In this document: in pieces, positions 1-64,000 of the stretch
How the letters are laid out: every line of letters starts with the position of its first letter
Position numbering within the stretch: the stretch's first letter is position 1
Sequence record: MH791411.1
Length of the DNA stretch: 64,000 nucleotides
Source of the DNA: Escherichia phage Ecwhy_1
Reading direction: 5' to 3' (one strand)
Notes under the pieces: generated by a model
Databases searched by the model: none
What the model was told of the DNA's origin: nothing
What the model saw: the letters and a program-made list of their open reading frames with translations, nothing else
Made by a program: the position numbers and the translations under genes

Positions 1-228
<228 letters not shown>

Positions 229-263
229 TCATTATAGCACAGTTCTGGTGTTTGTCCTAAATT

Positions 264-458
264 TTATTCGGTTGGTACAAACATGACAATGTGTGCCTGA
301 ACGACTCTAGTACCATCTACCAGTACAAGACCATTGGGACAAACATCAGATACTGCACCAGTTACCTTAAATCCACCAGTTAGGTAGAAGTCATAGATAA
401 CATTACGCTCAATTGTAAAAATATCACTCATATAAATTCCATAAGAAAAGGGATTCAT
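264..458 (-). CDS. hypothetical small protein (64 aa)
   Basis: ORF immediately downstream of nrdB on same strand; no recognisable motif. Confidence 0.3.
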   Translation of the reverse strand: MNPFSYGIYMSDIFTIERNVIYDFYLTGGFKVTGAVSDVCPNGLVLVDGTRVVQAHIVMFVPTE

Positions 459-479
459 AGAATCCCTGTTAGTTTTATT

Positions 480-1604
480 TTATAGTTTAAATGGCGAGAA
501 TGTATCTCCTTGGATATCATTCACAATACCACCAATGATATAAGAACTGATTTCAGTTTCTTGTGGTGCTACCTGTACAGAACTACCACTTACCCAGTGT
601 TCAGTCCACGGTAGTGGGTTACTCTTGGATACAGTATATGGACATTTGATACCAAGTGCAGTCATACGCTTAGAACCAATCCAGCGAACATACTGTTTAA
701 GAATTTCAGAGTTCAATCCAATAATAGAACCATCTTTAAAGAGGAAATCTGCCCATGCTTCTTCTTGGCGAATAGCAGACATAAACATTTCCAGTACTTC
801 ATCATAGCACTCTTCGGCAATTTTTACCATATCTGGATCTTCTTTCTTTAGAAGACGTAAAATCATTTGTGTTGCTGCGAGATGAAGGTTTTCATCACGA
901 CAAATTAGACGAATAATCTTTGCATTACCTTCCATGAGGTTGTTCTCTGCAAATGCCCATGAACAAGCAAAACTAGCATAGAAACGAACACCTTCAAGAA
1001 TGTTAATACTATTCAAACATAACCATAGTTTTTTCTTTAGATCATACATATTAATTTCAATAGTTTTACCATTAACAGTATGAGTACCTTCACCTAATGC
1101 ACGATACAATGTTCCTAGTTCATCAAGGTCATCATAGTATTTTGAAACATCAGCAGCACAATCAGTGATTTCTGGAATGTCCAACATAGTATCAAAAACT
1201 TCAGATGGATTAGGATAAATGTTACGAATAATATGTGTATATGATTTACTATGAATAGCACCTTCAAAGAACGCCCATGTTTCAATAAAGTTTTCAAGTT
1301 CAGGTAGAGATGCATATGGTAGTAGCATTAGATTAGGACCACGACCTTGAACTGAATCAAGAAGGATTTGACGTTTTAAGTTTGATGTAAAGATATGCTT
1401 CTCAGAATCATTGAGGTTAGCAAAATCAATTTTATCTTTAGATACGTCAACTTCACCTGGTGTCCAGAAGAAACTTTTCTGTTGTTCAGTTAGTTTTTCA
1501 AGTGCAGAGTATTTGTTACTTTCAAAGCGTTGAATATCAACACTTTCATCAAAAAACATATTCTTTTCTAGGTGAGACTTCTCATTAATTTTGAAAACTG
1601 ACAT
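480..1604 (-). CDS. nrdB: ribonucleotide reductase class Ia small (beta) subunit
   Basis: 374 aa; di-iron/tyrosyl-radical R2 signature regions (e.g. ILEGVRFYASFACSWAFAE, RDENLHLAATQMI); size matches NrdB. Confidence 0.92.
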   Translation of the reverse strand: MSVFKINEKSHLEKNMFFDESVDIQRFESNKYSALEKLTEQQKSFFWTPGEVDVSKDKIDFANLNDSEKHIFTSNLKRQILLDSVQGRGPNLMLLPYASLPELENFIETWAFFEGAIHSKSYTHIIRNIYPNPSEVFDTMLDIPEITDCAADVSKYYDDLDELGTLYRALGEGTHTVNGKTIEINMYDLKKKLWLCLNSINILEGVRFYASFACSWAFAENNLMEGNAKIIRLICRDENLHLAATQMILRLLKKEDPDMVKIAEECYDEVLEMFMSAIRQEEAWADFLFKDGSIIGLNSEILKQYVRWIGSKRMTALGIKCPYTVSKSNPLPWTEHWVSGSSVQVAPQETEISSYIIGGIVNDIQGDTFSPFKL

Positions 1605-1616
1605 ATATATATTCCT

Positions 1617-2390
1617 TTATGTATTAATTTTATGACCCAATTTATATGATAGCCAATGGATATCACTAATTCCTTCTTGTGAACCCAAGTGTAGTGTAAG
1701 TAGTTCATTCCATGTCAAAACTGTATTATTGTCAGGTGTATGAGCATTGTATCGAGCCATACCATCGGCACATGGGTCCAACGCGAGTATTTGATTACCC
1801 GTAATAGTTTTTGCTGGTGCTTCTAACCCCATCAATGAGCGTATATCATCCGATAGTATTTGAAATGCGGATACTGCTGCAACATTTAATGCAGTAATAT
1901 TATCTTTGATAAAATCAACCGTTAAAGTTTGATAATATGAAATATAGTTCTTATCAATATAATCCCATTTATCTTTAATGAAATCAAGTGTTAGTTTTTG
2001 GTATCTGGAAATTTCCGACATTACACCATCTCTAAATTCAACAAGGTCATTCCATTTGTCTTGAATAAAATCTTGTGTTAGTTTTTGATACTTAGCAACA
2101 GTATCCAGAAAGTTATCTTTGAAGTCATTCCATTTTTCCATAATCAATTCCATTGGCATGACTACATATTGTGCAATAACATTTTTATCAAACCACTCCC
2201 ACTTTTCTTTAAGAAAATCAGTTGTCATTGTTTGATATCGAGCTAACATATTAGGGTTCATTTTATCAAAATGTTTTTTTATAAAGTCTTGTGGGAGTTT
2301 TTGATAGCGAACAATCATATCCATATCAAGATCATCCCAAAATTCTTCTATGAATCCAATATCTATTGGACTACGATAGTCAACTTTCAT
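1617..2390 (-). CDS. tandem-repeat protein of unknown function (six ~33-aa repeats, consensus around YQKLTxDFIKDKWD)
   Basis: 257 aa; repeats visible directly in translation (RYQKLPQDFIKKHFD / RYQTMTTDFLKEKWE / KYQKLTQDFIQDKWN / RYQKLTLDFIKDKWD / YYQTLTVDFIKDNIT); sits between nrdA and nrdB. Confidence 0.6.
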   Translation of the reverse strand: MKVDYRSPIDIGFIEEFWDDLDMDMIVRYQKLPQDFIKKHFDKMNPNMLARYQTMTTDFLKEKWEWFDKNVIAQYVVMPMELIMEKWNDFKDNFLDTVAKYQKLTQDFIQDKWNDLVEFRDGVMSEISRYQKLTLDFIKDKWDYIDKNYISYYQTLTVDFIKDNITALNVAAVSAFQILSDDIRSLMGLEAPAKTITGNQILALDPCADGMARYNAHTPDNNTVLTWNELLTLHLGSQEGISDIHWLSYKLGHKINT

Positions 2391-2435
2391 TATATCACTC
2401 CTATGAAATAAATCCCGCCGAAGCGGGATCTTTAA

Positions 2436-4754
2436 TTAGATCTTACAACTATCACAATCACCTTCATCTAAGTCAGGTAGTGTAGGTAACACAAACTGTC
2501 CTGATTCTGGTTTTGCAGCTTCTTTTAGTACTTTCTCAACATCAACTTCATCAGAACCATCATTAGTATTATGATAGTACAGATTTTTCAAACCAACTTT
2601 GTATGCATACATTAGTTCAGTTAGTAGTGTTGACATTGGCAACTTACCATCAGGGAAGTGTGCTGGATTGTAACTGGTATTCACACTAATACTTTGGTCA
2701 ATGTATTTCTGAAGAACACCACAGATTTGTAGATAACCGATGTTATCTTTCTGATCCCATAGTAAATCATATTTGTTTTTCAACTTATTGATTTCAGGAA
2801 CGACTTGTTTAAGAATACCATCTTTAGATAGTTTCTTGGTTACAAGTGAACGAGGTTTCTCAATACCATTAGTACTGTTACTGATTTGTGCACTAGTTTC
2901 TGCTGGCATCAGTGCCATAGTTGTTGCATTACGAATACCATATTGTTTGATATCCTGACGCAATGTTTCCCAATCTTGTTTTAGTTCAGGAGATACCAAC
3001 GCATCAATATCTTCTTTATAGGTATCAATTGGTAGAATACCTTTAGCATATTTTAGTGTGTCAAAACCTTCACACTTACCTTTCTCTTTAGCAAGCTGTA
3101 CGGAAGATTTAATTAGATAATAAGACCATGCTTCAGCCCACTCGTTAACTGTTTCCAATGCAGCTTCATTGTAACGCAAACCACGTTTAGCAAGGAAGTA
3201 TGCAAAGTTAATGATACCAACACCTAATGGGCGGTACATTTTTGTTGCACGATCTGCATGAACTACTGGGTAGTCTTGATAATCCAATAGAGAATCAAGA
3301 GCACGTACAGAAAGATCACAAGCAGTTTCCATATCTTCTGGTCGGTCAAAGTTACCCCAGTTGATTGCACTCAAAGTACATAGACTAATCAAACCTTCAC
3401 CAGTATTAATATCATCAAATGGCACAGATGGTAGTGCGATTTCTTGACACAAGTTGGATTGTTCAATTGGTGCAATTGATTCAATAAAGGTTGAGTGTGT
3501 GTTTGCATGGTCAATGTTTTGAATATAGATACGACCAGTTTCTGCACGCTCAGTCATTAGAGTACTGAATACTTCAACAGCAGATACAGATTTTTTACGA
3601 ATGCTTGGATCAGCTTCATACTTCTTGTACAGCTTTTCAAATTCTTTTTGGTTAGAACAGAATGCTTCATATAGCCCAGGAACTTCATTAGGACTAAAGA
3701 ATGTAATATTCTTGCCATCAACTAAACGTTGATATAGTGTTTTGTTCACTTGGAAACAATAGTCAAGTTGTCGAACACGGTTGAACTCAGTACCTTTGTT
3801 ATTTTTCAGTACTACAAGATTGTCAAATTCCAAATGCCACAATGGGAAGTGGACGGTTGCTGCACCACCACGCACACCACCTTGAGAGCAGCTTTTAACG
3901 GTCTTAGCAGTTGATGCAATGAAAGGAATCAAACCAGTGTGTACTGCATCACCTGAACGAATCTCGGAGTCCAGAGCACGAATGCGGCCCATATTGATAC
4001 CAAGTCCAGCTTTACGGGAAATATAACGTAGTATAGCGTGGTTAGAAGAACCAATACTATCTAGACTATCTCCAACGTTTAGTACTACACAAGAACTAAA
4101 CTGACGTGTATTGGTACGTAGACCAGCCATGATAGGAGTCGGGAGACTGATATCAAAGTTACTAACAGCATCATAAAACTTCTTAACATAAGACATACGT
4201 ACAGAGCGATCATACTCCATAAAGATGATTGCTGCAATGGTCATATATGCCATTTGTGGAGTTTCGTAGATTTTCTTAGTTACGCGATTCTTATATAGAT
4301 ACTTTCCTTCCCACTGACGCATAGCAACATAAGTGAATTTATCATCACGTTTATGTTTGATGTAACGTCCAAGCTCTTCAATTTCTTGAAGTGTGTATTT
4401 CTCAAGAATTTCTGGATCATAGATTTTTGTATCTACCATTTCTTGTAGATGTGCAGTGTATTTGATAGGGTCATAGTCGCCATACACTTGCTTACGGATA
4501 CTATAATTTAGTAAGCGACCAGCAACGTATTGGTAGTTTGGTGTATCTTCAGAAATAAGTTCTGCTGCTGATTTAATCAGAATATCATGAATAGTATTTG
4601 TTTCAATACCTTCAAAGAATTGAAGTTGTGCACGAATTTCAATTTCGGAAACAGATACACCACTCAGCCCTTCGGCAGCAAAAAATAAAATTTGATGGAT
4701 CTTATCCAAAGATAACGGTTCTTTTTTTCCATTACGCTTGGTTACGTTAATCAT
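2436..4754 (-). CDS. nrdA: ribonucleotide reductase class Ia large (alpha) subunit
   Basis: 772 aa; N-terminal ATP-cone (VTKRNGKKEPLSLDKI), active-site region CSQGGVRGGAATVHFPLWHLEF, C-terminal Cys pair (DCDSC). Confidence 0.92.
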   Translation of the reverse strand: MINVTKRNGKKEPLSLDKIHQILFFAAEGLSGVSVSEIEIRAQLQFFEGIETNTIHDILIKSAAELISEDTPNYQYVAGRLLNYSIRKQVYGDYDPIKYTAHLQEMVDTKIYDPEILEKYTLQEIEELGRYIKHKRDDKFTYVAMRQWEGKYLYKNRVTKKIYETPQMAYMTIAAIIFMEYDRSVRMSYVKKFYDAVSNFDISLPTPIMAGLRTNTRQFSSCVVLNVGDSLDSIGSSNHAILRYISRKAGLGINMGRIRALDSEIRSGDAVHTGLIPFIASTAKTVKSCSQGGVRGGAATVHFPLWHLEFDNLVVLKNNKGTEFNRVRQLDYCFQVNKTLYQRLVDGKNITFFSPNEVPGLYEAFCSNQKEFEKLYKKYEADPSIRKKSVSAVEVFSTLMTERAETGRIYIQNIDHANTHSTFIESIAPIEQSNLCQEIALPSVPFDDINTGEGLISLCTLSAINWGNFDRPEDMETACDLSVRALDSLLDYQDYPVVHADRATKMYRPLGVGIINFAYFLAKRGLRYNEAALETVNEWAEAWSYYLIKSSVQLAKEKGKCEGFDTLKYAKGILPIDTYKEDIDALVSPELKQDWETLRQDIKQYGIRNATTMALMPAETSAQISNSTNGIEKPRSLVTKKLSKDGILKQVVPEINKLKNKYDLLWDQKDNIGYLQICGVLQKYIDQSISVNTSYNPAHFPDGKLPMSTLLTELMYAYKVGLKNLYYHNTNDGSDEVDVEKVLKEAAKPESGQFVLPTLPDLDEGDCDSCKI

Positions 4755-4802
4755 GTGTCATCCTTGTTATATTGTTTATACAGTTCTTAAATTTTGTGGA
4801 AG

Positions 4803-4820
4803 AAAAAGGCGGGACGCCTT
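4803..4820 (-). terminator. putative rho-independent terminator (AAGGCG-gga-CGCCTT hairpin followed by T-run on minus strand)
   Basis: Inverted repeat read by eye directly downstream of the stop of ORF 4821-5402. Confidence 0.35.
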
Positions 4821-5402
4821 TTAAGGTTTGTCCCACCCACGATATACAAATTCTATGTGGTATCCTGAATTTAAATAATCCGCATTAACTATGTCAAATT
4901 GCATATTTCCAGTACTTGAATCATAAACTGGATTACTAAACAGAATAGATAAAATTGCATCAGTACGGCTTGTGTTATTTGACTGTGCAATCATAGTTGA
5001 AGAACCAGCAGCAACAATTTGCACTGTGCCTGATTCTAAAATAGTCTCATTGCTATTATACGCGATGTAGTCGATGAATACACGACTTTCACTTTCAATA
5101 ATAACTTCAACACTCTCTTGGTTTTGTGGAATGTCTACTTCAAATGGACGGTTGATGATTTTGGATACCGTTCTCCACGGTGAGAATTCGGTAATTATTT
5201 CCACGTTCTCTTTACCAGAGTTTGGATCAGTTTCCCATGTACGCCCAGCAACTAAGCTTGCTGGGTCTGATGAGGAAGGTAGGCCGATGAATACACGACC
5301 CACATCAGTACTGAATCCTATCTGGCCTTTTTCCAACGCGTCTGGTAAGTCACGTTGCTTACCAGTTCTTACTTGCTGTAACGCAATTTGTTGTTGTGCC
5401 AT
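4821..5402 (-). CDS. hypothetical protein (193 aa)
   Basis: Clean ORF in operon-like array; no motif recognised. Confidence 0.5.
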   Translation of the reverse strand: MAQQQIALQQVRTGKQRDLPDALEKGQIGFSTDVGRVFIGLPSSSDPASLVAGRTWETDPNSGKENVEIITEFSPWRTVSKIINRPFEVDIPQNQESVEVIIESESRVFIDYIAYNSNETILESGTVQIVAAGSSTMIAQSNNTSRTDAILSILFSNPVYDSSTGNMQFDIVNADYLNSGYHIEFVYRGWDKP

Positions 5403-5430
5403 AAAAACTATCTCCTATAGTATTATAGGA

Positions 5431-5970
5431 TTATTTAGCGTTTTCTTTAACTTCAGCAATACGCTCATTGATTAGTTGAGATACAACAGAGCTATCAACG
5501 GAAGAAAGAATTGATTCAGGAACTAGGGATTTCAAGTGTTTTACATAGTTTGCAACACTTTTTAGTTCTTTGGTTTTTAGTGCTTCTTTGATAATATCCA
5601 AATCTTCTTTTGAAGCTTCAACACGTTCAATAACAACAACGTCTTCTTCTTCAACAACAGGTGCTAGTTCTTCAGCGATTACTTGTACTTCTTCAGATAC
5701 TTTAATTTGTTCTTCAGTATCTACTACATATGATTCGATTACTTCTGGTGCAACATTACGAGATACTTCGTCAACACTAATATCTTCAGCAATTTTCTCT
5801 TTGATTACTTCTACAGGTTTTGCACCGCGAGATTTATAATCTTTAATATTAACTAGAAGTTTATTTGAAAGTTGTAGTTTGTCAATTTCTTCATCACTTA
5901 GTTTGATTACTTCATCTAAGGAGTAGCCTTTACTTTCTAGTGCACGAATTGTATATAGGTCTTGTTTCAT
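5431..5970 (-). CDS. hypothetical acidic protein
   Basis: Track ORF 5431-6075 overlaps upstream gene; likely start at internal ATG ~5970 just after the upstream stop. Glu/Val-rich low-complexity. Confidence 0.45.
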   Translation of the reverse strand: MKQDLYTIRALESKGYSLDEVIKLSDEEIDKLQLSNKLLVNIKDYKSRGAKPVEVIKEKIAEDISVDEVSRNVAPEVIESYVVDTEEQIKVSEEVQVIAEELAPVVEEEDVVVIERVEASKEDLDIIKEALKTKELKSVANYVKHLKSLVPESILSSVDSSVVSQLINERIAEVKENAK

Positions 5971-5974
5971 TTGT

Positions 5975-6694
5975 TTATGCTGTTCCATTTGATTCAATTT
6001 CTCCACGTAAAATATAGTATTGTTCAACTCTACCAATCCACATATCAACCGCATCTTTGAAGTCTTGTCCTTCAATAACGAATTCTTGATATTGTAAATT
6101 GTTAGGATCTTTTCTTACACAGATGAAAATTACACCACGCTCAATATTTGTTCCAAACATTTGATTATGCGATAGTGCATATGCAGCGATTTGCATACGG
6201 TAATTTTCGATATGTTCCCATGTCTTTAATTTACGGGAATTCTTATAGTCCATGATAGAAGGAATACCATCATGAACTCCAACTAAGTCAGTTGTTCCAG
6301 CCCATAATCCTTCATAGAATAATGGAACTTCCTGACCCCACACTTCATTGATTCTAGGCCATGCTTCTTCTTGAATTTTGTCAGCCATTCTACGGGCCAG
6401 AACTCGTATCGGCATACCACCTTGGTGGTCTGGCTTTCCATCCAGACGATATTCTAAGTTCTCGTGCATAAAAGTACCAACAGTACATGCTTCTAATGTA
6501 ATCTCATTAGCTTTCTCTTCACCAACAAATTCTCTCCATTTTTTCAACCCCTCATTGTCAGAGGTGGCACTAAGAATTGTTGTTACTGACGGCAGATTCC
6601 CTGTTGGAGTTGAATAAAGGCGACCTTCGGGGCCGCCTTCAATTCTTTTGTAATCAACGTATGTATATCTGCTAACAATTGGTGGTGTGTACAT
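5975..6694 (-). CDS. PD-(D/E)XK nuclease, RecB/Cas4-like exonuclease fold
   Basis: 239 aa; motifs GTFMHENLE, TDLVGVHDG, SIMDYKNSRK, YRMQIAAYA consistent with RecB-type nuclease motifs I-III (D, D/E-x-K, QxxxY). Confidence 0.6.
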   Translation of the reverse strand: MYTPPIVSRYTYVDYKRIEGGPEGRLYSTPTGNLPSVTTILSATSDNEGLKKWREFVGEEKANEITLEACTVGTFMHENLEYRLDGKPDHQGGMPIRVLARRMADKIQEEAWPRINEVWGQEVPLFYEGLWAGTTDLVGVHDGIPSIMDYKNSRKLKTWEHIENYRMQIAAYALSHNQMFGTNIERGVIFICVRKDPNNLQYQEFVIEGQDFKDAVDMWIGRVEQYYILRGEIESNGTA

Positions 6695-6740
6695 CCGTGT
6701 ACTCCTAATTATAGCATCGTATTTTTGTTTGTCTCAGTTT

Positions 6741-7070
6741 TTATTGCTTATTTGCTGCAACAGCAGCTTTTGTTGCCCAATCTTCAACTTGGTCTTCAGA
6801 GTTCTGTTCAACTTCACCAGTACTTTCTGAATCATTACCAGTAAATGTTACAACATCCGAATTCGCATCTTGCACAAATGGCAAAGAGTTTAGAATATCC
6901 ATCATAACATTATAAGGAACATCAATGTTGGTTCGCTTTTTGATTTCAGCGATTAAAGATTGTAGGTTCACTTCTTCGCGACCCGATGATACTAAAGACA
7001 ACGCAATAGTAGTAATCATATTGCGTATGTCTTTACCAGGAGCCTCTTCTGTAAGATCTTGAAATCTCAT
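6741..7070 (-). CDS. hypothetical protein (109 aa)
   Basis: ORF in same-strand array. Confidence 0.4.
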   Translation of the reverse strand: MRFQDLTEEAPGKDIRNMITTIALSLVSSGREEVNLQSLIAEIKKRTNIDVPYNVMMDILNSLPFVQDANSDVVTFTGNDSESTGEVEQNSEDQVEDWATKAAVAANKQ

Positions 7071-7086
7071 TTAGATTCATCCTTAA

Positions 7087-7743
7087 TTATTTTTTAACGT
7101 ATCCTAGTACACGTTTAACTTTCTTCTCGTTCTCAGATAGCCAAGTTTTCATTTCTTCTTTGTTTTTGAAGAATTTAGTACCTACAGTACCGCGAACACT
7201 TTCCATCTTAATACCAATTTGAGTTGGTTTTACAGATTCTTTCATTTCACGCTCAGTTGGTACTGGCTCAGAAATAATATCTTCTTCGAAATCAGCATCA
7301 GCACCCATGTCGAACGTTGGGGTGTCAGCAGCAATGTCGATATCAACATCTTCACTACCAATATCAGAAACTGCTGGACCATCAGTGATATCACCAGTTA
7401 GTTTTAAAGTTTCAGTACTGATTTTGTCTTTAACATCCATTAGAGTAGTAACTGCATGTTGAAGTAGGTGGCGAACGCTATCACTAAAGTTCTGTGCAGC
7501 ATCAAGACCTTGTTCCGCTTTGATACGGTCAAGTAGTGGGCCTAGAACGTCAACGCCCATGTTGTTGATTACTTCAGACTGACGTTGTAGTTTGTCAACG
7601 ATTTCACCTTTAACAGAGAGAACGATTTCAGCTTTCTCAATATTAGATTCGTTCAATTTGATGAACTTCATTGCTTCAACACGTGAAGCAGATTCCATTA
7701 GTTTTTTGTAGTTAGACATTTGAATTTCCTTATAAAATATCAC
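7087..7743 (-). CDS. hypothetical protein (218 aa)
   Basis: ORF in same-strand array; acidic C-terminal half. Confidence 0.5.
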   Translation of the reverse strand: MIFYKEIQMSNYKKLMESASRVEAMKFIKLNESNIEKAEIVLSVKGEIVDKLQRQSEVINNMGVDVLGPLLDRIKAEQGLDAAQNFSDSVRHLLQHAVTTLMDVKDKISTETLKLTGDITDGPAVSDIGSEDVDIDIAADTPTFDMGADADFEEDIISEPVPTEREMKESVKPTQIGIKMESVRGTVGTKFFKNKEEMKTWLSENEKKVKRVLGYVKK

Positions 7744-7752
7744 TAAATTTAT

Positions 7753-8430
7753 TTACTTTATATAACCTTCACTCTTTAGAAAGTTCAGTACACGCTCTTT
7801 GAGTTTGTATGCTTCAGCTTTCTTTTCAGCGATGATGATATCTAAATCTTTTGCTTCATCGTACTTCGACTCATTCAGAACACGTTGACGTTTCTGTGCA
7901 GCCTTCAATGCTTCGGTAATTACATTGGTGTATTGTAAACCGGAACTGATGATACCAAGAACTTTTGCATCTGTCAACATTCTTCCTTCGTTGAGAAGGT
8001 TTACTAGTGTTAGTGCAGCTTCATACATCATAATATTATTCATGATAACTTGAGAACTATGATTACATTTAACACTGTATACTTTTGTTGATTTAGTACC
8101 TTGAATTTTTTCTTCTACTAAACTCCAGTTAGTTTTAGGTTTAGCAGGTGCACGTTGTACAACAGGTTGTGCTGGTTGGTGACCAAGCATGTGTTCATTG
8201 TATGGGGCGTGGAATGGAACAACATGTGGATGTGTCTGTTCTGGATCAACACCATAATTCATACCAGCTTCATTTAATGATGTCAAAATGTCGGTCATTG
8301 CACCGATATCACCACCTGACTTGTAAGGAACACCAGACGCATTATGGGTTGCACCAGCTTCAATGTCATTCAAACCGCTTAACAAATCAGCCATCTGATT
8401 AACTGATTGTTGATCGTACTCGTAATTCAT
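7753..8430 (-). CDS. hypothetical protein (225 aa)
   Basis: ORF in same-strand array. Confidence 0.5.
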   Translation of the reverse strand: MNYEYDQQSVNQMADLLSGLNDIEAGATHNASGVPYKSGGDIGAMTDILTSLNEAGMNYGVDPEQTHPHVVPFHAPYNEHMLGHQPAQPVVQRAPAKPKTNWSLVEEKIQGTKSTKVYSVKCNHSSQVIMNNIMMYEAALTLVNLLNEGRMLTDAKVLGIISSGLQYTNVITEALKAAQKRQRVLNESKYDEAKDLDIIIAEKKAEAYKLKERVLNFLKSEGYIK

Positions 8431-8645
8431 TTATTACTCCTAACAGTTGAATACTCTTCAGTACCGTCATCTTTCTCAACAATATTTAGGACTCCACGAG
8501 ATACCATTTTATCCGCTAGTTCCTGATAGTATTCGTTTACTTTTTCAACTGGCACGGAACCTCGTGCCTTAATTTTCTGTAATAGTCGATATTCTTCGTT
8601 GGAAACCATAGTGTTGTGACCATGAACATTAGGTACAGTTCTCAT
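8427..8645 (-). CDS. hypothetical small protein (72 aa)
   Basis: Start/stop overlap with neighbours (translational coupling pattern). Confidence 0.4.
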   Translation of the reverse strand: MRTVPNVHGHNTMVSNEEYRLLQKIKARGSVPVEKVNEYYQELADKMVSRGVLNIVEKDDGTEEYSTVRSNK

Positions 8646-9607
8646 TATCGGCCTCGCATACGGTGACAGAAATCAATGATTTGATCTACCATCTCATCAT
8701 TCTCTTGTTGTGCAGAGTTTGCCATTACACTTTCATCACCATAGATATCATCTTCTTTTTCGATATCAGCGATTGCATGAATCATTTCACCCATACCTGG
8801 TGCGTGTTGTGTTAGTGGAGATGGTGAATTTGGATTACCGTCTGGTTCCATACCAGGCTCACCCATCACTTCACTATTAATTTCTTGTGGTGATTTCTCT
8901 TCACGAATTGTAGTACTTTGATTTTGATTGTCAACTGGAGTTACATCATCCAAAGGGAAAACATTCAATTCGTTTGGCTTAGTGCCACTTTTGGTTACTA
9001 CTAATGATTGTTGTGGATTTTGTCCAGCATCAATACCAACAACTGGTTCAATTGAATCAGTACCGCTTTGACTACCAGGAACACTAACTTTAATGTTATT
9101 AGCATTACGTTGTAGTTCTGCTTGTTTAAGTTTTGCTTGGGTTTGTGGATTAACTTGCTGTTGTTGCTGGGACACATTCATCTTAGCAATCTGTGTAGAT
9201 TTCAATTGGTTTTCAGGATTTTCCAAGTTAGAGGATAAATCTTCAAACACAATAGTTTTTAATTCTTGAATACTCAACTTAGAAACATCAGAGTATGTGA
9301 AGTTACTTTTGTATGCTTCAACTAAGTCTTTCATTGTCATAGAATCAACTGTCTTATGCCAATCAGAACTTTCAACAATATGTTTAGTTACATTGTCAGT
9401 ACTGAAGTATGAGAAACTTTCGCTCATTTGTGCTTTGTACTTTTGTAGAATTTGAAAAATTTCACGGTTATCTGAATTATCCATAGCGGCATTTAGTGTG
9501 ATGAAATCACCCGCATCCATATTATCCAGTACAACAGAAACATCAACATTCAAATTATGTGCGTCAGCAAACTTCTGTAGCTCCGCTGCTGTTTGGTTTA
9601 TATTCAT
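8645..9607 (-). CDS. hypothetical protein (320 aa), Gln/Asn-rich low-complexity centre
   Basis: ORF with RBS-like sequence upstream; no enzymatic motif. Confidence 0.5.
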   Translation of the reverse strand: MNINQTAAELQKFADAHNLNVDVSVVLDNMDAGDFITLNAAMDNSDNREIFQILQKYKAQMSESFSYFSTDNVTKHIVESSDWHKTVDSMTMKDLVEAYKSNFTYSDVSKLSIQELKTIVFEDLSSNLENPENQLKSTQIAKMNVSQQQQQVNPQTQAKLKQAELQRNANNIKVSVPGSQSGTDSIEPVVGIDAGQNPQQSLVVTKSGTKPNELNVFPLDDVTPVDNQNQSTTIREEKSPQEINSEVMGEPGMEPDGNPNSPSPLTQHAPGMGEMIHAIADIEKEDDIYGDESVMANSAQQENDEMVDQIIDFCHRMRGR

Positions 9608-9664
9608 AATTACTCCATATAAAATAAAAAAGACCTCTGTCTTGCTTTATGATATTTATCACAA

Positions 9665-10057
9665 TTAAGAAAAGGTCTGTTTGCTGATGCTAATATTTGT
9701 ATCATTACCTGTTGTGATAAATTTTGTAATTCTTTTACCATTTAATTCTGTCGGTAAAACTAATGGTATTCCATTCAAACGCAAGTCAACATCCATTGGT
9801 ATTGCGAATTTGAAAGTACTAAGAGTACATTTACCCCATGAAACTGGAAGATTATAGAAAGATGCGTTGTTATCTTTATATAGATCTACTTCAGTTTTTA
9901 CTACACTTACCATCATGGGATAATCATGTGCCATAATAGCCTCCAACAATCTCGACAAATTCATAGCACCAGTGAACTTAGAATCGATGATTGTTGGAGT
10001 TGTACCATCACCTATATCTACAACAGTATTAATTGTGTAGAAAGTATATGGTTTCAT
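9665..10057 (-). CDS. hypothetical protein (130 aa)
   Basis: ORF in same-strand array. Confidence 0.45.
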   Translation of the reverse strand: MKPYTFYTINTVVDIGDGTTPTIIDSKFTGAMNLSRLLEAIMAHDYPMMVSVVKTEVDLYKDNNASFYNLPVSWGKCTLSTFKFAIPMDVDLRLNGIPLVLPTELNGKRITKFITTGNDTNISISKQTFS

Positions 10058-10251
10058 TCAATATCCTTATTTTTAGTCTCAACAACTTTATATCCAAAGA
10101 AATTTGTAGGAGGCATTCTTCGAAGTAATGGGTAATTTAATCCAGTACTGACTGATGCTACTGCACCTGCTGATGTTGCACCAGCAGAAGCATTTTCTTT
10201 TAGTTTAGTTTTCTTCTTCATATCAATTCCCTTTATTACGTTTTTCATCAA
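10054..10251 (-). CDS. hypothetical small protein (65 aa)
   Basis: Overlapping start/stop with neighbours. Confidence 0.3.
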   Translation of the reverse strand: MMKNVIKGIDMKKKTKLKENASAGATSAGAVASVSTGLNYPLLRRMPPTNFFGYKVVETKNKDIE

Positions 10252-10495
10252 GTGCTATGTTCTCCAAGCCCTTCTGAAACTTTTTATAATCTCGGTTCTT
10301 AATACTAAGAAATAAACGTTTCTTCAAATCTTCAGCATCAGTTTGGTTAAATTCATCTTCGATACTCTCCAATAAATGAATAACAGAGTTGATTGCATGA
10401 TCTGCACGATTACCAAAACTCTGTAACGTATCTTTCTCTGGTGTATAGTCAACTATACTATCAAGTAGATTCTTTTTATTGGATTTACTAGACAT
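10223..10495 (-). CDS. hypothetical small protein (90 aa)
   Basis: ORF directly downstream of helicase gene. Confidence 0.35.
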   Translation of the reverse strand: MSSKSNKKNLLDSIVDYTPEKDTLQSFGNRADHAINSVIHLLESIEDEFNQTDAEDLKKRLFLSIKNRDYKKFQKGLENIALDEKRNKGN

Positions 10496-10498
10496 TCA

Positions 10499-12019
10499 TT
10501 ATTTCCTTTGATTTAACCATTGCTTCATTGCATTTACACGATCAGTACCAATGTGAGGCTGTTGAGGCTGGGATTCAGTTTGTGTAGAAGTGATTGGATC
10601 ACTATCTGTATTTAGTGTTACGCTTTCAACACTTGATGTAGTGCTTGGTTTAGGAGCACCAGAAAGCGTATGACGCAGTGTTTGCATTGTACTTGGTGGC
10701 ATTGCCATGTTACCACCGCCTACCTTAGAGATACCACTGTGACGGAATCCTGACCCATCAGTTTCTAGTTGTTGGATTGTTGTTGCATGGTCTAAAACAC
10801 GAAGTGAATCAATATCGTAAGACATACGCAAACGTGAACCAACTGCACTACTGTTACGTGTTTTCTGGAAGTCAAACCAAAGTTCGCCAGTTTCTTTACG
10901 TGCTTCAATGTAGATAACGTTATCCGCAGTATAGATTTTAGAAATACCACCAGCAATCTGACTTTGACTTTTCTTATCTTCATCCATACCACTACGGTTA
11001 AACTGTGACGCAGTGAATACGGTCAAATCCATTTTGGTTGCTAGTGCACGCAATTCTTCAGATACAAATTTATCTTTTGTAAATGTATTAGATTTATCAT
11101 TAGGACCAAGACGATTTGATGTTAATAGGTCAAGGTAGTCCACACAAACATAATCTAATTTGACTTCCATTTTAATTTGCAATTCACGAAGATAACTTTC
11201 AATATCATCAGTGGTTGTTACGGATTCTGGTAAACGTTTAATACGCAATATACCACTATCCTTACCTTCCATTTGAACTCGTAGACCAATCTTTTCAGCT
11301 TCGTTCTTAACGTTACTTAGCTTAGATTCAGTCATCATACCATAGATACGAACGGCTACCAACTCTTCTGCTAGTTCTAGTGAAATGTATGCACCATTCA
11401 TACCAGCCTTAGCAAAGTTAACTGCTAAGTTCTGTAGTACTACTGATTTACCACCACCAGACGCTGCTGCAAAGATTTCAAGTTCACGGCGACCAAAACC
11501 ACCGAATAGTTTATAGTCAAGGGTTTCCCATCCACTCTTGAATGAACCTTGCATAGTGCTCAATGAACGAATGGTATCTTCTGGATTTTCAAAGATATCA
11601 AGACCCAACTCATTCTGTACAGATACTAACATAGCTTCACGAATGAGTTCTTCGATGCCACCATATTTTTTCTGATGTACTAATTCCATACCTTTCTCTA
11701 CTGCTAGAGCTAGAGCTTTGTGACGGCAAAACTCACTACAGGTATCCAGTACTGCCTGTTTATGAAGTTCTTGTACTTCATACTGATCATACTGATAACC
11801 ACCTTTCACTTCGATATCTTTCAGTGTAGGGGATGAACTATATTTTGCTGCATAATCATGAACGTACTGAATACTTTCATGAAATGTTTTATCAAAATAT
11901 TCTGGCTTTAGAATATTTTTACAACGTACAAATAAATCTGGATTACTGAAAACTTGGGATAGTAAGTATTGTTGTGCATTAATCCCATACTGTTTGACGT
12001 CCACTGTGCTTTGAATCAT
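10499..12019 (-). CDS. replicative DNA helicase, DnaB family (T4 gp41-like)
   Basis: 506 aa; Walker A AASGGGKS within RecA-like C-domain; adjacent to primase as in T4 (61-41). Confidence 0.85.
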   Translation of the reverse strand: MIQSTVDVKQYGINAQQYLLSQVFSNPDLFVRCKNILKPEYFDKTFHESIQYVHDYAAKYSSSPTLKDIEVKGGYQYDQYEVQELHKQAVLDTCSEFCRHKALALAVEKGMELVHQKKYGGIEELIREAMLVSVQNELGLDIFENPEDTIRSLSTMQGSFKSGWETLDYKLFGGFGRRELEIFAAASGGGKSVVLQNLAVNFAKAGMNGAYISLELAEELVAVRIYGMMTESKLSNVKNEAEKIGLRVQMEGKDSGILRIKRLPESVTTTDDIESYLRELQIKMEVKLDYVCVDYLDLLTSNRLGPNDKSNTFTKDKFVSEELRALATKMDLTVFTASQFNRSGMDEDKKSQSQIAGGISKIYTADNVIYIEARKETGELWFDFQKTRNSSAVGSRLRMSYDIDSLRVLDHATTIQQLETDGSGFRHSGISKVGGGNMAMPPSTMQTLRHTLSGAPKPSTTSSVESVTLNTDSDPITSTQTESQPQQPHIGTDRVNAMKQWLNQRK

Positions 12020-12045
12020 TTATGTTCCCTCATTTATATCCTGTG

Positions 12046-13101
12046 TTACATCCACTTATCCGTTTGTGCTTTAATATAGAAAGGCTCGTCAACTATACTA
12101 TCATGTATCAGTTGTAAACAAAATAATCTTCCAAATCTAGCACATGCTTCGTCAAAATCTTTAATGTGACGTATAGTACTTCCAACACGTACTGCCCCAA
12201 AATCTGGGAAAGAAACACTAAATCCATATTCTAGTGCTTGTTCGATTGTTTGTAATCCATCCTTATCACGGTCTGGTACGATAACAATCTTTTTACCTTT
12301 TTCTTGTGCAGCTTTAAGTACATCTATTTGTACTGCTGACAATTTAAAGTTATTTGCAGAAACACCACCCATTAGTGCTGCATCCATTGGACCTTCACAA
12401 ACTAATATAGTTTTAATTCGTTCATCTTGTAACAGATCATAATTATATAGAATATTAGTACTGACCTGATTAATAAAACGATAGGTACTTCCTGGGTCTT
12501 TAAGTTTGTGTCTAGCAGTATATCCGATAATTTTACCGTTCATAACGTATGGTATGATAAATCGGTCATACATTTTATGTTCTTTAGCTGGACTCCAATA
12601 CAATTCTAAATCTAATAGATATGGATTTCGCTCATTCACATGATTCAGAACACTAATAAATTCTTGTGGTATTTGCTCTTCTGGTAACGATGCCCATTCC
12701 CAGAATGTTTTTGAGTTCGGTGGTAATTCACGAACAGTTACACGTTGATATAGTTTAGATGCAGTAGTTTCTTGTTCTGCAAAGTCTCCACTATCAACCA
12801 TTTCTTTAATGTAAAATTTAGCTAGTTCTATTTCCTTATCCTGTGCACCAAAAGAAATGAGCAAAGACTCCATATCTTTGCTCATATATTTTCCAGGTTG
12901 CCACCCAGTTTTTAGACTACAGTTAAAACAGTTATAAGAAACAGAACCATCTGCGTTAAACATATGATTGCCGCGATTTTTAGTATCGGGGCGTGAATGA
13001 CCACGGAACACACAAGCAGGACAATTGTGATGTGTCCACATACCAATTCCTGGTACTGGGTCATTCATGATTTGTGCCATGATGTTTTGTACAGCGTTCA
13101 T
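12046..13101 (-). CDS. DNA primase (T4 gp61-like), zinc-ribbon + Toprim
   Basis: 351 aa; N-terminal Cys/His zinc motif (HHNCPACVFRGH, NCFNCS), Toprim-like VCEGPMDAALMGG and VIVPDRDKDG. Confidence 0.85.
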   Translation of the reverse strand: MNAVQNIMAQIMNDPVPGIGMWTHHNCPACVFRGHSRPDTKNRGNHMFNADGSVSYNCFNCSLKTGWQPGKYMSKDMESLLISFGAQDKEIELAKFYIKEMVDSGDFAEQETTASKLYQRVTVRELPPNSKTFWEWASLPEEQIPQEFISVLNHVNERNPYLLDLELYWSPAKEHKMYDRFIIPYVMNGKIIGYTARHKLKDPGSTYRFINQVSTNILYNYDLLQDERIKTILVCEGPMDAALMGGVSANNFKLSAVQIDVLKAAQEKGKKIVIVPDRDKDGLQTIEQALEYGFSVSFPDFGAVRVGSTIRHIKDFDEACARFGRLFCLQLIHDSIVDEPFYIKAQTDKWM

Positions 13102-13156
13102 AATTTAATCCTTGTTATTTCTCACAAATGATTATAGCACAAACACTTGTTTTGTC

Positions 13157-14134
13157 TCACCTGCGAATCAAAATTTTAGGAACTGACAGTAGTGGGTCAT
13201 AGACTTTTCTTACTGCCGCATAGTCATAAGGAACTGGAACGATCTTAGGATGAATACAAACAACCAATCGCAACCACATGTAATTACCTTTAAAATTAAA
13301 TGCTTGAATCCCATCTAACGCTTTAGGGAATCCATTTTCATCAATATCATTTTCGATATATTCTTTACCATCCAATTTAACAATAAACCATTTATAGTTT
13401 TCGTTATCAGTTGGTACGTTATTACACAAACATCCTTGTAATTGAATTCTACCAATGAATTTATCAAAGTACATTGCAATAGTACTAAGACCATCAACTA
13501 ATCCGTACTGCATTTGTGCAGGAAGGGGAGATGTTGCCATTATATCAAATTCACCAATAACGCCACGAGCGATTGGTTCATGATACAAGCGTTTGATGGT
13601 AGTCCATGCTGGGTTTTTATTAACAGATACTTCAATACTTGGCACAAACACAGGAGCAGCTTGGTCGGAAATGATCAATTCAGCAGAGGCTTCATAATCA
13701 AGACCAGTGTATAAGTACTGTGTAGGTTCAATCAAGGAACCATCCATTGTTACTTTAGTAATACTCCATCTATATTTTGAACCAGGACTAGTATCCTGAA
13801 TTACACCAGCAGGAACAATACATCCATAATATACTTTTTTACTATTACCTAATGTTTGTCTTGCTTGTCCACTTTCTGATAGCCATGATGGTTTTTGTTT
13901 ATCCAAAACTACATCGAATAATTTAGTATTGTTTCTAGCATCAAAAATCATGAATGTTAGATATTCGTTATCTTTTAGTAATGTATATTTTCCATCAGCG
14001 TTATGCACTGTGAATGATAAATTGTTATTTGCACCTCTGTATATTGTAAGTTTCTCATTGCTATATGGCATATTAAAATTGCCCAATGATACTTCTTGGT
14101 TATAAGGGTACATAAACACGCCGTGATGAGCCAT
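13157..14134 (-). CDS. hypothetical protein (~326 aa)
   Basis: Track ORF begins at a TTG far upstream; preferred start is internal ATG (MAHHGVF...) preceded by AAGGAAAA. Confidence 0.5.
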   Translation of the reverse strand: MAHHGVFMYPYNQEVSLGNFNMPYSNEKLTIYRGANNNLSFTVHNADGKYTLLKDNEYLTFMIFDARNNTKLFDVVLDKQKPSWLSESGQARQTLGNSKKVYYGCIVPAGVIQDTSPGSKYRWSITKVTMDGSLIEPTQYLYTGLDYEASAELIISDQAAPVFVPSIEVSVNKNPAWTTIKRLYHEPIARGVIGEFDIMATSPLPAQMQYGLVDGLSTIAMYFDKFIGRIQLQGCLCNNVPTDNENYKWFIVKLDGKEYIENDIDENGFPKALDGIQAFNFKGNYMWLRLVVCIHPKIVPVPYDYAAVRKVYDPLLSVPKILIRR

Positions 14135-14191
14135 AGTTTTTCCTTCCATAAATAATAGGTATAAATTTATACTAATATTTATGGAACTCAT

Positions 14192-14545
14192 ATGAATCAA
14201 TATAATACTATTCCACCATTTATCACGGTAGTTCAGTGTGATGGTAAAACTTTCATTGGTATTATCAAGATAAAAAGTAAACAGTATACTACTCTTTACT
14301 GCTTTGATGATATGGATGAACCAATGCAAGATGAATTGTTGGGTATAGCACATGATTGGTGGTGGCAAAGCAACAGGTCAATTCCAGTCTGTCTATTCTT
14401 CCAAGAAGAGATGGAGAAATTTGAACCTTACACACAGAGATTCGATACCCCTGCGGTGAATTTCGTTTGTGGTCCAGTAGTTTCTTTAAGTGATTTGCCA
14501 CAAAAACGCATCAAGCGTCGTAATGTGGCTCTTAAGAAGAAGTAA
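14192..14545 (+). CDS. hypothetical protein (117 aa), opposite-strand insertion
   Basis: Only plus-strand ORF in this region, fills a ~400 bp gap between minus-strand genes; weak RBS. Confidence 0.3.
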   Translation: MNQYNTIPPFITVVQCDGKTFIGIIKIKSKQYTTLYCFDDMDEPMQDELLGIAHDWWWQSNRSIPVCLFFQEEMEKFEPYTQRFDTPAVNFVCGPVVSLSDLPQKRIKRRNVALKKK

Positions 14546-15170
14546 GATGTTCAACTAAAGCGTTAAGTTGAACTACAATCATTAAGCTGTATGCATAAGC
14601 ATGTGGCTTTTTGAAATATCGTAACTTATTTCCTGCTTGGTCTGTGCCAATAGTACTGTAATCCCATATAGTGGATTCAACTTCACTCCATGTATTCATA
14701 CTTTGGCACTGCCTTTTTCCAGGACGAATCATTGCAATAAACATTGCAAGTTCATCAATGGATTTAGGTTTCCACACATTTAATAATGTAACATGTTTTT
14801 TAATCTGTGAAAGATGTTCAACTATTTCTGGTTCTAACAGAAGATCCCAATTAGGTTCCTGATTCATTAGTTCTTTTAAATGTGCTCTATCACGAACATA
14901 CTGGTAAGCCGATTGTGACAGGATATCTACCTTTTGATATCCCAAGCGTTCGGCTTCTTTATATTGTATGCTGGCTAAACCAGTGATAGGGTCAATTGGT
15001 ATATTATCAAAATGAACACCACTGTTATGGGGGATTAAACCATCCTCCGTAATTTTTTCTGTACTTCGCACACAAGGAAGCTGTGCAATCACTGACTTAC
15101 TATCTTTAAAGTCAATGTCGATATCTGTTCGTGCTTTACGGTACGAATTAGAATTTGTCGAATCCTGCAT
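14532..15170 (-). CDS. hypothetical protein (212 aa)
   Basis: Clean ORF; no confident motif. Confidence 0.5.
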   Translation of the reverse strand: MQDSTNSNSYRKARTDIDIDFKDSKSVIAQLPCVRSTEKITEDGLIPHNSGVHFDNIPIDPITGLASIQYKEAERLGYQKVDILSQSAYQYVRDRAHLKELMNQEPNWDLLLEPEIVEHLSQIKKHVTLLNVWKPKSIDELAMFIAMIRPGKRQCQSMNTWSEVESTIWDYSTIGTDQAGNKLRYFKKPHAYAYSLMIVVQLNALVEHLTSS

Positions 15171-15477
15171 TTTTGATTTGCTCCTGCAATTTGTTTACAG
15201 TGTTAGATAATTTGGTTACCTGATTTTCTAACATTGTACACTTTTGTTTGGTCTTTGACAACTCTTGACTTAGACCAAAGAATCTTTCCTCATGTCTTTC
15301 AACCATACTGATAATTTTTTCTACACGAACAGGATCGTGCACCTGAAAGGTTTTACCATCAAGTGTAATTTCAGTTATAGAACCCTGTCTAAGCAATGAT
15401 AAAGATTTAGATTTATCTGCTTTAGGCACAGGTACATACCCTTCTGGTATTTTATTATATATACTTTTTCCATTCAT
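15148..15477 (-). CDS. hypothetical protein (109 aa), predicted coiled-coil
   Basis: ORF with overlapping start/stop to neighbours. Confidence 0.4.
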   Translation of the reverse strand: MNGKSIYNKIPEGYVPVPKADKSKSLSLLRQGSITEITLDGKTFQVHDPVRVEKIISMVERHEERFFGLSQELSKTKQKCTMLENQVTKLSNTVNKLQEQIKNAGFDKF

Positions 15478-16184
15478 AATCCAGCCTCACGTAGCATACT
15501 TTTTATTTCATCACATTCCTTTTTGTACTTTATAGTTTTAACCTCAAAGTAACTAGGATCAATGTATTTAAGTATATACTCGATTTCAGAGTTAGAGAGA
15601 TTCTTGAAAAACTTATTAGTACTTTCTTTTGGTGCTAACCAGATAATCCAAGGTGAAATCTTACCACTCTCAATCCATGCAATTGCACGGGCAGAACTCA
15701 CATTGGAAAAAAACTTATTCCACTCCAAGTTCAGATTCTGACCCCATTCCACCATCGCAACAACACTACGGGAAACCGCAGCATTGGGAGATTCAGAACG
15801 AATACAATCTAATATCCATTCATCCTTTGCTTTATAAGTACTCCATTCCATAATAGGACGGTTTCTTACAATTAGACTTTTCACAAAACCATCAATATCT
15901 AAAATATCACGGTTGTTCAAATAATAAATTGCAAAATCATAAAAATCACTAAAGTACTTTGATTTTATAAAAGCCATTAATGGTTCAACTCCCTTCTTGA
16001 AAGGGAAATGGTTTAACTCCATGAATTGCATATAAATGCGAAAAGCCTCCCTCATGGGGCGGCTATCACGATCTTCGTAGCGGTCACGTTTAACACACTT
16101 ATGTGTGTTAACTGTGTCTTCGCGTTTAAATTCTTTATCACAGAACTTACATTTGTATACGGGACTACTTGATTTCTTTGCCAT
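15474..16184 (-). CDS. hypothetical protein with N-terminal C2H2-type zinc finger
   Basis: 236 aa; YKCKFCDKEFKREDTVNTHKC near N-terminus. Confidence 0.5.
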   Translation of the reverse strand: MAKKSSSPVYKCKFCDKEFKREDTVNTHKCVKRDRYEDRDSRPMREAFRIYMQFMELNHFPFKKGVEPLMAFIKSKYFSDFYDFAIYYLNNRDILDIDGFVKSLIVRNRPIMEWSTYKAKDEWILDCIRSESPNAAVSRSVVAMVEWGQNLNLEWNKFFSNVSSARAIAWIESGKISPWIIWLAPKESTNKFFKNLSNSEIEYILKYIDPSYFEVKTIKYKKECDEIKSMLREAGL

Positions 16185-17010
16185 ATTTCTTACATTCTTC
16201 TTTAAATAATTTCATCATTGATTTCATTTCTTTCTCTTGCAAACCTATGTCTTCAAGGAAAGACTCGAATGTTTTTTTGTTATATTGCAACAAAACAATT
16301 TTATATTCATCTTCGTTCATTTGAGTTGCGATTGAATCTGGCTGTGTACTTTTAATGAGTTCAAATAATTCATTATTAGCACGCTTAAAACTCTTGGAAA
16401 AGTTTAACCAGTTTCGTGGCAATTCCTTACCACCCAACATATCATGAACAGAACATAGTAGTTGATATACAAGTTCAGGGTGTTCTTTCATATCCCAGAA
16501 CCCATCATTAACCATATCATTCAACATAATCAACTGATAACGTACAACGTCACTGTCAACCAATGAGATGATCTGTCCACCAGCAATACTAAATTCAGTC
16601 ATTGCTGCAATCAACTTGTTAGCATCATCATTGCTTTGTACGGCAAACTTGATACGCCAATCATAGTCACTGTGACAGTACTTAGTAACTGATGTTACAT
16701 TAACACCAGTACTATTGAGTTCTTTGACAAGTTCAGTTAGTGCTTCTTTACCACCAGCTTTCCACTTACCAAATACGTTTTCCACTTTACTACTAGGGAA
16801 AGTTACTTGAAGTGAGTCATCAAGTGAACTTACCCAACGAAGTACGGTATAAGGTGTAAATTCCTTACGCTCATCTTCGGTCATGTCATTATAGTATTTG
16901 TAATCTGCACGGTCAATATGTTTTAGAAATTCAGCAATAGAAAATGTATGCTGGGTTGGTTTATCGTTTTCGTCTACTGACTTAGCTTTAATATTACTGA
17001 AATCTAACAC
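16165..17010 (-). CDS. hypothetical protein (281 aa)
   Basis: Clean ORF. Confidence 0.5.
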   Translation of the reverse strand: MLDFSNIKAKSVDENDKPTQHTFSIAEFLKHIDRADYKYYNDMTEDERKEFTPYTVLRWVSSLDDSLQVTFPSSKVENVFGKWKAGGKEALTELVKELNSTGVNVTSVTKYCHSDYDWRIKFAVQSNDDANKLIAAMTEFSIAGGQIISLVDSDVVRYQLIMLNDMVNDGFWDMKEHPELVYQLLCSVHDMLGGKELPRNWLNFSKSFKRANNELFELIKSTQPDSIATQMNEDEYKIVLLQYNKKTFESFLEDIGLQEKEMKSMMKLFKEECKKYGKEIK

Positions 17011-17012
17011 TA

Positions 17013-17510
17013 TTACACTCCTAGATACAAATCTTGAATTTTCTCGTTCTCATCTGCAAAGTAAACACAAGGTGGATTATCACCACTGTGCAGAGGAACA
17101 CATAGTAAGTTCTTCTTAGGCAGCATAGGGATCTGCCACTTAGTAGTGAGTGCGAATACACGCAGTACTTTTACAGGTTCGAACTTAGGATACATCGAAC
17201 GGATTGGATTGTAAACAAAAGCTTTAGGTTCTTTCATATTAAGAATGTTTTCAATGGTACACATCTCAACCATACCCGTCTCTTCATCACCCAACATGAT
17301 TTGCCAACCCAATGGTACTTGGATAATCTTTTCACCAATCTGCAAATCAGCACTGATACTATTAAATGATACAGTGTTCAAAATGTGGCGAAAATAAAAG
17401 TCAGAGTCACCGTTTGGACTCAAATCTAAAACACAATACATTTCTGATGGAATGTGTTCAGTTACTAAATCCATATCAAATGAATTATTTTCTGGGGTTA
17501 ATACGTTCAT
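17013..17510 (-). CDS. hypothetical protein (165 aa)
   Basis: Clean ORF. Confidence 0.45.
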   Translation of the reverse strand: MNVLTPENNSFDMDLVTEHIPSEMYCVLDLSPNGDSDFYFRHILNTVSFNSISADLQIGEKIIQVPLGWQIMLGDEETGMVEMCTIENILNMKEPKAFVYNPIRSMYPKFEPVKVLRVFALTTKWQIPMLPKKNLLCVPLHSGDNPPCVYFADENEKIQDLYLGV

Positions 17511-17519
17511 CTCATCTCC

Positions 17520-17948
17520 TTAGTACTGGGAATCTTCATCTTCATCGTAGTAATCTTCTTCATCTTCATCGGATGTACCATAGAATTCAAGACCATACGT
17601 TTCACACATTTCTTGAATCTTATCAACATCGGTATCTAAGTAAGAATCAAAATTACCACTAAGACTAACAACATCAATAAACGTTGTAGTATCAGTACTT
17701 GCATAGATGATATCATATTTTAATGATTCAACTTTCGAGTCAATTCTGGTTTGCAATTCATAGATATTAATCCATGAATTAGTGTCAATATTACATCTCC
17801 AAACATTAGTATCGTCAGTTTCTAGTTCAGGTATATAGTCAAGTGAAGATACCATGTCATCCATAATACCATCATCATTCAACAATACATCAATTACATC
17901 TAACGTTTCTTGGTCACAGATAAAAGCAATACTAGATCTTAATTCCAT
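17520..17948 (-). CDS. hypothetical acidic protein (142 aa)
   Basis: Asp/Glu-rich C-terminus. Confidence 0.45.
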   Translation of the reverse strand: MELRSSIAFICDQETLDVIDVLLNDDGIMDDMVSSLDYIPELETDDTNVWRCNIDTNSWINIYELQTRIDSKVESLKYDIIYASTDTTTFIDVVSLSGNFDSYLDTDVDKIQEMCETYGLEFYGTSDEDEEDYYDEDEDSQY

Positions 17949-18004
17949 TTTTATTTTACTTCCTTGTTGTTGTCATACGACACATTATATCATGTACAGC
18001 GGGA

Positions 18005-19489
18005 TTATCCCGCTGTATTTTCCCAATCCTTAACATCTATGATACTATGAGGATATTGTGCTTCCTTATAGTATTGTAAACGTTCACGTAAGTGTTTTGC
18101 ACTATATTTGTTTGTACCACTGATATCAAAGATTTCCACGTGGTCTTTGTCTTCTGCACGACGCAACCCACGACCAATGGACTGTATTGTACGAACGAAG
18201 CTTTTTCCTGGTTCGATTAGAACGACATTATACAAACGAGAAATACTGATACCAGTACTTGCTACCCCATAGGTTGCAATGAGTATTTTGTTATCAGCCC
18301 AGCGAATTTCACCATATGAAGATTCACGGTCTTTCTTTTTGGTTTCCCCACGAACAAATTCTGACTTAGGAATACCCAAAAATTCACAAAGCAATTCACC
18401 AGCTTCAAGTCTATCAACCAGTACTAAAGTGTTTCCAGATTCTGCTAACGCACCTATCAGTGATGCTACATATGCCATTCTATCACGGTCAGTAACTAAG
18501 TACTTCAATTCTTCTGCATATGACGCGAACTTTAAATTACTTTTAAGTTTAATACAGTTCACATTACATGTGCTTAGTATTTTTTTATCTTGTAATTCTT
18601 TAGCTGTGATTTTAAATATCACATCACCAACGTTACATTTAATCTTCGCAGCGACAACTTGGTCTTTAGGGATTGTACCAGTTAATCCCCAGCGAAGTGG
18701 GACGTTATTCATAACTTTAGAGAGTACTTGAACTAATGCATCACCACCAGCACCTTGACACTCATCGACAATCACACAAACCACACCATCAATAAAGTCA
18801 TGAACGTCTTGTTCAGTCAGTTCAATTTCACCTTTCTTTGTTTTCTTCCACAAAGAGTTGAATGACTGCCATGTAGTGATTGTGTGTTGGTGACCAAAGT
18901 CTTTCTGTGCACCATAGAACACTCCAGTGTCAAGACCACACATAACATAGTCATCATATGTTTGCTGCACCAAATCAGTACTAGGTACGATAATCACAGA
19001 ACGTCCATACTCTTGTACCTTCTTGGATAATGCCGCTGTGATGAGCGTTTTACCAGCCCCTGTAGCTGCTAATAATAAACCATGTGGGTTTGCAAGGCAA
19101 GCATTAACTGCGTTCACCTGATGCTCTCTGAGCTTGATTGACTTACCTTCCATGTGGTGTCCAGCACCAAACACAACATCACTAAAAATATCTTCATCAA
19201 TTGGTTCAAAATTGAATCCATAATTGACACGATGATCTTCAAGTTCAATATCAATTTTTGCTTCATCTAAGATTGGCAACAACTTATCCAACATGTGGTA
19301 GTAAGTACTGCCACCTAAGTTCATAAACTGTACCTTACCATCCCAACGACCAATACGACCAGCAGGGGTGAACTTAGCGTATGGAAGTACATATTCTGTT
19401 GCACGAATCATCTTCTGACGAATTGAGGGATCTAGTCCCTCAAATTTACAATTAACCTCGTCCAGTAAGGTTAGCTTACAAGTTTTCAT
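18005..19489 (-). CDS. uvsW: SF2 DNA helicase, UvsW-like
   Basis: 494 aa; Walker A ATGAGKT, DExx box VIVDECQ, motif III LTGT; next to uvsX as in T4-like recombination modules. Confidence 0.75.
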   Translation of the reverse strand: MKTCKLTLLDEVNCKFEGLDPSIRQKMIRATEYVLPYAKFTPAGRIGRWDGKVQFMNLGGSTYYHMLDKLLPILDEAKIDIELEDHRVNYGFNFEPIDEDIFSDVVFGAGHHMEGKSIKLREHQVNAVNACLANPHGLLLAATGAGKTLITAALSKKVQEYGRSVIIVPSTDLVQQTYDDYVMCGLDTGVFYGAQKDFGHQHTITTWQSFNSLWKKTKKGEIELTEQDVHDFIDGVVCVIVDECQGAGGDALVQVLSKVMNNVPLRWGLTGTIPKDQVVAAKIKCNVGDVIFKITAKELQDKKILSTCNVNCIKLKSNLKFASYAEELKYLVTDRDRMAYVASLIGALAESGNTLVLVDRLEAGELLCEFLGIPKSEFVRGETKKKDRESSYGEIRWADNKILIATYGVASTGISISRLYNVVLIEPGKSFVRTIQSIGRGLRRAEDKDHVEIFDISGTNKYSAKHLRERLQYYKEAQYPHSIIDVKDWENTAG

Positions 19490-19504
19490 CCATGAATACC
19501 TTTA

Positions 19505-20323
19505 TTAATTAGTTCGAGTATTATATTCGTACTCAAATGTATATACTAAATCTTTATCACAGTTTGGGTTACTTGCATCAAGAATATCACTGTTAGTAAT
19601 CATCCATTCAATATAGTTCAATGGAACAGTTTCCATTGGTTCGCCTTTGTGTTTACCAAATGGCATGAATTTATAACGCATTGGTGTATTACAGAATGTT
19701 ACGATTTGTTCACCAATGTCACCATTAGGGTCAATATGTCCACGTTCAATCGCAACTTCAATCAATTTGATTAGAACTTGATAACACATAAACACGTCAT
19801 CTTTTGCTGCGTGAGCATTGACTGCACGATGTACATCACGATAGCAACCAAATTTATACCACAAATAACTTAGAGTTAAGTTTTTAAATTCAGTGTCTTC
19901 TGCAAACATCTTCTTAGCTAAACGAAGGGTACAAATCCATTTATCTTCATCGAGCAAGTACTGCGAAACTGAGTTACGATATTTATATTCGTTATCTACC
20001 ATCATTCGGCGGTCAAATTGAACGTTGTGTCCAATAAAATAATTACGACACCCCATTAGTGCGTCAATGTTTTCTAAGTCATCTTTATAACCAATACAGT
20101 TTGCTACATCTTCAGTACTGATAAAATGCACAGCACTTGCTTCTGGTGGTATATCTTTTAGTGGTTTATAACGCAAAGTGTAGTTATCAATAGTATCAAT
20201 ATTCTCATGTGCATCGTGAGGATATGAAATACTAAATTCAATAATATCATCTTCACTTTCGACACCAGTTGTTTCGGTGTCTAGTACTGATACGTTTGAT
20301 AGGAACTCATCTAATTTTGTCAT
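19505..20323 (-). CDS. DEDDh 3'-5' exonuclease, DnaQ-like (DexA-like)
   Basis: 272 aa; Exo I LDTETTG, Exo II HNVQFD, Exo III H-x4-D (HAAKDD). Confidence 0.65.
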   Translation of the reverse strand: MTKLDEFLSNVSVLDTETTGVESEDDIIEFSISYPHDAHENIDTIDNYTLRYKPLKDIPPEASAVHFISTEDVANCIGYKDDLENIDALMGCRNYFIGHNVQFDRRMMVDNEYKYRNSVSQYLLDEDKWICTLRLAKKMFAEDTEFKNLTLSYLWYKFGCYRDVHRAVNAHAAKDDVFMCYQVLIKLIEVAIERGHIDPNGDIGEQIVTFCNTPMRYKFMPFGKHKGEPMETVPLNYIEWMITNSDILDASNPNCDKDLVYTFEYEYNTRTN

Positions 20324-20336
20324 TTTATTCTCGCAT

Positions 20337-20362
20337 AGAAAAAGGACGCGTAATGCGTCCTT
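20337..20362 (-). terminator. putative rho-independent terminator (AAGGACGC-gtaat-GCGTCCTT, T-run on minus strand)
   Basis: 8-bp perfect inverted repeat read by eye between ORFs 20371-20832 and 19505-20323. Confidence 0.45.
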
Positions 20363-20370
20363 ATGGATAG

Positions 20371-20832
20371 TTATTCTAAACGTGCATCTTCAATACCAGC
20401 AGCACGTAGTCTCACAATATTGTTTAACTGAAAAGCTTTCATCTCTAAGGATTTAACAATACTGGAAAACGTATTACGGATATATGATACTTCATTTATT
20501 AGTTCGGATAATTCACAAACTTCTTTATCACCTTCAACATACTTTTTACAGTCAGAAGATGAGAGTGCTCGACGATATGCTTCAAGGAAATATTTAAACT
20601 TTTCAGCTTGTAGTTGACGCATTTCAATTTCTAGCATTTCAAGTACCGCTTCTAGTTCTTGAAGCTGACTGAGACGAGTCTCATGCCAGCCTGGAATCTC
20701 CTGAGCAATCTTTTCAATGATGCCAATCTTTTTAACTTCACGACGAGCTTCTTCAGTTTCTTTTTCGAAGTGTTCAATCATGTCGATTATTTTAGATTTA
20801 TCATCTTTGATGATCCAATGCCAAGGTTTCAT
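20371..20832 (-). CDS. hypothetical coiled-coil protein (possible UvsY-like mediator by position only)
   Basis: 153 aa between uvsX and the exonuclease; helical/charged; no sequence signature recognised. Confidence 0.4.
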   Translation of the reverse strand: MKPWHWIIKDDKSKIIDMIEHFEKETEEARREVKKIGIIEKIAQEIPGWHETRLSQLQELEAVLEMLEIEMRQLQAEKFKYFLEAYRRALSSSDCKKYVEGDKEVCELSELINEVSYIRNTFSSIVKSLEMKAFQLNNIVRLRAAGIEDARLE

Positions 20833-21950
20833 TATTCCTCACTACTTCCAATATCAGTACCAAATGATTCATCACCTTTTTCTTCTTCTTTGACTTCTTC
20901 AATCAAAGGGTGACGTTTGAATTGATTCATAACTAAATCAAGACAAGAATCTTCATTACGCATCCATTCTTTACGATATTTTAGAATCTGTTCACCAGTG
21001 TCAATATCAACGTACATTAGACGGTTACCAGATTTAACGATAAGTTCATATTTCTCGAACATATCTAGTAGACCACTGCGTGGGTCCATACCTTTATCCC
21101 AAGGAATTTTAATCTCAACATCTTCAAATGGTTTGTTGTAACGAGTCTTCATGACTTTACATTTAGAACGAATACCACTTACATCTGAAGTCTTGTTGCC
21201 TTCTTCATCTTCTTTAAGTTTTAGTTTACCCATTGCGATAACCATAGAAGATGCATAAATCAAACCACTACCACCAGATACTTTTGGATCAGGGTTGAAC
21301 ATATCTTGGGATTCATAACTATGGTTTACACAAACCATACCAATGTTAAGTGAACCAATCGAGTTTACGCAGTTGGTGATGTAAGCTTTAAGCTGTTTAG
21401 GTTTGTGACCCATATCACCTTTCAAGTTACCAGCTTTCATCTGGTCATTAGCAACTTCAGTATTCAACATACCAATTGAGTCGATAATGAATAATACTTT
21501 TTGACGTTCTTCTTTAGGAGTATTTTCGTATTCTTTACGATACCCTTCGATGAACTCATAGGTAAATTTAGCAACATCACCAATCATACCCATGTTTACT
21601 TTTAGTAGTTTTTCTTCTGAAGTGTCTACACCTAGTGCTTGTAGCCAATCTGAATCCAATGCGTTCTCGGAATCAATCATAACAACAAAGATACCTTGTT
21701 GTTGTGCTTCACGGGCGATGTTTCCAGAAACGATAAATGATTTACCAGAACCAGATTCACCAGCAAACATTGTTACTTTACCTAGTGGAATACCACGGTC
21801 AAAATAACCACTAATACGATAGTTCAAAGCAAAGTTACCAGTACTAATCCATGTATCAGGATCATGAAAGCCTACGCTAACACCAGTATTCTTTTTAACG
21901 CTACCAGTACTATTTTTTAGAATGTTTGCAAAACCACTTGTCATTTTCAT
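20832..21950 (-). CDS. uvsX: RecA-like recombinase UvsX
   Basis: 372 aa; Walker A GESGSGKS, RecA-fold Walker B region VVMIDSENALD, size near T4 UvsX. Confidence 0.88.
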   Translation of the reverse strand: MKMTSGFANILKNSTGSVKKNTGVSVGFHDPDTWISTGNFALNYRISGYFDRGIPLGKVTMFAGESGSGKSFIVSGNIAREAQQQGIFVVMIDSENALDSDWLQALGVDTSEEKLLKVNMGMIGDVAKFTYEFIEGYRKEYENTPKEERQKVLFIIDSIGMLNTEVANDQMKAGNLKGDMGHKPKQLKAYITNCVNSIGSLNIGMVCVNHSYESQDMFNPDPKVSGGSGLIYASSMVIAMGKLKLKEDEEGNKTSDVSGIRSKCKVMKTRYNKPFEDVEIKIPWDKGMDPRSGLLDMFEKYELIVKSGNRLMYVDIDTGEQILKYRKEWMRNEDSCLDLVMNQFKRHPLIEEVKEEEKGDESFGTDIGSSEE

Positions 21951-21970
21951 AATTCGCTCCTTGAATTTTA

Positions 21971-22001
21971 TGAAATAAAACGGGGCAAACTCCGTTGCCC
22001 C
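21971..22001 (-). terminator. putative rho-independent terminator (GGGGCAA-loop-TTGCCCC, T-run on minus strand)
   Basis: GC-rich hairpin between the gp32-like stop and uvsX start. Confidence 0.5.
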
Positions 22002-22019
22002 TTAACTTTTCAAATACTA

Positions 22020-23069
22020 TTACTTACCTTGTTGTTTCAAACGAGCAACTAGTGCAGATGCAGAAAGTTGTTCTTTTGGAGCTTCAGCTACTGGTGCTGG
22101 TGCAGCAGCTACTGGTTCAGCAGCAGGAGTAGGAGTAGCTACTGGTGCTTGCGGAGCAGGAGTTTGTGCAGGAGCAGGTTGTTGTACTGGAGCTTGTGGA
22201 GCAGGTTTGTTTTCACTAATAGTACCAGTTGTTGGTTTTTGTACACCTGCTGGACGGTAAGCGAAAGCCCAACGTGCAGGGTCATAAGGTTTACCATCAA
22301 CAGATGCTTCGAACATTTCTTCGATAGCTTTTAGTTCTTCTGGAGTTGGTTGTTTTGGCATAAAATCATTTAGATTATATAGACCAAACTTTTCAATCGC
22401 TGCCAGTTCTTCTTCATTGAGTGGACGCTCGGACATGGAGAATTGAGACATGTCATAGCTATTGTAACCACCACCATTCTTAGTTTTAACAATACCAAAG
22501 TCACGACCGTGAATGTAGTGAGTTGGTAGTTCTTTGATGCCTGGGTTTAGCAGGATAGATTTAACTTTATCAAAGATATCTTTGTTAGCTAGGATACGAC
22601 GGATTGGGTTTTCTGGAGCAATATCGTCTTTTACTGCTACGCTATCAGGAGCAACGAAACATTGCATTAGATAGGTTTTCTTTTTCCAGTAACGACCAGC
22701 CATTGCTTTCAGTTCTTCGTTTCCAGTTTCATTCGCACTTTGGAACCATTGACGTACTTCTTTAAGAATTGGACATGATTTAGGAACCCACATTTCGTTA
22801 CATGGTACTTGAACGGTAACTTTATCGGTGTGCATACCAACAATACCTTGGAACGTTAGGTTGATCATATCACGTTCACGCCAGAAGAATGGGTTAGACT
22901 CATCAGCATCTGGTAGAAAACGTAGGTTTAGTGGTTCATTGTAAGGGACATTCCAGAAAGCTAGGAAAGAATCGGCTTTACGTTCACCTGTAAATGTACC
23001 ATTCTTCTGTGCTTCTGCTTTTTCTTGTTCAGCTTTTAGTTTTGCACGAATTTCAGCTAGAGTTTGCAT
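22020..23069 (-). CDS. single-stranded DNA-binding protein (T4 gp32-like)
   Basis: Preferred start at second ATG (AAGGAAG 7 nt upstream). LRFLP motif, Cys/His zinc-site-like residues in OB core; C-terminal tail is Pro/Ala-rich rather than acidic. Confidence 0.7.
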   Translation of the reverse strand: MQTLAEIRAKLKAEQEKAEAQKNGTFTGERKADSFLAFWNVPYNEPLNLRFLPDADESNPFFWRERDMINLTFQGIVGMHTDKVTVQVPCNEMWVPKSCPILKEVRQWFQSANETGNEELKAMAGRYWKKKTYLMQCFVAPDSVAVKDDIAPENPIRRILANKDIFDKVKSILLNPGIKELPTHYIHGRDFGIVKTKNGGGYNSYDMSQFSMSERPLNEEELAAIEKFGLYNLNDFMPKQPTPEELKAIEEMFEASVDGKPYDPARWAFAYRPAGVQKPTTGTISENKPAPQAPVQQPAPAQTPAPQAPVATPTPAAEPVAAAPAPVAEAPKEQLSASALVARLKQQGK

Positions 23070-23242
23070 ATTGGGCTTCCTTGTCATTAGTTTGTTTGTT
23101 AAGTTTTAACGGGCTATTAACGTTGATTTGTCTTCATTGACTCATCAACAATTTACATTATATCATGGGATTTTTAACCGTCCCAAGGTTTTTTTACTCT
23201 GTTTGTCAAGGCTCATTGCCCTGACAAACATCATTATATCAC

Positions 23243-28477
<5,235 letters not shown>

Positions 28478-28494
28478 TCACTTTCCCAGATTTG

Positions 28495-28570
28495 ATAAAT
28501 AATATCATAGAGATCAGGGAATATTGCCTTAAATTTAAATGTGGTTTATATTTTTTGATAAATAATATTA
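28495..28570 (+). promoter_or_regulatory. two tandem late-promoter-like elements (ATAAATAATAT, T4 late TATAAATA-like) upstream of paralogous gene pair
   Basis: GATAAATAATATCATAG at ~28494-28510 and GATAAATAATATTA at ~28557-28570, followed by AAGGAG RBS and ATG at 28611. Confidence 0.5.
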
Positions 28571-28610
28571 AGCAGGGTGTTCCTGCACAAAATTTGACAA
28601 GGAGATTTTT

Positions 28611-29210
28611 ATGAGTCTTAATTCTTTTAACCGTAACTATGGTATGTCTGCTACTGCTCGTGAATACTGGGGTGGTAACAATGGTTTCGTAACCATCGTT
28701 GTTGATCTACCAGCAGATGTTGAAGTTGGTACTACCGCTGTTACTTCTGACGGTTCCGAAATTCAAGATGAAGCACTACAAACTGCAATCAGTAATGCTC
28801 AATACAACCAATTCATGATTACCCAACTACTACAACAACGTGCAGTACTAGTTACTACTTCCGTACTAGCTCTAGACACCGCTGTTGTTATCCCTGCTGA
28901 CTTTAAAACAGTTGGTGGTAACGTAATCGCGTTTGGTACTAGTGGTGCTGATGTTGCGGGTGGTGCTGGTTCTGTTGCTCTAACCTTCATCTGTGAACGT
29001 CAAGACGTATTTGACAAACAAGAAGTTCGCCCAGGTGCTGCTTACTCTGTTCCAGTTGATCCAACTGTTGAACTAGCTAAAGCAATTGCACAAGCTAAAT
29101 TCTTCCGTACCAAATCTTATGTTGCTCTAGGTACTGATGGTGTTGGTGATGCTGCTGCGGCTGACGCTGTTGCAATTAAAGTTCGTGCTGCTCTACCAGT
29201 ACAACTATAA
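28611..29210 (+). CDS. putative abundant late protein, paralog A (199 aa), function unknown
   Basis: Strong RBS, late-promoter-like motifs upstream, biased codon choice (CTA Leu, CGT Arg, GCT Ala); shares segments with the next ORF. Confidence 0.7.
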   Translation: MSLNSFNRNYGMSATAREYWGGNNGFVTIVVDLPADVEVGTTAVTSDGSEIQDEALQTAISNAQYNQFMITQLLQQRAVLVTTSVLALDTAVVIPADFKTVGGNVIAFGTSGADVAGGAGSVALTFICERQDVFDKQEVRPGAAYSVPVDPTVELAKAIAQAKFFRTKSYVALGTDGVGDAAAADAVAIKVRAALPVQL

Positions 29211-29225
29211 TAGGGGGACTACAAT

Positions 29226-29915
29226 ATGTCTAATACTAATACTTCTTTTGAACGTATCAATGGTTATTCCTTTGATAAAATTCTAGGTTACTTCTGTGGT
29301 AAAAACGCCCTAGCATCTATCGCAATTAGTAAAATTGGTAATGTTAACGTGCGTGTTACTGGTGCAGTTGGTTCTTTCGCTGGTCTACAACGTTTCCTAA
29401 ACACTGACGTAGCTGATGAAATCGTTGCATATCTAAACGAAAAAGGTATCATCCGTATCGATGGTACTCCATTTGAAGCAGCAACTCTAGAAGCTGATTA
29501 TAACGCTGCTTACGCTGCACAAACTAACGTTAAACGTATCGTTGATGTTGTTCAACAACGTGCAGTTATCATCGCTACTTCCGAAATCGCTGGCAACGAC
29601 GCTGACCCATTCGCAGTTACTGGTTTTACCAACGCTGCTGACGGTATCCTAAGTGTTGGTGCTGTTGATATCGCTAGTGCTTCAGTAGTTACTTTCCTCG
29701 TTGAACGTGCTAACGTATTTGATAAAGATATTCAATCTTTCCAAGGCGTTCCAAGTACTGAAATCGAAGAAGGCCGTCTACTAATTGATGACCTAACCGC
29801 AGTTCCACTACTCGCTAAAGATGGTGTTACTGAAGTTGTTCTACGTTCCCAAGCTGCTGATGCTGCTGGTGACTTCGGTATCAAACTATTCAAATTCATC
29901 CCAGCGATGGTTTAA
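29226..29915 (+). CDS. putative abundant late protein, paralog B (229 aa), function unknown
   Basis: Paralogous to 28611-29210 (QQRAV-[IL]-TS...VFDK blocks); followed by strong terminator. Confidence 0.7.
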   Translation: MSNTNTSFERINGYSFDKILGYFCGKNALASIAISKIGNVNVRVTGAVGSFAGLQRFLNTDVADEIVAYLNEKGIIRIDGTPFEAATLEADYNAAYAAQTNVKRIVDVVQQRAVIIATSEIAGNDADPFAVTGFTNAADGILSVGAVDIASASVVTFLVERANVFDKDIQSFQGVPSTEIEEGRLLIDDLTAVPLLAKDGVTEVVLRSQAADAAGDFGIKLFKFIPAMV

Positions 29916-29937
29916 TAAATTAAAGATAAAAGAAAAG

Positions 29938-29962
29938 GAGAGCTTTTGCTCTCCTTTTTTTA
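29938..29962. terminator. bidirectional rho-independent terminator (GGAGAGC-tttt-GCTCTCC flanked by A-run and T-run)
   Basis: Perfect 7-bp stem with TTTT loop between convergent genes. Confidence 0.7.
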
Positions 29963-30712
29963 TTTGTATGAACGGAACCCTTCAGGTAAACCAGGTAGAT
30001 TCTCTAACCCTTCGTTCGCATTCACTAGCTTTACGTCATAATCATCACTGAAATCATCCGTAGCTAGTTTACGCCCCATGTCTCTAACGAAGTTGTCAAT
30101 AATTTCTTCTTCGTCATTGCCTGGATGACCTTCCGCTTTTAACTTTTTCCAAAAGTATTCATTATAATCAAAAACAAATTCAACTTCATTTGTTTCTGGA
30201 TTAAGTACTACATCCAAATCAATCCAAGGTTCTTTACGTAAAGTAAAGATTTCCTTTGAATACTCTTGTTGTGTAATCTCTTCATAACGATATGCAAACT
30301 CGATAGCTTTAAGACGTTTGTCATCACCATCAGGCATTAGTTCGATTACTTCCATATCATACTCTTTTTGAGTAATTGCACCAGTACTTAATTTAGCATC
30401 AAGTAATTTTACATTATACTCATCACGGGTAATCTTGGAATACTTCAATTGTACATCTGCCTGTGCTATTAGATAATCAAGAGTTTCTAATACATTGTAT
30501 TTCTTTTTGATATCCAACTGTGCTACATCAACTTCATATGGTGTTAGATATGTAAGTTCTGCAACTAACATATCAGCTTCATAATCATCGTTATAGTAGT
30601 ATGCTTTCGCAATCTCTTTCGCTTTACCAGAAAGTCCCCAATGAGCGGGGACCATCCAGAAAGGAATAAACCTTTTTTTAGCCATTTGATTTCTTACCAA
30701 AAATTTCTTCAA
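29960..30712 (-). CDS. hypothetical protein (250 aa)
   Basis: Clean ORF. Confidence 0.5.
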   Translation of the reverse strand: MKKFLVRNQMAKKRFIPFWMVPAHWGLSGKAKEIAKAYYYNDDYEADMLVAELTYLTPYEVDVAQLDIKKKYNVLETLDYLIAQADVQLKYSKITRDEYNVKLLDAKLSTGAITQKEYDMEVIELMPDGDDKRLKAIEFAYRYEEITQQEYSKEIFTLRKEPWIDLDVVLNPETNEVEFVFDYNEYFWKKLKAEGHPGNDEEEIIDNFVRDMGRKLATDDFSDDYDVKLVNANEGLENLPGLPEGFRSYK

Positions 30713-30980
30713 TTTTCATCACATAATATGTGTCTTCACCACCACCAAGATCTTCAGTGATAGGAGTGTTTAGTGATGAACGACCGAATACAACCATATC
30801 ACCAACACAAATATTATGTTCTGCAATTTGCCCATTAGGTAGTACTTTACCTTCACCAACTGAAATCACCATACCAACACATGGTGGTTCCACGTTTCCT
30901 AGGATAATACCACCAGTACTTTTATTCTGTGCTTCAATTTGACGAACCAGTACATAATCGTTAATCATTTTAATTTTCAT
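30678..30980 (-). CDS. GroES-like co-chaperonin (Cpn10 family)
   Basis: Start at ATG ~30980 with GGAGG 8 nt upstream. MKIKMINDYVLVRQ...KSTGGIILG...GDMVVF resembles GroES mobile loop and beta-barrel. Confidence 0.75.
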   Translation of the reverse strand: MKIKMINDYVLVRQIEAQNKSTGGIILGNVEPPCVGMVISVGEGKVLPNGQIAEHNICVGDMVVFGRSSLNTPITEDLGGGEDTYYVMKIEEIFGKKSNG

Positions 30981-30981
30981 A

Positions 30982-31188
30982 TCAGTAACCTCCAGTGTTT
31001 GCAAACCATTTACCACGGAAATAAAGATTTGCACCTTTATCACCTGGGGTAAAAACTTCCAACTTCATAGTCTTCTCACCATTACATTGAGGACAATCAT
31101 GAGGTTCTTCACGATTGGCAATTTTTACAATCTTTTCTAAACTGTGTTTACATTCTTCTTTTTCACAACGATATGTATATAATGGCAT
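30982..31188 (-). CDS. FmdB-family zinc-ribbon protein (putative regulator)
   Basis: 68 aa; MPLYTYRCEKEECKHSLE...DCPQCNG pattern (CxxC...CxxC). Stop abuts the GroES-like start. Confidence 0.6.
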   Translation of the reverse strand: MPLYTYRCEKEECKHSLEKIVKIANREEPHDCPQCNGEKTMKLEVFTPGDKGANLYFRGKWFANTGGY

Positions 31189-31255
31189 TTTTTGTCTTCC
31201 TTTACTTATTTTTAAATCAAAAATTTGGGGAACTCCATGTTCCCCATTATTTATA

Positions 31256-31987
31256 TTAGCAACCTGTTACGTAAATCTTGTATACCGCAATACCAGTGTC
31301 TAGAGTTACGTTTAGCATACCAGTTTTGGTAATACCTAGGGTAACAGATTCTGCGTTAGAAACGCGGGATAGAGCTTGTAGAACACGGTCAATGTTATAA
31401 CCAAAACCAAGACCTAGTTCACCTTCAGTTTTAGAGAATGCTAGTGCACCAACGTGGTTACTTTTGTTCTTCTCACCAACGTGGAAGTAAAGAGTATCAC
31501 CTTCAGTGTATGGAGTTACTAGAGAACTGAAAGATTTAAACACACCAGAGAAGCTTTTTAGTTCCTGAACTTTAGCTGCACTAGGTGTAACCTGTACGTC
31601 ATATGGTTGTTCGTGGAAACGAGGCTGGGCTGGAATTAGTTTTTCTGGTTGAACCATGAAAGTAGTACTTGCATCTTCTGCTTTGAATGCTAGGCTCTTA
31701 ACTGCACCATCTTTCAAGTTAGAAGTGATAGTAGTTCCTTCAGTACTATAAGTTTTTAGAGACATTAGACCCTGTAGAAGACCTAGGTTACCAAGACCAA
31801 AACGACCTTGAACTTCTGGTACGTCTTCTTTAGTGTGAGCACGCATAACTAGGGTGCGGTCATCGGTGTATGCTTCCATGTAAACACGCTGTCCATCACC
31901 ACGGTCTTCACTGCTAACTGCGATACAAGAAAAGTCGATGCCGTTGGTAGTGTTAACTAGGTCACGTAGTACGTTGCGTAGATCCAT
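31256..31987 (-). CDS. possible DNA polymerase sliding clamp (gp45-like), tentative
   Basis: 243 aa, near gp45 size, close to DNA polymerase; only weak local resemblance. Confidence 0.4.
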   Translation of the reverse strand: MDLRNVLRDLVNTTNGIDFSCIAVSSEDRGDGQRVYMEAYTDDRTLVMRAHTKEDVPEVQGRFGLGNLGLLQGLMSLKTYSTEGTTITSNLKDGAVKSLAFKAEDASTTFMVQPEKLIPAQPRFHEQPYDVQVTPSAAKVQELKSFSGVFKSFSSLVTPYTEGDTLYFHVGEKNKSNHVGALAFSKTEGELGLGFGYNIDRVLQALSRVSNAESVTLGITKTGMLNVTLDTGIAVYKIYVTGC

Positions 31988-32091
31988 TATATAATTCTCC
32001 GTTTTATTTGTTAATCAAAAATGTTTTTGTATGCTTCAGATTACTACAAGCACCATTATATCTCGTGAATGATGCTTGTCTCAATTTTTTA

Positions 32092-32394
32092 TCAGTATTT
32101 TGTGTTCCAACGTTTAAGGTACGGCTTATCAGCGTTTACACCTGCACCAATGTTGAATTTGTAACGTAGATGTTCTAAGTCTTTTAACGTGTTAACATCT
32201 TCAACAATGACAACTTTGCGTTTCTTTTCAATAGAATAGACGTCAACAATCTCACCGTCAATTTCAACAGAACCAGTTCTGGTGAAACCAGCAGACATTA
32301 GAACAACTTCATCATCATTATTGTATGCAAGTACTGAATTTACGATAGTACTATCTTCCAGTACTGCACCAACACGCTTATAGATATTTTCCAT
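32092..32394 (-). CDS. hypothetical protein (~100 aa)
   Basis: Preferred start at internal ATG ~32394 with AAGGAGA upstream (MENIYKRVG...). Confidence 0.5.
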   Translation of the reverse strand: MENIYKRVGAVLEDSTIVNSVLAYNNDDEVVLMSAGFTRTGSVEIDGEIVDVYSIEKKRKVVIVEDVNTLKDLEHLRYKFNIGAGVNADKPYLKRWNTKY

Positions 32395-32546
32395 ATTACT
32401 CTCCTTGGGATGCACTCCATAAAACGTACTGTTCCCACGCCTCGTTAACACTGTCCTCAGACAGTGCCAGTGATTCATCAGATAATACGTCATTTACTTC
32501 GTCATATTTTAGTTTAGTTTCGTCTGCAATAATCATAATATTTTCC

Positions 32547-35500
32547 TTACCAGGTGAAGAATCCGTTATTAACGGCTGCTGTGCTTTTCTCATGAATACC
32601 AATATCCATATCCAGAATACCAAAAATGTTTTCTAATTTTTTAGTTAGAACTATTTCTTCCATTTTCTCTGTATCAAATGGTAGTTCTAAGAACCATTCA
32701 GGTAGATATTCCACACAGTCAATTGGGTAACCTACTGCTTTGATACCCATCGGGTTATCTTTTAAGTTACATACAATTACTTTTGTACCGTCAGTTACTT
32801 CAGGTACAGTTTTGTCATCATATACTTCACGTAGACGGTTCCATTGAATACCTGCTAATACGTGACCAACTTTACATTTACCAGAAACTTCATATTCTGC
32901 TTCTAAGTTGGTATAGTTCTTAACAGTTTTCGGTGAACCCTTTTCGTGTACAGGCATGTCTTTAAATACCTCTTTAAAGTCACGTACACGCTGTTTAAGT
33001 TGAGCTTCAGACTCACCCACCAGCAATGCAATTAGAGTCTCTTCTAGGAAGTTCTGGATGTATTTTGGCGTATCTGAACGTTTAATTTCAAGACCCATCG
33101 CTTTAATTTCACCAGGCTTTCCATCAACATCTTTACGGAAACCATCTTCCCAGTACTTGAGAATTGCATAACGCTTTTTCTTCAGGAATAGACCACGGGA
33201 ACCGACCATCTCTAGGTCTGCACCAACAATCTTACCTTTCTCAATACCAGTATTGAACATTTCGTTCATGAATGAAGGGAATGATTCACCAACTTCATCA
33301 CCGATTTTGATATACATGTCAACGATTTCTTCTTTCGAAAGATTATATGGAATACCTTGTTCTTTCAGATAATGAGTTACACTGAAGTAAACAGAGTCAG
33401 TATCACCGTAAATCACAGAGCCACCTTGGTGATTATAAACGCCAGTAGTGATTTCATTGATACGGCTTGCCATATGTTTAGTCATAGAACGACCAGTTAA
33501 GGTAACGGACTGACCTAAACGTTTATCAAAGAAACGTGAACCTTTGTTCAATAGTGCACCATATAGACTGTTTAGAAGAATCTTACGAATTTGCTGGTTC
33601 TGTTTCCAGAATGCACTTTGCTGTTTGAAGTAATTCTTATCTTCCGTTGCACAGAAAATACGACCATCTTTCAGTACTAAACCATTTTCCACAATGAGTT
33701 TTGCAACTTCTTCCCATTGACCTTTACCAATAGCAATACGTAATAGATAAACAGGATCATTGTCATGTAAGTTTGTACGGAACATTGTACCACTTGTGTA
33801 GTTAGATAGCAAAGGTTCAACCTTCTCAGAACCATTGAATTCCCACCCATCACTATACATGTGTTTGTAGTCGATTACCATTTTTTGTTGTGCTTTACGC
33901 TCAGAATACCATTGAGTAAGAATATCTGGAATTACACCATACTTAGACTTATCAAAAAGTGTTCCGTTAGCACTTAGTACAATAGTACTGTCTTCAGCAA
34001 AGATAATATCATACAATTCTTTACCAGTTGCATTGAACGAACTACCATCTTCTAAATCAACAATCAAAGTTTTGTCAGATTTTTCATGAACCATTGTAAA
34101 TTCTACAGCAGCAAATAAACCATGCCATGCAGCGGTCCAATCAGGTTCAAACGCTTTAGATTTGGATTTAGCTTTTTGCTCTTGTACTTTAGCAGCAAGA
34201 TATGCATCAGTGTAGTCTTGACGAAGTTGTCCAAGAATACATTCAGTACTCATGCCAAGTGTACGTAGTACAGTTGGATACAATGAGTTAAAGTCTGTAC
34301 ATCCCAAATCGCTAACAAGGCCAAGAACTGGATCTTGAACCCATGCACCAGCAGCTTTTGCACTGATTTTCTCATCTTCTTCATCACCTTCTTCACCATA
34401 GTACTCCATCTCTGGATCTAACTCAATATCATCTTTCGGTGCTTTGTTAAAAACAACTTCACCGCGACTGTGAGCAAGGTTGATGATAGCAGTGTCGATT
34501 AGTGCAACCGAACCCATTGTAGTACTAATTAGTACACATTCTTTATGAGCAAGACGGTTGTGCAGGTTGATAAAGTCACATTTAGCATCAATTTTCTTTA
34601 GAAGAATACTATCCTGCTTAGAATAACGCAAGAATGTAATGTAATCTTCACGGTATAGTTTATCCAATGAACCTTCATAGGATACTTTGTTTTCTTTAGT
34701 TACCTTTTCAGCAATATAATCTAGTTTGTACGACTGTTCAACTTGACCAGCATGTTTCTTATAAAGAGCAAGATAGTCTAAGTGTACGCGTCCAATAAGA
34801 TCATATGTTACTACAGTTTTACCAAAGTTATCAGCTTCACGAGCATTTGGTTTTTTATTCCACAAGCACCAACGAGCAGTAGTTGCTTCGTTGAAGATTT
34901 TCTTGGTACGGTTTACCATATATGGAATATCAAAGAATTCACTGTTCCAACCTGAAATTACATCAGAGTCATCGATTAGACTAAAGAACTCCATAAACAT
35001 TTCTTTCTCATCCGTATAAAGGATGACAGTACTGTTAGGGTCGTTAGTTTCTTCGTTTAACTGACGAACAATATCTTGTGCTTCGTACATTTCCATATCA
35101 GTTGGTGGCAAAGTCAGTACATAATCCTTACCAGTCCATGATTGATATAGAGAAATTGCAGTTACGCGGTTGAATGGATCTGATGGTGGAGCATAACCAA
35201 ACTTCTTATGGAAGTCGGTTTCGATATCGAAAAATGCTACGTTCAAATCCGGCGAACCTTTACCCATGTATTCTCTAGCCAACGTTTTGAAGGTAATGTT
35301 GCAATCACTTTCAAAAATACGTAGACCTTCATTTTTATGTTGCTCAACGCTTTTATTCATCTGTGATTGAGTTTCAAACTCCAAATGCTTTGCGTTGGTT
35401 CCATAAATTGTTTTGTGTTCACCAGTAGGAGATTCAACATAATATTCATATACTGGGTCCAACTGACGTAGAATACGTTTACCGTTTTTACGTTCTGCTA

Positions 35501-35552
35501 CGTGCAAAATATCACCAGTACGTTTACGTTCCATATAAGCATCGATATACAT
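32547..35552 (-). CDS. DNA polymerase, family B (T4 gp43-like) with 3'-5' exonuclease domain
   Basis: 1001 aa; Exo I FFDIETD, Pol motif A DFNSLYPTV, motif C YGDTDSVY. Confidence 0.93.
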   Translation of the reverse strand: MYIDAYMERKRTGDILHVAERKNGKRILRQLDPVYEYYVESPTGEHKTIYGTNAKHLEFETQSQMNKSVEQHKNEGLRIFESDCNITFKTLAREYMGKGSPDLNVAFFDIETDFHKKFGYAPPSDPFNRVTAISLYQSWTGKDYVLTLPPTDMEMYEAQDIVRQLNEETNDPNSTVILYTDEKEMFMEFFSLIDDSDVISGWNSEFFDIPYMVNRTKKIFNEATTARWCLWNKKPNAREADNFGKTVVTYDLIGRVHLDYLALYKKHAGQVEQSYKLDYIAEKVTKENKVSYEGSLDKLYREDYITFLRYSKQDSILLKKIDAKCDFINLHNRLAHKECVLISTTMGSVALIDTAIINLAHSRGEVVFNKAPKDDIELDPEMEYYGEEGDEEDEKISAKAAGAWVQDPVLGLVSDLGCTDFNSLYPTVLRTLGMSTECILGQLRQDYTDAYLAAKVQEQKAKSKSKAFEPDWTAAWHGLFAAVEFTMVHEKSDKTLIVDLEDGSSFNATGKELYDIIFAEDSTIVLSANGTLFDKSKYGVIPDILTQWYSERKAQQKMVIDYKHMYSDGWEFNGSEKVEPLLSNYTSGTMFRTNLHDNDPVYLLRIAIGKGQWEEVAKLIVENGLVLKDGRIFCATEDKNYFKQQSAFWKQNQQIRKILLNSLYGALLNKGSRFFDKRLGQSVTLTGRSMTKHMASRINEITTGVYNHQGGSVIYGDTDSVYFSVTHYLKEQGIPYNLSKEEIVDMYIKIGDEVGESFPSFMNEMFNTGIEKGKIVGADLEMVGSRGLFLKKKRYAILKYWEDGFRKDVDGKPGEIKAMGLEIKRSDTPKYIQNFLEETLIALLVGESEAQLKQRVRDFKEVFKDMPVHEKGSPKTVKNYTNLEAEYEVSGKCKVGHVLAGIQWNRLREVYDDKTVPEVTDGTKVIVCNLKDNPMGIKAVGYPIDCVEYLPEWFLELPFDTEKMEEIVLTKKLENIFGILDMDIGIHEKSTAAVNNGFFTW

Positions 35553-35634
35553 CGTTTGTATTCCTTTACGTTTATTAAGTTAAAAATAAAGCCCCCATTC
35601 ATTGGAGGCTATAAAGTTTAGTTTTTAGTACTTA

Positions 35635-35940
35635 TTAGTAATCGTCATCTGCTTGTGGCAAATTGTTAGTAACACTTAGGATAGTTTCGATATTATCGAG
35701 TTTGTTTTGTTTATCAAAGTAATCGCCTTTGTAGATACGTTGAGCGGCTTGTTTGATATCGGATGCATCAATACCTAGTTCATCAGAGATGGAACTAATG
35801 AAATCTGCATAGGATGCTTTGGTGTCGTCAATAAAAGTAAGTTGTACTACTGCGTTGTTTAGTGCATCACCTAGACGTTTACGTTGTTCATCATTTAGGT
35901 CACGAATTTCAACTTTAACTTCTTTTTTAGCTTTTGCCAT
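35635..35940 (-). CDS. hypothetical protein (101 aa)
   Basis: Clean ORF between polymerase and tail-fibre block. Confidence 0.45.
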   Translation of the reverse strand: MAKAKKEVKVEIRDLNDEQRKRLGDALNNAVVQLTFIDDTKASYADFISSISDELGIDASDIKQAAQRIYKGDYFDKQNKLDNIETILSVTNNLPQADDDY

Positions 35941-35963
35941 TTGTTTGCTTCTCCATGTGTTTT

Positions 35964-35999
35964 GAAAAAAATGTCATCTCACAACCTCTGTAAGATGAC
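35964..35999 (-). terminator. putative rho-independent terminator (GTCATCT-13 nt loop-AGATGAC, T7 run on minus strand)
   Basis: Inverted repeat with following T-run on minus strand, downstream of ORF 36041-36559. Confidence 0.45.
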
Positions 36000-36040
36000 T
36001 ACATTGTATCACTACTTACGATTTTGTTCCAAAAAAACTT

Positions 36041-36559
36041 TTAAACAGGTTTAACAGGGAACGAAAACTTCTTCTTACTAAATTCAGATGTTGTTAGAGA
36101 TGATAGCTCAAGAACATATGCTTTCAACTTAGGAAACAGTTCTATTTCATAATCAGTTGCTACCTCAAGATCTATCGCCATCTTAATGTTATTCAACTCA
36201 TTAATTGCTACGGTTCTTAATTCTTGGTGCTCAGATGATAGACGTTTGATCTTTTCATCAGTAGATTCAACATAATCAGAAATTTTACTTCCATCATAGA
36301 TTTTACCAACTACTTCATCTTCATCACCATCATGCTCCAACTCAGAAACACTGTATCCATACGGTACTAACAATGTTACATCATATGATGCTTGTGCAAT
36401 ATAACCATCATCAGAGTACTGAACTTTCAAAGTATCTTGTCTGAATTCGTTTTGACAATCATACCAGTCAACACCCTCATCTGACAATAGATAAAGAACA
36501 TTATCTCCATGTTTCTTTTCTACTGGGATATATTTTTTGAAATGTGTATATGTTTTCAT
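36041..36559 (-). CDS. putative tail fibre assembly protein/chaperone (by position)
   Basis: 172 aa, translationally coupled immediately downstream of tail fibre gene. Confidence 0.35.
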   Translation of the reverse strand: MKTYTHFKKYIPVEKKHGDNVLYLLSDEGVDWYDCQNEFRQDTLKVQYSDDGYIAQASYDVTLLVPYGYSVSELEHDGDEDEVVGKIYDGSKISDYVESTDEKIKRLSSEHQELRTVAINELNNIKMAIDLEVATDYEIELFPKLKAYVLELSSLTTSEFSKKKFSFPVKPV

Positions 36560-36560
36560 A

Positions 36561-38189
36561 TTAAGACTCCACTACTACGTTAGTCCATACACCATTGACT
36601 AATTTTTGTGTATATCTCCAACTATAACCTTCAACGTGTGTACCTGAACTACCATTTACTGAAATAAACAACCCATCCAGTGTAGCACCTTCTGGTGCAT
36701 AGATCCAAGAAGAATCAGGAACACTTCGCGTAGATGTTCTTTTACTTAAACGAACATCTTGTACAGCACCTAGTGTTAAAGTTACGTTACCGTTTGCATC
36801 AGCGTTGTTACCGTTAATAGATCTGACGATGTTTTTACTAGCAACAGTTGCTATGTTTCCAGAAATAGACAATGATGCACCAGTTACTGATGGAGCATAA
36901 AGTACACCAGAAGAGTTAATTGTAACTTCAGAACCACCATTACTTCTCAAACGTAATGTATTTGTTGATGAACTGTGATAAATTGCTGCACGTTCAGTAG
37001 TTCCTGCCGCGTTACGGAAGTAAAGTACTAATGAAGTATCATTCGAACGAATTGTTGCACTGTTTGCGATACTTAATGAACCAGACATTGTATCACCAGT
37101 TTTCAGTACATAACGGGTGTTTGCAACTTTTTCACTCAATGCAACGTTAGACTCAGCAATGTTATATAAGTATGCCACATTAAAGTGTGGTACGTCAATA
37201 TTGCTAATTCCGTGGGTATGTGCTTGTCCACTACCAACGGTATTGGTTGAACCACTGAAACTATGCACGTGATCAGGTGCTTCGTTAATGTTATTAATTA
37301 CAGTTGGGATTCCGTTGTCGTTACTGGATGTTAACGCATTAAGACCACTTCTGTCCATACCTTTTAGTGCTTGACTATGACCATGACGACCAGCAGCACC
37401 AGTAGTTCCACTGAAACTAAATGAGTGCGGTGGAAGTTGAGCAATTGATATCGCAGTCCCACTAATTGATGCACTACTTGCAATCACACTATCAGTTTTA
37501 GTTACGCCTGATGTGGTAATGCCTTTCAAGTATGCTTCTTGGTTAAGATTTGGAACTTGTTTTGTGATTGTACCATTTTCACCAACCCATTGCCACCACA
37601 TTCCATCAGCAAAACACCAACCATCAGAAGTTTTCCACGGAGAACCTTGTGAACCATTACGACCACTTTGACCATTGGTCACACCAGACATCTGTTCACG
37701 AATACTAGCAACAGTTTGTCCAGAAGTCAATGAGTACTGGGTAATTGCACCAGGCTTCATTGAAGTATAAAGACCTGTTGGGCCAGTACCGCTACTTGAT
37801 GGAATAGGGAATACGATATTTAAATTCGTACCACTAATGCTCGCACTTGGAACAGCACTACTACTATATGTTACTGTTTCAACTTTTAAATTCAGTTTAC
37901 GGTTCACTTCATCGAGTGAAATACGGATTGGTTCAAGAATTGTATCAGTATCGTATACTGCAATCCAACTTGTCCCGTTGTGGTATTTTAACACCAACTC
38001 ATTTCTATCAAATACCATAGCACCTTGCTCACCTGCTGGCAATGCCTGTACTGGTAAAATGACAGAAGATGAATTAAAACGAATAGGTCTTGGATTAGTT
38101 GGTGTACCACCAAGCACTATTAGTTCTAAAGATCCATTAGCACCAGTACTAGTCATAGTATCCAGTGGGTTATTAAAACTTATGCTCAT
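36561..38189 (-). CDS. tail fibre protein with HxH metal-binding-type motifs (T4 gp12/gp37-like distal region)
   Basis: 542 aa, Ser/Thr/Gly-rich; motifs RHGHS, PDHVHSF, AHTHGI resemble HxH repeats of T-even fibre tips. Confidence 0.65.
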   Translation of the reverse strand: MSISFNNPLDTMTSTGANGSLELIVLGGTPTNPRPIRFNSSSVILPVQALPAGEQGAMVFDRNELVLKYHNGTSWIAVYDTDTILEPIRISLDEVNRKLNLKVETVTYSSSAVPSASISGTNLNIVFPIPSSSGTGPTGLYTSMKPGAITQYSLTSGQTVASIREQMSGVTNGQSGRNGSQGSPWKTSDGWCFADGMWWQWVGENGTITKQVPNLNQEAYLKGITTSGVTKTDSVIASSASISGTAISIAQLPPHSFSFSGTTGAAGRHGHSQALKGMDRSGLNALTSSNDNGIPTVINNINEAPDHVHSFSGSTNTVGSGQAHTHGISNIDVPHFNVAYLYNIAESNVALSEKVANTRYVLKTGDTMSGSLSIANSATIRSNDTSLVLYFRNAAGTTERAAIYHSSSTNTLRLRSNGGSEVTINSSGVLYAPSVTGASLSISGNIATVASKNIVRSINGNNADANGNVTLTLGAVQDVRLSKRTSTRSVPDSSWIYAPEGATLDGLFISVNGSSGTHVEGYSWRYTQKLVNGVWTNVVVES

Positions 38190-38230
38190 GTATAAATCCC
38201 TTTAATGATTAATATATACTATATTTATTA

Positions 38231-38539
38231 CTATAGCAAGTCGTTTTCCATATCGTCAAGAACAGAATCGACGATGTTCGCTGCTATCTTCTTAGGCATC
38301 TTGAACCACTCGGTGTTAGGTTGCCTTACTGCGTTCATTTGTTTTAGTCTTTTGTGAATTTCTTTCTCTGCTAAACGTGCATCTTCAAAGTGTACTTCAT
38401 GGTATACCACAAAATCTCTAAAAGGTGTAGCAGTTTGATATGTCCTTAAACGTTCTGTCATTTCAGATTTACTGGTAAATCCTATCTTAACATAATCAGG
38501 CCACGCATCATTTACTATAACATAACATATCTGTGACAT
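38231..38539 (-). CDS. T5orf172-domain protein (GIY-YIG clan, homing-endonuclease-like)
   Basis: ICYVIVNDAWPDYVKIGFTSKSEMTERLRTY matches T5orf172-type core; preferred start MSQICYV with GGAGA upstream. Confidence 0.5.
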   Translation of the reverse strand: MSQICYVIVNDAWPDYVKIGFTSKSEMTERLRTYQTATPFRDFVVYHEVHFEDARLAEKEIHKRLKQMNAVRQPNTEWFKMPKKIAANIVDSVLDDMENDLL

Positions 38540-38578
38540 AGAAAATATCTCCATCAGTAATATGAAGATATTTATTAA

Positions 38579-38938
38579 TCAAGTAATTCGGAAATTTACC
38601 CCAGCATCAATTAGGCGTTGGAATGGGTTTTGTGGCTCGAATTCAGAAGGAGTTTTTGAAATGTTCAGTACTGGAGCATCAGCATGTAACTTTGACATAC
38701 GTTCTTTGTACTTATCTAAGTATTCTTCATATAACATATCTTCAGTGTTACTATCAAGTATGTCTTCAATAAATGAATCAATACTATAGTCCAGTCTATC
38801 ATCATTATAATACAAAGTTTCACTAGCTTCATCATAACCAACTAAAGTCCCGTATGGAACGTTAATCTCAATTTTTGAGTACTGACTCTTTAAGTACTCT
38901 TCTTTCTTAAAAATGTATACAGTTAACATCCGTGTCAA
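38579..38938 (-). CDS. hypothetical protein (119 aa)
   Basis: ORF between the two T5orf172 genes. Confidence 0.4.
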   Translation of the reverse strand: MTRMLTVYIFKKEEYLKSQYSKIEINVPYGTLVGYDEASETLYYNDDRLDYSIDSFIEDILDSNTEDMLYEEYLDKYKERMSKLHADAPVLNISKTPSEFEPQNPFQRLIDAGVNFRIT

Positions 38939-38952
38939 CTCCTTATGGTTGT

Positions 38953-39876
38953 TTACTTAAAAGTATTTACGATTTCCAAAACACTTTCAAGATACTTAGC
39001 ATCAAAAGTTTCAGTAAATCCTGATGGTAACTCTTCAGTACTTACAACACCACTTTCAATGTATTGCTTGATGAACTTTTCCAATAATAATGGTTTGTTA
39101 CCATCCTCAAAGTAACGTTCTACCAGTACAGTGTGTTCAAAATCAGAATCACGGCTTTGTTCATGAATTCGCCTCTTCATGTCACCAGTAATTCCGTATT
39201 TGTAAACGACTTTTGAGTTATTAGATAGTTTTTGTACATAGAAATATCCAGGCTTTGATGGTTGATAACCATACTCACCACATGATGGACATCCTCTTCC
39301 TGCCATATGAGATTTGGGTATTTGTTTAAAGACACCATGTTCAGGACAAATAATATCCACATGTTCATCACTAGTCTTGTAATCCACCAAGCTATAATCA
39401 TACTTATGGTTATGGATAGGCGACACAAGTTCAATGAAACGTTCAGTACTTCTTCCACCTTTACCAGAACATATTCCACAACTAGTTTTTCCTTTTAATA
39501 ATGTTGCGGCTGATACTTCCCAATCATGAACATCATTTGGATCGTTGTGACATGTTACCGTCACTTTCCCATTACAATCACGTTGTCTTTTGTAGATAGT
39601 TTTTTCAAATGACAATGTTGGATGAATTGTTTTTACTTTCTCTATGAACGTTTCAGTTGTGTATGCTGTATTTTTTTGGCAAATATTACATCCCTTTGCA
39701 GTAGATCTTACAATTTGCATAGGAGTGATTTTGAAATAATGACCACCTTCCACACAATAAAGTTCAACCTGTTTATGTGCATTTATGTATACCATTTTAT
39801 CAAACAAATAAACCCCAGTGCCATATTTTTCATTCACCGTATTGATAAATTTTTCTTCATTTGGATTCATTGTCAT
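38953..39876 (-). CDS. zinc-ribbon repeat + C-terminal T5orf172-domain protein (freestanding homing-endonuclease-like)
   Basis: 307 aa; three repeats with Cys/His clusters (e.g. KYDYSLVDYK...VDIICPEHGVFKQIPKSHMAGRGCPSCG), then YFYVQKLSNNSKVVYKYGITGDMKRRIHEQ. Confidence 0.55.
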   Translation of the reverse strand: MTMNPNEEKFINTVNEKYGTGVYLFDKMVYINAHKQVELYCVEGGHYFKITPMQIVRSTAKGCNICQKNTAYTTETFIEKVKTIHPTLSFEKTIYKRQRDCNGKVTVTCHNDPNDVHDWEVSAATLLKGKTSCGICSGKGGRSTERFIELVSPIHNHKYDYSLVDYKTSDEHVDIICPEHGVFKQIPKSHMAGRGCPSCGEYGYQPSKPGYFYVQKLSNNSKVVYKYGITGDMKRRIHEQSRDSDFEHTVLVERYFEDGNKPLLLEKFIKQYIESGVVSTEELPSGFTETFDAKYLESVLEIVNTFK

Positions 39877-39904
39877 TTCTCTTCTTCATTTATAATGTAC
39901 GCGT

Positions 39905-39933
39905 ATTATTACACAAAAAATGTGACATGTCAA
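39905..39933 (-). promoter_or_regulatory. sigma70-like promoter (TTGACA - ~17 nt - TAATAAT) upstream of the T5orf172 gene
   Basis: Read by eye on minus strand between MCP terminator and ATG at 39876. Confidence 0.4.
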
Positions 39934-39947
39934 CACAAAAAAGAAAA

Positions 39948-39965
39948 GGGACTCCGAAGAGTCCC
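39948..39965. terminator. bidirectional rho-independent terminator (GGGACTC-cgaa-GAGTCCC)
   Basis: Perfect 7-bp stem; T-runs on both strands; directly downstream of the MCP stop. Confidence 0.65.
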
Positions 39966-40009
39966 TATTGTTTTTAATTTCTTGATTAAATCTTTTAAAT
40001 CGATTACAA

Positions 40010-41185
40010 TTACATGAAAGTAACGTTTTTGATAGCGATTTTGCTGTAGTAGTCAGCAGCGTTACCAAGAGAAGAAGTACTATCAGTCAATTGTACATAA
40101 CCATACCTGGTAAGGAAAGTTGTGACCAATTCCCCAGTGTTAGGGTCCATTACAGTACCGGAAGCCATTAGTGGGATGTATGGGCAATAGAACACACCAG
40201 CATCAGTTTCAGCATTACCTTTATAACCAATCAAAATGTCCTCGACATCTGAGGCATACGTATCGACAAAAATACGCATGGTGCTGTTTAGAGTACCAAC
40301 GAATTTAACGTTAGTTGGAGCTTCGAAAGTACCTTCAGTAGTACGTGCAAAACTAGAAGTAGTTGCAGACTGTAGAATGGTTAGAGCGGTTGGAGAAACA
40401 ACAGCCCAGTTCGCAGCACCACGTTTGGTACGACGAGCAACTTCGTTCGCTTGACGGTTGATTAGGGTAGCTAGAGCAGCGTGCTCGTCACCAACGAAGG
40501 TCGCAACACCAGTAACTTTAGATTGGTCATAAGTTACAGCAGCAGCACCAGGTAGTGCACGTAGACGGCTTAGTAGCTCTTGGTCGATTTCAACGGTAAC
40601 TTCTTGAGCGATTGCAGCCATTAGTTCAGCTTCAACATCGATACCATGTTGGGATTGTGCATCTTGTGCAGATTCAACAGTCCAACGTGCAGATAGACGA
40701 CGAGATTTCGCTTCAACAGTTTCACGTAGGATACGGATGTTAACGCGACGACCCATAGTACCTTCTAGTTGGCTAGTAGGAGCAGCTTGTGGGTTGCTGT
40801 TGTCTGCGTTTAGGTCACCAGTATAAGACTTAGCGATTTTGTATGGAGAAAGCATTTCTTCACCAGCGATAACACCAGGAGCGTTGTCAGCATATTGAAC
40901 ACGTAGGGTGTGGATCTGACCAACTGGGCCAGTCATTGGCTGAACACCGATGATTTCGTTAGCGATTACGGTTGGCATAACACGACGCATAATTGGTAGA
41001 ATCACTTTGTTTAGAGTAGCGATGTTACCAGCGGTGGTTGCACCAGAAGTAGCAGATTCGTTTAGCATTAGTTTACGATGGTTATCAAGTACGGTTTCCA
41101 TTACGGACTTACGAGTACCTTGTAGACCTTCAACTAGTTTCTCTTTAACTGCTACCCATTTGGATTCATTTAGTAGTTGTGACAT
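40010..41185 (-). CDS. major capsid protein (T4 gp23/gp24 family)
   Basis: 391 aa; HK97-fold gp23-like, N-terminal propeptide-like region; late promoter + AAGGAG upstream; strong terminator downstream. Confidence 0.85.
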   Translation of the reverse strand: MSQLLNESKWVAVKEKLVEGLQGTRKSVMETVLDNHRKLMLNESATSGATTAGNIATLNKVILPIMRRVMPTVIANEIIGVQPMTGPVGQIHTLRVQYADNAPGVIAGEEMLSPYKIAKSYTGDLNADNSNPQAAPTSQLEGTMGRRVNIRILRETVEAKSRRLSARWTVESAQDAQSQHGIDVEAELMAAIAQEVTVEIDQELLSRLRALPGAAAVTYDQSKVTGVATFVGDEHAALATLINRQANEVARRTKRGAANWAVVSPTALTILQSATTSSFARTTEGTFEAPTNVKFVGTLNSTMRIFVDTYASDVEDILIGYKGNAETDAGVFYCPYIPLMASGTVMDPNTGELVTTFLTRYGYVQLTDSTSSLGNAADYYSKIAIKNVTFM

Positions 41186-41229
41186 TATTATCTCCTTAAA
41201 GATGTTATATTCGTTTTTCAGTATGATAT

Positions 41230-41237
41230 TATTTATA
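41230..41237 (-). promoter_or_regulatory. late promoter -10-like element TATAAATA upstream of MCP
   Basis: Minus-strand TCTATAAATAATATCATACTG ~50 nt upstream of MCP ATG. Confidence 0.5.
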
Positions 41238-41275
41238 GAACTGAAAAATTTGATTATTAAAATGCTTTAAAATGT

Positions 41276-42391
41276 TTATTTTTTATTGATACCAGAAAGA
41301 ACATCGAGTTCTTTTAGGAATGCCATATCGTCAGCGGTCATTTCTTCGCTTTCAACAATAGCCTGACGGTTGCCAGTGATTACTTTACCTTCTGCAAGAG
41401 TTCTCTTAGCGGAAGACTGAACTGCTTGACGAGTGGTAGCAGATTCATTTACTTTAGTACCGTTAAGTACTGACTTATGGTACTTGCTGAAATCGTCTTT
41501 AAGCTTTTCTGTAGGAGAAGTAGCTAGAAGGGATTCCATAATTTGTTTCTGTTGTGTAGTTAGTGGCTTAACTAGTTCAGACATAATCGCATTACGAGCT
41601 TGTGAATCTTCCATAATACGTAGTTTGGTTTTAGCAGCTTTAACTTCACTTACAGTTTCATTTAGTTCTTGTTTAACTTGTGCAATTTCGTCTTCTTTAG
41701 ACTTAATTGATTCAGTTAGGGAACGTAGTAGTGAATTCTCATTAAATTGTTTGACATTAAACTCTTGAGCAAACGCTTCAAAGATTTTACGACCAAACAT
41801 ATTTTGTTTTGCTTCAACAAGATCTTCTTTCAAAGCGTATAGGTTTTTCTGAGTAGTTTCTGCAATGTATTTAGCAGCACTTTCAGAGGTACGTTTGATG
41901 AAGTTGTTACGTGCTTCAGCAATTTGACGGGAGCCTTCAGCTAGTAGTTTTACGCGAGTTTCAACTAGTTGACGTTTCTCGATGTGGAATTCTTTTAGCT
42001 CTTCTGCTAGGATACCGTTAGAGAAATTAACGAATTTACCCATGCATTCTTGAAGATGCTTACGTTCTTTACGCATTTGTTTAACTTCTTCAGCCAAAAC
42101 AGAGTTAGAAAACGCAGAGAAATTACTTAGGGTTTTACGGAGAGTTACACGATCTTCTACAAGACGTTTTTTCTCTTCATATACTGCACCCATTTCTTCA
42201 GCGATAACTTGAGTAACCATAGTATTTAGACCTTCGGTTAGCTCGGACAAATCTTGTTTGTAGCGGCCTTTCATTTCTTCACGCATTTCTGCGGCAAGTG
42301 TGTTTTTTTCTTCATTCCATGCTTCCTGAATTAGCTGTTTTGCCTCATCAGAAAGAGATGATTCTTTTAGAAGCTTTTCTAATTTAGACAT
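41276..42391 (-). CDS. prohead scaffold protein (gp22-like), coiled-coil with internal repeats
   Basis: 371 aa, helical/charged, repeats (NFSAFSNSVLAEEVK / NFSNGILAEELK); between protease and MCP. Confidence 0.55.
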   Translation of the reverse strand: MSKLEKLLKESSLSDEAKQLIQEAWNEEKNTLAAEMREEMKGRYKQDLSELTEGLNTMVTQVIAEEMGAVYEEKKRLVEDRVTLRKTLSNFSAFSNSVLAEEVKQMRKERKHLQECMGKFVNFSNGILAEELKEFHIEKRQLVETRVKLLAEGSRQIAEARNNFIKRTSESAAKYIAETTQKNLYALKEDLVEAKQNMFGRKIFEAFAQEFNVKQFNENSLLRSLTESIKSKEDEIAQVKQELNETVSEVKAAKTKLRIMEDSQARNAIMSELVKPLTTQQKQIMESLLATSPTEKLKDDFSKYHKSVLNGTKVNESATTRQAVQSSAKRTLAEGKVITGNRQAIVESEEMTADDMAFLKELDVLSGINKK

Positions 42392-42438
42392 TCGTTCTCT
42401 CCTTTAAGTACTGAAATATCTGTACTTCAACATACAAA

Positions 42439-42446
42439 TATTTATA
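42439..42446 (-). promoter_or_regulatory. late promoter -10-like element TATAAATA upstream of scaffold gene
   Basis: Minus-strand AAAAATATAAATATTTG upstream of AAAGGAGA RBS. Confidence 0.45.
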
Positions 42447-42457
42447 TTTTTAAAATG

Positions 42458-43078
42458 TTAACCTTTTAATTTCTTGAAAAAATCGTAAATTTCAGAATCT
42501 ACATTATTTACTGTTTTAGATTCTGTGATTTTTTTAGGACTATTACAAGGTGATCCGTACTTACTCATCAGAGATTCAAAAACCGCAGTAGGGTATGCCT
42601 CTGGAGCACTAGGTTGAGCAACAATATCAATTGTGATAATTTCAAAATCAGAAACTATTCCATTGTAATCCACGTTACCGGAACCACGAGAACTTACACC
42701 AAGTTTCACACCAGCTTCTAGCATTTTACGAATATTAGTACCATGAGCAGTATCAAGTAGTTTGATTTCTGCCATGCCGTTAGCACCTTCCATCCAGACC
42801 TTAGTAATCATTGCTGCTACACGGTCAAGGTTAATTGTTAGTGTTTCTGGGTGGTCACATTCAACTAGAATACTTTCACCTTTAGCCAAACGTTGAGCCA
42901 TATTATTAACAGCTTTAGTAATTTCGGCTAAAGGGTAAATTCTCTCATTTAAATTTCTTTGATCGGCTTGAATAGCAATACCACGAAGATAGCAATCACG
43001 CCCACCAAGTCCATTATCACGATGTTCCAAAACAACTTTAGAATCATTGAATGAAGACCATTCACGAATCATACTCAT
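42458..43078 (-). CDS. prohead core protease (T4 gp21-like)
   Basis: 206 aa; ECDHPE and GVSSRGSG regions typical of gp21 family; size matches. Confidence 0.8.
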   Translation of the reverse strand: MSMIREWSSFNDSKVVLEHRDNGLGGRDCYLRGIAIQADQRNLNERIYPLAEITKAVNNMAQRLAKGESILVECDHPETLTINLDRVAAMITKVWMEGANGMAEIKLLDTAHGTNIRKMLEAGVKLGVSSRGSGNVDYNGIVSDFEIITIDIVAQPSAPEAYPTAVFESLMSKYGSPCNSPKKITESKTVNNVDSEIYDFFKKLKG

Positions 43079-43109
43079 AATGATCTCCTTTCCTTTTCTT
43101 TATTTAGTG

Positions 43110-43943
43110 TTAGATTTTTGGTTGTGATTTTGGTAGTGGAGAACGAGATTTAGAAGCGGTATTTTTTGGCTTCGCAACATCTTTCATTTCGCCACGAGCA
43201 TTTTTACCTAGGTCTTCATCAGTGTGGGACATAGCATCTTCGTTTTCAAAATCATAATCTACTTGTTTTTCGGAAGCTTTAGCGAATTTCACTGGAGCAA
43301 CACCTTGAACTGGAGATTTAGCTTCTGGGGCAACTGGAGACTTGGTATTAACGCCAGCTTTTTCTTTCTTATCAACCGCAGCAACTTGCTTAAGTTTGAA
43401 AGACTCACCAACTTTCTCATCACCGAATTGTACATCAGCAAATTCGTCTTCAGATTCTTCACCATCAGCACCGAATTCTTCTTCCGCACCAACTTCAACT
43501 TCTTCGTCGTCAGAACCTAGGTCAACTTCATCACCACCGATTTCGTCAAACATTTGTTGTAGGCCACGGAAAGCATCTTGAATAGATTCCCATTGGTCTT
43601 CGGAAGGAACTTCTGCACCAACTTCTGCTTCAGCGTCAACTTCTTCGCCATCAGCATCAGCAGAGAATTCAACTTCTTCTTCTGCACTTTCATCTTCTTC
43701 ACCTAGGGTGTATTCGATTTCAGCATTTAGACCAGCGTCTGGTTGAACATCAAAGTCTTCGTCAAGTTTTTCTTCGTCTTTGACTTCAACTTCACATTCT
43801 TCTTCGTCCATGCTTTCTTCTAGTTCTTTATTGATTTCTTGAGCTTGCTCAACAAAGTACTTACGCATTTTTTTATCAGCAACATCTTGTTCGCCGTTTG
43901 CAAACGCTTCAATTGCTTCTTGTAGTAGTTTTAAATTCGCCAT
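43110..43943 (-). CDS. acidic prohead core/internal protein (gp67/gp68-like by composition and position)
   Basis: Strongly Glu/Asp-rich; preferred start is second ATG (ATGGAGGATATAATG, GGAGG as RBS). Confidence 0.5.
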   Translation of the reverse strand: MANLKLLQEAIEAFANGEQDVADKKMRKYFVEQAQEINKELEESMDEEECEVEVKDEEKLDEDFDVQPDAGLNAEIEYTLGEEDESAEEEVEFSADADGEEVDAEAEVGAEVPSEDQWESIQDAFRGLQQMFDEIGGDEVDLGSDDEEVEVGAEEEFGADGEESEDEFADVQFGDEKVGESFKLKQVAAVDKKEKAGVNTKSPVAPEAKSPVQGVAPVKFAKASEKQVDYDFENEDAMSHTDEDLGKNARGEMKDVAKPKNTASKSRSPLPKSQPKI

Positions 43944-44043
43944 TATATCCTCCATAGATATATTACATTCATATAAAGTATGATATTATTTAGTACTGAA
44001 AAATTTCGCCATTTTTAAAAGCTTTAAAAAGTGCGATTTTTGT

Positions 44044-44271
44044 TTACATTAATCCTGAACCATCACCGGATGGTGCTGCTGCATAAACAACAGCGACAAC
44101 ATTTTTGCGTCGTTGTTCTTCATTAGCTTTAAATTCACGGTACTTTCTTAAATTATTAAGTACTTGTAATGTTAGTTTTGGTTTTCTGGAATCAGTAATT
44201 TTATATACGTTCTGATCATCTTCAGGGTCGTATAAAGAATCACTGCTAGATTCAAAGATGTCCTTTAACAT
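44044..44271 (-). CDS. hypothetical small protein (75 aa)
   Basis: ORF between portal and core protein. Confidence 0.35.
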   Translation of the reverse strand: MLKDIFESSSDSLYDPEDDQNVYKITDSRKPKLTLQVLNNLRKYREFKANEEQRRKNVVAVVYAAAPSGDGSGLM

Positions 44272-44344
44272 TTCATCTCCTTTGAATATGCATTATAATG
44301 AGGGCAACTAATGTACCCTCATTCTTATACATTGTTATTTATGA

Positions 44345-46081
44345 TTAAAAAGAATCGCCTAAATTATTCGGGTTAAAACCTGCACTTCCTTGTTGTTCTT
44401 GGTATTCAGCATCGGCACTTTCTAAGTTACCGTCACCATCAATACCCAAATCCATACCAGGATCGTTAGGAGCATCTATACCAACAGATTGCAACCCAGC
44501 AGCATCTTCTTCACCACTTGACGGAGCGGAACCATCTTGTGGATTTTCTTGGAGCCACATTTGCTCATTCTTAACAATATCAGCTTTAGAGAAGCCCATT
44601 TTTTCAAGAATAGTTTGTTTTGCCATATATGGCAGATCGTTAAGTGGGAGATAGGTGTTAATTAGTTTAGCATCTAGTTCCGCTTTACGATAAGAAGCCA
44701 AGTTAATAGGTGGATTCATAATTACTTCAAAAGATGAAGTACTAATGTTATATCCATTTTTAACCATAAAACGTTTAAATTCTGCATCAAATAGTTTTGC
44801 AACTAAACGTTGATAACGCATACATTGGTTATTAAAACGTAATTCACTTGCCATTGCTTGTGTTGCACCATCACCGAATAGTGATACACCACCATCATCT
44901 GGACCTTGCGGTAGATATGAAGCTGGAATTTGCAATCCACGAATCAATTTATTGTTGAAGTAACGCAAGTCATCAATCTGACCTAAGTTATCACCACCTG
45001 GAAGTGTTTGTACATCTGAACCACGACCTTCAGAAGTTTGTGGGAAGAAGTAATCTTCTAGAATACTTAATGGATTATATGCTGCATCCATTAGAGAAGT
45101 ACTGCCACCTTTATTTGAAGGAATACGTCTTTGGTGAATTTCATTTTTGAATCGTTCTACGTATGCCATTGCTTGGTGAGTTTGCATATCACCAACGTCG
45201 ATTTTAAATACACGACGCTCTGGAGCACGTTGAACACGATAGATAATAATACTATCTTCAAGTAATTCTTTTTGTTTATAGACTTTGAAAACATCTTCAA
45301 GTATACTAGTACCAAAAGGCCAAACTCCATCTTGTCCTGTATTTAGGGTTAGATGAATTACGTGTTCTGCACCAACTGGAATAACATCAAGACGACCGTT
45401 AGTACTGAATGGGTCAGCAGAGTTTCCTTGGTTAGTAAAGCCAGATGCACCACCTGCTGCTACTGAACCACCGCCACCTAATGTGGTAGGGATTGCACCA
45501 GGATATGCAGTTTTGTCAAAACCAACTTGTAAGTTACTAAACACTTTATCTTTAAGATTCAAAGATACGTCACGGATATAATAAATTACAGGGGTTTTTC
45601 CGGTTGCTTCGTTAACGAATACTTGTTCAACGTTTTTTGGGCTTACCCAGTACCAGTCAAATGTTTCTGGGTCACGAATGAAGAATTGGTCACCGTATTT
45701 TAATAGGCCACGTACAATTTCATACATTCTGGTTTTAAAATCATTTTGTTCAGTCCATGCATCCAAACGGTCTTCAATAGTAGTTACTTCTGTATCACCA
45801 ATATCATCTTTATATTTGATTTTATATGGAAGACCAAAATCTTCAGTACTTTGTGTACAGAAGTCAGCAATGATATTAAGTGCTGTTCTAATTTCAGGAT
45901 CTTGGTCCATCTGTTCATACTGACTATAACGTTCAGTACGGTTAGCTAAACCATTGTATACTACTGGAAGATAGGAAGCGAAATTGGTTTTCGTTCCTGT
46001 TGATTTGTTGCTATTACTGGACTGATTAGGGACGACCGATAACTTCGATCTCCCCATTGTCATATGTCGTTTCCAACTCAT
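44345..46081 (-). CDS. portal vertex protein (T4 gp20-like)
   Basis: 578 aa, upstream of core/protease/scaffold/MCP as in T4; YSQYEQMDQDPEIRTALNIIADF resembles portal N-region. Confidence 0.7.
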   Translation of the reverse strand: MSWKRHMTMGRSKLSVVPNQSSNSNKSTGTKTNFASYLPVVYNGLANRTERYSQYEQMDQDPEIRTALNIIADFCTQSTEDFGLPYKIKYKDDIGDTEVTTIEDRLDAWTEQNDFKTRMYEIVRGLLKYGDQFFIRDPETFDWYWVSPKNVEQVFVNEATGKTPVIYYIRDVSLNLKDKVFSNLQVGFDKTAYPGAIPTTLGGGGSVAAGGASGFTNQGNSADPFSTNGRLDVIPVGAEHVIHLTLNTGQDGVWPFGTSILEDVFKVYKQKELLEDSIIIYRVQRAPERRVFKIDVGDMQTHQAMAYVERFKNEIHQRRIPSNKGGSTSLMDAAYNPLSILEDYFFPQTSEGRGSDVQTLPGGDNLGQIDDLRYFNNKLIRGLQIPASYLPQGPDDGGVSLFGDGATQAMASELRFNNQCMRYQRLVAKLFDAEFKRFMVKNGYNISTSSFEVIMNPPINLASYRKAELDAKLINTYLPLNDLPYMAKQTILEKMGFSKADIVKNEQMWLQENPQDGSAPSSGEEDAAGLQSVGIDAPNDPGMDLGIDGDGNLESADAEYQEQQGSAGFNPNNLGDSF

Positions 46082-46093
46082 TATTGTTCGTCC

Positions 46094-48292
46094 TTAACTG
46101 TTTCTCTCACCTTGGGTGTTTTCAGAGATAGTTCTTAGATAATTATTTGTCTGTTGTACAGCAGATAGTGATTGTTCATTAACATCGGCAAGCTTTTTGA
46201 GTATTTCTTTCATTTCATCAGAAATCGGTGCTGGTGGTCCAGTTCTCGATGTCACTGCACTACCATTATTTATCATCTTCTTAATTGCCTCTGTATCGTC
46301 AGGTTTTGGTGGAACTGGTGGTTCACCTGGTGCCCATGCAGTTTTATCAAAATCTTTACGAGATACAGTTATTTCTGGAGCAACGTTATTGGTTTTTTCA
46401 ATAACAGGACGAATACGTTCTACTCCTGGACGGTTGAATAAACTGTCAGCATAATCAGATGGTAGTGGTTTTGGTTCTTTGTAGTTACGTGAGGTGTTCC
46501 ATTTGTTGAACTTATCCCACATCCCTGCAAAATAATCACTAACACTATTTACACCGTTGTCAATGATGTTGTTTACGCTTTCTGCTGGGGTTTCAGTACT
46601 GTTATTGAGTTTTATATCATTATCAGAACCACCACCGAACCAACTTTTAACAGAATTCCATAGGTTACCTGGTAAATCCATTAAGTTATTCATAAAGGTA
46701 TCAAATGCTTCTGACACTTTAGAGTAACCTGAACCGAATATATCTGCACCCAATCCATCCAACCAAGCTGTAAATTCAGCACCAATACGATCAAGGTAAG
46801 CAATTGCATCTTTAGCAATAGGTACTAACCCAAATCCATCAAGAGCCAATTCCCCAATAAACTCCCATGCACCATCAGTTCTGTCTGCAATGTCAGAAAG
46901 ATAATCCACAATTGAATTTTGTGTATTAGCATACATTGTATTAAATGGTTCAGTGAATTCTTTACTAATCCACATATTGAAGCGGTTAGTAAATTGAGTT
47001 AATTTATCAGCGGGATTATTTTTAGGTTCATTTACGGTTGCTTCCATATCCAATAGTTGTTGGTAGAAGGTTGCAGCAGTTGTGTTTCCTAATTGAATCT
47101 GGTTAAGCAAATCTTGCTTAATTAATTCTTTATTCTTTTTAACGAATTCTAATTGTTGGCGACGAATTTCTTGTGAATCAGTTACACCACTACGTACAAG
47201 ATTTTCACCTAAATCAGCGAACTGGTTCAGTACTGGAGTGAGTAGGTCATCCGGTACGCCACCAATAGACAATCTGTGTGATATCAAACGGAGGAAATCT
47301 GCACCTGCATCACCCATTGCACCCGCAGCTTCGTTGAACGCCTTAGATGTTGCTACAGCAGCTTTACTGGATAGTCCAGAGTAGTTCTGCAATGCAATTT
47401 GCATAGAACGAGTATCGAGTGATTTATCTAGGTTTTGCGTTTTGTTTAGTAATGCATCAACGGATTCACCCATACTTTTACTGAATTTAGTCATGCTCAT
47501 GATAAATTGTTCAGTACTTTTAGCTTGGTCCATACTACGAAGAGCTTCACGACCACCATATTGTTTTTGGAACTTAATGTTTCTTGCAGTTAAATCAGTT
47601 AATGTTTTTTGAGAAATACCATAAAGGCCAAGTTCATTTTGAGCTTGTTGAACAGTTCCTAATAATTTACCAAAGGTAGCAACACCATCACCATATGCCC
47701 CATCCAATTGAGCTACTACAGAACTATGTGTTTGTAGAGCTTCACTGAATGCATCCATACTCAACATAGATGCACCTGCACCTTTCAGTACTGAACCATA
47801 ACCTTCAGCCAATGCAACACCAGCACTGTTAATTCTGGTATATACTTCCAATTGTGCATTAAGTGCGTTATATACAGCAAGACCAGCACCAGTAACGAGT
47901 TTAAATGCTGCTGCCGCTGCACCAATTGGACCTGGCATCATTGCTAATGAACCAGCAAATGATGATGCACTAACGCCTAATGAGTTTACTACAGTACTTA
48001 CGTTCGTACTGGAGTTCATCATTGTTTTGCTTACATTGGAAACTTCAGAAGATAGTGATTTGAACAATTTACCAAATGCTTTCCCATCATCGGCTTGTGC
48101 ACTTCCACGATTTCCACGATTACTGGAAGAACTGGAACTGGAACCATTCTTTTTACTATTTGAACCTGATTTTTTCTTATCATTCTTTATATTTTCAGCT
48201 AATAACTCACGGATAGCAGTCAAACTATCATTGTTATCTTTAGTTTGATTAACCAACTGCTGTAGTAGGTAATCACTTGTATTGACAGCCAT
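46094..48292 (-). CDS. tape-measure-like / baseplate hub length-determinator-like protein (gp29-like), tentative
   Basis: Track ORF has spurious N-extension; start at MAVNTSD (~48292, AAGGGA upstream). Ser-rich linker, Gly/Ala hydrophobic segment. Confidence 0.45.
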   Translation of the reverse strand: MAVNTSDYLLQQLVNQTKDNNDSLTAIRELLAENIKNDKKKSGSNSKKNGSSSSSSSNRGNRGSAQADDGKAFGKLFKSLSSEVSNVSKTMMNSSTNVSTVVNSLGVSASSFAGSLAMMPGPIGAAAAAFKLVTGAGLAVYNALNAQLEVYTRINSAGVALAEGYGSVLKGAGASMLSMDAFSEALQTHSSVVAQLDGAYGDGVATFGKLLGTVQQAQNELGLYGISQKTLTDLTARNIKFQKQYGGREALRSMDQAKSTEQFIMSMTKFSKSMGESVDALLNKTQNLDKSLDTRSMQIALQNYSGLSSKAAVATSKAFNEAAGAMGDAGADFLRLISHRLSIGGVPDDLLTPVLNQFADLGENLVRSGVTDSQEIRRQQLEFVKKNKELIKQDLLNQIQLGNTTAATFYQQLLDMEATVNEPKNNPADKLTQFTNRFNMWISKEFTEPFNTMYANTQNSIVDYLSDIADRTDGAWEFIGELALDGFGLVPIAKDAIAYLDRIGAEFTAWLDGLGADIFGSGYSKVSEAFDTFMNNLMDLPGNLWNSVKSWFGGGSDNDIKLNNSTETPAESVNNIIDNGVNSVSDYFAGMWDKFNKWNTSRNYKEPKPLPSDYADSLFNRPGVERIRPVIEKTNNVAPEITVSRKDFDKTAWAPGEPPVPPKPDDTEAIKKMINNGSAVTSRTGPPAPISDEMKEILKKLADVNEQSLSAVQQTNNYLRTISENTQGERNS

Positions 48293-48437
48293 AACATTCC
48301 CTTTTAATAGATGTATTATAGAAATATTTATGAATCTATAACGAATAAAAAAGACCCATCTATAACATTTGTCCAATTTGTCCCATTTTTTGGTAATAAA
48401 TACTACAGAGACATTTATTACATGGAGATTTAATAAA

Positions 48438-49274
48438 ATGGCAATGAACCCACTAGCTAAGTATACTAAAATTGAAGAACTTGGTACAAAATTGGTCACA
48501 AATGGCGTGATTCCTTATAAAGAAGGAGTTCTTGGCTCTAAAGGTATCAAATGTGGCATTTGTGCTCGTAGTGCACGCGATGAAATGACACTCAATACAC
48601 CAGATATGCTTCTAAATGGTGATGCAATTGCTCGTGTTATTGAAAACTGCGTACCTAACGTACTTGATGCAGATGAACTTTATGTAAATGACGTAGAGCA
48701 ACTACTTATCGCTATTAAAGTAGCTTCTAAAGAAGAATCATATGATATTAATGTGACATGTCCTGAATGTAACAAAGAAGGCCGTTTTGAGCGTAGCTTA
48801 TCATATCTACTAGAAACAGCACAAACTTTCAGTGAAGTTCCTACTGTACAATTGGATAATGGACTAAGTTTAGAGTTTAGACCACTTACTTGGAAGGAAT
48901 ATTCTAACTTCGCAGAAAGAATGTTTACAGAACAACAAAAAACTAAATTCCTTGAAACTGCCGAAATGGAGCAGGAAGAAAAAGTTAAAGTGTTTGGTGA
49001 AGTATTTGAAAGTATGGCACAACTCAACTTTGATATGATCGCAGGAGTTATTGCTAAAGTAATTACTCCTGAAGGTGATGAAGTAACTGAAAACGAATTC
49101 ATTGCTGAATGGCTAGGTCAGCAGTCCAAAGGAACACTTAAAATAATTCGTGAAAAAATGGATGAAGTACTTGAAATTGGTGTTTCCCATACTATGGAAG
49201 TTGAATGCAGTGACTGTAATCATCAATGGGAAATTAATGGACTGAAATATGACCCAAGTCATTTTTTCGCATAA
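48438..49274 (+). CDS. zinc-ribbon-containing structural/assembly protein, unknown
   Basis: Start at MAMNPLAKY with GGAG RBS; three CxxC pairs (CGIC, CPEC, CSDC). Confidence 0.5.
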   Translation: MAMNPLAKYTKIEELGTKLVTNGVIPYKEGVLGSKGIKCGICARSARDEMTLNTPDMLLNGDAIARVIENCVPNVLDADELYVNDVEQLLIAIKVASKEESYDINVTCPECNKEGRFERSLSYLLETAQTFSEVPTVQLDNGLSLEFRPLTWKEYSNFAERMFTEQQKTKFLETAEMEQEEKVKVFGEVFESMAQLNFDMIAGVIAKVITPEGDEVTENEFIAEWLGQQSKGTLKIIREKMDEVLEIGVSHTMEVECSDCNHQWEINGLKYDPSHFFA

Positions 49275-49483
49275 TGCTTCTCCACTCATCTCCTGAAGAA
49301 ATACAAGAAGTACTTAAGGAATTTGAGTTGAATAAGTCAGATATTAAAACTGCATTAATGGAGTGTTCTGTTTATATGGAAAGTGTTGATTACGGAACAC
49401 TACTTAATATGCCACTAATTGATAGAGACTTATTAGTTAAGTCTTTTAATAAGAAAATTAAAAAACAAAACGAGAAGCACTAA
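49274..49483 (+). CDS. hypothetical small protein (69 aa)
   Basis: Coupled start/stop with upstream ORF. Confidence 0.35.
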   Translation: MLLHSSPEEIQEVLKEFELNKSDIKTALMECSVYMESVDYGTLLNMPLIDRDLLVKSFNKKIKKQNEKH

Positions 49484-49494
49484 CTCACAAGGAG

Positions 49495-49523
49495 CCAGCA
49501 CATTGTTGCTGGTTTTTTTTTTT
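49495..49523 (+). terminator. rho-independent terminator (CCAGCA-cattgt-TGCTGG + T11)
   Basis: Perfect hairpin followed by 11 T residues. Confidence 0.65.
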
Positions 49524-50323
49524 GGTTTTAAACTACAGAATTGATTGAATTGAATTATGAAAGGAATTAATTATTTTATAGTGAACTCATCTAACTCATT
49601 TCATTCGTTAGCTGAAGAATATTCGTTACTACGTAACTCATATTCATTTCTTATAATTAATTATAAAGAACTTTAAAAGATTTAATACTTGACGGGATTT
49701 GTTGAAGACATTTTCATCCCCCCGCAGGGGAATGAAGACAATAAAAAAGAGACAATTAAGTCTCTTAATTCTTGACGCTGATGGTTTCAGCATTTATTGT
49801 ATTGCGAATTTCTTAAAATTCATTAAGAACGAAAGCGGGTTGCTCTGTTTCTCTCTATCGCAGTCATGTGCAACGGTCGTCAGTCTTAATCATCCTGACA
49901 CTCACCTGAAAGTCTATACAATCAAACTTCAGGCTGTTTATTAAATCACTTAATAAACTCCCTTAGCAAATCTGGTAAGGTGCGATCCTTATACATCTAT
50001 CGAGGAACTCTCTGTATGCTTATCGGAGTTCTTTATTGAGCCGTGTCGCCGTGAGGGGTTCAAACTATGCCCACATCTAACGGGTTTCTTCTGCTCATCG
50101 CACTGTTGAACTGCTCATCTGCCATCTACATTTTCGATAGGATCAGGTTCTAATTTATATGCATTTCTGCATTCAACAGGATTGTCATCACTACAATTAA
50201 CATTATAGCACCAAATTCAAAAGTGTCTCACTATTATGATAAAAAATTTATAAAAAGTACATAATTCTTGAACATTGAAGTAACGCATAAATATTTTGAT
50301 AAGAATTAGTTTAGTGGGGATTT

Positions 50324-50815
50324 ATGAAGAAAAGATTAAAAGATAGTAAAGAAGCTGCAAACTATCGAAATGAATTACTAAAGAAGCAAAAAGGAATTGA
50401 TCCTATAATTAAGGAACCAATCACTAAGCCAGTACTTGATCACTATCACTTCGAGAATCAACACTGTCGTGAAGTTCTCCAGAACGAAGTGAACGCATGG
50501 GAAGGTAAAGTACAGAACAGCTTTAATCGCTATATGAAGCACTTAACCGATAAACCCTTATACGAGGTACTACGAAATCTTGCGGATTATCTGGAGCGTA
50601 ATAACAGCATTCCTGAAGATGAGCAAGTTATACATCACACTGCACTAACAATCGATACGAATAAGTTTAAAAGGCTCCCAGCAGGACAACAGAATGCAAT
50701 ACTGGAAGAGTTAGGTGTTATCCCTGGTGCAAACAATGCTGCTCGTGTTAAGCAAGCCAGAAAGCTTATCAAGGAAGGCAAATTAAATATGGTAGATATA
50801 AAAAAAGGGAGCTAA
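50324..50815 (+). CDS. Endonuclease VII-like protein (T4 gp49 family-like His-Me finger core, zinc Cys apparently absent)
   Basis: 163 aa; PVLDHYHFENQHCREVLQNEVNAWEGKVQNSFNRY aligns by eye to EndoVII core LDHDHE...CNLCNAAEG...FNR. Confidence 0.5.
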   Translation: MKKRLKDSKEAANYRNELLKKQKGIDPIIKEPITKPVLDHYHFENQHCREVLQNEVNAWEGKVQNSFNRYMKHLTDKPLYEVLRNLADYLERNNSIPEDEQVIHHTALTIDTNKFKRLPAGQQNAILEELGVIPGANNAARVKQARKLIKEGKLNMVDIKKGS

Positions 50816-50822
50816 GGCTCCC
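50807..50822. terminator. bidirectional rho-independent terminator (GGGAGC-taa-GGCTCCC)
   Basis: Hairpin between convergent genes; TAA stop of the plus-strand gene sits in the loop. Confidence 0.6.
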
Positions 50823-50833
50823 TTTCCTTTTAA

Positions 50834-52981
50834 TTAGAATACATCATCAAGAGTTGTATACTCAACAGTACTGAAACCATCCTCTTTAACTACTTTTAGG
50901 ATTTTCTCAGTCTTAGAAAGCAATTCTTCTCTGTGAGAAATGGCATATACATTCTTACCACGCACAGCAGCCATATCTTGGAAGATAGACCACACGCGAA
51001 GAACACCACTTGAATCAAGACCTTGGTCAATCATCTCATCAATGATAAGAATATTGATACTTTGATACAATGACTCATATGTATCACGGAAAGCACAAGA
51101 TAAAGCAATGTTTACCCTTGTACGCTCACCGCGACTAAGCTGTTTATAGTCAAAGTACTGACCACTTTTCTCAATTTCTACACTCAAATCATTCAAGAAC
51201 ACAACATTATGTTCAGAACCACACATATCAATGTAATATTGAAGACGTGTATTCAGATACGAAATGTTTTGTTCAATAATACGCTTACGGACATAAGAAT
51301 CCTTGTTTAACAACAATTTAACCAAGAAATCTTGGTGATTTGCCATCTTATCAAGGTTATTATAGTCACTATAGTCGATTGGTACTAATGAATCGGTCGT
51401 AAGTGTATTAATTTGTCCAATAAATGTGTTAGTAGTTTTCAATTCACGATCTAATTGCTGCGATAATGAAGTTACTGTCATTTCTAACTCTTTTACTTCA
51501 GATTTATTCAATGTATCTGGTACTTCTTGAAGAACATGTGCGTTCAGTTCTTCATATGATGACATAAGTTCATTAGCATAGATGTTAATTTGCTCTTCTT
51601 CACTCTTTTTAATAAGTTCTTGAAGCTTATGCTCATGCATTTGTGCTTCAGTTAGTGTAGAATAGAATGTCACAGGCTTAGGTGGCATATCAAAAATCTC
51701 AATACTATCAATTTCCTGAAGTATTGTTTCAATTTCAGAAGCGGAACTATCAATTTTCGATTGAAGTTCATTAATAGTATTTTGAATTTTATCTTTAATA
51801 GACGAAGTATGTTCATTATGTTCTAATTCGGACATACAAAGTGGACATTTACTACTCTCCACTGTTGCTAATTTGTCCACCTCAGCACGTAACGAACTCT
51901 CATGACCATTTAAAGCCACCTTTAATGCGTTAAGTTTTTGTTCTTTGAAACGTTTTTGGTTATTATTCTCTTTTAGAATACCCTCCAACTGTTTCCATAT
52001 CTCCAACTCATTGTGATTTTCTAATTCAGTACTGATATCAATAGTTTTTAGCTTATCAATACTTACATTTAATGCTAATTTTGCTGTTGCTAGTTCACGG
52101 TCATATGCATCATACTTCAAAGCTAACTCTTGCACACGTCTTTCTATTTGATCACGAGCAGCATTATGAATAAGAGCTTTCTCTTTCACTTCTGCCAAAT
52201 CATAGAGATCGTTGAAGTCTAAAGTTTTGTAGATATTCAATTCTTCAGTCAACTTAGATACTCTATTATTTTTATCAATCTCAAATTGGTTAGCTTGTTC
52301 TTGTAATGATTCAATACTTTTTTGAATACGTTCATTACTTGCAGCCACAGTTTCAATTTTAAACTTTTCTTGTTCAGCTAAACGTTTAGAATCTTTATAC
52401 ATATCCTTTAATAGTTCAGCTTTCTCTGTTAATTGTGTGATGCCCAGAAGTTCCTCAATCATATCACGTTGTTTCTGTGATGATAATGCAAGAAACGGCT
52501 CTACGTTAGCATTAAGTACTACAATATGTTCAAATAGTAGTTGAGAAATCCCAAGAATCTCGTTTAGATCTTCTTGTGTATCTTTCTTCTCCCCTCTTGA
52601 CTCATCTTCGACCTTATTATCTTTACCTAATGTAATAAAGTTGAAATACGTGGGACTTCTCCCACGCTCGACGAGATATTGTACACCATCTTTCTCGAAC
52701 TCAACAGATACTTCACAGTTTTTAGCATTAGTTTTATTAACTAAGTTTGGAATTTTGATATCGTTACCAATACTTTTTCCAAACAAACCAAAAACTAAAC
52801 CTTGAATGATGGCACTTTTACCAACACCATTACGGCGACCGGAACTATCACCACCTTCAATAACTGCATCATTGTTTTGACCAAGAACTAACGATATATC
52901 AGCACCAGACAAATCAATTACTTGTGGTGCATTGCCAAATGAAAAGAAGTTCCTCATTGATATACGTGTAATGTTTAGCAC
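50834..52981 (-). CDS. recombination/repair ATPase, Rad50/SbcC-like (T4 gp46-like)
   Basis: 715 aa; Walker A GKSAIIQG, long coiled coil with CPLC zinc hook, C-terminal signature/Walker B region. Confidence 0.85.
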   Translation of the reverse strand: MLNITRISMRNFFSFGNAPQVIDLSGADISLVLGQNNDAVIEGGDSSGRRNGVGKSAIIQGLVFGLFGKSIGNDIKIPNLVNKTNAKNCEVSVEFEKDGVQYLVERGRSPTYFNFITLGKDNKVEDESRGEKKDTQEDLNEILGISQLLFEHIVVLNANVEPFLALSSQKQRDMIEELLGITQLTEKAELLKDMYKDSKRLAEQEKFKIETVAASNERIQKSIESLQEQANQFEIDKNNRVSKLTEELNIYKTLDFNDLYDLAEVKEKALIHNAARDQIERRVQELALKYDAYDRELATAKLALNVSIDKLKTIDISTELENHNELEIWKQLEGILKENNNQKRFKEQKLNALKVALNGHESSLRAEVDKLATVESSKCPLCMSELEHNEHTSSIKDKIQNTINELQSKIDSSASEIETILQEIDSIEIFDMPPKPVTFYSTLTEAQMHEHKLQELIKKSEEEQINIYANELMSSYEELNAHVLQEVPDTLNKSEVKELEMTVTSLSQQLDRELKTTNTFIGQINTLTTDSLVPIDYSDYNNLDKMANHQDFLVKLLLNKDSYVRKRIIEQNISYLNTRLQYYIDMCGSEHNVVFLNDLSVEIEKSGQYFDYKQLSRGERTRVNIALSCAFRDTYESLYQSINILIIDEMIDQGLDSSGVLRVWSIFQDMAAVRGKNVYAISHREELLSKTEKILKVVKEDGFSTVEYTTLDDVF

Positions 52982-52993
52982 AATAAATTTCCC

Positions 52994-54025
52994 TTATAGT
53001 GATCTGTAAATTTGGATTAGAAGATTTTTATCGAACATAGGTGAATCAATTTCCATGATTTGTTGTAACACAATCTCATCAACTGACTCAGTACTTTCAA
53101 AGCTTTCACCATCTTCAATAAGTTCTTTGATACTTTGCTTGCTAGTAACAACGTTAAACTCACGAATGTTATAAAGTTTAGTAAAAGTATCACGAATAAA
53201 ACTAATCTCATCAGTAGTGATAGCAATATCAACTTGAACCTTTGAAATAGTATTGTCTTGAAGATAATAACTTGGATCTGTTAATAGTTCTGAAAGTGTA
53301 AATGTTCTATATTTTGGTGCTTCTGACCAAGAATGGAAAGTTGGTTCTTTACCATGTTCTAAAATCATCACACCTCTTGCATCATCCCATGTATCAGAAA
53401 AGTTATGTGGGAAACAGTTACCTGTGTAAATTACACGAGTTCCTTTAGATGTTGTTTTTGCTTGTCTCTTGTGGAAATGTCCACTAAAAACATACTCACA
53501 ACCACCAAAAGAACCTTCAGTCTCTTTACCATGATCTGGCATCTCAACCATTTTATTGAGCAAGTATCCAGGTAACTCTAAGTGACCAAAAACATACTTA
53601 CTTTTAAGTTGAGGTAGAACTTTGTATTCATCTTCAATCATAAATGGAATGAAAGTACAATCATCAAATGTTGTGATTTCATTAATGAACTCGATGTTCT
53701 CATAAACTTGTGCCATATTAATACTAGTAATGTCACGTTTATTTTTATGATACATGTCATGGTTCCCAACTAAGAAGTAAACCTTATCAAAGTTGTCATT
53801 TAGTAATTGTAGAATTTGTAAACCATAGTTTAATGTTTGAATGTTAATATTACTGCGGTTATGGAAGTAATCTCCCATAAACACGCATACAGTAATACCA
53901 TTTTTCTTAGCAAGTTCAATCATAAACTTGATGAAGTTCAAACAATCTTCGTTGTGCTGCTTGCTGTTATTCTTTAATCCTAAATGAATATCAGTAAATG
54001 TAATTGCTTTATCAAATAGAGCCAT
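52994..54025 (-). CDS. Mre11/SbcD-like nuclease (T4 gp47-like)
   Basis: Start at MALFDK; phosphoesterase motifs DIHLG, GDYFH, GNHD. Confidence 0.85.
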   Translation of the reverse strand: MALFDKAITFTDIHLGLKNNSKQHNEDCLNFIKFMIELAKKNGITVCVFMGDYFHNRSNINIQTLNYGLQILQLLNDNFDKVYFLVGNHDMYHKNKRDITSINMAQVYENIEFINEITTFDDCTFIPFMIEDEYKVLPQLKSKYVFGHLELPGYLLNKMVEMPDHGKETEGSFGGCEYVFSGHFHKRQAKTTSKGTRVIYTGNCFPHNFSDTWDDARGVMILEHGKEPTFHSWSEAPKYRTFTLSELLTDPSYYLQDNTISKVQVDIAITTDEISFIRDTFTKLYNIREFNVVTSKQSIKELIEDGESFESTESVDEIVLQQIMEIDSPMFDKNLLIQIYRSL

Positions 54026-54851
54026 CTTCGTTTTTCCTTTCAATCATGTTCATTTCAATTTCGATTTGACGAGTGTGTGATGGTGTAAAACCATGCATCT
54101 CAAGTAAATCGTCTCGGATGTTACGAACATTTTTCTCACTATTAAGAATCGAACGGAAACTATTGTTAACGAACGAAGTATAGTAAGAGAAAGGATTCAA
54201 CTGTACTGCTGGTTTATCTTTTTTGTAAAGAATACTCTCTTTAAAGAGAAGTGCGTTTTTAACTAATTGTATTCTGGCATCACCCATCATTTCATCCAAA
54301 TATGTATAGTTTCTATAGTTGGATTTGTGTGAGATTTCCTCTGCCAGTTTAATGAACATTTTACCTAGTTCATTAGTGATTTTACCATGAACAGTACTGA
54401 ATTCTCCGTCTTCAAGATCACCTTTCCAGTGAGAACGAACGACTTCGTACAGAATACCTTCTTCATCTACAATGTAATGTTTGAATGGTTCAAAATTTAC
54501 TCTTGTATCTGCTGGGATATGTTCATCGGTAATTACACGAATAACCACCTCATCGATAGGTACATCAGTCAGTACTAAATTGTGCTCATCTGCGTATTCC
54601 TTCGCTTTCTTCGCACTCATACCTTCTTTTTCACGAATTGCATCAAGCATTTCATTGTTGAGACGTTTAATACGTGCTGCTTTAGCTTTATCTAAAAGTT
54701 CTGCTGTAATTTCGGATTCATCAAAAACGATATAATCGTACATACTGTAGCACTTATCTAGTAACCAGCAATATGAGATTTTACTTTTTTGTATCTCACG
54801 AAGTAAATCAGCATTGTTAAGATACTTTTTACGCTTCGGCCTATTTGTCAT
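54012..54851 (-). CDS. late-transcription sigma factor (T4 gp55-like) with large internal insertion
   Basis: Start at MTNRPKRKKYLNN (GGAGAG upstream); N-region KKYLNNADLLREI and C-region ITNELGKMFIKLAEE...NPFSYYTSFVNNSFRSI resemble gp55; ~279 aa versus ~185 in T4. Confidence 0.6.
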   Translation of the reverse strand: MTNRPKRKKYLNNADLLREIQKSKISYCWLLDKCYSMYDYIVFDESEITAELLDKAKAARIKRLNNEMLDAIREKEGMSAKKAKEYADEHNLVLTDVPIDEVVIRVITDEHIPADTRVNFEPFKHYIVDEEGILYEVVRSHWKGDLEDGEFSTVHGKITNELGKMFIKLAEEISHKSNYRNYTYLDEMMGDARIQLVKNALLFKESILYKKDKPAVQLNPFSYYTSFVNNSFRSILNSEKNVRNIRDDLLEMHGFTPSHTRQIEIEMNMIERKNEDGSI

Positions 54852-54939
54852 TATTTCAACTCTCCATGTTTTAAATCCAATAGGTACATTCCTTGTACCA
54901 TCAATGTTATTATAGCACCAAAAACGTCTTTGTCCCACG

Positions 54940-54947
54940 TATAAATA
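54940..54947 (+). promoter_or_regulatory. late promoter -10-like element TATAAATA upstream of first baseplate-module gene
   Basis: CACGTATAAATACATC ~36 nt upstream of ATG 54983; divergent from the sigma gene. Confidence 0.45.
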
Positions 54948-54982
54948 CATCAAATGTTCCCTTCTTATGGAGAATCAAAAAG

Positions 54983-55714
54983 ATGATTGATCGTAGAATC
55001 CGATTAAGACCTAAAACCGCAGGTGCTAACTATGTGTATGGTGATTTTGGCAACAGTTCAGAACCAACATTGCTATCGTTTCTGCGTCCAACAAATGGTT
55101 TGGTTTGGACTGTAACCCCAACTGTAACTGAACAAAGGTCGGTTCAATATGAAACACAGTCCCCTATACATACTAACAGTAACTACAACAACTACAAGAA
55201 TACAACAAACACTGTTTTCACTATTCAAGGTGAGTTTTATGCGAACACTGCTGCTGAAGCAATGTATGCATTGGCTTGTGTTCATTTTATTCGTTCCGTG
55301 TCCTTAATGGACTTTGGTCGTCAAGCAGCATCTGCTAATAATCCCGAACTAGCAATTGCAGGTGCACCACCGCCAATTTTACTATTAAGTGGGTATGGTC
55401 GTTATACATATAATGATATTCCTGTTATTTTGAAAGCATATAATTTTACATATCCAAATGATGTTTCTTACATTCAGGTTCCATTGAATAGTAGTGATAG
55501 TACTTTTAATTTATCTGATATGGATAGTCGTAAATTCTTCGAACAGCTTAGAAGTACTGGATATATGAATCCACAAGATGAGGTATGGGTTCCACAGAAA
55601 ATATCGGTAACGCTTCAACTTGAAGAACAACCAACATCTGATTACATGACTAAAAAGTTCAACCTAAATGCATTTAAGCGTGGTGAACTATTACGTAATG
55701 GAGGATTTATCTAA
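54983..55714 (+). CDS. putative baseplate/tail-tube-associated protein (gp48/gp54-like?), tentative
   Basis: Start at MIDRRIR with GGAG RBS; first gene of plus-strand late module. Confidence 0.45.
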   Translation: MIDRRIRLRPKTAGANYVYGDFGNSSEPTLLSFLRPTNGLVWTVTPTVTEQRSVQYETQSPIHTNSNYNNYKNTTNTVFTIQGEFYANTAAEAMYALACVHFIRSVSLMDFGRQAASANNPELAIAGAPPPILLLSGYGRYTYNDIPVILKAYNFTYPNDVSYIQVPLNSSDSTFNLSDMDSRKFFEQLRSTGYMNPQDEVWVPQKISVTLQLEEQPTSDYMTKKFNLNAFKRGELLRNGGFI

Positions 55715-56028
55715 TGTCCAATTATAGTCAATACTCTCCTTATGCAAAGGTTAAACAAACGTGGTATCTTGGTTACAATTTACCACGTGATATGGTTCCT
55801 GCTGATACTGACGACTTCTATGTAATTCCATTGAAGTATGAGCATCAACCTTGGCGTTTAGCATACGAAATGTATGGTAATGAACGTCTGTATTATGTAT
55901 TTGCCCTATTGAATCCTGATATATTAGGAGAAGACCCAATATACAATTTTAATAGTGGTATCACAATTCGTGTTCCCTCAAATCAACGAGTGCAAAACTA
56001 TTTGAACGGTACTCGTAACATAGGTTAA
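55714..56028 (+). CDS. hypothetical baseplate-module protein (104 aa)
   Basis: Coupled to neighbours within late module. Confidence 0.4.
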   Translation: MSNYSQYSPYAKVKQTWYLGYNLPRDMVPADTDDFYVIPLKYEHQPWRLAYEMYGNERLYYVFALLNPDILGEDPIYNFNSGITIRVPSNQRVQNYLNGTRNIG

Positions 56029-56039
56029 TGGAGTAAAGT

Positions 56040-58295
56040 ATGGCAGATTTACAAAGTTCTGTTGATAATTTTAAAAATGATATTTCAAACATCACAAGTT
56101 CTGCAAAGGCAGCAAAAGAAACTGCAACAAGTACTATTGAAAGCTTAAAAGCCACTGCTAATACTTTGCAAAATGATCTTGAAAAAGTAAAAAACAATTT
56201 TAAAGCTAAGGTTAGTAACGTACAGTCTTTACCAAAGCAAAGTGCAAGCGTTGACCAAGTGTATGAAGACTTGGATCTAAGTGAGTTTGTTATTCCTTAT
56301 GACAATAAATTGTTAAAGTATGACAATCCAACTTGGCACTTTTCCCTTTTCGCATTAGACAAGGATGATTTCAAAAACTTCTGGCTTTACCCAGATGCTG
56401 AAGTTCAACGTCATGTCATCTCTGAAAGTGGTGTAACTGGAAAGTATAATATCACAAGTGTTCAGATGACGCAAGCTGGTCCTTCAACTCCAGGGATGAC
56501 AACCAACTATTGCTTCAACACAGCAGTACTGAACCTTTCAGAAAACAATAGTATGAGTTTATATGATGAACTAATTTCTTTAAGTAATAAACTAAGGTAT
56601 CATAAGTTCATGGACTTACCTTTAATATTAGAATTGAAATTTATTGGATTCAATACTAATGGTGTACCTGAAACTATACCAGAAACAACTCGTAAATGGT
56701 CCGTGAAGATTAACAGTGTTACCGCTAGTGCATCACAAAGTGGTAGTACTATGATGTATTCTATGAGTCTTGTTCATAACCGTACTGCTCTAGTGGATAA
56801 CGTTGAATGGACTCTTAAAGAACCATTTAACTGCACAGCAGAAAACTTTGGTGATTTTTGTTTTGATTTGGAAGATAAATTGAATCAAATGGCAGACCAA
56901 CAATATGGTTATTTGCGTTATAAATTTGGTGAGTTAGCAGAAGGGAAGTTCTTTGAATTTAAAGTTGCACCAGATTTACAGGATTTGTTTATAAACTATG
57001 ATTCTAAACAGATGGCAGAAGCTGGAGCTACAAAAAGTGGTGCACAGGGTTCTAAAAACTTTTCATGGAATCCAAGTACTCCAATTTCTCGAATTATCGA
57101 TGACGTAATAGATACCTGTACTGTACAGGCTGATGATAGTACTAGTGTTCGTCAATTTGTTAATATAATCCCACTTAAACAGTATGTTGGATTTGATAAT
57201 TACCGAAACACGTCAGTTTATAAAGTTGTTTTCTATATAGTTCGTTTTAAAATTGGTGATATTGTTCATGAATCCGATTTACAGCCAGAAAACTTTACAT
57301 TTGAGTATTTCTTTGAAAATGCCGAGAAATATGTAGACCCAAATGACCAAAAACCAAAGATTAACATGAAAACTTACAATTATCAGTTTAGTGGACTCAA
57401 TAGTGAGATTCTAGACCTTGATTTGAAGTTTGACCAGCAATTCTTTGTGGCTACAACTCGTAACCCTGGACCAATACAGGATGTTGCTAACCACGCTGGT
57501 ACTCATACCTCCCAAGAATTGAATATACAAGGGGTTCAGTACAACAGTATACCAGATGCATGGGCAAAAACAAGTGATTTACGCGTTACACGTGATCTTG
57601 GTGGTATGTTAACACAGGCCCAGGAACAACTACTCAATAAAGTTGAAACTTTAGCAAAAGAACAAATGCAAGTTGGTAATGCTGAAGAACAGGATCGTTA
57701 TAATAACTATCAAGTAAACGTTCTACCACAGTATATTGAAGATTATGTAACCACATATGAAGAAAATGACGGTGGAACCGATGGAATTGGTCATCGATAT
57801 GGTGAAGTGTTTACAATGCCGACTGAAGCAACAAATAATGAAACAACATTGTCTGCATCATTGAACGATAACAGTAGCACATATGAAATGGATCGCCGTA
57901 AAATTCGTGACAACTATTACAATCGTCCATTCTTGTGTAAATTGGATATGCGTGTTGTTGGTGACCCATTCTGGTTGGGTTGGAGTGATTATTCATATAT
58001 CCAATATCTTGAACAGGTAATTAATGGGGAAGATATGGAAATTAATCCCGAAGATTACCATGTTGCTAACTATATTACATCTGAAGCATATCTTTTATTG
58101 AAATTACAACCTGTGGTTTCTATAAATGATAATACTGGTGTTCTTGATATTAATACACCAACTACATTTAACCAAACTGTATATCGTGTTAACAAAATTG
58201 TTCATGATTTTGGTGCAGGTGGTTCATTTACACAACAAATTCAGGCTGCAATTGTAATTCGTGCACTCAAACGTCACGATAGTATAATTGAATAA
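56040..58295 (+). CDS. putative baseplate hub/structural protein (751 aa)
   Basis: Large ORF directly upstream of the gp5-like spike gene; GGAG RBS. Confidence 0.5.
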   Translation: MADLQSSVDNFKNDISNITSSAKAAKETATSTIESLKATANTLQNDLEKVKNNFKAKVSNVQSLPKQSASVDQVYEDLDLSEFVIPYDNKLLKYDNPTWHFSLFALDKDDFKNFWLYPDAEVQRHVISESGVTGKYNITSVQMTQAGPSTPGMTTNYCFNTAVLNLSENNSMSLYDELISLSNKLRYHKFMDLPLILELKFIGFNTNGVPETIPETTRKWSVKINSVTASASQSGSTMMYSMSLVHNRTALVDNVEWTLKEPFNCTAENFGDFCFDLEDKLNQMADQQYGYLRYKFGELAEGKFFEFKVAPDLQDLFINYDSKQMAEAGATKSGAQGSKNFSWNPSTPISRIIDDVIDTCTVQADDSTSVRQFVNIIPLKQYVGFDNYRNTSVYKVVFYIVRFKIGDIVHESDLQPENFTFEYFFENAEKYVDPNDQKPKINMKTYNYQFSGLNSEILDLDLKFDQQFFVATTRNPGPIQDVANHAGTHTSQELNIQGVQYNSIPDAWAKTSDLRVTRDLGGMLTQAQEQLLNKVETLAKEQMQVGNAEEQDRYNNYQVNVLPQYIEDYVTTYEENDGGTDGIGHRYGEVFTMPTEATNNETTLSASLNDNSSTYEMDRRKIRDNYYNRPFLCKLDMRVVGDPFWLGWSDYSYIQYLEQVINGEDMEINPEDYHVANYITSEAYLLLKLQPVVSINDNTGVLDINTPTTFNQTVYRVNKIVHDFGAGGSFTQQIQAAIVIRALKRHDSIIE

Positions 58296-58308
58296 GGAAT
58301 AATTTAAG

Positions 58309-60972
58309 ATGGCAGATACAAGTAAGAAATATGCCCAACAACAGTTGGGTCGTTTTGACCCTTCGTATCCACAACTAGCAACCGTGATGGATAACCGTGA
58401 CCCAACTAAATCCGGTAAGCTAAAAGTGTGGATTCAAGGTTCACAAAGTGATAAAAATTCAAAAGAGTCATGGATTGAAGCATCATACATGTCTCCATTC
58501 GCTGGTAAAACTCCAGGGATACCAAGTGCTGATGCTTATGGTCAATATCCAAAGGGATATGGTTTTTGGGCGGTTCCACCTGATGTCGGATGTACTGTTG
58601 TTGTTATATTTGCACAAGCAAGAACATTCCAAGCGTATTGGATTGGTTGTGTTTATGACCAACGTATGAATACGATGGTTCCTGGGATGGCTACTGAAAT
58701 AAGCAACTATGCTGGTACTGATATGCCATTACCCGTAACTGATTATGACCGTAATACAATTTCTACCAGTACTCAAGACAAATATGCAAACGTTCCAATT
58801 ATTGCAGGTCTGAAAAAACAAAACTTACTTTATGATGAGGAAGCGGGTGTTGCTAACCGTAGCAGTACTCGCCAGACCACCAGTACTGTTTATGGTCTTT
58901 CCTCACCTCGTGGTAACAGTTTTATTATTGATGATGGTTACACAGAAGAAGAATTAACAGCACCTACATGGGATCAAGATCCAGATGGTTATCAGGATAC
59001 CCAATTCAATAACCCAGTGAACGATACTCGTGTTGGTTCTCGTAAAAATGAAGGCGTTGTAATTAAAACACGTAGTGGTGCACAGTTGTTGTTATCTGAA
59101 GCCTCTGGTGATGTTCTTTTAATTAACCGTGATGGTACTGCACGTATTAAATTCACTGGTGAAGGTGATATTGAAATGCACTGTGATAAGAATATTAACA
59201 TTCGTGCAGGTCAAGATATTAACATGGTTGCTGGACGCTCATATAATATTGAAAGTGGAGCAGACTTCAATGCTCGTGTTGGTGCAAACACTAAACTAGA
59301 TTTGGTTGGTGCATTGGATGCTAAAGTTGGTGGTCAGGTTGTTATTAACGCTGGAGCAGATTTACGTTTAGTAACAGCAGCTTCATTACGTATGCAAAGT
59401 GGTAGCAGTACTGATATAACTGCTGGTTCTAATGCGTCAATCTCTGCTGCTACCAGTGCTAATCTTATTGGTTCTTCATCAGCTATTATTAGTGGTGGTG
59501 GTCAAACTCTTACTGTTAACAGTGGTGGTAATAGTGGTACTGCTGAATTTAATGCACCAAACTTCCGCACCCCATCTGCTGGCTTGAATGATCATATACA
59601 TGATATATCGGCTTGGGTTGATGCTGAGAATCACGGCAGTACTGTTGAACCTCCACGTCAAGGTGGTGGTAGTGGGAATAGTGAATCCCCAGTTCAACCT
59701 GAACCTGCTAATGATGTAGCTCCAACTTTAGCTCCAGTACAGGACACTGAAGCAATTCAATATGTAAATTATACAACAGAAACAGAACAAGTTCAAACAC
59801 AAGATTTAATGACTTCTGATCCTGGTATGACTGGTTATAGCATTACGTATGAAGGTCTTCATATGTTCATGCCGTGTAGTGGAACCATTCGCCAATACGG
59901 TTATTGGGGGAAAGGTGTCCCGACTAGTGGTGGTGGTAAAGCTGATAGAAGTGGCTGGGAAATACAGTGCAAGGGTGATGTTGTAGCTCCAGATGGCGGT
60001 GTAGTTGTTATCACTAATGGTGCTTTATTGGTTCAACATAAGTCTGGATATAAATCTGTATTTTATAATATTCAATCAGATTTGCTCAATAAAGACGTTG
60101 TTCAAAAAGGTCAAGTTATCGGTAAAGCTAATGGTGTTATTCAATTTGAAATAAGAGTTACCTCTGCCAACGTACTAGGATTTAGTGGTTCAGTTGACCC
60201 TGGATTATTCTATGCATCCCAGACTGGTACAGGTTCTGAAGCGGGAAATAAAACATTAATTGCAGGACAAGCAACGAACCAAGCAGCACCGAAAGCTGTT
60301 GTTCAACCTTCTGTTGATAGTGATGAATTAGTTGTAACAACTAAAATTAAAACTATCGGTACTGGGTATTCTCAACGTGGTTCTCGTCATGTCCCTCGTC
60401 GTAGAAGAACACAACGTTCAGGTGGTACTCCAGCACCCACTGCACAAGAATCATACAATGTGGGTAATGTTGATAAGACTGCAATTGATTGGAAAGTTGT
60501 TCCAGGTGATTCACAATTTATTTCTGAATTGAAAGAATATGAAGGAACAATGGCGTATCAACAAGCTAAAGGATATTACCGCAATGGTAAATTCTGGAGA
60601 TATTTGGACAGTCGTGGGTTCCCAACCATCGGCTACGGACACTTGATCGTTGGTGGTGAAAACTTCTCTGGTGGGATTACCGAACAGGAAGCCAATGATA
60701 TGTTGGTGCGTGATAGTAGTAAGGCTATATATGACGCAAAATCCATTTACGCTTCTTATAAGATGAAAACACCTTACATGGCACAACAAGTTCTATGTCA
60801 AATGGTATTCCAGATGGGTAAAGGTGGTGTAATGAAATTTAAGTCAATGCTATCTGAAATGGCTAAAGGTAACTACAAGCAAGCTGCTGCTCAAATTCGA
60901 AATTCAGCTTGGTATCGTCAAACTACACGCCGTGCTGAATTAATGGCACGTAGATTAGAGGCATGTCAATAA
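58309..60972 (+). CDS. baseplate central spike protein (gp5-like) with beta-helical repeats, M23-like domain and C-terminal T4-type lysozyme domain
   Basis: 887 aa; Gly/Ser-rich repeats (VGANTKLDLVGALDAKVGGQVVINAGADL), M23-like beta segment (GWEIQCKGDVVAPDGGVVVI...), C-terminal GFPTIGYGHL...MVFQMGKGG...SAWYRQT lysozyme signature. Confidence 0.75.
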   Translation: MADTSKKYAQQQLGRFDPSYPQLATVMDNRDPTKSGKLKVWIQGSQSDKNSKESWIEASYMSPFAGKTPGIPSADAYGQYPKGYGFWAVPPDVGCTVVVIFAQARTFQAYWIGCVYDQRMNTMVPGMATEISNYAGTDMPLPVTDYDRNTISTSTQDKYANVPIIAGLKKQNLLYDEEAGVANRSSTRQTTSTVYGLSSPRGNSFIIDDGYTEEELTAPTWDQDPDGYQDTQFNNPVNDTRVGSRKNEGVVIKTRSGAQLLLSEASGDVLLINRDGTARIKFTGEGDIEMHCDKNINIRAGQDINMVAGRSYNIESGADFNARVGANTKLDLVGALDAKVGGQVVINAGADLRLVTAASLRMQSGSSTDITAGSNASISAATSANLIGSSSAIISGGGQTLTVNSGGNSGTAEFNAPNFRTPSAGLNDHIHDISAWVDAENHGSTVEPPRQGGGSGNSESPVQPEPANDVAPTLAPVQDTEAIQYVNYTTETEQVQTQDLMTSDPGMTGYSITYEGLHMFMPCSGTIRQYGYWGKGVPTSGGGKADRSGWEIQCKGDVVAPDGGVVVITNGALLVQHKSGYKSVFYNIQSDLLNKDVVQKGQVIGKANGVIQFEIRVTSANVLGFSGSVDPGLFYASQTGTGSEAGNKTLIAGQATNQAAPKAVVQPSVDSDELVVTTKIKTIGTGYSQRGSRHVPRRRRTQRSGGTPAPTAQESYNVGNVDKTAIDWKVVPGDSQFISELKEYEGTMAYQQAKGYYRNGKFWRYLDSRGFPTIGYGHLIVGGENFSGGITEQEANDMLVRDSSKAIYDAKSIYASYKMKTPYMAQQVLCQMVFQMGKGGVMKFKSMLSEMAKGNYKQAAAQIRNSAWYRQTTRRAELMARRLEACQ

Positions 60973-61009
60973 ATATTTCAGTACTATAAATAATAATGAG
61001 GAAATCTTT

Positions 61010-61498
61010 ATGAGTAAATGGGAAATCAAAAATACCGACGAACAATTTTTTAAAGAAATTAAAGAATTTGAAGGTACTATTGCGTATCAGAAAAAACTTG
61101 GTTATTTTAAAAATGATAAGTTTTGGGTATATAAAGACAGTCTAGGTCTTGATACCATTGGTTACGGTCACCTTGTACTTAAGGGTGAAAGTTTCAAAAA
61201 TGGACTCACTGAAGCAGAAGCTGATGCTCTCCTTATAAAAGATGCTCAGACCGCTTACAATGACGCAAAATCAATCTATGATCAATTTGGAATGACTGCT
61301 CCAGTACAGGTTCAGCGTGTATTGTGGTTTATGGTGTTCCAAATGGGTAAATCAAAAGTTTTAAATTTCAAAAAAGCGATGGCTGCTCTCGGTCGTGGTG
61401 ATTATAAAACTGCTGGTAAAGAAATGCGTGATAGTTCGTGGTACAAACAAACCACATCCAGAGCGGAGAAGATGGCTCGCATCGTCGAATCCGTATAA
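61010..61498 (+). CDS. T4-type lysozyme (GH24 muramidase), standalone
   Basis: 162 aa; EFEGT, LDTIGYGHL, MVFQMGKSKV, SSWYKQT match T4 lysozyme catalytic/signature regions; paralogous to the spike C-domain. Confidence 0.8.
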   Translation: MSKWEIKNTDEQFFKEIKEFEGTIAYQKKLGYFKNDKFWVYKDSLGLDTIGYGHLVLKGESFKNGLTEAEADALLIKDAQTAYNDAKSIYDQFGMTAPVQVQRVLWFMVFQMGKSKVLNFKKAMAALGRGDYKTAGKEMRDSSWYKQTTSRAEKMARIVESV

Positions 61499-61513
61499 TA
61501 AAGGAAACACATA

Positions 61514-61909
61514 ATGGCAATTGTTTTTAAAGGTTTTTCAACTCCAGTAGTTGGAAGAACTGAAACATTGTATGACAGTGAATTGGTTCGTCAGGATTTA
61601 ATGAATCATTTCAATACAAAAAAAGGTGAACGTGCATTTGATGCTGATTATGGGTTCATTGCGTGGGATTTGCTATTTGAATTGGATGGTTATAATACAA
61701 TCAACCTTTTGGAAGCAGATGCCCGTAGAATTATTAGCTTGGACCCACGTTTAAGCTTAAAGAAACTTCAAATATCAAGAATTGAGTACGGTTATCAGAT
61801 GGATATAGTACTTGAATATGTTGTTCTCAATACTCTTGAAGAATTAACTATAGTTTTTGATGCAAGAAGTAACAACAGAATGGCTACCTATTCTGTATCA
61901 TCTTTGTAA
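61514..61909 (+). CDS. baseplate wedge protein gp25-like (GPW/gp25 family)
   Basis: 131 aa; KKGERAFDADYGFIAWDLLFE resembles gp25 core; followed by gp6-like gene. Confidence 0.7.
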   Translation: MAIVFKGFSTPVVGRTETLYDSELVRQDLMNHFNTKKGERAFDADYGFIAWDLLFELDGYNTINLLEADARRIISLDPRLSLKKLQISRIEYGYQMDIVLEYVVLNTLEELTIVFDARSNNRMATYSVSSL

Positions 61910-61918
61910 ATTATAAAA

Positions 61919-61944
61919 GCACTCTTCGGGGTGCTTTTCTTTTT
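61919..61944 (+). terminator. rho-independent terminator/attenuator (GCACTC-TTCG-GGGTGC, UUCG tetraloop, T-run)
   Basis: Hairpin and T-run directly after the gp25-like stop. Confidence 0.6.
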
Positions 61945-62011
61945 GGATAAATATTTCTATATATAATTCCCAGTACTGAACTAGTACTTTACTGATTTAA
62001 AGGAATAAATT

Positions 62012-64000
62012 ATGTCACAACAAAAAAGGCAATCAAATTTATACGCTGGTGAAGATTGGACTCAAGTATATGAAAGCTTTTATAAGATCAATCTAACAGC
62101 TTATGACTTTGATACAATCCGTCAAAGTATGATTGACTATCTACGTGCTACGTACCCAGATTCTTTCAACGACTGGATCGAAAACGACCAGTTCATCTTT
62201 ATTCTAGATACCATTTCTATGCTAGGACAGAACTTAGCATTCCGTATGGATTTAAACACTCGTGAGAACTTCCTAGATACTGCTACTCGTCGTGCATCAG
62301 TACTGAAACTCGCAAAAATGATTTCTTACTCTCCACGCCGTTCATATCCAGGTCGTGCAGTTGCTAAATTAACAGAAATAAAAACCAACCAAGACGTTCG
62401 TAATAGTTTTAACGAATCACTTAAGGATAAAATCATTCGTTGGAATGACCCAATGGACACAAACTGGTATGAGAACTTCATTCTAGTTATGAACAGTTCA
62501 TTTGTCAGTACTAACCAGTTTGGTAATCCGGTTAAACGTATCGATATCAATGGTGTTTCTCGTCAGCTATATCGTATGAATACAATTCCAATGTCAGCAC
62601 CAAGTCTTCCATTCACAGCTACAGTTAATGGTGAATCGATGACATTTGAAGTTGTCAACCCTGATATTACAGCAGTTGGTGTTGAAGAGCGTCACCCTGA
62701 ACCACAAGAGCAAAAATATATCGTTTATCAGAATGATGGTAACGGATTTAGTTCACCAAATACTGGTTTCTTCGTTTATTTTGTTCAAGGGACATTGACA
62801 TACCAAGATTACCAATATAATATTCGTGAAGAAAACCGTATCCAAGACATCAACGTAGATAATATCAACGAAACTGATGTTTGGGTTCAGGAAATCAACG
62901 AAGATGGTATTGTACGTACTAAATGGACCAAAGTTCCATCTATGGAAAGTATCGCATACAATACTGTTAACCGTCAACTAAAAACAATCTTTGCTGTCAC
63001 AACTCGTGATAAAGACCAGATTACTATTAAGTATCCTGATTCTCGTAGTGGTGTTGTTCCTCGTGGGACGTATCGTGTATGGTATCGTGTTAGTAATGGT
63101 GAAACATACAACATTAAAACGTCTGAAATCCAGAACAAAAGTGTAAAATACACCTATAGAACCAAAACACAATCAAGCTATGAATCCAGTACTTTGGATA
63201 TTCGTTTCACATTGCAATATGAATCAGATCGTGCACAAAGTGCAGAAACAATTGAACAAATTAAGGCTCGTGCTCCACAAATGTATTACACTCAAAACCG
63301 TTTTGTTAACGGCGAAGACTATAACATTGCTCCGTTGAGTTTGGGTAACACAGTTCTTAAATCGAAAGCAATTAACCGTTTATATAGTGGACAGTCACGA
63401 TTCATTGATATTAATGATCCAACTGGTAAGTATCAAAACACTGATGTGTTTAGTGATGATGGTTCAATGTATCAAGAAAACACACAATTTAATAAATCTT
63501 TACAATTACCAACTACCAAAACAAATGCTAGTATTGTAATTGATAATATTCAGCCATTGATTGGTGAGAATGCTGTAATCCAACGTTATCAAGCATATCC
63601 ACCGAATACAATTGGTATTGAAATTCAACAAAAATGGACACCTGAATACAATTCTAATTACGCAACTAATACGTATGGTCGTATTATGGGGGCAACAGGT
63701 AACGTATTCGGAAATTATCAAGTTGGTACGTTGATTAAGTTTTCAAATGCCGGAACTACTGTGTGGGCTAGTATTGTTAGTGTTCTTGATAATGGATATT
63801 ACGTTCTAAGTACTTCAGTTTCATCAAATATGCAAGCACAAGAGTACATTTTACAATACAGAACACGTTTTAATAGTGTCGAAGTGCAAGCAATCGCTGC
63901 AATGCTTGATAAAAAGACAGATTTTGTTATTATTCATGATAAAGAAACAACTTCTTGGATTCCATTAGAAATCAGTACTGATGAAGATACTATTTCTTAT
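62012..64000 (+). CDS. baseplate wedge protein gp6-like (Baseplate J-like), 5' portion; gene continues beyond window end
   Basis: ATG at ~62012 (AAAGGAA upstream); open frame of >660 codons to the window end with no stop. Assignment from position after gp25-like gene and size. Confidence 0.5.
   Translation, partial: MSQQKRQSNLYAGEDWTQVYESFYKINLTAYDFDTIRQSMIDYLRATYPDSFNDWIENDQFIFILDTISMLGQNLAFRMDLNTRENFLDTATRRASVLKLAKMISYSPRRSYPGRAVAKLTEIKTNQDVRNSFNESLKDKIIRWNDPMDTNWYENFILVMNSSFVSTNQFGNPVKRIDINGVSRQLYRMNTIPMSAPSLPFTATVNGESMTFEVVNPDITAVGVEERHPEPQEQKYIVYQNDGNGFSSPNTGFFVYFVQGTLTYQDYQYNIREENRIQDINVDNINETDVWVQEINEDGIVRTKWTKVPSMESIAYNTVNRQLKTIFAVTTRDKDQITIKYPDSRSGVVPRGTYRVWYRVSNGETYNIKTSEIQNKSVKYTYRTKTQSSYESSTLDIRFTLQYESDRAQSAETIEQIKARAPQMYYTQNRFVNGEDYNIAPLSLGNTVLKSKAINRLYSGQSRFIDINDPTGKYQNTDVFSDDGSMYQENTQFNKSLQLPTTKTNASIVIDNIQPLIGENAVIQRYQAYPPNTIGIEIQQKWTPEYNSNYATNTYGRIMGATGNVFGNYQVGTLIKFSNAGTTVWASIVSVLDNGYYVLSTSVSSNMQAQEYILQYRTRFNSVEVQAIAAMLDKKTDFVIIHDKETTSWIPLEISTDEDTISY

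Follow-up and report, generated by a model that had tools for sequence, protein, structure and literature searches.

The repeated intergenic regions and the head gene module

The 64,000-nt stretch of Escherichia phage Ecwhy_1 DNA analysed here (hereafter ‘the window’) belongs to a jumbo phage of the PBECO4/121Q/RaK2 group, sharing 99.5% identity with Escherichia phage WPEC5 and 90% with PBECO4. Genes for the capsid protein (MCP) and an acidic virion structural protein could be identified (Table 1), alongside those for a protease and a portal protein. The acidic-protein gene probably begins at the ATG at 43943-43941 and not at 43955, a start preferred on account of the spacing to GGAGG and the annotated starts in relatives. 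The window also encodes a late sigma factor of the gp55 family; this is 76% identical to CBB_244, annotated as ‘sigma factor for late transcription’, and matches both phrog_12791 (E 1e-152) and phrog_234, ‘late sigma transcription factor’ (E 1.5e-16), with a Pfam search of the same protein returning nothing above threshold.

The intergenic regions preceding the MCP and acidic-protein genes, referred to here as copies A and B, resemble one another over an extended distance. A long shared stretch 5' of both genes had been described in the first-pass annotation, and this is borne out; both of the strings quoted there are present exactly on the minus strand, with ~55 nt aligned. An independent repeat finder recovered a 16-nt exact repeat (41220-41235 / 43977-43992) and a 31-nt repeat of 74% identity (41257-41287 / 44014-44044) and, as both segments are spaced by 2757 nt, we consider A and B to be a single collinear repeat interrupted by small indels. 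When the 100 nt upstream of each gene are aligned locally, the score is 68, against a mean of 20.0 for 300 mononucleotide shuffles (sd 3.3, max 33), which rules out chance similarity within AT-rich DNA. At lower identity, the alignment extends via the 5' leader to the ribosome-binding site and start codon.

Table 1. Positions of the genes and sequence features discussed in the text
Feature	Position	Strand	Remarks
Tandem late cores GATAAATAATATCATA and GATAAATAATATTAAG	28494..28568	plus	upstream of paralogous virion protein pair
Canonical G+C-rich intrinsic terminator 3' of MCP gene	39937..39966	minus	end of head transcription unit
MCP gene	40010-41185	minus	phrog_138, E 6e-98
MCP Shine-Dalgarno, AAGGAG	41192..41197	minus
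Hairpin 3' arm ACTGAAAAA	41214..41222	minus	encloses MCP late promoter
Copy A shared block	41220..41272	minus	upstream of MCP gene; scaffold-MCP intergenic region is 41186-41275
Copy A CATAC, initiator-like	41221..41225	minus	predicted start at A ~41224
MCP late promoter core TATAAATAAT	41228..41237	minus	T4-type -10 box, predicted span -13..-6
Hairpin 5' arm TTTTTCAGT	41240..41248	minus	encloses MCP late promoter
Copy A upstream AT-rich segment ACATTTTAAAGCATTTTAATAATCAAA	41249..41275	minus	like loop and 3' half of copy B hairpin; lacks G+C stem base
Scaffold-gene control region	42399..42446	minus	contains TATAAATA at 42439-42446
TTTCAGTACTTAAAGGAG in scaffold-gene control region	42399-42416	minus
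Scaffold-gene 5'-leader hairpin AATATTTGTAT..GTACAGATATT	42415-42442	minus
Acidic virion structural protein gene	43110..43943	minus	phrog_15696, E 3e-109; virion structural protein in relatives' annotation
Leader hairpin TATATC-TATGGAG-GATATA	43944..43962	minus	GGAG in loop; near-invariant in all enterobacterial-clade relatives
Copy B shared block	43977..44029	minus	upstream of acidic virion protein gene; intergenic region is 43944-44043
Copy B CATAC, initiator-like	43978..43982	minus	predicted start ~43981
Copy B late promoter core CTAAATAAT	43985..43993	minus	acidic virion protein gene
AGTACT box adjoining copy B core	43992..43997	minus	AGTTCT at this place in copy A
T-run AAATTTTT 3' of copy B hairpin	43999..44006	minus	putative terminator U-tract; aligns with T-run in copy A 5' arm
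Copy B hairpin TCGCAC-TTTTTAAA-GCT-TTTAAAAA-TGGCGA	44006..44036	minus	stem-loop of predicted terminator of 75-aa gene
75-aa gene	44044-44271		upstream neighbour of copy B; stop TAA
gp55-family late sigma factor gene	54012..54851	minus	listed ORF from TTG 54953; likely start Met35
Partial third copy ATAAATATTTCAGTACTATAAATAATAAT	60969..60997	plus	upstream of lysozyme-domain baseplate protein gene, 61010-61498

Alcyoneusvirus, Mimasvirus and Eneladusvirus are among the genera in which both copies occupy orthologous positions, as they do in every enterobacterial-clade genus examined. The score between A and B is 54-68 in the window, PBECO4 and A4, 32-38 in PHA46/EJP2, and 22-28 in other genera; comparison of these scores across genomes did not reveal a pattern in which copy A is always closest to copy B of the same genome. 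The long form of copy A aligns with the orthologous segment of RaK2, the most distant member of the clade. Its intergenic region is identical to that of PBECO4 at 90 of 90 positions, set against 83% identity at 4-fold sites of the adjacent capsid gene, a neutral calibration that is poor and only partly useful, as the capsid 4-fold sites are themselves constrained (~0.7 identity between genera).

Signals within copies A and B

Late promoters of phage T4 carry TATAAATA at -10, recognised by gp55-RNA polymerase, with transcripts beginning ~6 nt past the box late in infection, in a process that needs gp55, gp33 and the sliding clamp; internal late promoters of this kind occur within the T4 head cluster, 20-67-68-21-22-23. 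The parallels with Ecwhy_1 are extensive. The 8-bp T4 core is exact in copy A (41230-41237) and matched at six of its eight positions in copy B (ACTAAATA), neither promoter has a -35 element, the head genes run in the same order (portal, small protein, acidic core protein, protease, scaffold, capsid), late promoters being nested among them, and a gene for a gp55-family sigma factor lies nearby. Unlike in T4, the clade has a core that is shifted, and lengthened to (N)TAAATAAT(AT), and a conserved CATAC start element is added at the two promoters. The part common to A and B is (T/C)TAAATAAT plus ATCATAC, and these are the late -10 box and a probable start-site element respectively. In most genomes CATAC comes after the core at both A and B, with TATAT/CATAT in RaK2 and a different sequence in PA5oct; its distance from the core follows the spacing in T4 late promoters.

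For CBB and GAP32, a late motif of ATAAATA with an A/T-rich downstream region has been predicted at 35 sites (Buttimer et al. 2017, PMC5259590). These phages belong to the same clade, share the core, and have orthologous promoters 5' of the same head genes. The accessible part of that study differs from the present account in reporting the short core only, with no mention of the terminator-promoter tandem, CATAC, the similarity of A and B, or the capsid hairpin (PMC5259590).

Upstream of its core, copy B contains an AT-rich palindrome, the stem of which begins 7 nt past the TAA of the 75-aa gene, in the orientation of that gene. In the window, the hairpin folds with -7.9 kcal/mol (z -2.05; 6 of 200 shuffles fold equally well), contains a 2x2 internal loop, is set apart by AAA from the TTTTT of its T-run, and was not called by a simple consensus terminator scan. 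It folds in every genus examined, and in PBECO4, PHA46, CBB and RaK2, which represent four genera, the energies are -12.4 to -19 kcal/mol, with z from -3.9 to -5.9; in a consensus hairpin of 15 enterobacterial-clade copy B sequences, six of the 16 predicted pairs are changed on both sides. Comparison with Rfam covariance models recognised no known RNA family, the sole match being a chance-level one to MicX (19 bits where the gathering score is 75; E 0.55). Because a stem-loop and T-run sit directly after a stop codon, fold across genera and show six double-sided pair changes, we identify the palindrome, as judged from its sequence, as the predicted intrinsic terminator of the preceding 75-aa gene and not a protein site. 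It differs from typical intrinsic terminators in that the stem is unusually AT-rich, with a G+C base of only 4 bp, and in the internal loop and AAA spacer present in Ecwhy_1. Its position is that of a back-to-back terminator and promoter, with a stem-loop and T-run right after the stop and the next promoter within ~10 nt, and the arrangement recurs in the genome; such tandems occur at 9 of 80 NTAAATA sites, copy B included, as against 20 of 1142 controls.

The equivalent segment of copy A forms no stable stem-loop (minimum free energy of 0 kcal/mol across 41240-41275), and can be ruled out as a terminator since it does not fold. It is best read as what is left of a disabled terminator, or else as AT-rich upstream DNA. 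The segment is identical in PBECO4 and is 10-15 nt shorter, and different, in PHA46, EJP2, CBB, GAP32 and Yen9-04, all of which retain the core and the hairpin despite the altered upstream sequence. A remnant alone would leave unexplained why an unfolded segment is perfectly conserved in PBECO4 and recognisable in RaK2; a role at the level of DNA, e.g. as a UP-like or bent region, is possible.

Copy A has, in addition, a 9-bp hairpin that encloses the promoter (-6.7 kcal/mol, z -3.0). The stem is kept in 12 distinct clade sequences (-5.8 to -9.4 kcal/mol), with wobble pairs permitted on the sense strand only, and compensatory changes at two pair positions (C-G/T-A and A-T/T-A). Covariation in these hairpins has few independent lineages behind it. 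The lack of a T-run after the hairpin, on either strand, rules out a terminator. Nor is an enclosing hairpin a general trait of late promoters, as stems of at least 9 bp enclose the motif at just 3 of 80 sites; of the two besides copy A, one falls within a coding region and in the other the motif occupies the loop of a terminator-like hairpin. We know of no description, for T4, of a capsid promoter lying inside a conserved hairpin. Judged by its sequence, the structure recalls the 5'-proximal stem-loops by which phage and bacterial mRNAs are stabilised or marked as processed, e.g. those of the ompA leader and the T4 gene 32 region, being a short, conserved hairpin that precedes a very highly expressed gene by ~40 nt; the copy A hairpin would exist in read-through RNA only, with wobble pairs that suit the sense strand. 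It differs from those stem-loops in that its loop holds a promoter, such that a DNA-level role is possible.

Distribution of the core, the repeat and AGTACT in the genome

The ATAAATA motif is depleted, with 58 copies in the 352-kb genome against ~270 expected (21 against 41 in the window), and, of the 58, 32 are found 10-120 nt 5' of the start of a gene on the same strand. A logo built from 31 ATAAATA sites that precede genes is flat 5' of the core save for a weak T-run at -12..-8, attributable to terminators abutting promoters. When A and B were compared by blastn-short with the whole genome of TH47, a 98%-identical relative, only A, B and a 25-nt partial third copy were found. The search and the logo together rule out a 50-nt cassette of genome-wide occurrence.

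The first-pass annotation had also noted a recurrence of the core near ~28497, and AAATAATATCATA is indeed present exactly at 28497-28509 on the plus strand, where it precedes a pair of paralogous virion proteins (28611-29210 and 29226-29915; both phrog_9326, BLASTP E 2e-6). With up to two mismatches allowed, this 13-mer is not enriched (12 matches against 7.8 expected), and only its three exact copies count. Of the two interpretations offered there, an extended element or co-activator site common to late genes is not supported, given the confinement of the sequence to A, B and the partial copy and the flat logo; a repeated promoter cassette is upheld, given two full copies and one partial, each with a T4-type late core, and a gp55-family sigma factor in the window. 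The suggestion that a recent local duplication might account for the similarity fares less evenly; the similarity does not extend beyond these copies, but their orthologous positions, the long form in RaK2 and the identity to PBECO4 at 90 of 90 positions do not fit with a duplication that is recent and local.

Two further assignments were considered and rejected. ACTGAAAAACG...TATAAC does not fit the ‘TGAAACG / TATA’ promoter class of CBB, as its spacing is wrong, the parts being only 3 nt apart, and AGTACTGTATAAT does not fit a LexA box or a Cra site, as the second half-site is missing or reversed.

The AGTACT box of copy B touches on a separate observation. AGTACT occurs 917 times in the 352-kb genome against 119 expected, a 7.7-fold excess, and its extended form TTCAGTACTGAA 20 times against 0.04. 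It adjoins the -10 and -35 of sigma70-like early promoters, standing 1 nt before TATAAT in 16 cases and 21 nt before it in 19. The excess bears on the choice among synonymous codons, AGT-ACT encoding 51-58% of Ser-Thr dipeptides. An effect of codon usage or amino acid content is ruled out, since AGT-ACT stands at 3.4-3.6 times the prediction from codon usage, intergenic DNA shows enrichment as do all three reading frames, and the excess reaches the 12-bp palindrome. Sites turn over between genera, such that density is kept and position is not, the sole positionally conserved site in the head module being that of the scaffold control region (9 of 10 genomes). More distant relatives do not have the excess, and a literature search found nothing on AGTACT in jumbo phages. 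At least 14 six-base palindromes are wholly absent from the genome. The CAGTACT in the shared element belongs to this clade-specific excess. We put forward, tentatively and as something short of an even chance, that it is an instance of a genome-wide signal, a palindrome that a putative phage protein might read both as a self-mark and as a promoter operator; if so, the A/B cassette would be one place that ties late transcription to the AGTACT signal.

A proposed composite cassette and its alternatives

Synthesis of these observations leads us to favour, with moderate confidence, a reading in which A and B are two copies of a composite expression cassette for abundant head proteins, as opposed to one long promoter element. 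From 5' to 3', the cassette would comprise a terminator module, a late -10 box, a start-site element and a leader. In copy B, the terminator module, an AT-rich stem-loop with a G+C base and a T-run, would end portal/75-aa transcription, while in copy A the module appears to have lost its stem base and is predicted to be unfolded, so that transcription of the scaffold gene should read through into the capsid gene. The -10 box, (T/C)TAAATAAT, would be read by host RNA polymerase together with the phage gp55-like sigma factor, and ATCATAC may direct initiation to the A lying about six bases past the box. The leader, short and similar in the two copies, would end in a strong Shine-Dalgarno sequence in or beside a small hairpin. 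In copy A only, the promoter sits in the loop of the conserved 9-bp hairpin TTTTTCAGT/ACTGAAAAA, formable solely in read-through RNA from upstream, and we suggest that this hairpin most likely serves in processing or stabilising the polycistronic message.

It could be argued instead, in line with the first-pass annotation but for these promoters only, that the AT-rich segment 5' of the core, TTTTAAAGC-TTTTAA-AAT-...-TTTTT, acts at the level of DNA to enhance late transcription of the most highly expressed head genes, whether as a UP-like region, an intrinsically bent region or a site for a phage late co-activator. We think this unlikely, even though the copy A segment, whilst unfolded, is 100% identical to PBECO4 where 17% of adjacent 4-fold sites differ, aligns with the distant RaK2, and has T-tracts repeating every ~11-13 nt. 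The segment is missing from the other ~30 ATAAATA-type sites, its conservation in copy B is accounted for by base pairing with compensatory changes, and the A-B score drops to background in those genera (PHA46, EJP2, CBB, GAP32 and Yen9-04) where the copy A segment is 10-15 nt shorter and different and core and hairpin stay. The CBB authors found no homologues of gp33 or gp45, unlike in T4 (PMC5259590), leaving the late activation mechanism of the clade open, which lends the enhancer some plausibility.

The CAGTACT/CAGTTCT beside the -10 box could likewise be a functional extra element, i.e. a site at which a putative clade-specific protein modulates the promoter, with the remainder being terminator and leader. 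Pointing this way are the genome-wide excess of AGTACT and TTCAGTACTGAA, the fixed registers before TATAAT in sigma70-like promoters, its position hard against the late core, both in copy B and at 60979-60984, and an AGTACT at that same place in copy A of RaK2. Yet AGTACT lies directly upstream in only 2 of 203 NTAAATA sites, copy A has AGTTCT here, AGTACC in A4 and neither in PHA46/EJP2/CBB, and the CAGT of copy A is explained by the hairpin arm, co-varying with its partner; we judge such an element improbable. A neutral by-product of recent duplication or gene conversion in the PBECO4-type lineage, with function residing in the core promoter only, would agree with the high A-B scores being found only in the window, PBECO4 and A4, and with the want of further copies in the genome. 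It is very hard to reconcile with cassettes orthologously placed in all enterobacterial-clade genera examined, a copy A long form common to RaK2, a copy A intergenic region more conserved than synonymous sites, and compensatory changes in the hairpins of both B and A, and we regard it as highly improbable.

The composite cassette is an ordinary stack of known signals and does not constitute a new type of promoter element. Our literature search found no 5'/3' transcript end mapping for any phage of the PBECO4/121Q/RaK2 group; the analysis refines the map of late-gene control in these jumbo phages, provides testable coordinates at which transcription of the head operon is predicted to start and stop, and locates the capsid promoter within a conserved hairpin. 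Of likelier interest to specialists than the cassette itself is the combination of AGTACT excess and absent palindromes, which points to strong DNA-level selection in the clade, with a putative binding protein on the one hand and restriction avoidance on the other.

Head-gene locus and its repeated control region

The 4.4-kb head-gene stretch of the window (40000-44400) shares 99.5% identity with Escherichia phage WPEC5, ~90% with PBECO4, 121Q and related Asteriusvirus jumbo phages, and 72-76% with RaK2, CBB, GAP32, Yersinia fHe-Yen9-04 and Xanthomonas XaC1. Its features are collected in the table, with the late core denoting the T4-type -10 box, NTAAATA. The listed start of the acidic virion protein ORF (43955) is probably wrong, the ATG at 43943 suiting the spacing from GGAGG; inside this gene, degenerate direct repeats of 20-33 nt, grouped into families of 4-7 copies, code for Glu/Asp-rich stretches. 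Upstream of the gene for the gp55-like late sigma factor, presumed reader of the late core, lies an extended -10-type sigma70 promoter, GGTGCTATAATAAC, which fits early or middle expression of that factor; the TTG start listed at 54953 is likely to be spurious.

Features of the locus and of the sites discussed in the text (window coordinates unless marked TH47)
Feature	Coordinates	Strand	Remark
Portal gene	44345-46081	minus	first in head gene order
75-aa gene	44044-44271	minus	second in head gene order
Copy B	44029..43977	minus	upstream of acidic virion protein gene
Copy B leader	43944-43962	minus
Acidic virion protein gene	43110-43943	minus	third in head gene order
Internal direct repeats	43400-43820	minus	within acidic virion protein gene
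Prohead protease gene	42458-43078	minus	fourth in head gene order
Scaffold-gene leader	42399-42446	minus
Scaffold-like protein gene	41276-42391	minus	371 aa; fifth in head gene order
Copy A	41272..41220	minus	upstream of major capsid protein gene
Copy A counterpart of B hairpin	41249-41275
Copy A stem, TTTTTCAGT	41240-41248
Copy A stem, ACTGAAAAA	41214-41222
Copy A leader	41186-41205	minus
Major capsid protein (MCP) gene	40010-41185	minus	last in head gene order
Canonical terminator	39937-39966		3' of MCP gene
Partial third copy	60969-60997		equivalent of 25-nt TH47 match
AAATAATATCATA core	28497-28509		upstream of paralog pair
gp55-family late sigma factor gene	54012-54851
GGTGCTATAATAAC promoter region	54852-54953	minus	upstream of late sigma factor gene
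NTAAATA plus TATAAT	61947	plus
NTAAATA plus TATAAT	TH47 110-118 kb, 152989, 275247, 307789, 322838
TCAGTACTGA	5305, 7412, 9396, 20112, 23586, 27008, 27975, 47785, 52026, 62297, 63972
AGTACT-bearing sigma70-like early promoters	TH47 ~88-105, 128-144, 163 kb		outside window
13-bp tandem array, AGTACTGAA(T/A)GAT x4	TH47 104389-104440		early region

The strings that the first-pass annotation had reported as shared upstream of the MCP and acidic virion protein genes (here copies A and B) were both found as quoted. A repeat finder returned one exact repeat of 16 nt and one of 74% identity over 31 nt; since the spacing is 2757 nt in each case, the two constitute a single collinear repeat interrupted by small indels. 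Local alignment of the 100-nt upstream regions scores 68, against 20.0 ± 3.3 (maximum 33) for 300 shuffles, and extends at reduced identity to the ribosome-binding site; the similarity is correct as observed. The AAATAATATCATA core, said to recur upstream of the paralog pair, does so exactly, before two paralogous virion proteins.

The broader proposal, of an extended element common to late structural genes, is not borne out as a general one by the complete genome of Escherichia virus TH47 (352,450 bp; ~98% identical to the window, whose counterpart is TH47 212,241-277,979). Sensitive blastn with both cassettes (83-85 nt) gave no matches beyond A, B and a partial copy of 25 nt, and a position logo of 31 ATAAATA sites that precede genes is without information upstream of the core except for a weak T-run at -12 to -8, which arises because many promoters, as the site listing makes plain, directly follow a terminator hairpin and T-run. 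By a strict criterion this terminator-then-promoter arrangement is found at 9 of 80 NTAAATA sites, copy B among them, versus 20 of 1142 control positions. ATAAATA itself is strongly avoided in TH47 (58 copies on both strands versus ~270 expected), and for 32 of the 58 a gene start on the same strand follows 10-120 nt downstream; ATAAATA followed by A/T appears in an earlier publication as the late promoter predicted for CBB and GAP32 (PMC5259590). The A/B cassette is a combination of known kinds of signal, used twice; it is no novel extended element of late promoters.

At many NTAAATA boxes a TATAAT follows 3-5 nt later (e.g. GTAAATAtgaTATAAT and TTAAATAtagTATAAT); such pairs are either tandem -10 boxes of the late and sigma70 types, or a second class of promoter, composite in build.

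Anatomy of the two copies

Copy B was compared across the orthologous intergenic regions of ten annotated relatives and further IMG/VR contigs. A stem-loop starts a few bases past the 75-aa gene's stop codon, with a T-run behind it. Its predicted folding energies are -12.4 (PBECO4), -15.7 (PHA46), -19.0 (CBB) and -12.9 kcal/mol (RaK2; z -3.9 to -5.9 for the four), and -7.9 kcal/mol (z -2.05) in the window. The stem bases vary among genera while complementarity is kept (TCGC/GCGA, TCCG/CGGA, GCCAT/ATGGT, ATGGCAT/ATGCCAT), and in the consensus hairpin of 15 sequences both sides are altered at six pairs. Thus the AT-rich palindrome, at first read as a possible co-activator site, carries in copy B the signature of a putative intrinsic terminator. 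On its 3' side follow AGTACT, the core CTAAATAAT, a conserved ATCATAC and the leader, in which GGAG occupies the loop of a small hairpin (TATATC-uauGGAG-GATATA) that is close to invariant among enterobacterial-clade relatives.

The counterpart of this hairpin in copy A is without the G+C stem base present in B and has no predicted structure (0 kcal/mol). It is 10-15 nt shorter in PHA46, EJP2, CBB, GAP32 and Yen9-04; the segment is not a recent graft, for a long form that can be aligned occurs in RaK2, which is the clade's most distant member. The 90-nt intergenic region as a whole is fully identical to that of PBECO4, as against 17% of 4-fold sites differing in the adjacent capsid gene.

Two other segments of copy A, TTTTTCAGT and ACTGAAAAA, pair over 9 bp and enclose the promoter core in the loop (-6.7 kcal/mol, z -3.0); this stem is present in each of the 12 different clade sequences compared (-5.8 to -9.4 kcal/mol). 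Compensatory double changes at two pair positions (C-G/T-A, A-T/T-A), together with wobble pairs permitted on the sense strand only, favour an RNA hairpin in scaffold-gene read-through transcripts. An enclosing stem of at least 9 bp occurs at only 3 of 80 promoter-like sites, the other two not being promoters of the copy A type; the promoter-enclosing hairpin is specific to the capsid promoter. A small conserved hairpin in the leader (ATCT-uuaagg-AGAT) contains or adjoins the Shine-Dalgarno sequence. Among IMG/VR contigs from relatives with 64-72% identical capsid protein, neither promoter nor hairpin was found before the capsid gene, the scaffold-capsid spacer being just a short ribosome-binding stretch; it follows that the separate capsid late promoter arose anew within the enterobacterial RaK2-like clade.

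The scaffold-gene leader has a hairpin of its own (AATATTTGTAT..GTACAGATATT) directly after a TATAAATA box, with C/T-G wobble variation among relatives; its 3' end reads TTTCAGTACTTAAAGGAG, and the AGTACT within is the sole one in the head module whose position is conserved (9 of 10 genomes).

AGTACT excess and palindrome avoidance

The CAGTACT in the shared A/B element prompted a genome-wide count of AGTACT, which occurs 129 times in the window (21 expected) and 917 times in the whole TH47 genome (119 expected). Longer forms are more extreme still: CAGTACTG and TCAGTACTGA occur 25 and 11 times in the window (0.7 and 0.07 expected), and TTCAGTACTGAA 20 times in TH47 (0.04 expected), such that over-representation in the two sequences is 6-7.7-fold for AGTACT and 35-500-fold for its 8-12-bp extensions. 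No other 6-bp palindrome is strongly enriched, GTGCAC coming next at 2.5-fold. Ser-Thr dipeptides are written AGT-ACT in 69 of 119 cases in the window (19 expected) and in 390 of 761 genome-wide (114 expected), and Val-Leu as GTA-CTN has the same bias; synonymous codon choice is skewed to accommodate the excess. The sites turn over among genera, so that density is kept and not position. The excess is restricted to the RaK2-like clade (4.8-7.7-fold, versus 0.83-fold in more distant relatives) and was not seen at the PA5oct locus; a literature search found no paper on it.

In sigma70-like promoters, intergenic AGTACT sits at either of two fixed registers, 1 nt before TATAAT (16 cases; AGTACTgTATAAT) or 21 nt before it (19 cases), the second register abutting the -35 (AGTACTaTTGACA / AGTACTTGCA), and these registers, with the tandem array of the early region, suggest an operator for a putative DNA-binding protein. 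At least 14 six-base palindromes (e.g. GAGCTC, CTGCAG, CTCGAG, CAGCTG, AGCGCT, AGGCCT, CGTACG, CGATCG and GCATGC) have zero copies in the 352 kb of TH47, where 10-35 of each are expected; judged from these counts, this is extreme restriction-site avoidance.

Origin and use of the cassettes

Scores of A against B are 54-68 in the window, PBECO4 and A4, 32-38 in PHA46 and EJP2, and 22-28, close to shuffle level, in CBB, RaK2, GAP32, Yen9-04 and XaC1; by gap-tolerant alignment the RaK2 copies are still alignable via TTTTTAA-GC-TTTTAA...CCA-TTTTTCA. Copy A of the window also scores 37-41 against copy B of most other genera (28-32 against those of Yen9-04 and XaC1), which argues against simple within-genome homogenisation. 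Neutral recent duplication is disfavoured as the source of the similarity, as is chance, the observed score lying well outside it. On the best reading, A and B stem from an old duplication of a terminator-promoter-leader cassette or follow one plan for it, have kept the closest resemblance in the PBECO4 lineage, and differ in that the scaffold-capsid copy has a disabled terminator.

Possibly the A and B promoters, and no others, have an UP-like or co-activator site, for which the main support is the perfect, and otherwise unexplained, conservation of the unfolded segment of copy A. The AGTACT box might conceivably function at late promoters, but it lies directly upstream of only 2 of 203 NTAAATA sites.

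Returning to the terminator-promoter-leader cassette, and alongside the folds, covariation, site census and late sigma factor demonstrated here, we infer where transcription starts, how efficiently it terminates and what the hairpin does, as follows. Transcription from the portal and 75-aa genes would be halted, at least partly, at the copy B hairpin, and a gp55-type holoenzyme would initiate at the late core of copy B, at that of the scaffold gene (42439-42446) and at that of copy A, with the A of CATAC as the start site; the copy A hairpin would probably act in read-through RNA as a processing or stability element. The nested transcripts, with their common end at the strong terminator 3' of the capsid gene, would thereby increase dosage toward the capsid protein.

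Follow-up and report, generated by a model that had tools for sequence, protein, structure and literature searches.

Large pseudoknotted RNAs with many invariant unpaired bases are rare, and the solved ones are ribozymes, ribonucleoprotein cores or RNA-only assemblies. Prophages and phages carry large non-coding RNAs of the 'ornate' kind, ROOL and GOLLD, whose RNA-only assembly has been shown (PMC12286853). In the related jumbo phage PA5oct, RNA-seq revealed the lncRNAs ncRNA001-004 with sizes from 0.24 to 0.62 kb, two of which are very abundant (PMC7318152). In the present study, we analyzed 64,000 nucleotides of the Escherichia phage Ecwhy_1 genome (MH791411.1; this whole stretch is hereafter called the window) and found that an 840-bp gap between protein genes, at positions 49484-50323, is very probably a structured non-coding RNA gene on the minus strand. 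As a broad kind, the large orphan phage RNA has its precedents in ROOL and GOLLD; as a family, the present RNA appears to be previously undescribed and to lie outside any known RNA family.

The source phage belongs to the 121Q/PBECO4 group of jumbo myoviruses (Asteriusvirus, "Rak2-like"), and over positions 49300-50500 it shares 99.9% identity with Escherichia phage fEgEco12 and approximately 90% with 121Q. The gap has the following borders and contents.

49274-49483: small real gene bordering the gap (phrog_18291)
49489-49518 with the T-run that follows, within 49467-49528, plus strand: terminator of the upstream plus-strand genes (terminator scan)
49501-49477 with a T-rich tail to approximately 49467, minus strand: terminator-like site
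approximately 50195 to approximately 49690, probably on to approximately 49590, minus strand: RNA gene
50240-50323, plus strand: region upstream of the EndoVII gene with its ribosome-binding site, outside the RNA unit
50324-50815: EndoVII gene (phrog_423), the other border of the gap

The plus-strand terminator had been described in an initial annotation, made from the letters of this DNA, and is indeed present. The minus-strand terminator-like site could end read-through RNA, and the stretch 50240-50323 is not conserved alongside the RNA in other contexts. The handling of the gap in GenBank is inconsistent: it is mostly left blank, some records give "hypothetical proteins" of 33-70 aa, and one gives a "repeat_region".

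When 50,697 phage records were searched with the 840 bp by sensitive blastn, 70 gave matches, all of them jumbo phages of the Rak2-like clade. In the distant genera, whose matches include GAP32, CBB, fHe-Yen9-04, Serratia BF, Erwinia pEa_SNUABM, Xanthomonas XbC2/XaC1 and Munch, approximately positions 187-682 of the 840 align with 68-76% identity, while the flanking protein genes do not align; the number of matching places per genome is 4-5 in these genera and two in RaK2 and K64-1. In the Rak2-like jumbo phages, the family is thus represented by 2-5 paralogs on one and the same strand. An ordinary protein gene in related genomes, named in the initial annotation as the observation that would speak against its view, was not seen, and the relatives carry the same non-coding element. 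The near-identical, unannotated phage TH47 has four copies with 72-80% mutual identity (at 49.4, 146.0, 261.9 and 345.5 kb, the third being the window copy), all on the strand that carries most genes; the 64-kb window contains one copy only. Copy A adjoins EndoVII, copy B, syntenic with one of the RaK2 copies, adjoins an RNA polymerase sigma-factor gene, copy C has small hypothetical genes on both sides, and copy D adjoins a DNA methyltransferase. Copies B and C have HNH endonuclease genes in the vicinity, but these are 0.5-0.8 kb off, behind other ORFs, and were judged to be incidental.

The RNA is also found outside phage records. When a degenerate 25-nt core pattern was searched against 185,579 bacterial and archaeal genomes and against metagenomes, we found seven loci in bacterial or archaeal genomes and 46 in metagenomes, all of which are full-length homologs (nhmmer, E 1e-22 to 1e-142). 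In Enterobacter chinensis, Silvania and Buttiauxella (chromosomal contigs) and on several metagenomic contigs, a single copy of the RNA lies inside an integrative element, or island, with the order integrase, RNA on the same strand, convergent CI-like repressor (HTH + Peptidase_S24), Cro-like HTH_35 and small membrane proteins. The integrase of the island is a large serine recombinase in some cases and a shorter one in others, and tyrosine integrases are among the neighbours too. A copy was also found in two of the 5,426 complete E. coli genomes; it lies in an island next to ffs, within a 1.4-kb stretch without RefSeq annotation. No homolog of any of the island proteins was found in phage TH47. 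Among the 31 homologs with enough flanking sequence, 20 have a co-oriented downstream gene, nine a convergent one and two none.

The initial annotation had pointed to several hairpins in the gap, and all of them are present (49713-49736, 49747-49766 and 49777-49791). Two of them, in plus-strand letters, are as follows.

49713-49736: hairpin TTCATCCCCC..GGGGAATGAA, a near-palindrome
49777-49791: hairpin GCTGA..TCAGC

These hairpins are more than chance, since 38 non-redundant homologs preserve them through compensatory changes, and this is the decisive point. The folding energy of the 508-nt core has a z-score of -3.4 against shuffles; the values for the two strands (-3.4 versus -3.3) are significant and do not separate the strands. 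Compensatory changes are already visible in the paralog alignment. RNAalifold on an alignment of 23 non-redundant homologs gave 83 pairs, 46 of them with compensatory (double) changes. After a pseudoknot found in an unbiased covariation scan had been added to this model, counting on alignment A2 showed 97.2% of the cells paired, compared with 41-45% when the partners were slid, and double changes in 50 of 89 pairs, compared with 8-20 in the slid controls. Alignment A3 contains 38 non-redundant sequences, including the metagenomic and bacterial homologs, with a mean column identity of 49%, and its model has 19 helices, including two pseudoknots, with 95 pairs. On A3, 92.4% of the cells are paired (38-46% in slid controls), 67 of the 95 pairs have double changes (24-33 in controls) and the covariation score is 0.465 (0.06-0.10 in controls); none of 500 shuffles reached any of the observed measures. 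The comparison with related phages that had been proposed at the outset found conserved structure, namely pairing kept by compensatory changes well above the controls. Two helices of the RNAalifold model were rejected: the closing helix between the 5' and 3' ends (GAUG/CGUC) is invariant and broken in 2-5 homologs, and helix 8 (GCUAAGG/CCGUUGC) competes with the pseudoknot PK2 described below, which fits the variants better (homolog L068).

The strand can be read from the wobble pairs. In the modelled pairs, G.U and U.G occur 335 times and A.C and C.A 85 times, and when the poorly aligned helix P14 is left out, the numbers are 302 and 53. Because G.U far exceeds A.C, the RNA sense is the minus strand of the window, although a single-stranded-DNA structure that tolerates G.T pairs is formally conceivable. 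The hairpins and repeated words of the initial annotation are helices and motifs of one RNA unit. Its suggestion of one or more small RNA genes was right as to an RNA gene, but the predicted product is one large pseudoknotted minus-strand RNA and not several small ones.

The RNA has its own promoter on this strand, and the 5' end of the unit is composed as follows.

50224-50229, minus strand: -35-like hexamer GAGACA (promoter scan; the family consensus is tGgAAC/TGAAAC)
50202-50210, minus strand: extended -10 element TGcTATAAT, with TATAAT at 50207-50202 (10 of 12 matches, TG present)
50142-50197, minus strand: variable 5' leader with a small hairpin, the sequence of which varies across homologs

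The spacing is GAGACA, 16 nt and TATAAT, with a span of 50229-50202. TG.TATAAT is conserved to at least 90% in alignment A3, and 35 of the 38 non-redundant homologs have tGgAAC, approximately 16 nt and TGTGnTATAAT at the promoter position. For the phages CBB and GAP32, "divergent RpoD-like" promoters with a TGAAACG -35 element have been reported (PMC5259590), and by its sequence the RNA promoter is of the same class. The bacterial island copies also have this promoter, and there only the host polymerase is available. The start of transcription is predicted from the -10 spacing to be at approximately 50195.

Downstream of the leader, approximately 500 nt are predicted to fold into two multi-helix domains that are linked by two pseudoknots.

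49936-50141, minus strand: 5' domain (RNAalifold; pair counts on A2 and A3)
50141-50136/50126-50122, minus strand: P2, 5' domain
P3 and P5, minus strand: helices of the 5' domain
50097-50093/50041-50037, minus strand: P4, 5' domain
50031-50026/50010-50005, minus strand: P6, 5' domain
49991-49987/49980-49976, minus strand: P7, 5' domain
49958-49954/49940-49936, minus strand: P8, 5' domain
49771-49935, minus strand: 3' core domain
49933-49926/49913-49905, minus strand: P9 hairpin, the loop of which forms PK1
49922-49916 with 49802-49796, minus strand: pseudoknot PK1
49900-49895/49883-49878, minus strand: P10
49874-49870 (GUUGC) with 49843-49839 (GCAAC, the P12 loop), minus strand: pseudoknot PK2
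49862-49858/49807-49803, minus strand: P11
49855-49851/49835-49831, minus strand: P12
49829-49825/49814-49810, minus strand: P13
49793-49787/49781-49775, minus strand: P14
49777-49771, minus strand: first CGUCAAG motif

In the 5' domain, compensatory changes affect most or all pairs of helices P2, P4, P6 and P8, and the strands that join the helices include the invariant GAAAAUGUA, CAGAUGAG, AUAAAG, GAUAGA.AUAUA and UAAGGGAG. The 3' core is the most conserved stretch, with the invariant GACCGUUGC and GAGAAACAGAGCAACCCGCUU. Here, PK1 has compensatory changes in six of six pairs and a pairing of 99.6%, PK2 is fully (100%) paired in A3 with double changes in three pairs, and P11 has double changes in all five pairs.

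The 3' part of the unit contains two further hairpins, a tail and an extension.

49741-49766 (stem 49747-49766), minus strand: optional hairpin AAGAGAC-UUAAUU-GUCUCUU with a U6 run, a terminator-like site of the scan
49713-49736, minus strand: universally conserved G/C hairpin UUCAUUCCCC-UGCG-GGGGGAUGAA (helix 19, with a U.G wobble)
49688-49712, minus strand: 3' tail AAAUGUCUUCAACAAAUCCCGUCAAG with the second CGUCAAG motif (49694-49688)
49590-49650, minus strand: 3' extension block, degenerate here, AUGAAUAUGAGUU-hairpin-AACGAAUAUUCUUCAG-CUAAC..GUUAG

The first of these had been taken in the initial annotation for a minus-strand terminator, and with its stem at 49766-49747 and TTTTTT it does fit the definition of an intrinsic (Rho-independent) terminator on that strand. 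Its stem covaries (helix 18), but it is a peripheral element: since approximately 13 of the 38 homologs, among them the phage's own paralog D, lack it, and the G/C hairpin and tail beyond it are the best-conserved sequences of the family, it is not the obligatory end of the family. It may end part of the transcripts. At the wobble position of the G/C hairpin, 20 homologs have U.G and 17 have C-G, and the plus strand would give a C.A mismatch. In the 3' tail, AAA.C.CGUCA is nearly invariant, and the two CGUCA motifs co-vary, being CGACA in homolog L107 and CUUCA in L115 and L140. A similarity of the tail to BoxA is not conserved across homologs, and it was rejected. The 3' block of other copies is approximately 100 nt and is present in nearly all of them (UGAAUUGAGUU-hairpin-AACGAAAAUUCUUUGAC-5-bp hairpin-GGCAAAUC, the hairpin covarying), and the corresponding extension block in the window probably belongs to the same transcript. 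In copies that face a convergent gene, a terminator follows the conserved 3' block. The 3' end could be at the internal hairpin (approximately 455 nt), at the conserved tail (approximately 505 nt) or at the distal terminator (approximately 700 nt), and because of this ambiguity the transcript is given as approximately 455 to 700 nt. The RNA is at least 0.45-0.5 kb in size and probably approximately 0.6-0.7 kb.

Two explanations of the gap do without an RNA. One is that it holds one or more small protein genes, such as the 81-aa plus-strand ORF (49699-49944) or the small ORFs of GenBank. Indeed, ORFs of 81, 39 and 49 aa are present, and several records annotate hypothetical proteins at the locus. 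However, none of the three ORFs has a Pfam or PHROG family match, ORF calls in the gap vary among near-identical genomes, the 81-aa ORF is broken into smaller calls in 121Q-type records, and paralogs have 1-nt and 26-nt indels inside it. Across the region there is neither a conserved frame nor a 3-nt (lag-3) periodicity of column variability or substitutions, and we regard a protein gene as scarcely credible; the initial annotation had likewise seen no convincing ORF in the gap and had remarked that the 81-aa ORF looks spurious. The other explanation is an element that works as DNA, that is, protein-binding sites, iterons, a palindromic operator or a small remnant of a mobile element. The sequence is dispersed, multi-copy and common to unrelated mobile elements, two TTGACG words stand 83 nt apart, as do two copies of TTAATnCTTGACG, CTGCTCATC occurs twice with a spacing of 20 nt, and TTCATCCCCC/GGGGAATGAA is nearly palindromic. 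The repeated words of the initial annotation are thus present, but in two copies only and in no iteron-like array: apart from trivial AT-rich tandems, the repeats in the interval measure 9-20 nt and come in pairs, and not in the three or more tandem or close direct copies of approximately 17-22 bp that would mark an iteron-type origin. Nor did we find an inverted-repeat pair bracketing 49590-50231, as expected of a MITE or an IS remnant, so that neither the iteron-type origin nor the mobile-element remnant proposed there receives support. What is kept in the family is pairing rather than sequence, as shown by the compensatory changes in 67 of 95 pairs, and the strand-asymmetric excess of G.U indicates RNA. 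Part of the first CGUCA motif serves as the 3' strand of P14, where homolog L107 has a single compensatory change. An element of the DNA level is, accordingly, very improbable.

Known families do not account for the RNA. With permissive E-values, a search of Rfam 15 with 3 kb and with the 533-nt core gave best E-values of 0.0015-10, far below the gathering score, and the best sub-threshold matches are artefacts driven by terminator hairpins. At the gathering threshold, the scan of 10 homologous loci detected the host ffs gene only. The RNA accordingly matches none of the Rfam 15 families, including ROOL, GOLLD, RNase P, tmRNA, group I and II introns, 6S and riboswitches. ARAGORN found no tRNA or tmRNA genes in the whole 64-kb window, and these searches, which the initial annotation had recommended, therefore gave no known RNA family. 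A resemblance to RNase P or tmRNA in short stretches (such as ACGACC.GUUGCA and GACGGGAUUUG) receives no support from covariance models. Sequence-level mimicry of a host RNA was also rejected, as the sole matches in the 5,426 E. coli genomes are the two island copies. The genome papers on fEgEco12, UE-S1, Sharanji and CBB do not mention the RNA, and a search of the literature by phage name, topic and sequence motif found no account of the family. Its novelty at the family level rests on there being no Rfam 15 match, annotation or paper among the libraries searched.

What the RNA does has to be approached by elimination, and on this ground we lean towards a stand-alone gene with the folded RNA as its trans-acting product. 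Full conservation is also seen in copies with a convergent downstream gene or with none (9 + 2 of 31), and the neighbouring genes are unrelated between copies, both of which argue for action in trans. The neighbours across copies are EndoVII, a sigma factor, a methyltransferase and serine or tyrosine integrases; there is no constant adjacent enzyme of the kind that accompanies a guide or partner RNA (retron, DRT, IscB/TnpB omega RNA or IS110 bridge RNA). Since TH47 and the island share no protein and the neighbours differ, a host component or RNA-only action is most likely. In such a scheme, the host sigma-70 RNA polymerase would transcribe the RNA early in infection, and would transcribe the island copies in uninfected cells. 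The folded RNA itself would be the active product in trans, and its partner would be a host component conserved in Enterobacterales, for which it might be a decoy, sponge or scaffold; or there would be no partner, the RNA being a ribozyme or an RNA-only assembly as in ROOL and GOLLD. The multiple copies would supply dosage. More tentatively, and with less confidence than in the action in trans as such, we propose that this undescribed ornate RNA of approximately 0.5-0.7 kb without a dedicated protein may act as a ribozyme, assemble into an RNA particle by itself, or serve in high copy as a decoy for a conserved host machine. It may then be a portable RNA-only module in conflicts of phages with hosts or with other phages, used both by lytic jumbo phages, with 2-5 copies and early expression, and by the islands.

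One alternative is that the RNA acts in cis as the 5' part of a long transcript, as a leader or processive-antitermination RNA similar to put RNA or a riboswitch. A co-oriented ORF lies downstream in 20 of the 31 homologs, in several copies the conserved 3' block stops 5-25 nt before a ribosome-binding site and AUG, a terminator-like hairpin lies inside the unit, and the four TH47 copies are all on the main gene strand. However, the window copy, the syntenic copies of GAP32 and CBB and all island copies with the CI-like repressor face a convergent gene and are fully conserved, and the downstream genes are mutually unrelated. To our knowledge, leaders of the put or riboswitch kind are far smaller than the at least 450 nt of the present RNA. 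A leader in this sense is therefore unlikely. Such a leader would act on the polymerase that transcribes it, or would govern both read-through at the hairpin and U6 run and translation of the next gene. In the covariation scan, the terminator stem had no alternative partner that could form an anti-terminator, and the hairpin is missing in approximately one-third of the homologs. Another alternative, suggested by the initial annotation in proposing a replication origin, is a transcript that forms an R-loop or a primer at its 3' end, with several origins per 350-kb genome; ColE1 RNA II and the oriF and oriG transcripts of phage T4 are precedents. A promoter of the sigma-70 type, a structured RNA of approximately 550-700 nt, a hairpin with a G-run near the 3' end, AT-rich DNA downstream and 4-5 dispersed copies in the same orientation are consistent with such a transcript, and its need for host factors alone would agree with the lack of a phage-encoded partner. 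Against this, none of 72,556 plasmids has a homolog, no iterons or arrays resembling DnaA boxes were found, and replicons of very different kinds share the conserved pseudoknotted core with its many invariant unpaired bases. The promoter in the island is far from the operator region of the repressor, so that an origin there would presumably fire in the integrated state. GC skew is unchanged at the four TH47 copies, although this is weak evidence. We consider an origin transcript improbable, less probable than a leader.

Two features, the multiple copies in lytic jumbo phages and the sharing with islands unrelated in their proteins, point to a general role that needs no protein, either in infection or in the conflict between mobile elements. 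Members of the family occur in cultivable coliphages, among them 121Q, PBECO4, phAPEC6 and fEgEco12, and in an E. coli chromosome. Since the phages can be cultivated and an E. coli copy exists, genetics, RNA pull-downs, structure probing and cryo-EM are feasible, and this direct experimental access is unlike that of most orphan large RNAs. Furthermore, at least 70 GenBank phage records in which these loci are blank or occupied by spurious small ORFs could be corrected.

Several described RNAs resemble the present one in part. Like the put RNA of HK022 and other antitermination leaders, it follows directly on a promoter and precedes a terminator-like hairpin, and the genes after it are mostly co-oriented; it is, however, approximately 6-8 times larger than put RNA, and it is conserved where no co-oriented gene follows. 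Like ColE1 RNA II, it has a sigma-70 promoter, a structured length of approximately 550 nt and a G-run near the 3' end, and would use host proteins only. Unlike RNA II, it has no plasmid homolog, it occurs in integrated islands and it is convergent with neighbouring genes; no conserved antisense promoter of the RNA I type was found, and the plus-strand promoter-like sites of the window are not conserved in homologs. The 8-mer CUCGUCAG appears to be common to both RNAs, which we take to be within chance expectation. The lncRNAs of PA5oct are likewise unexplained non-coding RNAs of a jumbo phage of the same wider clade, although ncRNA002 and ncRNA004 have no detectable similarity to the present family (nhmmer --max, E up to 10). 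ROOL and GOLLD differ in that the present RNA does not match their Rfam models, is multi-copy per genome and does not lie beside tRNA genes (there are none in the window), and in their hosts, which are Lactobacillales and rumen and lake bacteria, whereas the present RNA occurs in Enterobacterales and jumbo myoviruses. As in ROOL and GOLLD, however, it is at least 0.5 kb with an intricate fold, pseudoknots and many conserved unpaired bases, and it is borne by phages or prophages without an adjacent dedicated protein gene.

The motif CGUCA(A/G) occurs twice in the large structured non-coding RNA of the minus strand, at window positions 49771-49777 and, in the 3' tail, 49688-49694, and in homologs the two copies vary in concert: L107 has CGACA at both positions, whereas L115 and L140 have CUUCA at both. 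For the first motif of L107, an A-to-U change of its partner in helix P14 is compensatory; a pairing partner was also sought for the second motif, and none was found. Such joint variation may hint that the two motifs share a ligand or that a sub-structure has been duplicated.

Further conserved elements were found downstream of this tail and in the periphery of the RNA:

Window 49590-49650, minus strand: conserved 3' block of about 100 nt, also present downstream of the CGUCA tail in L004, L005, L038, L078 and other homologs.
Columns ~470-520 and ~663-695 of A3, the alignment of 38 non-redundant homologs: hairpin module, for example in L057, L038, L156, L078 and L099.

The 3' block consists, in order, of UGAAUUGAGUU, a hairpin, AACGAAAAUUCUUUGAC, a further hairpin (5 bp, GAA-type triloop), and GGCAAAUC, with hairpin covariation seen as CAUUC/GAAUG, CAUAC/GUAUG, CAAUC/GAUUG and CUAAC/GUUAG. 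In copies co-oriented with the downstream gene, the block is 5-25 nt from the ribosome-binding site and AUG of that gene. Directly 5' of the block is GUAUAAU/GUAUAAAU, similar to a -10 element or to a promoter of the T4-late type (TATAAATA). In the window, the AT-rich spacer that follows the RNA also contains a short tandem, (GAATT)x4, and repeated TAACTCAT-type words (49538-49556 and 49588-49651), and these probably belong to the 3' block, which is degenerate in this copy. The hairpin module (about 25-35 nt, with conserved ..UACAAUAUAGAUCCGUC..) is found at two peripheral sites, the loops of helices P8 and P13, and the site varies among homologs. The module has the look of a peripheral element that is portable. 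The window copy does not have this module.

Full-length homologs are also present in integrative islands of bacterial and metagenomic contigs (L103, L105, L109, L113, L125, L129, L152 and L153), as well as in an island of E. coli LR-29-1 that adjoins ffs (L156). The islands have the order integrase (serine or tyrosine type), RNA and convergent CI-like repressor, beyond which are a Cro-like HTH_35 protein and proteins of 286 and 138 aa; in some islands, additional cargo open reading frames separate the integrase from the RNA.

Of the four same-strand paralogs (A-D), which were located in the near-identical phage TH47, paralog B (in fEgEco12: L098, 306-309 kb) is directly 3' of the gene for the phage's RNA polymerase sigma factor; a RaK2 copy (L007, RaK2 190-193 kb) has the same position. 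Unlike the other copies, paralog B has no TATAAT promoter. It may represent the ancestral state, and its transcription may be shared with the sigma-factor gene. Nuclease genes are found near three of the paralogs; an EndoVII (His-Me finger) gene adjoins paralog A, the window copy, and two others are as follows:

L098 1716-2510 and L099 3933-4544: HNH homing-endonuclease genes near paralogs B and C, at distances of 0.5-0.8 kb.

We judged the nearness of these HNH and EndoVII genes to be incidental.

In GenBank, small 'hypothetical protein' coding sequences overlie the RNA gene (fEgEco12 g340/g341, SHEFM2K M2K_0516-0519, RaK2_00245 and fHe-Yen9-04 g347/g348), and the UE-S1 record has a 'repeat_region' there. 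These annotations, from the records L001-L003, L005 and L007, disagree among near-identical genomes; they are probably not genuine.

The related jumbo phage PA5oct of Pseudomonas has lncRNAs of 451 and 619 nt (L101 and L102) defined by RNA-seq (PMC7318152). Comparison of these two with the window RNA family revealed no similarity; therefore, the large RNAs of unexplained role in jumbo phages of this wider clade are of at least two kinds.

Follow-up and report, generated by a model that had tools for sequence, protein, structure and literature searches.

Gene content of the locus

The gene under study occupies positions 50324..50815 (+ strand) of the window, i.e. the entire 64,000-nucleotide stretch that was analyzed; it starts with ATG and encodes a 163-amino-acid protein that we identify as a zinc-less homologue of endonuclease VII (EndoVII), the putative analogue of T4 gp49. 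The end at position 50831 reported in the first-pass annotation corresponds to the end of the coding sequence (50815) plus a hairpin. Phages fEgEco12 and BF17 encode a 100% identical protein, labelled 'endonuclease VII' or 'DNA endonuclease VII'; in EC.P1 and WPEC3, the same product is listed as a 'hypothetical protein'. The gene itself is not new and carries the EndoVII annotation in several genomes.

Over the 6 kb around the EndoVII gene, identity is 99.9% with phage fEgEco12 and 99.4-99.9% with phages EC.P1, WPEC3, Turkey3, WPEC5, vB_Ec-M-J and BF17; judged by its sequence, the window is DNA of a Rak2-like (Asteriusvirus) jumbo coliphage. The EndoVII gene is preceded by a gp26-like baseplate hub gene and some small ORFs. 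On the other side, a gp46/SbcC(Rad50)-like recombination nuclease gene (50834..52981, − strand) converges on the EndoVII gene and shares its terminator; beyond it, on the same strand as the gp46-like gene, follow a gp47/SbcD-like gene and a gp55-like sigma factor gene. Across genera, the EndoVII gene is single-copy and syntenic, with the baseplate hub gene on one side and the convergent gp46/47 genes on the other.

When the window was compared with PP777464.1 (fEgEco12), the coordinates were found to diverge by ~968 nt between the terminase and EndoVII regions (~27000-50000), so that the window represents a close relative of fEgEco12 with an indel, not fEgEco12 itself. The gp17-like large terminase (24580..26882, − strand) is divided among three ORFs that overlap in different frames (26196..26882, 25880..26224 and 24580..25917), and fEgEco12 has it annotated as three CDS (g367-g369); frameshifting, an intervening element or a true split could account for this arrangement. 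Rfam and tRNA scans of the window produced no match.

A predicted terminator hairpin and putative upstream expression signals

The EndoVII gene and the convergent gp46-like gene have stop codons 18 nt apart, with a hairpin at 50804..50825 that has the features of an intrinsic terminator acting on both strands, namely a G+C-rich stem between convergent genes and a U-run on each strand. The stem consists of positions 50804-50812 (AAAGGGAGC) and 50817-50825 (GCTCCCTTT), i.e. nine pairs, five of them G-C, closed by the loop TAAG (50813-50816). The first three loop bases (50813-50815) are the TAA stop codon of the EndoVII gene, so that the stop codon indeed lies, as originally noted, in the loop of a predicted bidirectional terminator. 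A and T runs flank the hairpin: seven A's precede the stem and TTTCCTTTT follows it on the + strand, and read on the − strand the tail is TTTTTTT. The + strand folds with a predicted energy of −15.3 kcal/mol (z −2.4) and the − strand with −17.6 kcal/mol (z −3.3); within 1.8 kb, six terminator-like sites were observed vs. 0.8 expected.

The hairpin is retained in PBECO4, Munch, Kaldavass and Serratia BF, with compensatory changes in the stem (GGGAGC/GCTCCC vs. GGAGCC/GGCTCC), and the proteins of these phages end in KKGS or KKGA. In RaK2, the hairpin is absent, the next gene is co-directional and the C-terminus of the protein is KRDQK. The record of Munch annotates the hairpin as a terminator, and 'terminator' is found under the match in two other records. 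Given this conservation, and given that the 5' arm of the stem encodes the last residues K-G-S, the C-terminal residues of the protein appear to be, in effect, a translated terminator arm.

Upstream of the gene, a motif resembling T4-type late promoters, CATAAATA (50286..50293, + strand), is located 30 nt 5' of the ATG. In PBECO4 and UE-S1, the exact T4 late-promoter consensus, TATAAATA, occurs at this site, where CBB, GAP32, BF and Kaldavass have TTAAATA or CTAAATA. As ATAAATA has been predicted to be the late promoter of Rak2-like phages (CBB paper, PMC5259590), we infer from the motif and its position that CATAAATA acts as a late promoter of the EndoVII gene. A Shine-Dalgarno-like sequence, GTGGGG (50314..50319, + strand), is located 4 nt before the ATG; the orthologues carry GGGG, GAGG or AGGG at this position.

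A structured, RNA-like repeat upstream of the EndoVII gene

The spacer immediately 5' of the EndoVII gene (379 nt, free of ORFs) contains a ~225-nt structured RNA-like element (49940..50165), and the repeated unit to which it belongs extends over about 49659..50211. Other copies of the repeat are located at L012:10899-11121 (−), L016:13141-13364 (−) and L013:12654-12895 (−). In total, the dispersed repeat was found at 259 places in 61 Rak2-like phage records, with 3-5 copies per genome; all four copies in fEgEco12 are intergenic, and the copy proximal to EndoVII is syntenic in at least five genera. Phages of Erwinia, Serratia, Pectobacterium and Cronobacter carry the element at 72-81% nucleotide identity; their EndoVII proteins are ~60% identical, and synonymous sites are saturated; the element is thus far better conserved than the flanking genes. 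No match to the repeat element was found in Rfam.

An alignment of 13 copies from eight genomes fits a structure of eight helices, in which 96.6% of the cells are standard pairs, compared with 34-48% in slid controls; 71 compensatory cells were counted vs. 5-13 in the controls, and none of the 500 shuffles reached the observed values. The same picture was obtained for 37 further copies from IMG/VR contigs (186 compensatory cells vs. 10-35). Covariation in the aligned sequences strongly supports this predicted 8-helix structure, and invariant G-U pairs favor the + strand of the window. Most copies have a phage-type promoter, T[TG]GACG-N12-TATAAAT, on the + strand side. From the opposite side, a sigma-70-type promoter with an extended −10 element (GAGACA-16-TATAAT, after TG; 50202..50231, − strand) points into the repeat and away from the EndoVII gene, and the same promoter is present at 4 of the 4 copies in fEgEco12. 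The repeat is thus faced by conserved promoters from both sides.

Two small ORFs on the + strand (49699..49944 and about 49557..49676) within the ~550-nt repeated unit correspond to g340 and g341 of fEgEco12, both annotated as hypothetical proteins; because small ORFs at other copies of the repeat are annotated on inconsistent strands, these calls are probably spurious. In Salmonella phage Munch, the RNA element and EndoVII are separated by an inserted, divergently oriented gene for a Cys-rich repeat protein (CPT_Munch_274; L007:1-444, −); the window has the homologue of this gene ~10 kb away, at about 39274..39870 (−).

Homology to T4 endonuclease VII

The first-pass annotation recognized an EndoVII-like protein from core motifs, all of which are found in the translation: LDHYHF spans residues 38-43, EG 60-61 and FNRY 67-70. 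The relationship was corroborated by four lines of comparison. The protein matches PHROG 423 'endonuclease VII' over residues 1-148 (E = 2.8e-34). A single-sequence phmmer search against PDB sequences gave no match, and a profile was needed: that of 34 homologues retrieved the T4 EndoVII chains 1e7d/1en7 (E = 6.9e-7), aligning residues 22-133 with 19-138. When the 34-homologue alignment was compared by hhalign with 11 cysteine-bearing relatives, the probability was 100% (E = 2.4e-42, 147 columns). Finally, Foldseek comparison of an AF2 model (mean pLDDT 79.9) with the PDB yielded, as the only significant matches, the three T4 EndoVII entries (161 alignment columns, probability 1.00, TM 0.49-0.57). 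The pTM of the AF2 monomer is low (0.43), which would be compatible with an extended chain that needs a partner, T4-type EndoVII being a domain-swapped homodimer, and the confidence of the model is lowest (pLDDT 55-71) near residues 41-60, a stretch that includes the second replaced ligand pair and the start of the catalytic helix.

The alignment to the Pfam profile Endonuclease_7 (PF02945), which had been suggested as a check, scored 16.4 bits (E = 0.0085), below the gathering cut-off of 23.6, in contrast to the match to PHROG 423. A sub-threshold score is to be expected if the Pfam model gives weight to the cysteines. An NCBIfam search with the EndoVII protein gave no match. By these sequence comparisons, the protein is a full-length homologue of T4 endonuclease VII, far beyond chance. 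The extents of the profile, hhalign and Foldseek matches indicate that the similarity spans the C-terminal helical domain as well, and not the His-Me core alone.

The missing zinc site

In T4 EndoVII, zinc connects the N-terminal end of the catalytic helix with the knuckle that lies ahead of the first beta strand. The corresponding structural zinc site, i.e. CX2-4C and CX2C flanking DHxH, is absent from the protein described here, all four positions being occupied by residues other than Cys. In three independent alignments (HMMER, MAFFT and hhalign), T4 C23/C26/C58/C61 align with D26/I29/Q53/V56. Codons 26-29 (D-P-I-I; 50399..50410, + strand) are found where T4 has the first zinc pair, C23-x-x-C26 (HMMER and hhalign), and codons 53-60 (Q-N-E-V-N-A-W-E; 50480..50503, + strand) contain Q53 and V56 in place of C58 and C61, together with N57 and E60, the equivalents of catalytic N62 and E65. 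The lack of all four zinc cysteines, noted in the first-pass annotation, thus withstands proper alignment, which places neither Cys nor His at the four positions. Of the two replacement sites that the annotation had named, QNEVN (residues 53-57) is the second pair, whereas YRNE (residues 14-17) is not the first one, the alignments pointing instead to D26-P-I-I29. D26 is invariant within the close clade (the 34-homologue alignment). The sole Cys of the protein, C48, is opposite T4 V53 in the second beta strand; in the wider zinc-less clade, V or I occupies this position in over half of the members.

The CX2-4C...CX2C zinc site is a highly conserved part of the pattern published for the 'DHHRN' family of Fang et al. 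2018 (PMC6083498). As far as the account of Giraud-Panis et al. (1995) given in PMC6083498 goes, the C23S and C61S mutants of T4 EndoVII are inactive and do not bind DNA, whereas the single mutants C26S and C58S are active. The inactivity of C23S and C61S implies that loss of the zinc site is not trivially tolerated and needs compensation.

Distribution of zinc-less forms

Among 120 close homologues (56-99% identical) found in a word-indexed search, none has the four zinc cysteines. To cover more distant relatives, we ran a profile search against 1.84 billion cluster representatives, which gave 592 matches at E ≤ 0.001, and examined the best 150 of these 592. Of these 150, 146 could be sorted by the state of position 26, with Cys in 66 and Asp in 80; outside the tallied groups, one E and one S were seen. 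Of the 66 representatives with Cys at position 26, only 10 have a full ligand set (CCCC or CCHC) and 56 have the first Cys only, so that the full set is lacking in about 135 of the 146 distant representatives. Because the search profile was built from zinc-less sequences, these proportions are biased towards zinc-less relatives and do not estimate a family-wide share. Across the representatives, position 53 is polar (D, H, Q, S or E) and positions 29 and 56 are T, L, I, V, A or S; common patterns at the four zinc positions are DTDT, DTDV and DTHS.

Zinc-less EndoVII proteins are also encoded by the rV5-like phages FV3 and Hena1 and by the Ralstonia podophage RsoP1IDN, and the SP6 gp22-like protein of ACG-C91 retains CPIC...CRGC. 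In a neighbor-joining tree of 142 family members, which is star-like with long terminal branches, cysteine-bearing sequences appear in at least three places; with so little resolution in the tree, we draw no count of zinc-site losses (one or several) from it. What had been treated as an oddity of a single gene is, judged by these homologue tallies, the normal state of a large phage subfamily. On the evidence of the aligned sequences, the zinc-less state is a property of the whole subfamily, and the literature searched, which includes only a minority of the subscription journals, contained no description of a zinc-less EndoVII.

These tallies bear on the possibility that a metal is kept at or near the old site through non-thiolate ligands, such as D26 with Q53 or the D/T/D/T and D/T/H/S sets of relatives, or at a relocated site formed by C48, H47 and H73, which would make the protein a metal-swapped EndoVII. 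The restriction of position 26 to Asp or Cys in 146 of the 146 tallied representatives, the usual D, H, E, Q or S at position 53, and the possible hard-metal ligands contained in the patterns DTDT, DTDV and DTHS speak in favor of such an arrangement, as does the invariance of C48 and H73 within the Rak2-like clade. However, I29 and V56 are aliphatic, leaving at most two ligands in this protein, and no alternative set of ligands is conserved: H47 varies even among close homologues, and in most members of the wider zinc-less clade position 48 is V or I, with position 73 frequently being W, Y or K. On balance, a metal-swapped site appears improbable. As a family feature, the relocated C48/H47/H73 site was rejected, these positions being V/I, variable and W/Y/K, respectively, in other zinc-less members.

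The catalytic residues, selection and function

In contrast to the zinc ligands, the catalytic set is kept, with D39, H40, H42, R49, N57 and E60 corresponding to T4 D40, H41, H43, R54, N62 and E65. Codons 39-42 (D-H-Y-H; 50438..50449, + strand) align with T4 catalytic D40, H41 and H43, and codon 49 (R; 50468..50470, + strand), which aligns with active-site R54, is invariant in every group. R54 belongs to the 'DHHRN' family motif, and the roles of these catalytic residues in T4 have been summarized (PMC6083498). With respect to membership in that family, the motif D39, H40, H42, R49, N57 is aligned on the beta-beta-alpha-metal core by HMMER, MAFFT and hhalign alike. All five residues, as well as E60, are invariant in 120 of the 120 close homologues; the five are also conserved in essentially all of the 146 distant representatives, a single D-to-E change at position 39 being the one exception within codons 39-42, and E60 is variable among the latter. 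Comparison with the PBECO4 orthologue (91% amino acid identity) gave dN/dS = 0.06 (dN = 0.055, dS = 0.92). The gene is under strong purifying selection.

The fEgEco12 genome, which shares 99.9% identity with the window across the 6 kb compared, served as a stand-in in the search for a second EndoVII or another resolvase. When the window and the rest of that genome (~375 kb in all) were scanned in six frames with an HMM, the EndoVII ORF alone was recovered (E = 1.2e-57), the next best hit having E = 0.095; the HMM covered T4 and cysteine-bearing members and is specific for EndoVII, so that RuvC and RusA are excluded through annotation only. No RuvC, RusA or other resolvase is annotated in the fEgEco12 record, which does annotate RecA/UvsX-like, UvsY-like, gp32, gp46/47, helicase, terminase and portal genes. 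In a comparison of jumbo phages (Iyer et al. 2021; PMC7824862), a T4 EndoVII-like enzyme is listed as the Holliday-junction resolvase of this group, and its distribution is largely complementary to that of RuvC. The CBB genome paper (PMC5259590) counts EndoVII as one of the T4-like functions that serve recombination and packaging in Rak2-like phages.

Two interpretations had been offered at the outset, a divergent resolvase and a non-catalytic derivative. The latter would be a junction-binding protein whose nuclease activity was lost along with the zinc site; the protein does lack the site on which T4 EndoVII depends for DNA binding and activity, and the Pfam match is sub-threshold. Against such a loss stand the invariance of all six catalytic residues in the close homologues and of the first five in essentially all distant representatives, the dN/dS of 0.06, the single-copy state of the gene and the fact that the EndoVII scan and the annotation revealed no other resolvase in a genome with T4-type recombination proteins; we consider a non-catalytic derivative very unlikely. 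The invariant catalytic residues, the low dN/dS and the fact that no other resolvase is annotated or was found support the divergent resolvase.

A nuclease of the EndoVII fold could have another job, such as homing or site-specific cleavage of the F-CphI or Hpy99I type, or degradation of host DNA, given that this catalytic motif is also used by homing and restriction enzymes (PMC6083498; PMC5714182). The match to T4 EndoVII, however, includes the C-terminal domain that binds the DNA arms, and not the catalytic core alone, and a single-copy gene that is syntenic across genera is unlike a patchy mobile gene; a different job is very unlikely. The intact catalytic set, the purifying selection, the uniqueness of the EndoVII ORF and the genomic setting lead us to read the protein as a working, zinc-independent resolvase and not as a dead derivative. 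We assign a probability of roughly 80% to the view, derived from comparative sequence analysis, that this ORF encodes the working resolvase and debranching enzyme of the phage, the analogue of gp49.

A proposed mechanism

The working resolvase envisaged here would be a homodimeric nuclease of the His-Me-finger type with Holliday junctions and other branched DNA as substrates. Its cleavage would resolve intermediates of recombination and remove the branches from the replicated concatemer, rendering the ~350-kb genome packageable. By analogy with T4, D39 and N57 would be the Mg2+ ligands and H40 the general base, with H42, R49 and E60 also belonging to the catalytic set. The gene would be transcribed late, from the T4-type late promoter, and the transcript would end at the hairpin that presumably also terminates the convergent gp46/gp47 operon.

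The fold would be held without zinc. In the simplest reading, D26, an invariant Asp where other branches have Cys, would form hydrogen bonds or a helix-capping contact with the polar Q53 or with backbone amides, thereby anchoring the N-terminal knuckle at the beginning of the catalytic helix, and I29 would pack against V56 as a hydrophobic core. Both the D26-Q53 contact and the I29-V56 packing are suggested by the states of the four positions, namely Asp or Cys at 26, polar residues at 53, and aliphatic or hydroxylic ones at 29 and 56. The broader proposition, that the EndoVII fold does not need the Cys4 zinc and that a large and diverse phage clade swapped the thiolate site for an Asp-centered contact, is a speculative one to which we give rather low credence.

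Significance of a zinc-less subfamily

T4 endonuclease VII is the textbook phage junction resolvase. The Cys4 zinc site is counted as a signature of its family, and yet a natural subfamily, comprising Rak2-like jumbo phages, rV5-like phages, a Ralstonia podophage and many metagenomic clusters, keeps the catalytic centre without it. Pfam and the published 'DHHRN' pattern under-detect such proteins, as illustrated by the sub-threshold score obtained here and by the label 'hypothetical protein' in several GenBank records. The subfamily amounts to a natural experiment in the replacement of a zinc knuckle. If the loss is adaptive, junction resolution and packaging would have been freed from zinc supply and thiol oxidation in the infected cell, and, if true, the subfamily would provide a natural template for zinc-free engineered resolvases. 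For the gene itself, the practical outcome is ordinary, i.e. the probable resolvase/debranching enzyme of the phage, already annotated as such.

Comparison with known systems

The protein is similar in length to T4 EndoVII (gp49; PDB 1en7, 1e7d and 2qnc), with 163 vs. 157 amino acids, and has the same elements in the same order: an N-terminal helix, the knuckle, the beta-beta-alpha-metal core, long helices and a C-terminal helical domain. The catalytic D/H/H/R/N/E residues are the same, the C-terminal domain is opened by a conserved His (H104, equivalent to H105 in T4), and the genes share a T4-type recombination/packaging setting and a late-type upstream promoter motif. Unlike in T4, however, none of the four zinc cysteines is kept, the two beta strands are joined by a loop that is shorter by 4 residues, and the Asteriusvirus branch has a 4-residue insertion, I-P-E-D; overall identity is only ~20%. 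The neighborhood differs as well, the EndoVII gene converging here on the gp46-like gene.

The nearest cultured relatives outside the Rak2-like phages are the EndoVII proteins of FV3 and Hena1 (Vequintavirinae, rV5-like), designated 'EndoVII packaging and recombination endonuclease', and of RsoP1IDN. These have the full DHHRN set in addition to being zinc-less likewise, and FV3 and Hena1 have a G-[IL]-D-P-I motif in common with the protein described here. The similarity (41-48% identity) covers the N-terminal half only, the C-terminal regions being different or shorter; in the literature searched, we found no biochemical characterization of these three proteins. The SP6 gp22-like EndoVII proteins of Autographiviridae (e.g. 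ACG-C91) and the PF02945/'DHHRN' family as published have the same catalytic motif and belong to the same fold family but, unlike the protein described here, carry the canonical CxxC...CxxC zinc site.

Outside this family, the beta-beta-alpha-metal core can be stable without structural zinc, as in phage P1 Ref (PMC5714182). Such zinc-knuckle-free His-Me finger nucleases belong to other families, use other stabilizing elements and are not full-length homologues of the protein described here; the existence of other His-Me finger members without a zinc knuckle nonetheless gives zinc loss a precedent at the level of the superfamily.

Follow-up and report, generated by a model that had tools for sequence, protein, structure and literature searches.

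A gp55-like late sigma factor with a domain between helices H1 and H2 in a RaK2-like jumbo coliphage

Background

Late transcription in bacteriophage T4 is the textbook example of a minimal sigma factor that depends on a co-activator and on a sliding clamp loaded onto DNA. T4 gp55 needs gp33 and gp45 for more than basal activity; alone it supports only weak basal transcription, and activation by the clamp is about 300-fold relative to the basal level and more than 1000-fold relative to the gp33-repressed level (PMC2988020). A gp55-like gene was found in a stretch of 64,000 nucleotides (hereafter the window) of the RaK2-like jumbo coliphage Ecwhy_1 (MH791411.1), a phage that shares 99.7% identity with phage EC.P1. 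The initial annotation of this gene had proposed that two gp55-like regions are held apart by an extra segment of roughly 100-130 aa that T4 gp55 lacks.

Gene, start codon and upstream signals

The gene was identified from the ORF list and translation as an ORF of 279 aa on the minus strand, with the ATG at 54849-54851 and the TGA at 54012-54014; the coordinates first given for it, 54012-54851, hold, and all peptides quoted with them are present in the translation. The gene and its upstream signals are as follows.

54012..54851, minus strand: coding sequence of the gp55-like late sigma factor (long form), 279 aa and a TGA stop (ORF, translation, phrog_12791 match)
54860..54865, minus strand: Shine-Dalgarno sequence GGAGAG, 8 nt 5' of ATG 54851 (direct reading of the sequence)
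54909..54937, minus strand: putative promoter of sigma70 type for the sigma gene (sequence reading; motif class shared with five other window genes)

The putative promoter is composed of TGGGACA (54931-54937), a spacer of 16 nt and an extended -10 element, TGCTATAAT (54909-54917). Motifs of this class also lie 5' of the five other window genes, and the same promoter class is found upstream of the gp55-like gene of CBB, according to the paper on that phage. The alternative ATG at 54950 lies upstream of it, and the 312-aa version of the gene in GenBank begins upstream of the gene's own putative promoter. A start further downstream, which had been named as a possibility, does not hold, as residues 1-25 are conserved in 29 aligned homologues and in 97 cluster representatives. 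ATG 54851 is the right start of the sigma gene, a result that corrects the gene starts in several GenBank records.

The 3' end of the sigma gene shares 14 nt with the downstream gp47-like nuclease gene (ATG 54023-54025). The order sigma factor, gp47-like, gp46-like is also annotated in a 99.6%-identical relative, and the gp55 gene of T4 likewise adjoins the gp47 and gp46 nuclease genes. One 50-kb piece of the annotated relative fEgEco12 consists nearly entirely of hypothetical early genes.

Relationship to T4 gp55

The family phrog_12791 ('sigma factor for late transcription') covers residues 3-277 of the window protein with positions 2-284 of its 286-position profile (E 9e-153), whereas the T4-type family phrog_234 matches residues 128-262 only. 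The relationship to gp55, as originally claimed, was borne out by profile-profile comparison (hhalign) with T4-type gp55 (probability 97.8%) and by comparison of the long-form profile with PDB 7d7c_F, which is T4 gp55 (E 5.6e-7). The sigma-2-like segment of the window protein was matched by the T4-type profile with a domain score of 42.6 bits (E 3e-15), and BLASTP of the window protein against T4 gp55 gave E 2e-4. The parts of the protein shared with T4 gp55 (PDB 7D7C/7D7D chain F; phrog_234) are listed below.

54777..54851, minus strand: conserved segment 1, residues 1-25, with helix H1, Y10 and N13 (alignment, T4 profile match, model)
54096..54383, minus strand: sigma-region-2-like core, H2-H4, residues 157-252
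54015..54095, minus strand: loop and H5, the closing helix-loop-helix, residues 253-279 (model helix 259-275; T4-type tails; window-clade C-termini)

Both halves of the proposed gp55 match were recovered. At the N-terminus, residues 4-24 were matched separately by the T4-type profile (8 bits; E 1.3e-4, calculated for one comparison), and seven residues, Y10, N12, N13, L16, L17, I20 and K24, have identical numbering in the window protein and T4 gp55; helix H1 was modelled at residues 13-25 with pLDDT 86-95. At the C-terminal side, alignment, profile comparison and structure prediction agree. The window protein has a five-helix fold in which H1-H4 resemble sigma region 2 and are followed by the H4-H5 helix-loop-helix, and like T4 gp55, which consists of five helices according to the T4 paper, it has no sigma region 3 or 4.

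The residues that form the pockets for the flipped -12, -9 and -8 adenines of the non-template strand, N13, F203, Y223 and T225, are conserved. The T4 equivalents of F203, F221, Y223 and T225 are F86, H95, Y97 and T99, respectively; N13 of T4 lines the -9 adenine pocket, and alanine substitution of T4 N13, F86, Y97 or T99 impairs open-complex formation (PMC7892883). The exception is T4 H95, replaced here by F221, which is conserved throughout the long-form family; the aromatic residue at T4 position 23 is replaced by serine. Among the residues equivalent to the clamp-helix-binding T4 E70 and D74, E187 is invariant in an alignment of 30 long-form sequences and D191 is present here and variable in the family; the equivalent of T4 E77 is I194. 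By analogy with T4, the window protein would bind the beta' clamp helices of the host RNA polymerase. The long form of phage PA5oct, which is rifampicin-sensitive and lacks a phage RNA polymerase, is 40% identical to the window protein. Taken as a statement of identity and anatomy, the window protein is almost certainly a gp55-family minimal sigma factor with a single domain between H1 and H2.

The inserted domain

The inserted segment lies between helices H1 and H2 and was divided as follows.

54384..54776, minus strand: inserted alpha/beta domain, residues 26-156
54585..54704, minus strand: helical hairpin in the insert, residues 50-89 (modelled helices)
54384..54554, minus strand: best-conserved part of the insert, residues 100-156 (conservation over 98 sequences)

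K24 and I43 are separated by 18 residues in T4 gp55, and K24 and L162 by 137 in the window protein, so that the net insertion is 119 aa, within the 100-130 aa first estimated, and the folded domain comprises about residues 26-156. It forms one block, and the possibility that the extra length is distributed over ordinary loops was ruled out. The H3-H4 loop is longer than that of T4 gp55 by about nine residues. The junction can be placed only to within a few residues: sequence methods favour alignment of T4 W23 with W142 of the window protein, the spacing from this tryptophan to the following glycine being identical (21 residues), in which case the insert would be residues 23-141. The T4 profile hits two separate stretches of the window protein, residues 4-24 and 124-243, and in distant homologues it splits cleanly, in P0242 for example into residues 2-29 and 165-250.

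When the insert was modelled alone, as had been suggested as a check for an independent domain, an alpha/beta domain was obtained with pLDDT 91.8. Its modelled secondary structure comprises strands at residues 40-42, 104-107, 123-128 and 134-139, the last two forming a confident beta-hairpin (residues 123-139), and helices at 50-76 and 80-89. The full-length model has a pTM of 0.78, which suggests a fixed orientation of the insert. The helical hairpin of residues 50-89 is the variable part of the domain, shortened or absent in some homologues, and many representatives lack insert-profile positions of about 40-70. The insert of the window protein is net acidic (16 K/R against 29 D/E, net charge -13); across the family the charge is inconsistent, with a median net charge of -2 and an interquartile range of -5 to +1. 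A basic DNA-binding surface on the insert was ruled out on both counts.

No significant fold match to the insert was detected among solved structures or viral predicted structures, and no Pfam or NCBIfam family covers the window protein, T4 gp55 or the insert. Weak Pfam/NCBIfam matches to AtTam9 and UfSP2_N were taken as chance, and a match to TFIIS (E 0.2) was likewise dismissed. Judged from the models and the conservation described below, the insert is a strongly conserved domain that is predicted to fold independently and has no known fold, and the initial suggestion that it could serve in regulation or interaction is plausible.

Conservation and distribution of the insert

Sixteen columns of the insert alignment are invariant. 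Conservation was also assessed over 98 sequences, namely the window protein and 97 cluster representatives. The conserved residues of the 100-156 segment, which runs straight into H2, are R105, H111, P113, F120, P122, F123, H125, V137, S140, H141, W142, G149 and G156; S140 and G156 are fully conserved (100%), and conservation reaches at least 95% for R105, H111, F120, H141, W142 and G149. A search with an insert-only profile retrieved 408 protein clusters (50% identity), and conservation of this breadth points to a function maintained by purifying selection. Every complete protein in the set of the 150 best insert-profile hits is arranged as H1, insert, sigma core; thus the insert is not seen outside gp55-like sigma factors in this set. 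The insert alone matches phrog_12791 at profile positions 23-165 (E 1.2e-61). This family (RaK2-like, PA5oct-like and other jumbo phages) includes the window protein, which does not differ from it; its name was transferred by homology, and a literature search found no described domain structure or experiment for it. A full-text literature search found no paper describing the insertion.

C-terminus and sliding clamp

T4-type gp55 tails end in L-D/E-F-L-Y-like motifs. In contrast to T4 gp55, which carries a C-terminal linker of about 35 residues and the clamp-binding motif SLDFLYEAND, the window protein ends four residues past H5 (...IERKNEDGSI), and neither its sequence nor its model contains a C-terminal linker or a sliding-clamp-binding motif. 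This difference had been missed in the earlier reading of the gene. The partners of T4 gp55 are also reported absent in relatives: gp45 and gp62 were undetected in RaK2 and CBB, and gp33 was undetected in CBB (PMC5259590, PMC3622015), the gp45 and gp33 absences resting on BLAST-level searches of these relatives. The relatives have no phage clamp but retain a homologue of the clamp loader together with Pol III-like subunits, so that a role for a host beta clamp is conceivable. In distant long-form homologues the insert occurs together with AT-hook-like tails, and other long-form homologues have acidic-hydrophobic tails that may be clamp-binding motifs; the presence of such tails beside the same insert argues that the insert did not arise simply as a substitute for tethering.

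Late promoters

The predicted target of the sigma factor is the late-promoter motif (T)ATAAATA, related to that of T4, and one copy lies next to the sigma gene.

54940..54947, plus strand: TATAAATA late-promoter motif, predicted sigma-factor target, 35 nt 5' of the divergent baseplate gene (ATG 54983)

Twelve intergenic ATAAATA motifs were found, each 17-64 nt upstream of a window gene, and promoters of the TATAAATA type without a -35 element lie upstream of late (virion) genes; ATAAATA is also carried by the late genes of CBB (PMC5259590, PMC3622015). Five of the six exact TATAAATA copies fall in the intergenic 7% of the window. Counted over the whole window, TATAAATA is no commoner than chance predicts (6 observed, 7.1 expected); only the position and orientation of the copies are informative. 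By analogy with T4, (T)ATAAATA would be recognised by flipping non-template-strand bases into the conserved pockets. An extra promoter element read by the insert was ruled out: when the 12 promoters were aligned, no position other than ATAAATA was conserved, and sequence-specific DNA contact by the insert is therefore unlikely.

Proposed role of the insert

In the proposed mechanism, H1 (with N13) would be the counterpart of the region-1.2 helix of cellular sigma factors and H2 that of region 2.1, so that the insert junction would correspond to the site at which primary sigma factors such as E. coli sigma70 have their non-conserved region (NCR), a lineage-specific regulatory region located between regions 1.2 and 2.1. 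The E. coli NCR is acidic and contacts beta'. No sequence or fold similarity was detected between the insert and known NCRs, and in comparison with the E. coli NCR the insert is much smaller and the sigma factor that carries it is minimal, without regions 3 and 4. The insert would project from a side of the sigma-2 body that is engaged neither with the clamp helices nor in the DNA pockets. From there it would contact RNA polymerase, either at the beta' clamp or at its zinc-binding domain or zipper surface, and perhaps the upstream fork as well. The extra contacts would raise the stability of the holoenzyme and the open complex, and the stabilised complex could carry out late transcription with no need for gp33 as co-activator or gp45 as sliding clamp, the clamp-binding tail having been lost accordingly under this proposal. 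The long-form sigma factor may thus work without the helper proteins of T4. The mechanism as a whole, in which the insert adds RNA polymerase contacts that enable clamp-independent late transcription, is put forward tentatively, as a serious possibility that may well prove wrong. Its strongest form, that the insert is a built-in co-activator with an undescribed RNA-polymerase-binding fold through which the weak gp55 scaffold, otherwise dependent on the clamp, becomes a self-sufficient single-domain sigma factor, is rather doubtful at present. The insert might in addition use a His/Cys-lined metal site formed by C28, H111, H125 and H141.

A possible, hypothetical functional analogue of the insert is T4 gp33, the beta-flap-binding late co-activator, which makes a further contact with the polymerase and bears an acidic patch that faces the beta' zinc-binding domain. 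Unlike the insert, gp33 is a protein in its own right, equipped with a clamp-binding tail; it represses basal transcription and is not homologous to the insert.

Alternative explanations

The insert could instead be a docking platform for another factor, the candidates being a co-activator encoded by the phage, an anti-sigma factor and the beta clamp of the host; it would then time or couple late transcription and not by itself strengthen the polymerase contact. Its high conservation, its acidity and the lack of a DNA-binding signature agree with such a role, as do the hundreds of unknown genes in the genomes that carry the long-form family, the protein-protein tethers that link late transcription to replication in T4, the replication subunits kept in relatives that have no phage clamp, and a recent report that late transcription of phage Mu uses the host beta clamp. 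However, the partner is a candidate only, inspection by eye found no obvious QL[SD]LF-type beta-clamp-binding motif in the insert, and the conserved residues are mostly of the buried type (F, W, G, P, H) and would fit a fold core equally well; this explanation is considered rather unlikely. As an autoinhibitory, acidic module resembling sigma region 1.1, the insert would act differently, masking the DNA pockets or occupying the DNA channel of the polymerase until the holoenzyme or open complex forms and so cutting non-specific DNA binding. The charge of -13 would suit this, and in T4, where the gp55-polymerase binds DNA with low specificity, basal transcription and non-specific binding are repressed by gp33, which is reported absent in a relative. 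Such autoinhibition is nevertheless improbable, given that the acidity is not kept in the family, that the domain is placed between H1 and H2 and not at a flexible terminus, and that the pTM of the full-length model points to a fixed orientation.

The insert might also have no specific role in transcription, being either a structural embellishment that is tolerated or what is left of a domesticated mobile element, for example a degenerate mini-intein. Its size is mini-intein-like, C28, conserved histidines and a TxxH motif (T108-H111) are present in it, and real inteins occur elsewhere in homologues of the window protein; but no Pfam intein or Hint match was found, the HN-plus-nucleophile junction is missing, and serine replaces C28 in about 10 of the 98 sequences. 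A degenerate intein was ruled out; the junctions lack the C/S...HN+C/S/T arrangement, unlike those of the true inteins in homologues, and the purifying selection noted above speaks against any functionless segment, which makes this explanation quite improbable. The remaining alternative concerns the anatomy itself: the extra residues could form a new N-terminal domain (residues 1-123), with residues 124-143 equivalent to the N-terminus of T4 gp55. BLASTP, hhalign and HMMER do align window residues 124/142-248 contiguously to T4 residues 8/23-122, with W142 matching T4 W23 at the same distance from the glycine that starts H2. Against this, posterior support for residues 124-141 is low in the T4-profile alignment, the confident hairpin modelled at 123-139 stands in contrast to the five helices described for T4 gp55, Y10-x-N-N13...K24 stands at the long-form N-terminus in T4 numbering with at least 81% conservation, and the T4 profile matches the N-terminus independently and splits in two in many homologues. 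The contiguous alignment supports at most a junction just before W23/W142, in place of one after K24, and an N-terminal extension is very improbable.

Conclusions

Jumbo phages of a large and varied clade, represented by 408 clusters at 50% identity, retain the gp55 core and the ATAAATA promoter, and in the RaK2-like branch they do so alongside loss of the clamp-binding tail. If the proposal of a built-in co-activator is true, it would explain how a large clade of jumbo phages can use late promoters of the T4 type while lacking both gp33 and a sliding clamp of their own. Learning what the insert touches would show how a sigma factor consisting of region 2 only becomes self-sufficient, and would offer a way into the control of late genes in jumbo phages of therapeutic interest, among them PA5oct and the RaK2-like phages.

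Locus and translational start

The window derives from a RaK2-like (Asteriusvirus-type) jumbo coliphage; over bases 52000-57000 it shares 99.5-99.7% identity with Escherichia phages EC.P1, TH47, and fEgEco12 and with five further records. The sigma gene overlaps a downstream gp47-like nuclease gene by 14 nt, a gp46-like nuclease gene follows on the same strand, and baseplate genes are transcribed divergently; gene 55 of T4 has these surroundings as well. The following features were located:

54012-54851, minus strand: late sigma factor ORF, 279 aa by translation (ATG 54849-54851, TGA 54012-54014)
8 nt upstream of ATG 54851, minus strand: Shine-Dalgarno sequence GGAGAG, read from the sequence
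54909-54937, minus strand: sigma70-like promoter motif TGGGACA-N16-TGCTATAAT

In some GenBank relatives, ATG 54950 is used as the start, giving 312 aa (fEgEco12 g336; P0001 in the numbering of our homologue searches). The start at 54851 is supported over this option by the Shine-Dalgarno sequence, by the homologue N-termini (29 homologues, drawn from 333 hits and aligned with the window protein, show M-x-x-(x)-K/R-K-K-Y-L-N-N at most a few residues from their start), by the position of the gene's own promoter downstream of ATG 54950, and by a TATAAATA motif for the divergent baseplate gene in the 131-bp gap. The extra 33 residues are missing from the 279-291-aa homologues, and ATG 54950 (window 54852-54953) is probably a mis-annotated start in several database records. 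The sigma70-like promoter class also precedes five other window genes, and the phage CBB paper describes it ahead of that phage's gp55-like gene.

Identity of the protein

The protein had been read as gp55-like in the initial annotation, and this was borne out. PHROG family phrog_12791 ('sigma factor for late transcription') matched it end to end (E 9e-153), and the T4 family phrog_234 matched residues 128-262 only. Profile-profile comparison of 30 long forms (homologues with the insert) and 23 T4-type proteins (without it) gave a probability of 97.8%, and the long-form profile recovered T4 gp55 from the PDB (E 5.6e-7). The T4 pocket residues for flipped non-template adenines, N13, F86, H95, Y97, and T99 (PMC7892883), correspond to N13, F203, F221, Y223, and T225, all five of which are kept across the long-form family; the T4 acidic clamp-helix contacts E70, D74, and E77 correspond to E187, D191, and I194. 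Several records already label the gene a late sigma factor, and a PHROG family of its own exists, so the protein itself is not new. A full-text literature search found no account of the inserted domain, of where it sits, or of the absent tail.

A single insertion between H1 and H2

The extra segment had been proposed to separate N- and C-terminal parts matching gp55, and the profile evidence agrees. The T4-type profile gave two separate matches, to residues 4-24 (single-comparison E 1.3e-4) and 124-243 (E 3e-15), and it split cleanly in distant homologues (e.g., 2-29 and 165-250 in P0242). The N-terminal motif (Y10, N12, N13, L16, L17, I20, K24) has numbering identical to T4, and 137 residues lead from K24 to the core (K24-L162) versus 18 in T4 (K24-I43). 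The insert occupies approximately residues 26-156, between helices H1 and H2 of the five-helix fold. Local-alignment tools carried the core alignment further toward the N-terminus, as far as residue 124 or 142; W142 then faces T4 W23, and both tryptophans are equally distant from the start of H2. The junction may therefore fall immediately ahead of T4 W23 instead of after K24. Reading these alignments as an N-terminal extension was rejected because residues 123-139 form a confident beta-hairpin in the structure model, gp55 is described in the T4 paper as made up of five helices, and the Y-x-N-N helix is at the N-terminus.

Fold, distribution, and conservation of the insert

The structure model places these elements in the insert:

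residues 40-42, 104-107, 123-128, and 134-139: short strands
residues 50-76 and 80-89: helical hairpin

The insert scored highly (pLDDT 91.8, pTM 0.81) when it was modelled by itself on its own alignment, which makes it a self-contained domain. Pfam and NCBIfam gave no family match for it. Its sole Foldseek match among viral predicted structures was BFVD A0A2Z5HHY8 (134 aa). This entry aligns with part of the insert across 81 columns at 100% identity and probably represents the sigma factor of a relative, with the gene call split or truncated. An insert-only profile matched 408 clusters at E <= 0.001 (258 at E <= 1e-10) among 1.84 billion cluster representatives. Among the 150 best matches the domain was seen solely within gp55-like sigma factors, every complete protein having the order H1, insert, sigma core.

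Across the window protein and 97 cluster representatives (n=98), conservation was 100% for S140 and G156, 99% for F120 and G149, 96% for R105 and H141, 95% for H111, P113, and W142, 93% for H125 (Q in six), and 84% for C28 (Ser in about 10). A Cys/His metal site is possible. The variable part is the helical hairpin, which is shorter in a subset of homologues.

C-terminal tail and late promoters

The tail of T4-type proteins consists of a linker plus a hydrophobic-acidic motif that binds the clamp, whereas the window protein ends 4 residues past H5. For RaK2 and CBB, most T4 replisome homologues were published as present, but gp45 (the sliding clamp) and gp62 as absent (PMC5259590, PMC3622015); for CBB, the late co-activator gp33 was reported absent and ATAAATA motifs were found ahead of structural genes. 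Many distant long forms have AT-hook-like (K)RGRKPK C-termini at the position of the T4 clamp-binding motif (P0314, P0321, P0329, P0337, P0339, P0343, P0362, P0363, P0375, and others), and Vibrio-phage-type long forms have acidic-hydrophobic ones (e.g., LFDFGD, LTYDD), which might be clamp-binding motifs. The tail module seems exchangeable in the family.

Between genes of the window, 12 ATAAATA motifs lie 17-64 nt ahead of a gene start, and no further conserved promoter positions were found around them. Exact TATAAATA was not above chance frequency in the whole window; five of its six copies are intergenic (7% of the sequence) and point toward a gene. The sixth, at 19980-19987 (minus strand) within ORF 19505-20323 (minus strand), might act as a late promoter inside the ORF or reflect a mis-called ORF start in the crude gene map. 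Two promoter types were also noted, the second being that of the sigma gene:

41186-41275, 43956-44043, and 60973-61009: three promoters with a longer late box, TTTCAGT(A/T)CT-(A)TAAATAAT, two of them running on as ...ATATCATACT
upstream of gene starts 6694, 13101, 23087, 31987, 35940, and 54851, minus strand: -35-like TGrGACA, a spacer of ~16-17 nt, and extended -10 TGnTATAAT

The former may be a strong late-promoter subclass (genes starting at 41185, 43955, and 61010); the latter fits a class that was reported as 'divergent RpoD-like' in CBB and GAP32.

Inteins in homologues

Metagenomic long-form homologues of 445-980 aa carry inteins within the sigma core, either one (P0253, P0257, P0264, P0272, P0275, P0336) or two (P0268, P0327, P0339, P0343, P0350), at two sites (intein ends in parentheses):

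~54303-54308, between window residues Y182 and T183: site 1, conserved ...NWRGY(C...TGN)T/S-Y-x-DEM junction
~54159-54164, between N230 and S231: site 2, in the DNA-recognition helix, ...KN(C...xN)CFTR.LNLEK

In P0350, a LAGLIDADG domain exceeds the Pfam threshold. We know of no report of inteins in a phage sigma factor.

Possible role of the insert

H1 appears to be the counterpart of the region-1.2 helix in cellular sigma factors, which would place the insert where primary sigma factors have their non-conserved region. In that position the insert might touch the polymerase on its beta' clamp side, or the upstream fork. It might instead be a docking platform for another factor or a region-1.1-like autoinhibitory domain; a remnant without function is contradicted by its conservation. 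Several observations count against a stabilising role: the absence of gp45 and gp33 comes from papers on relatives (RaK2 and CBB for gp45, CBB for gp33); the insert has a net charge of -13 in the window protein, but this acidity is inconsistent across the family; the late promoters lack any extra element; and distant homologues pair the insert with AT-hook-like or acidic-hydrophobic tails. Stabilisation by the insert is proposed because T4 gp55 by itself supports only weak basal transcription, and the clamp activates it ~300-fold over basal and >1000-fold over the gp33-repressed level (PMC2988020). The insert would supply the stabilisation otherwise missing in phages without gp33 and gp45.
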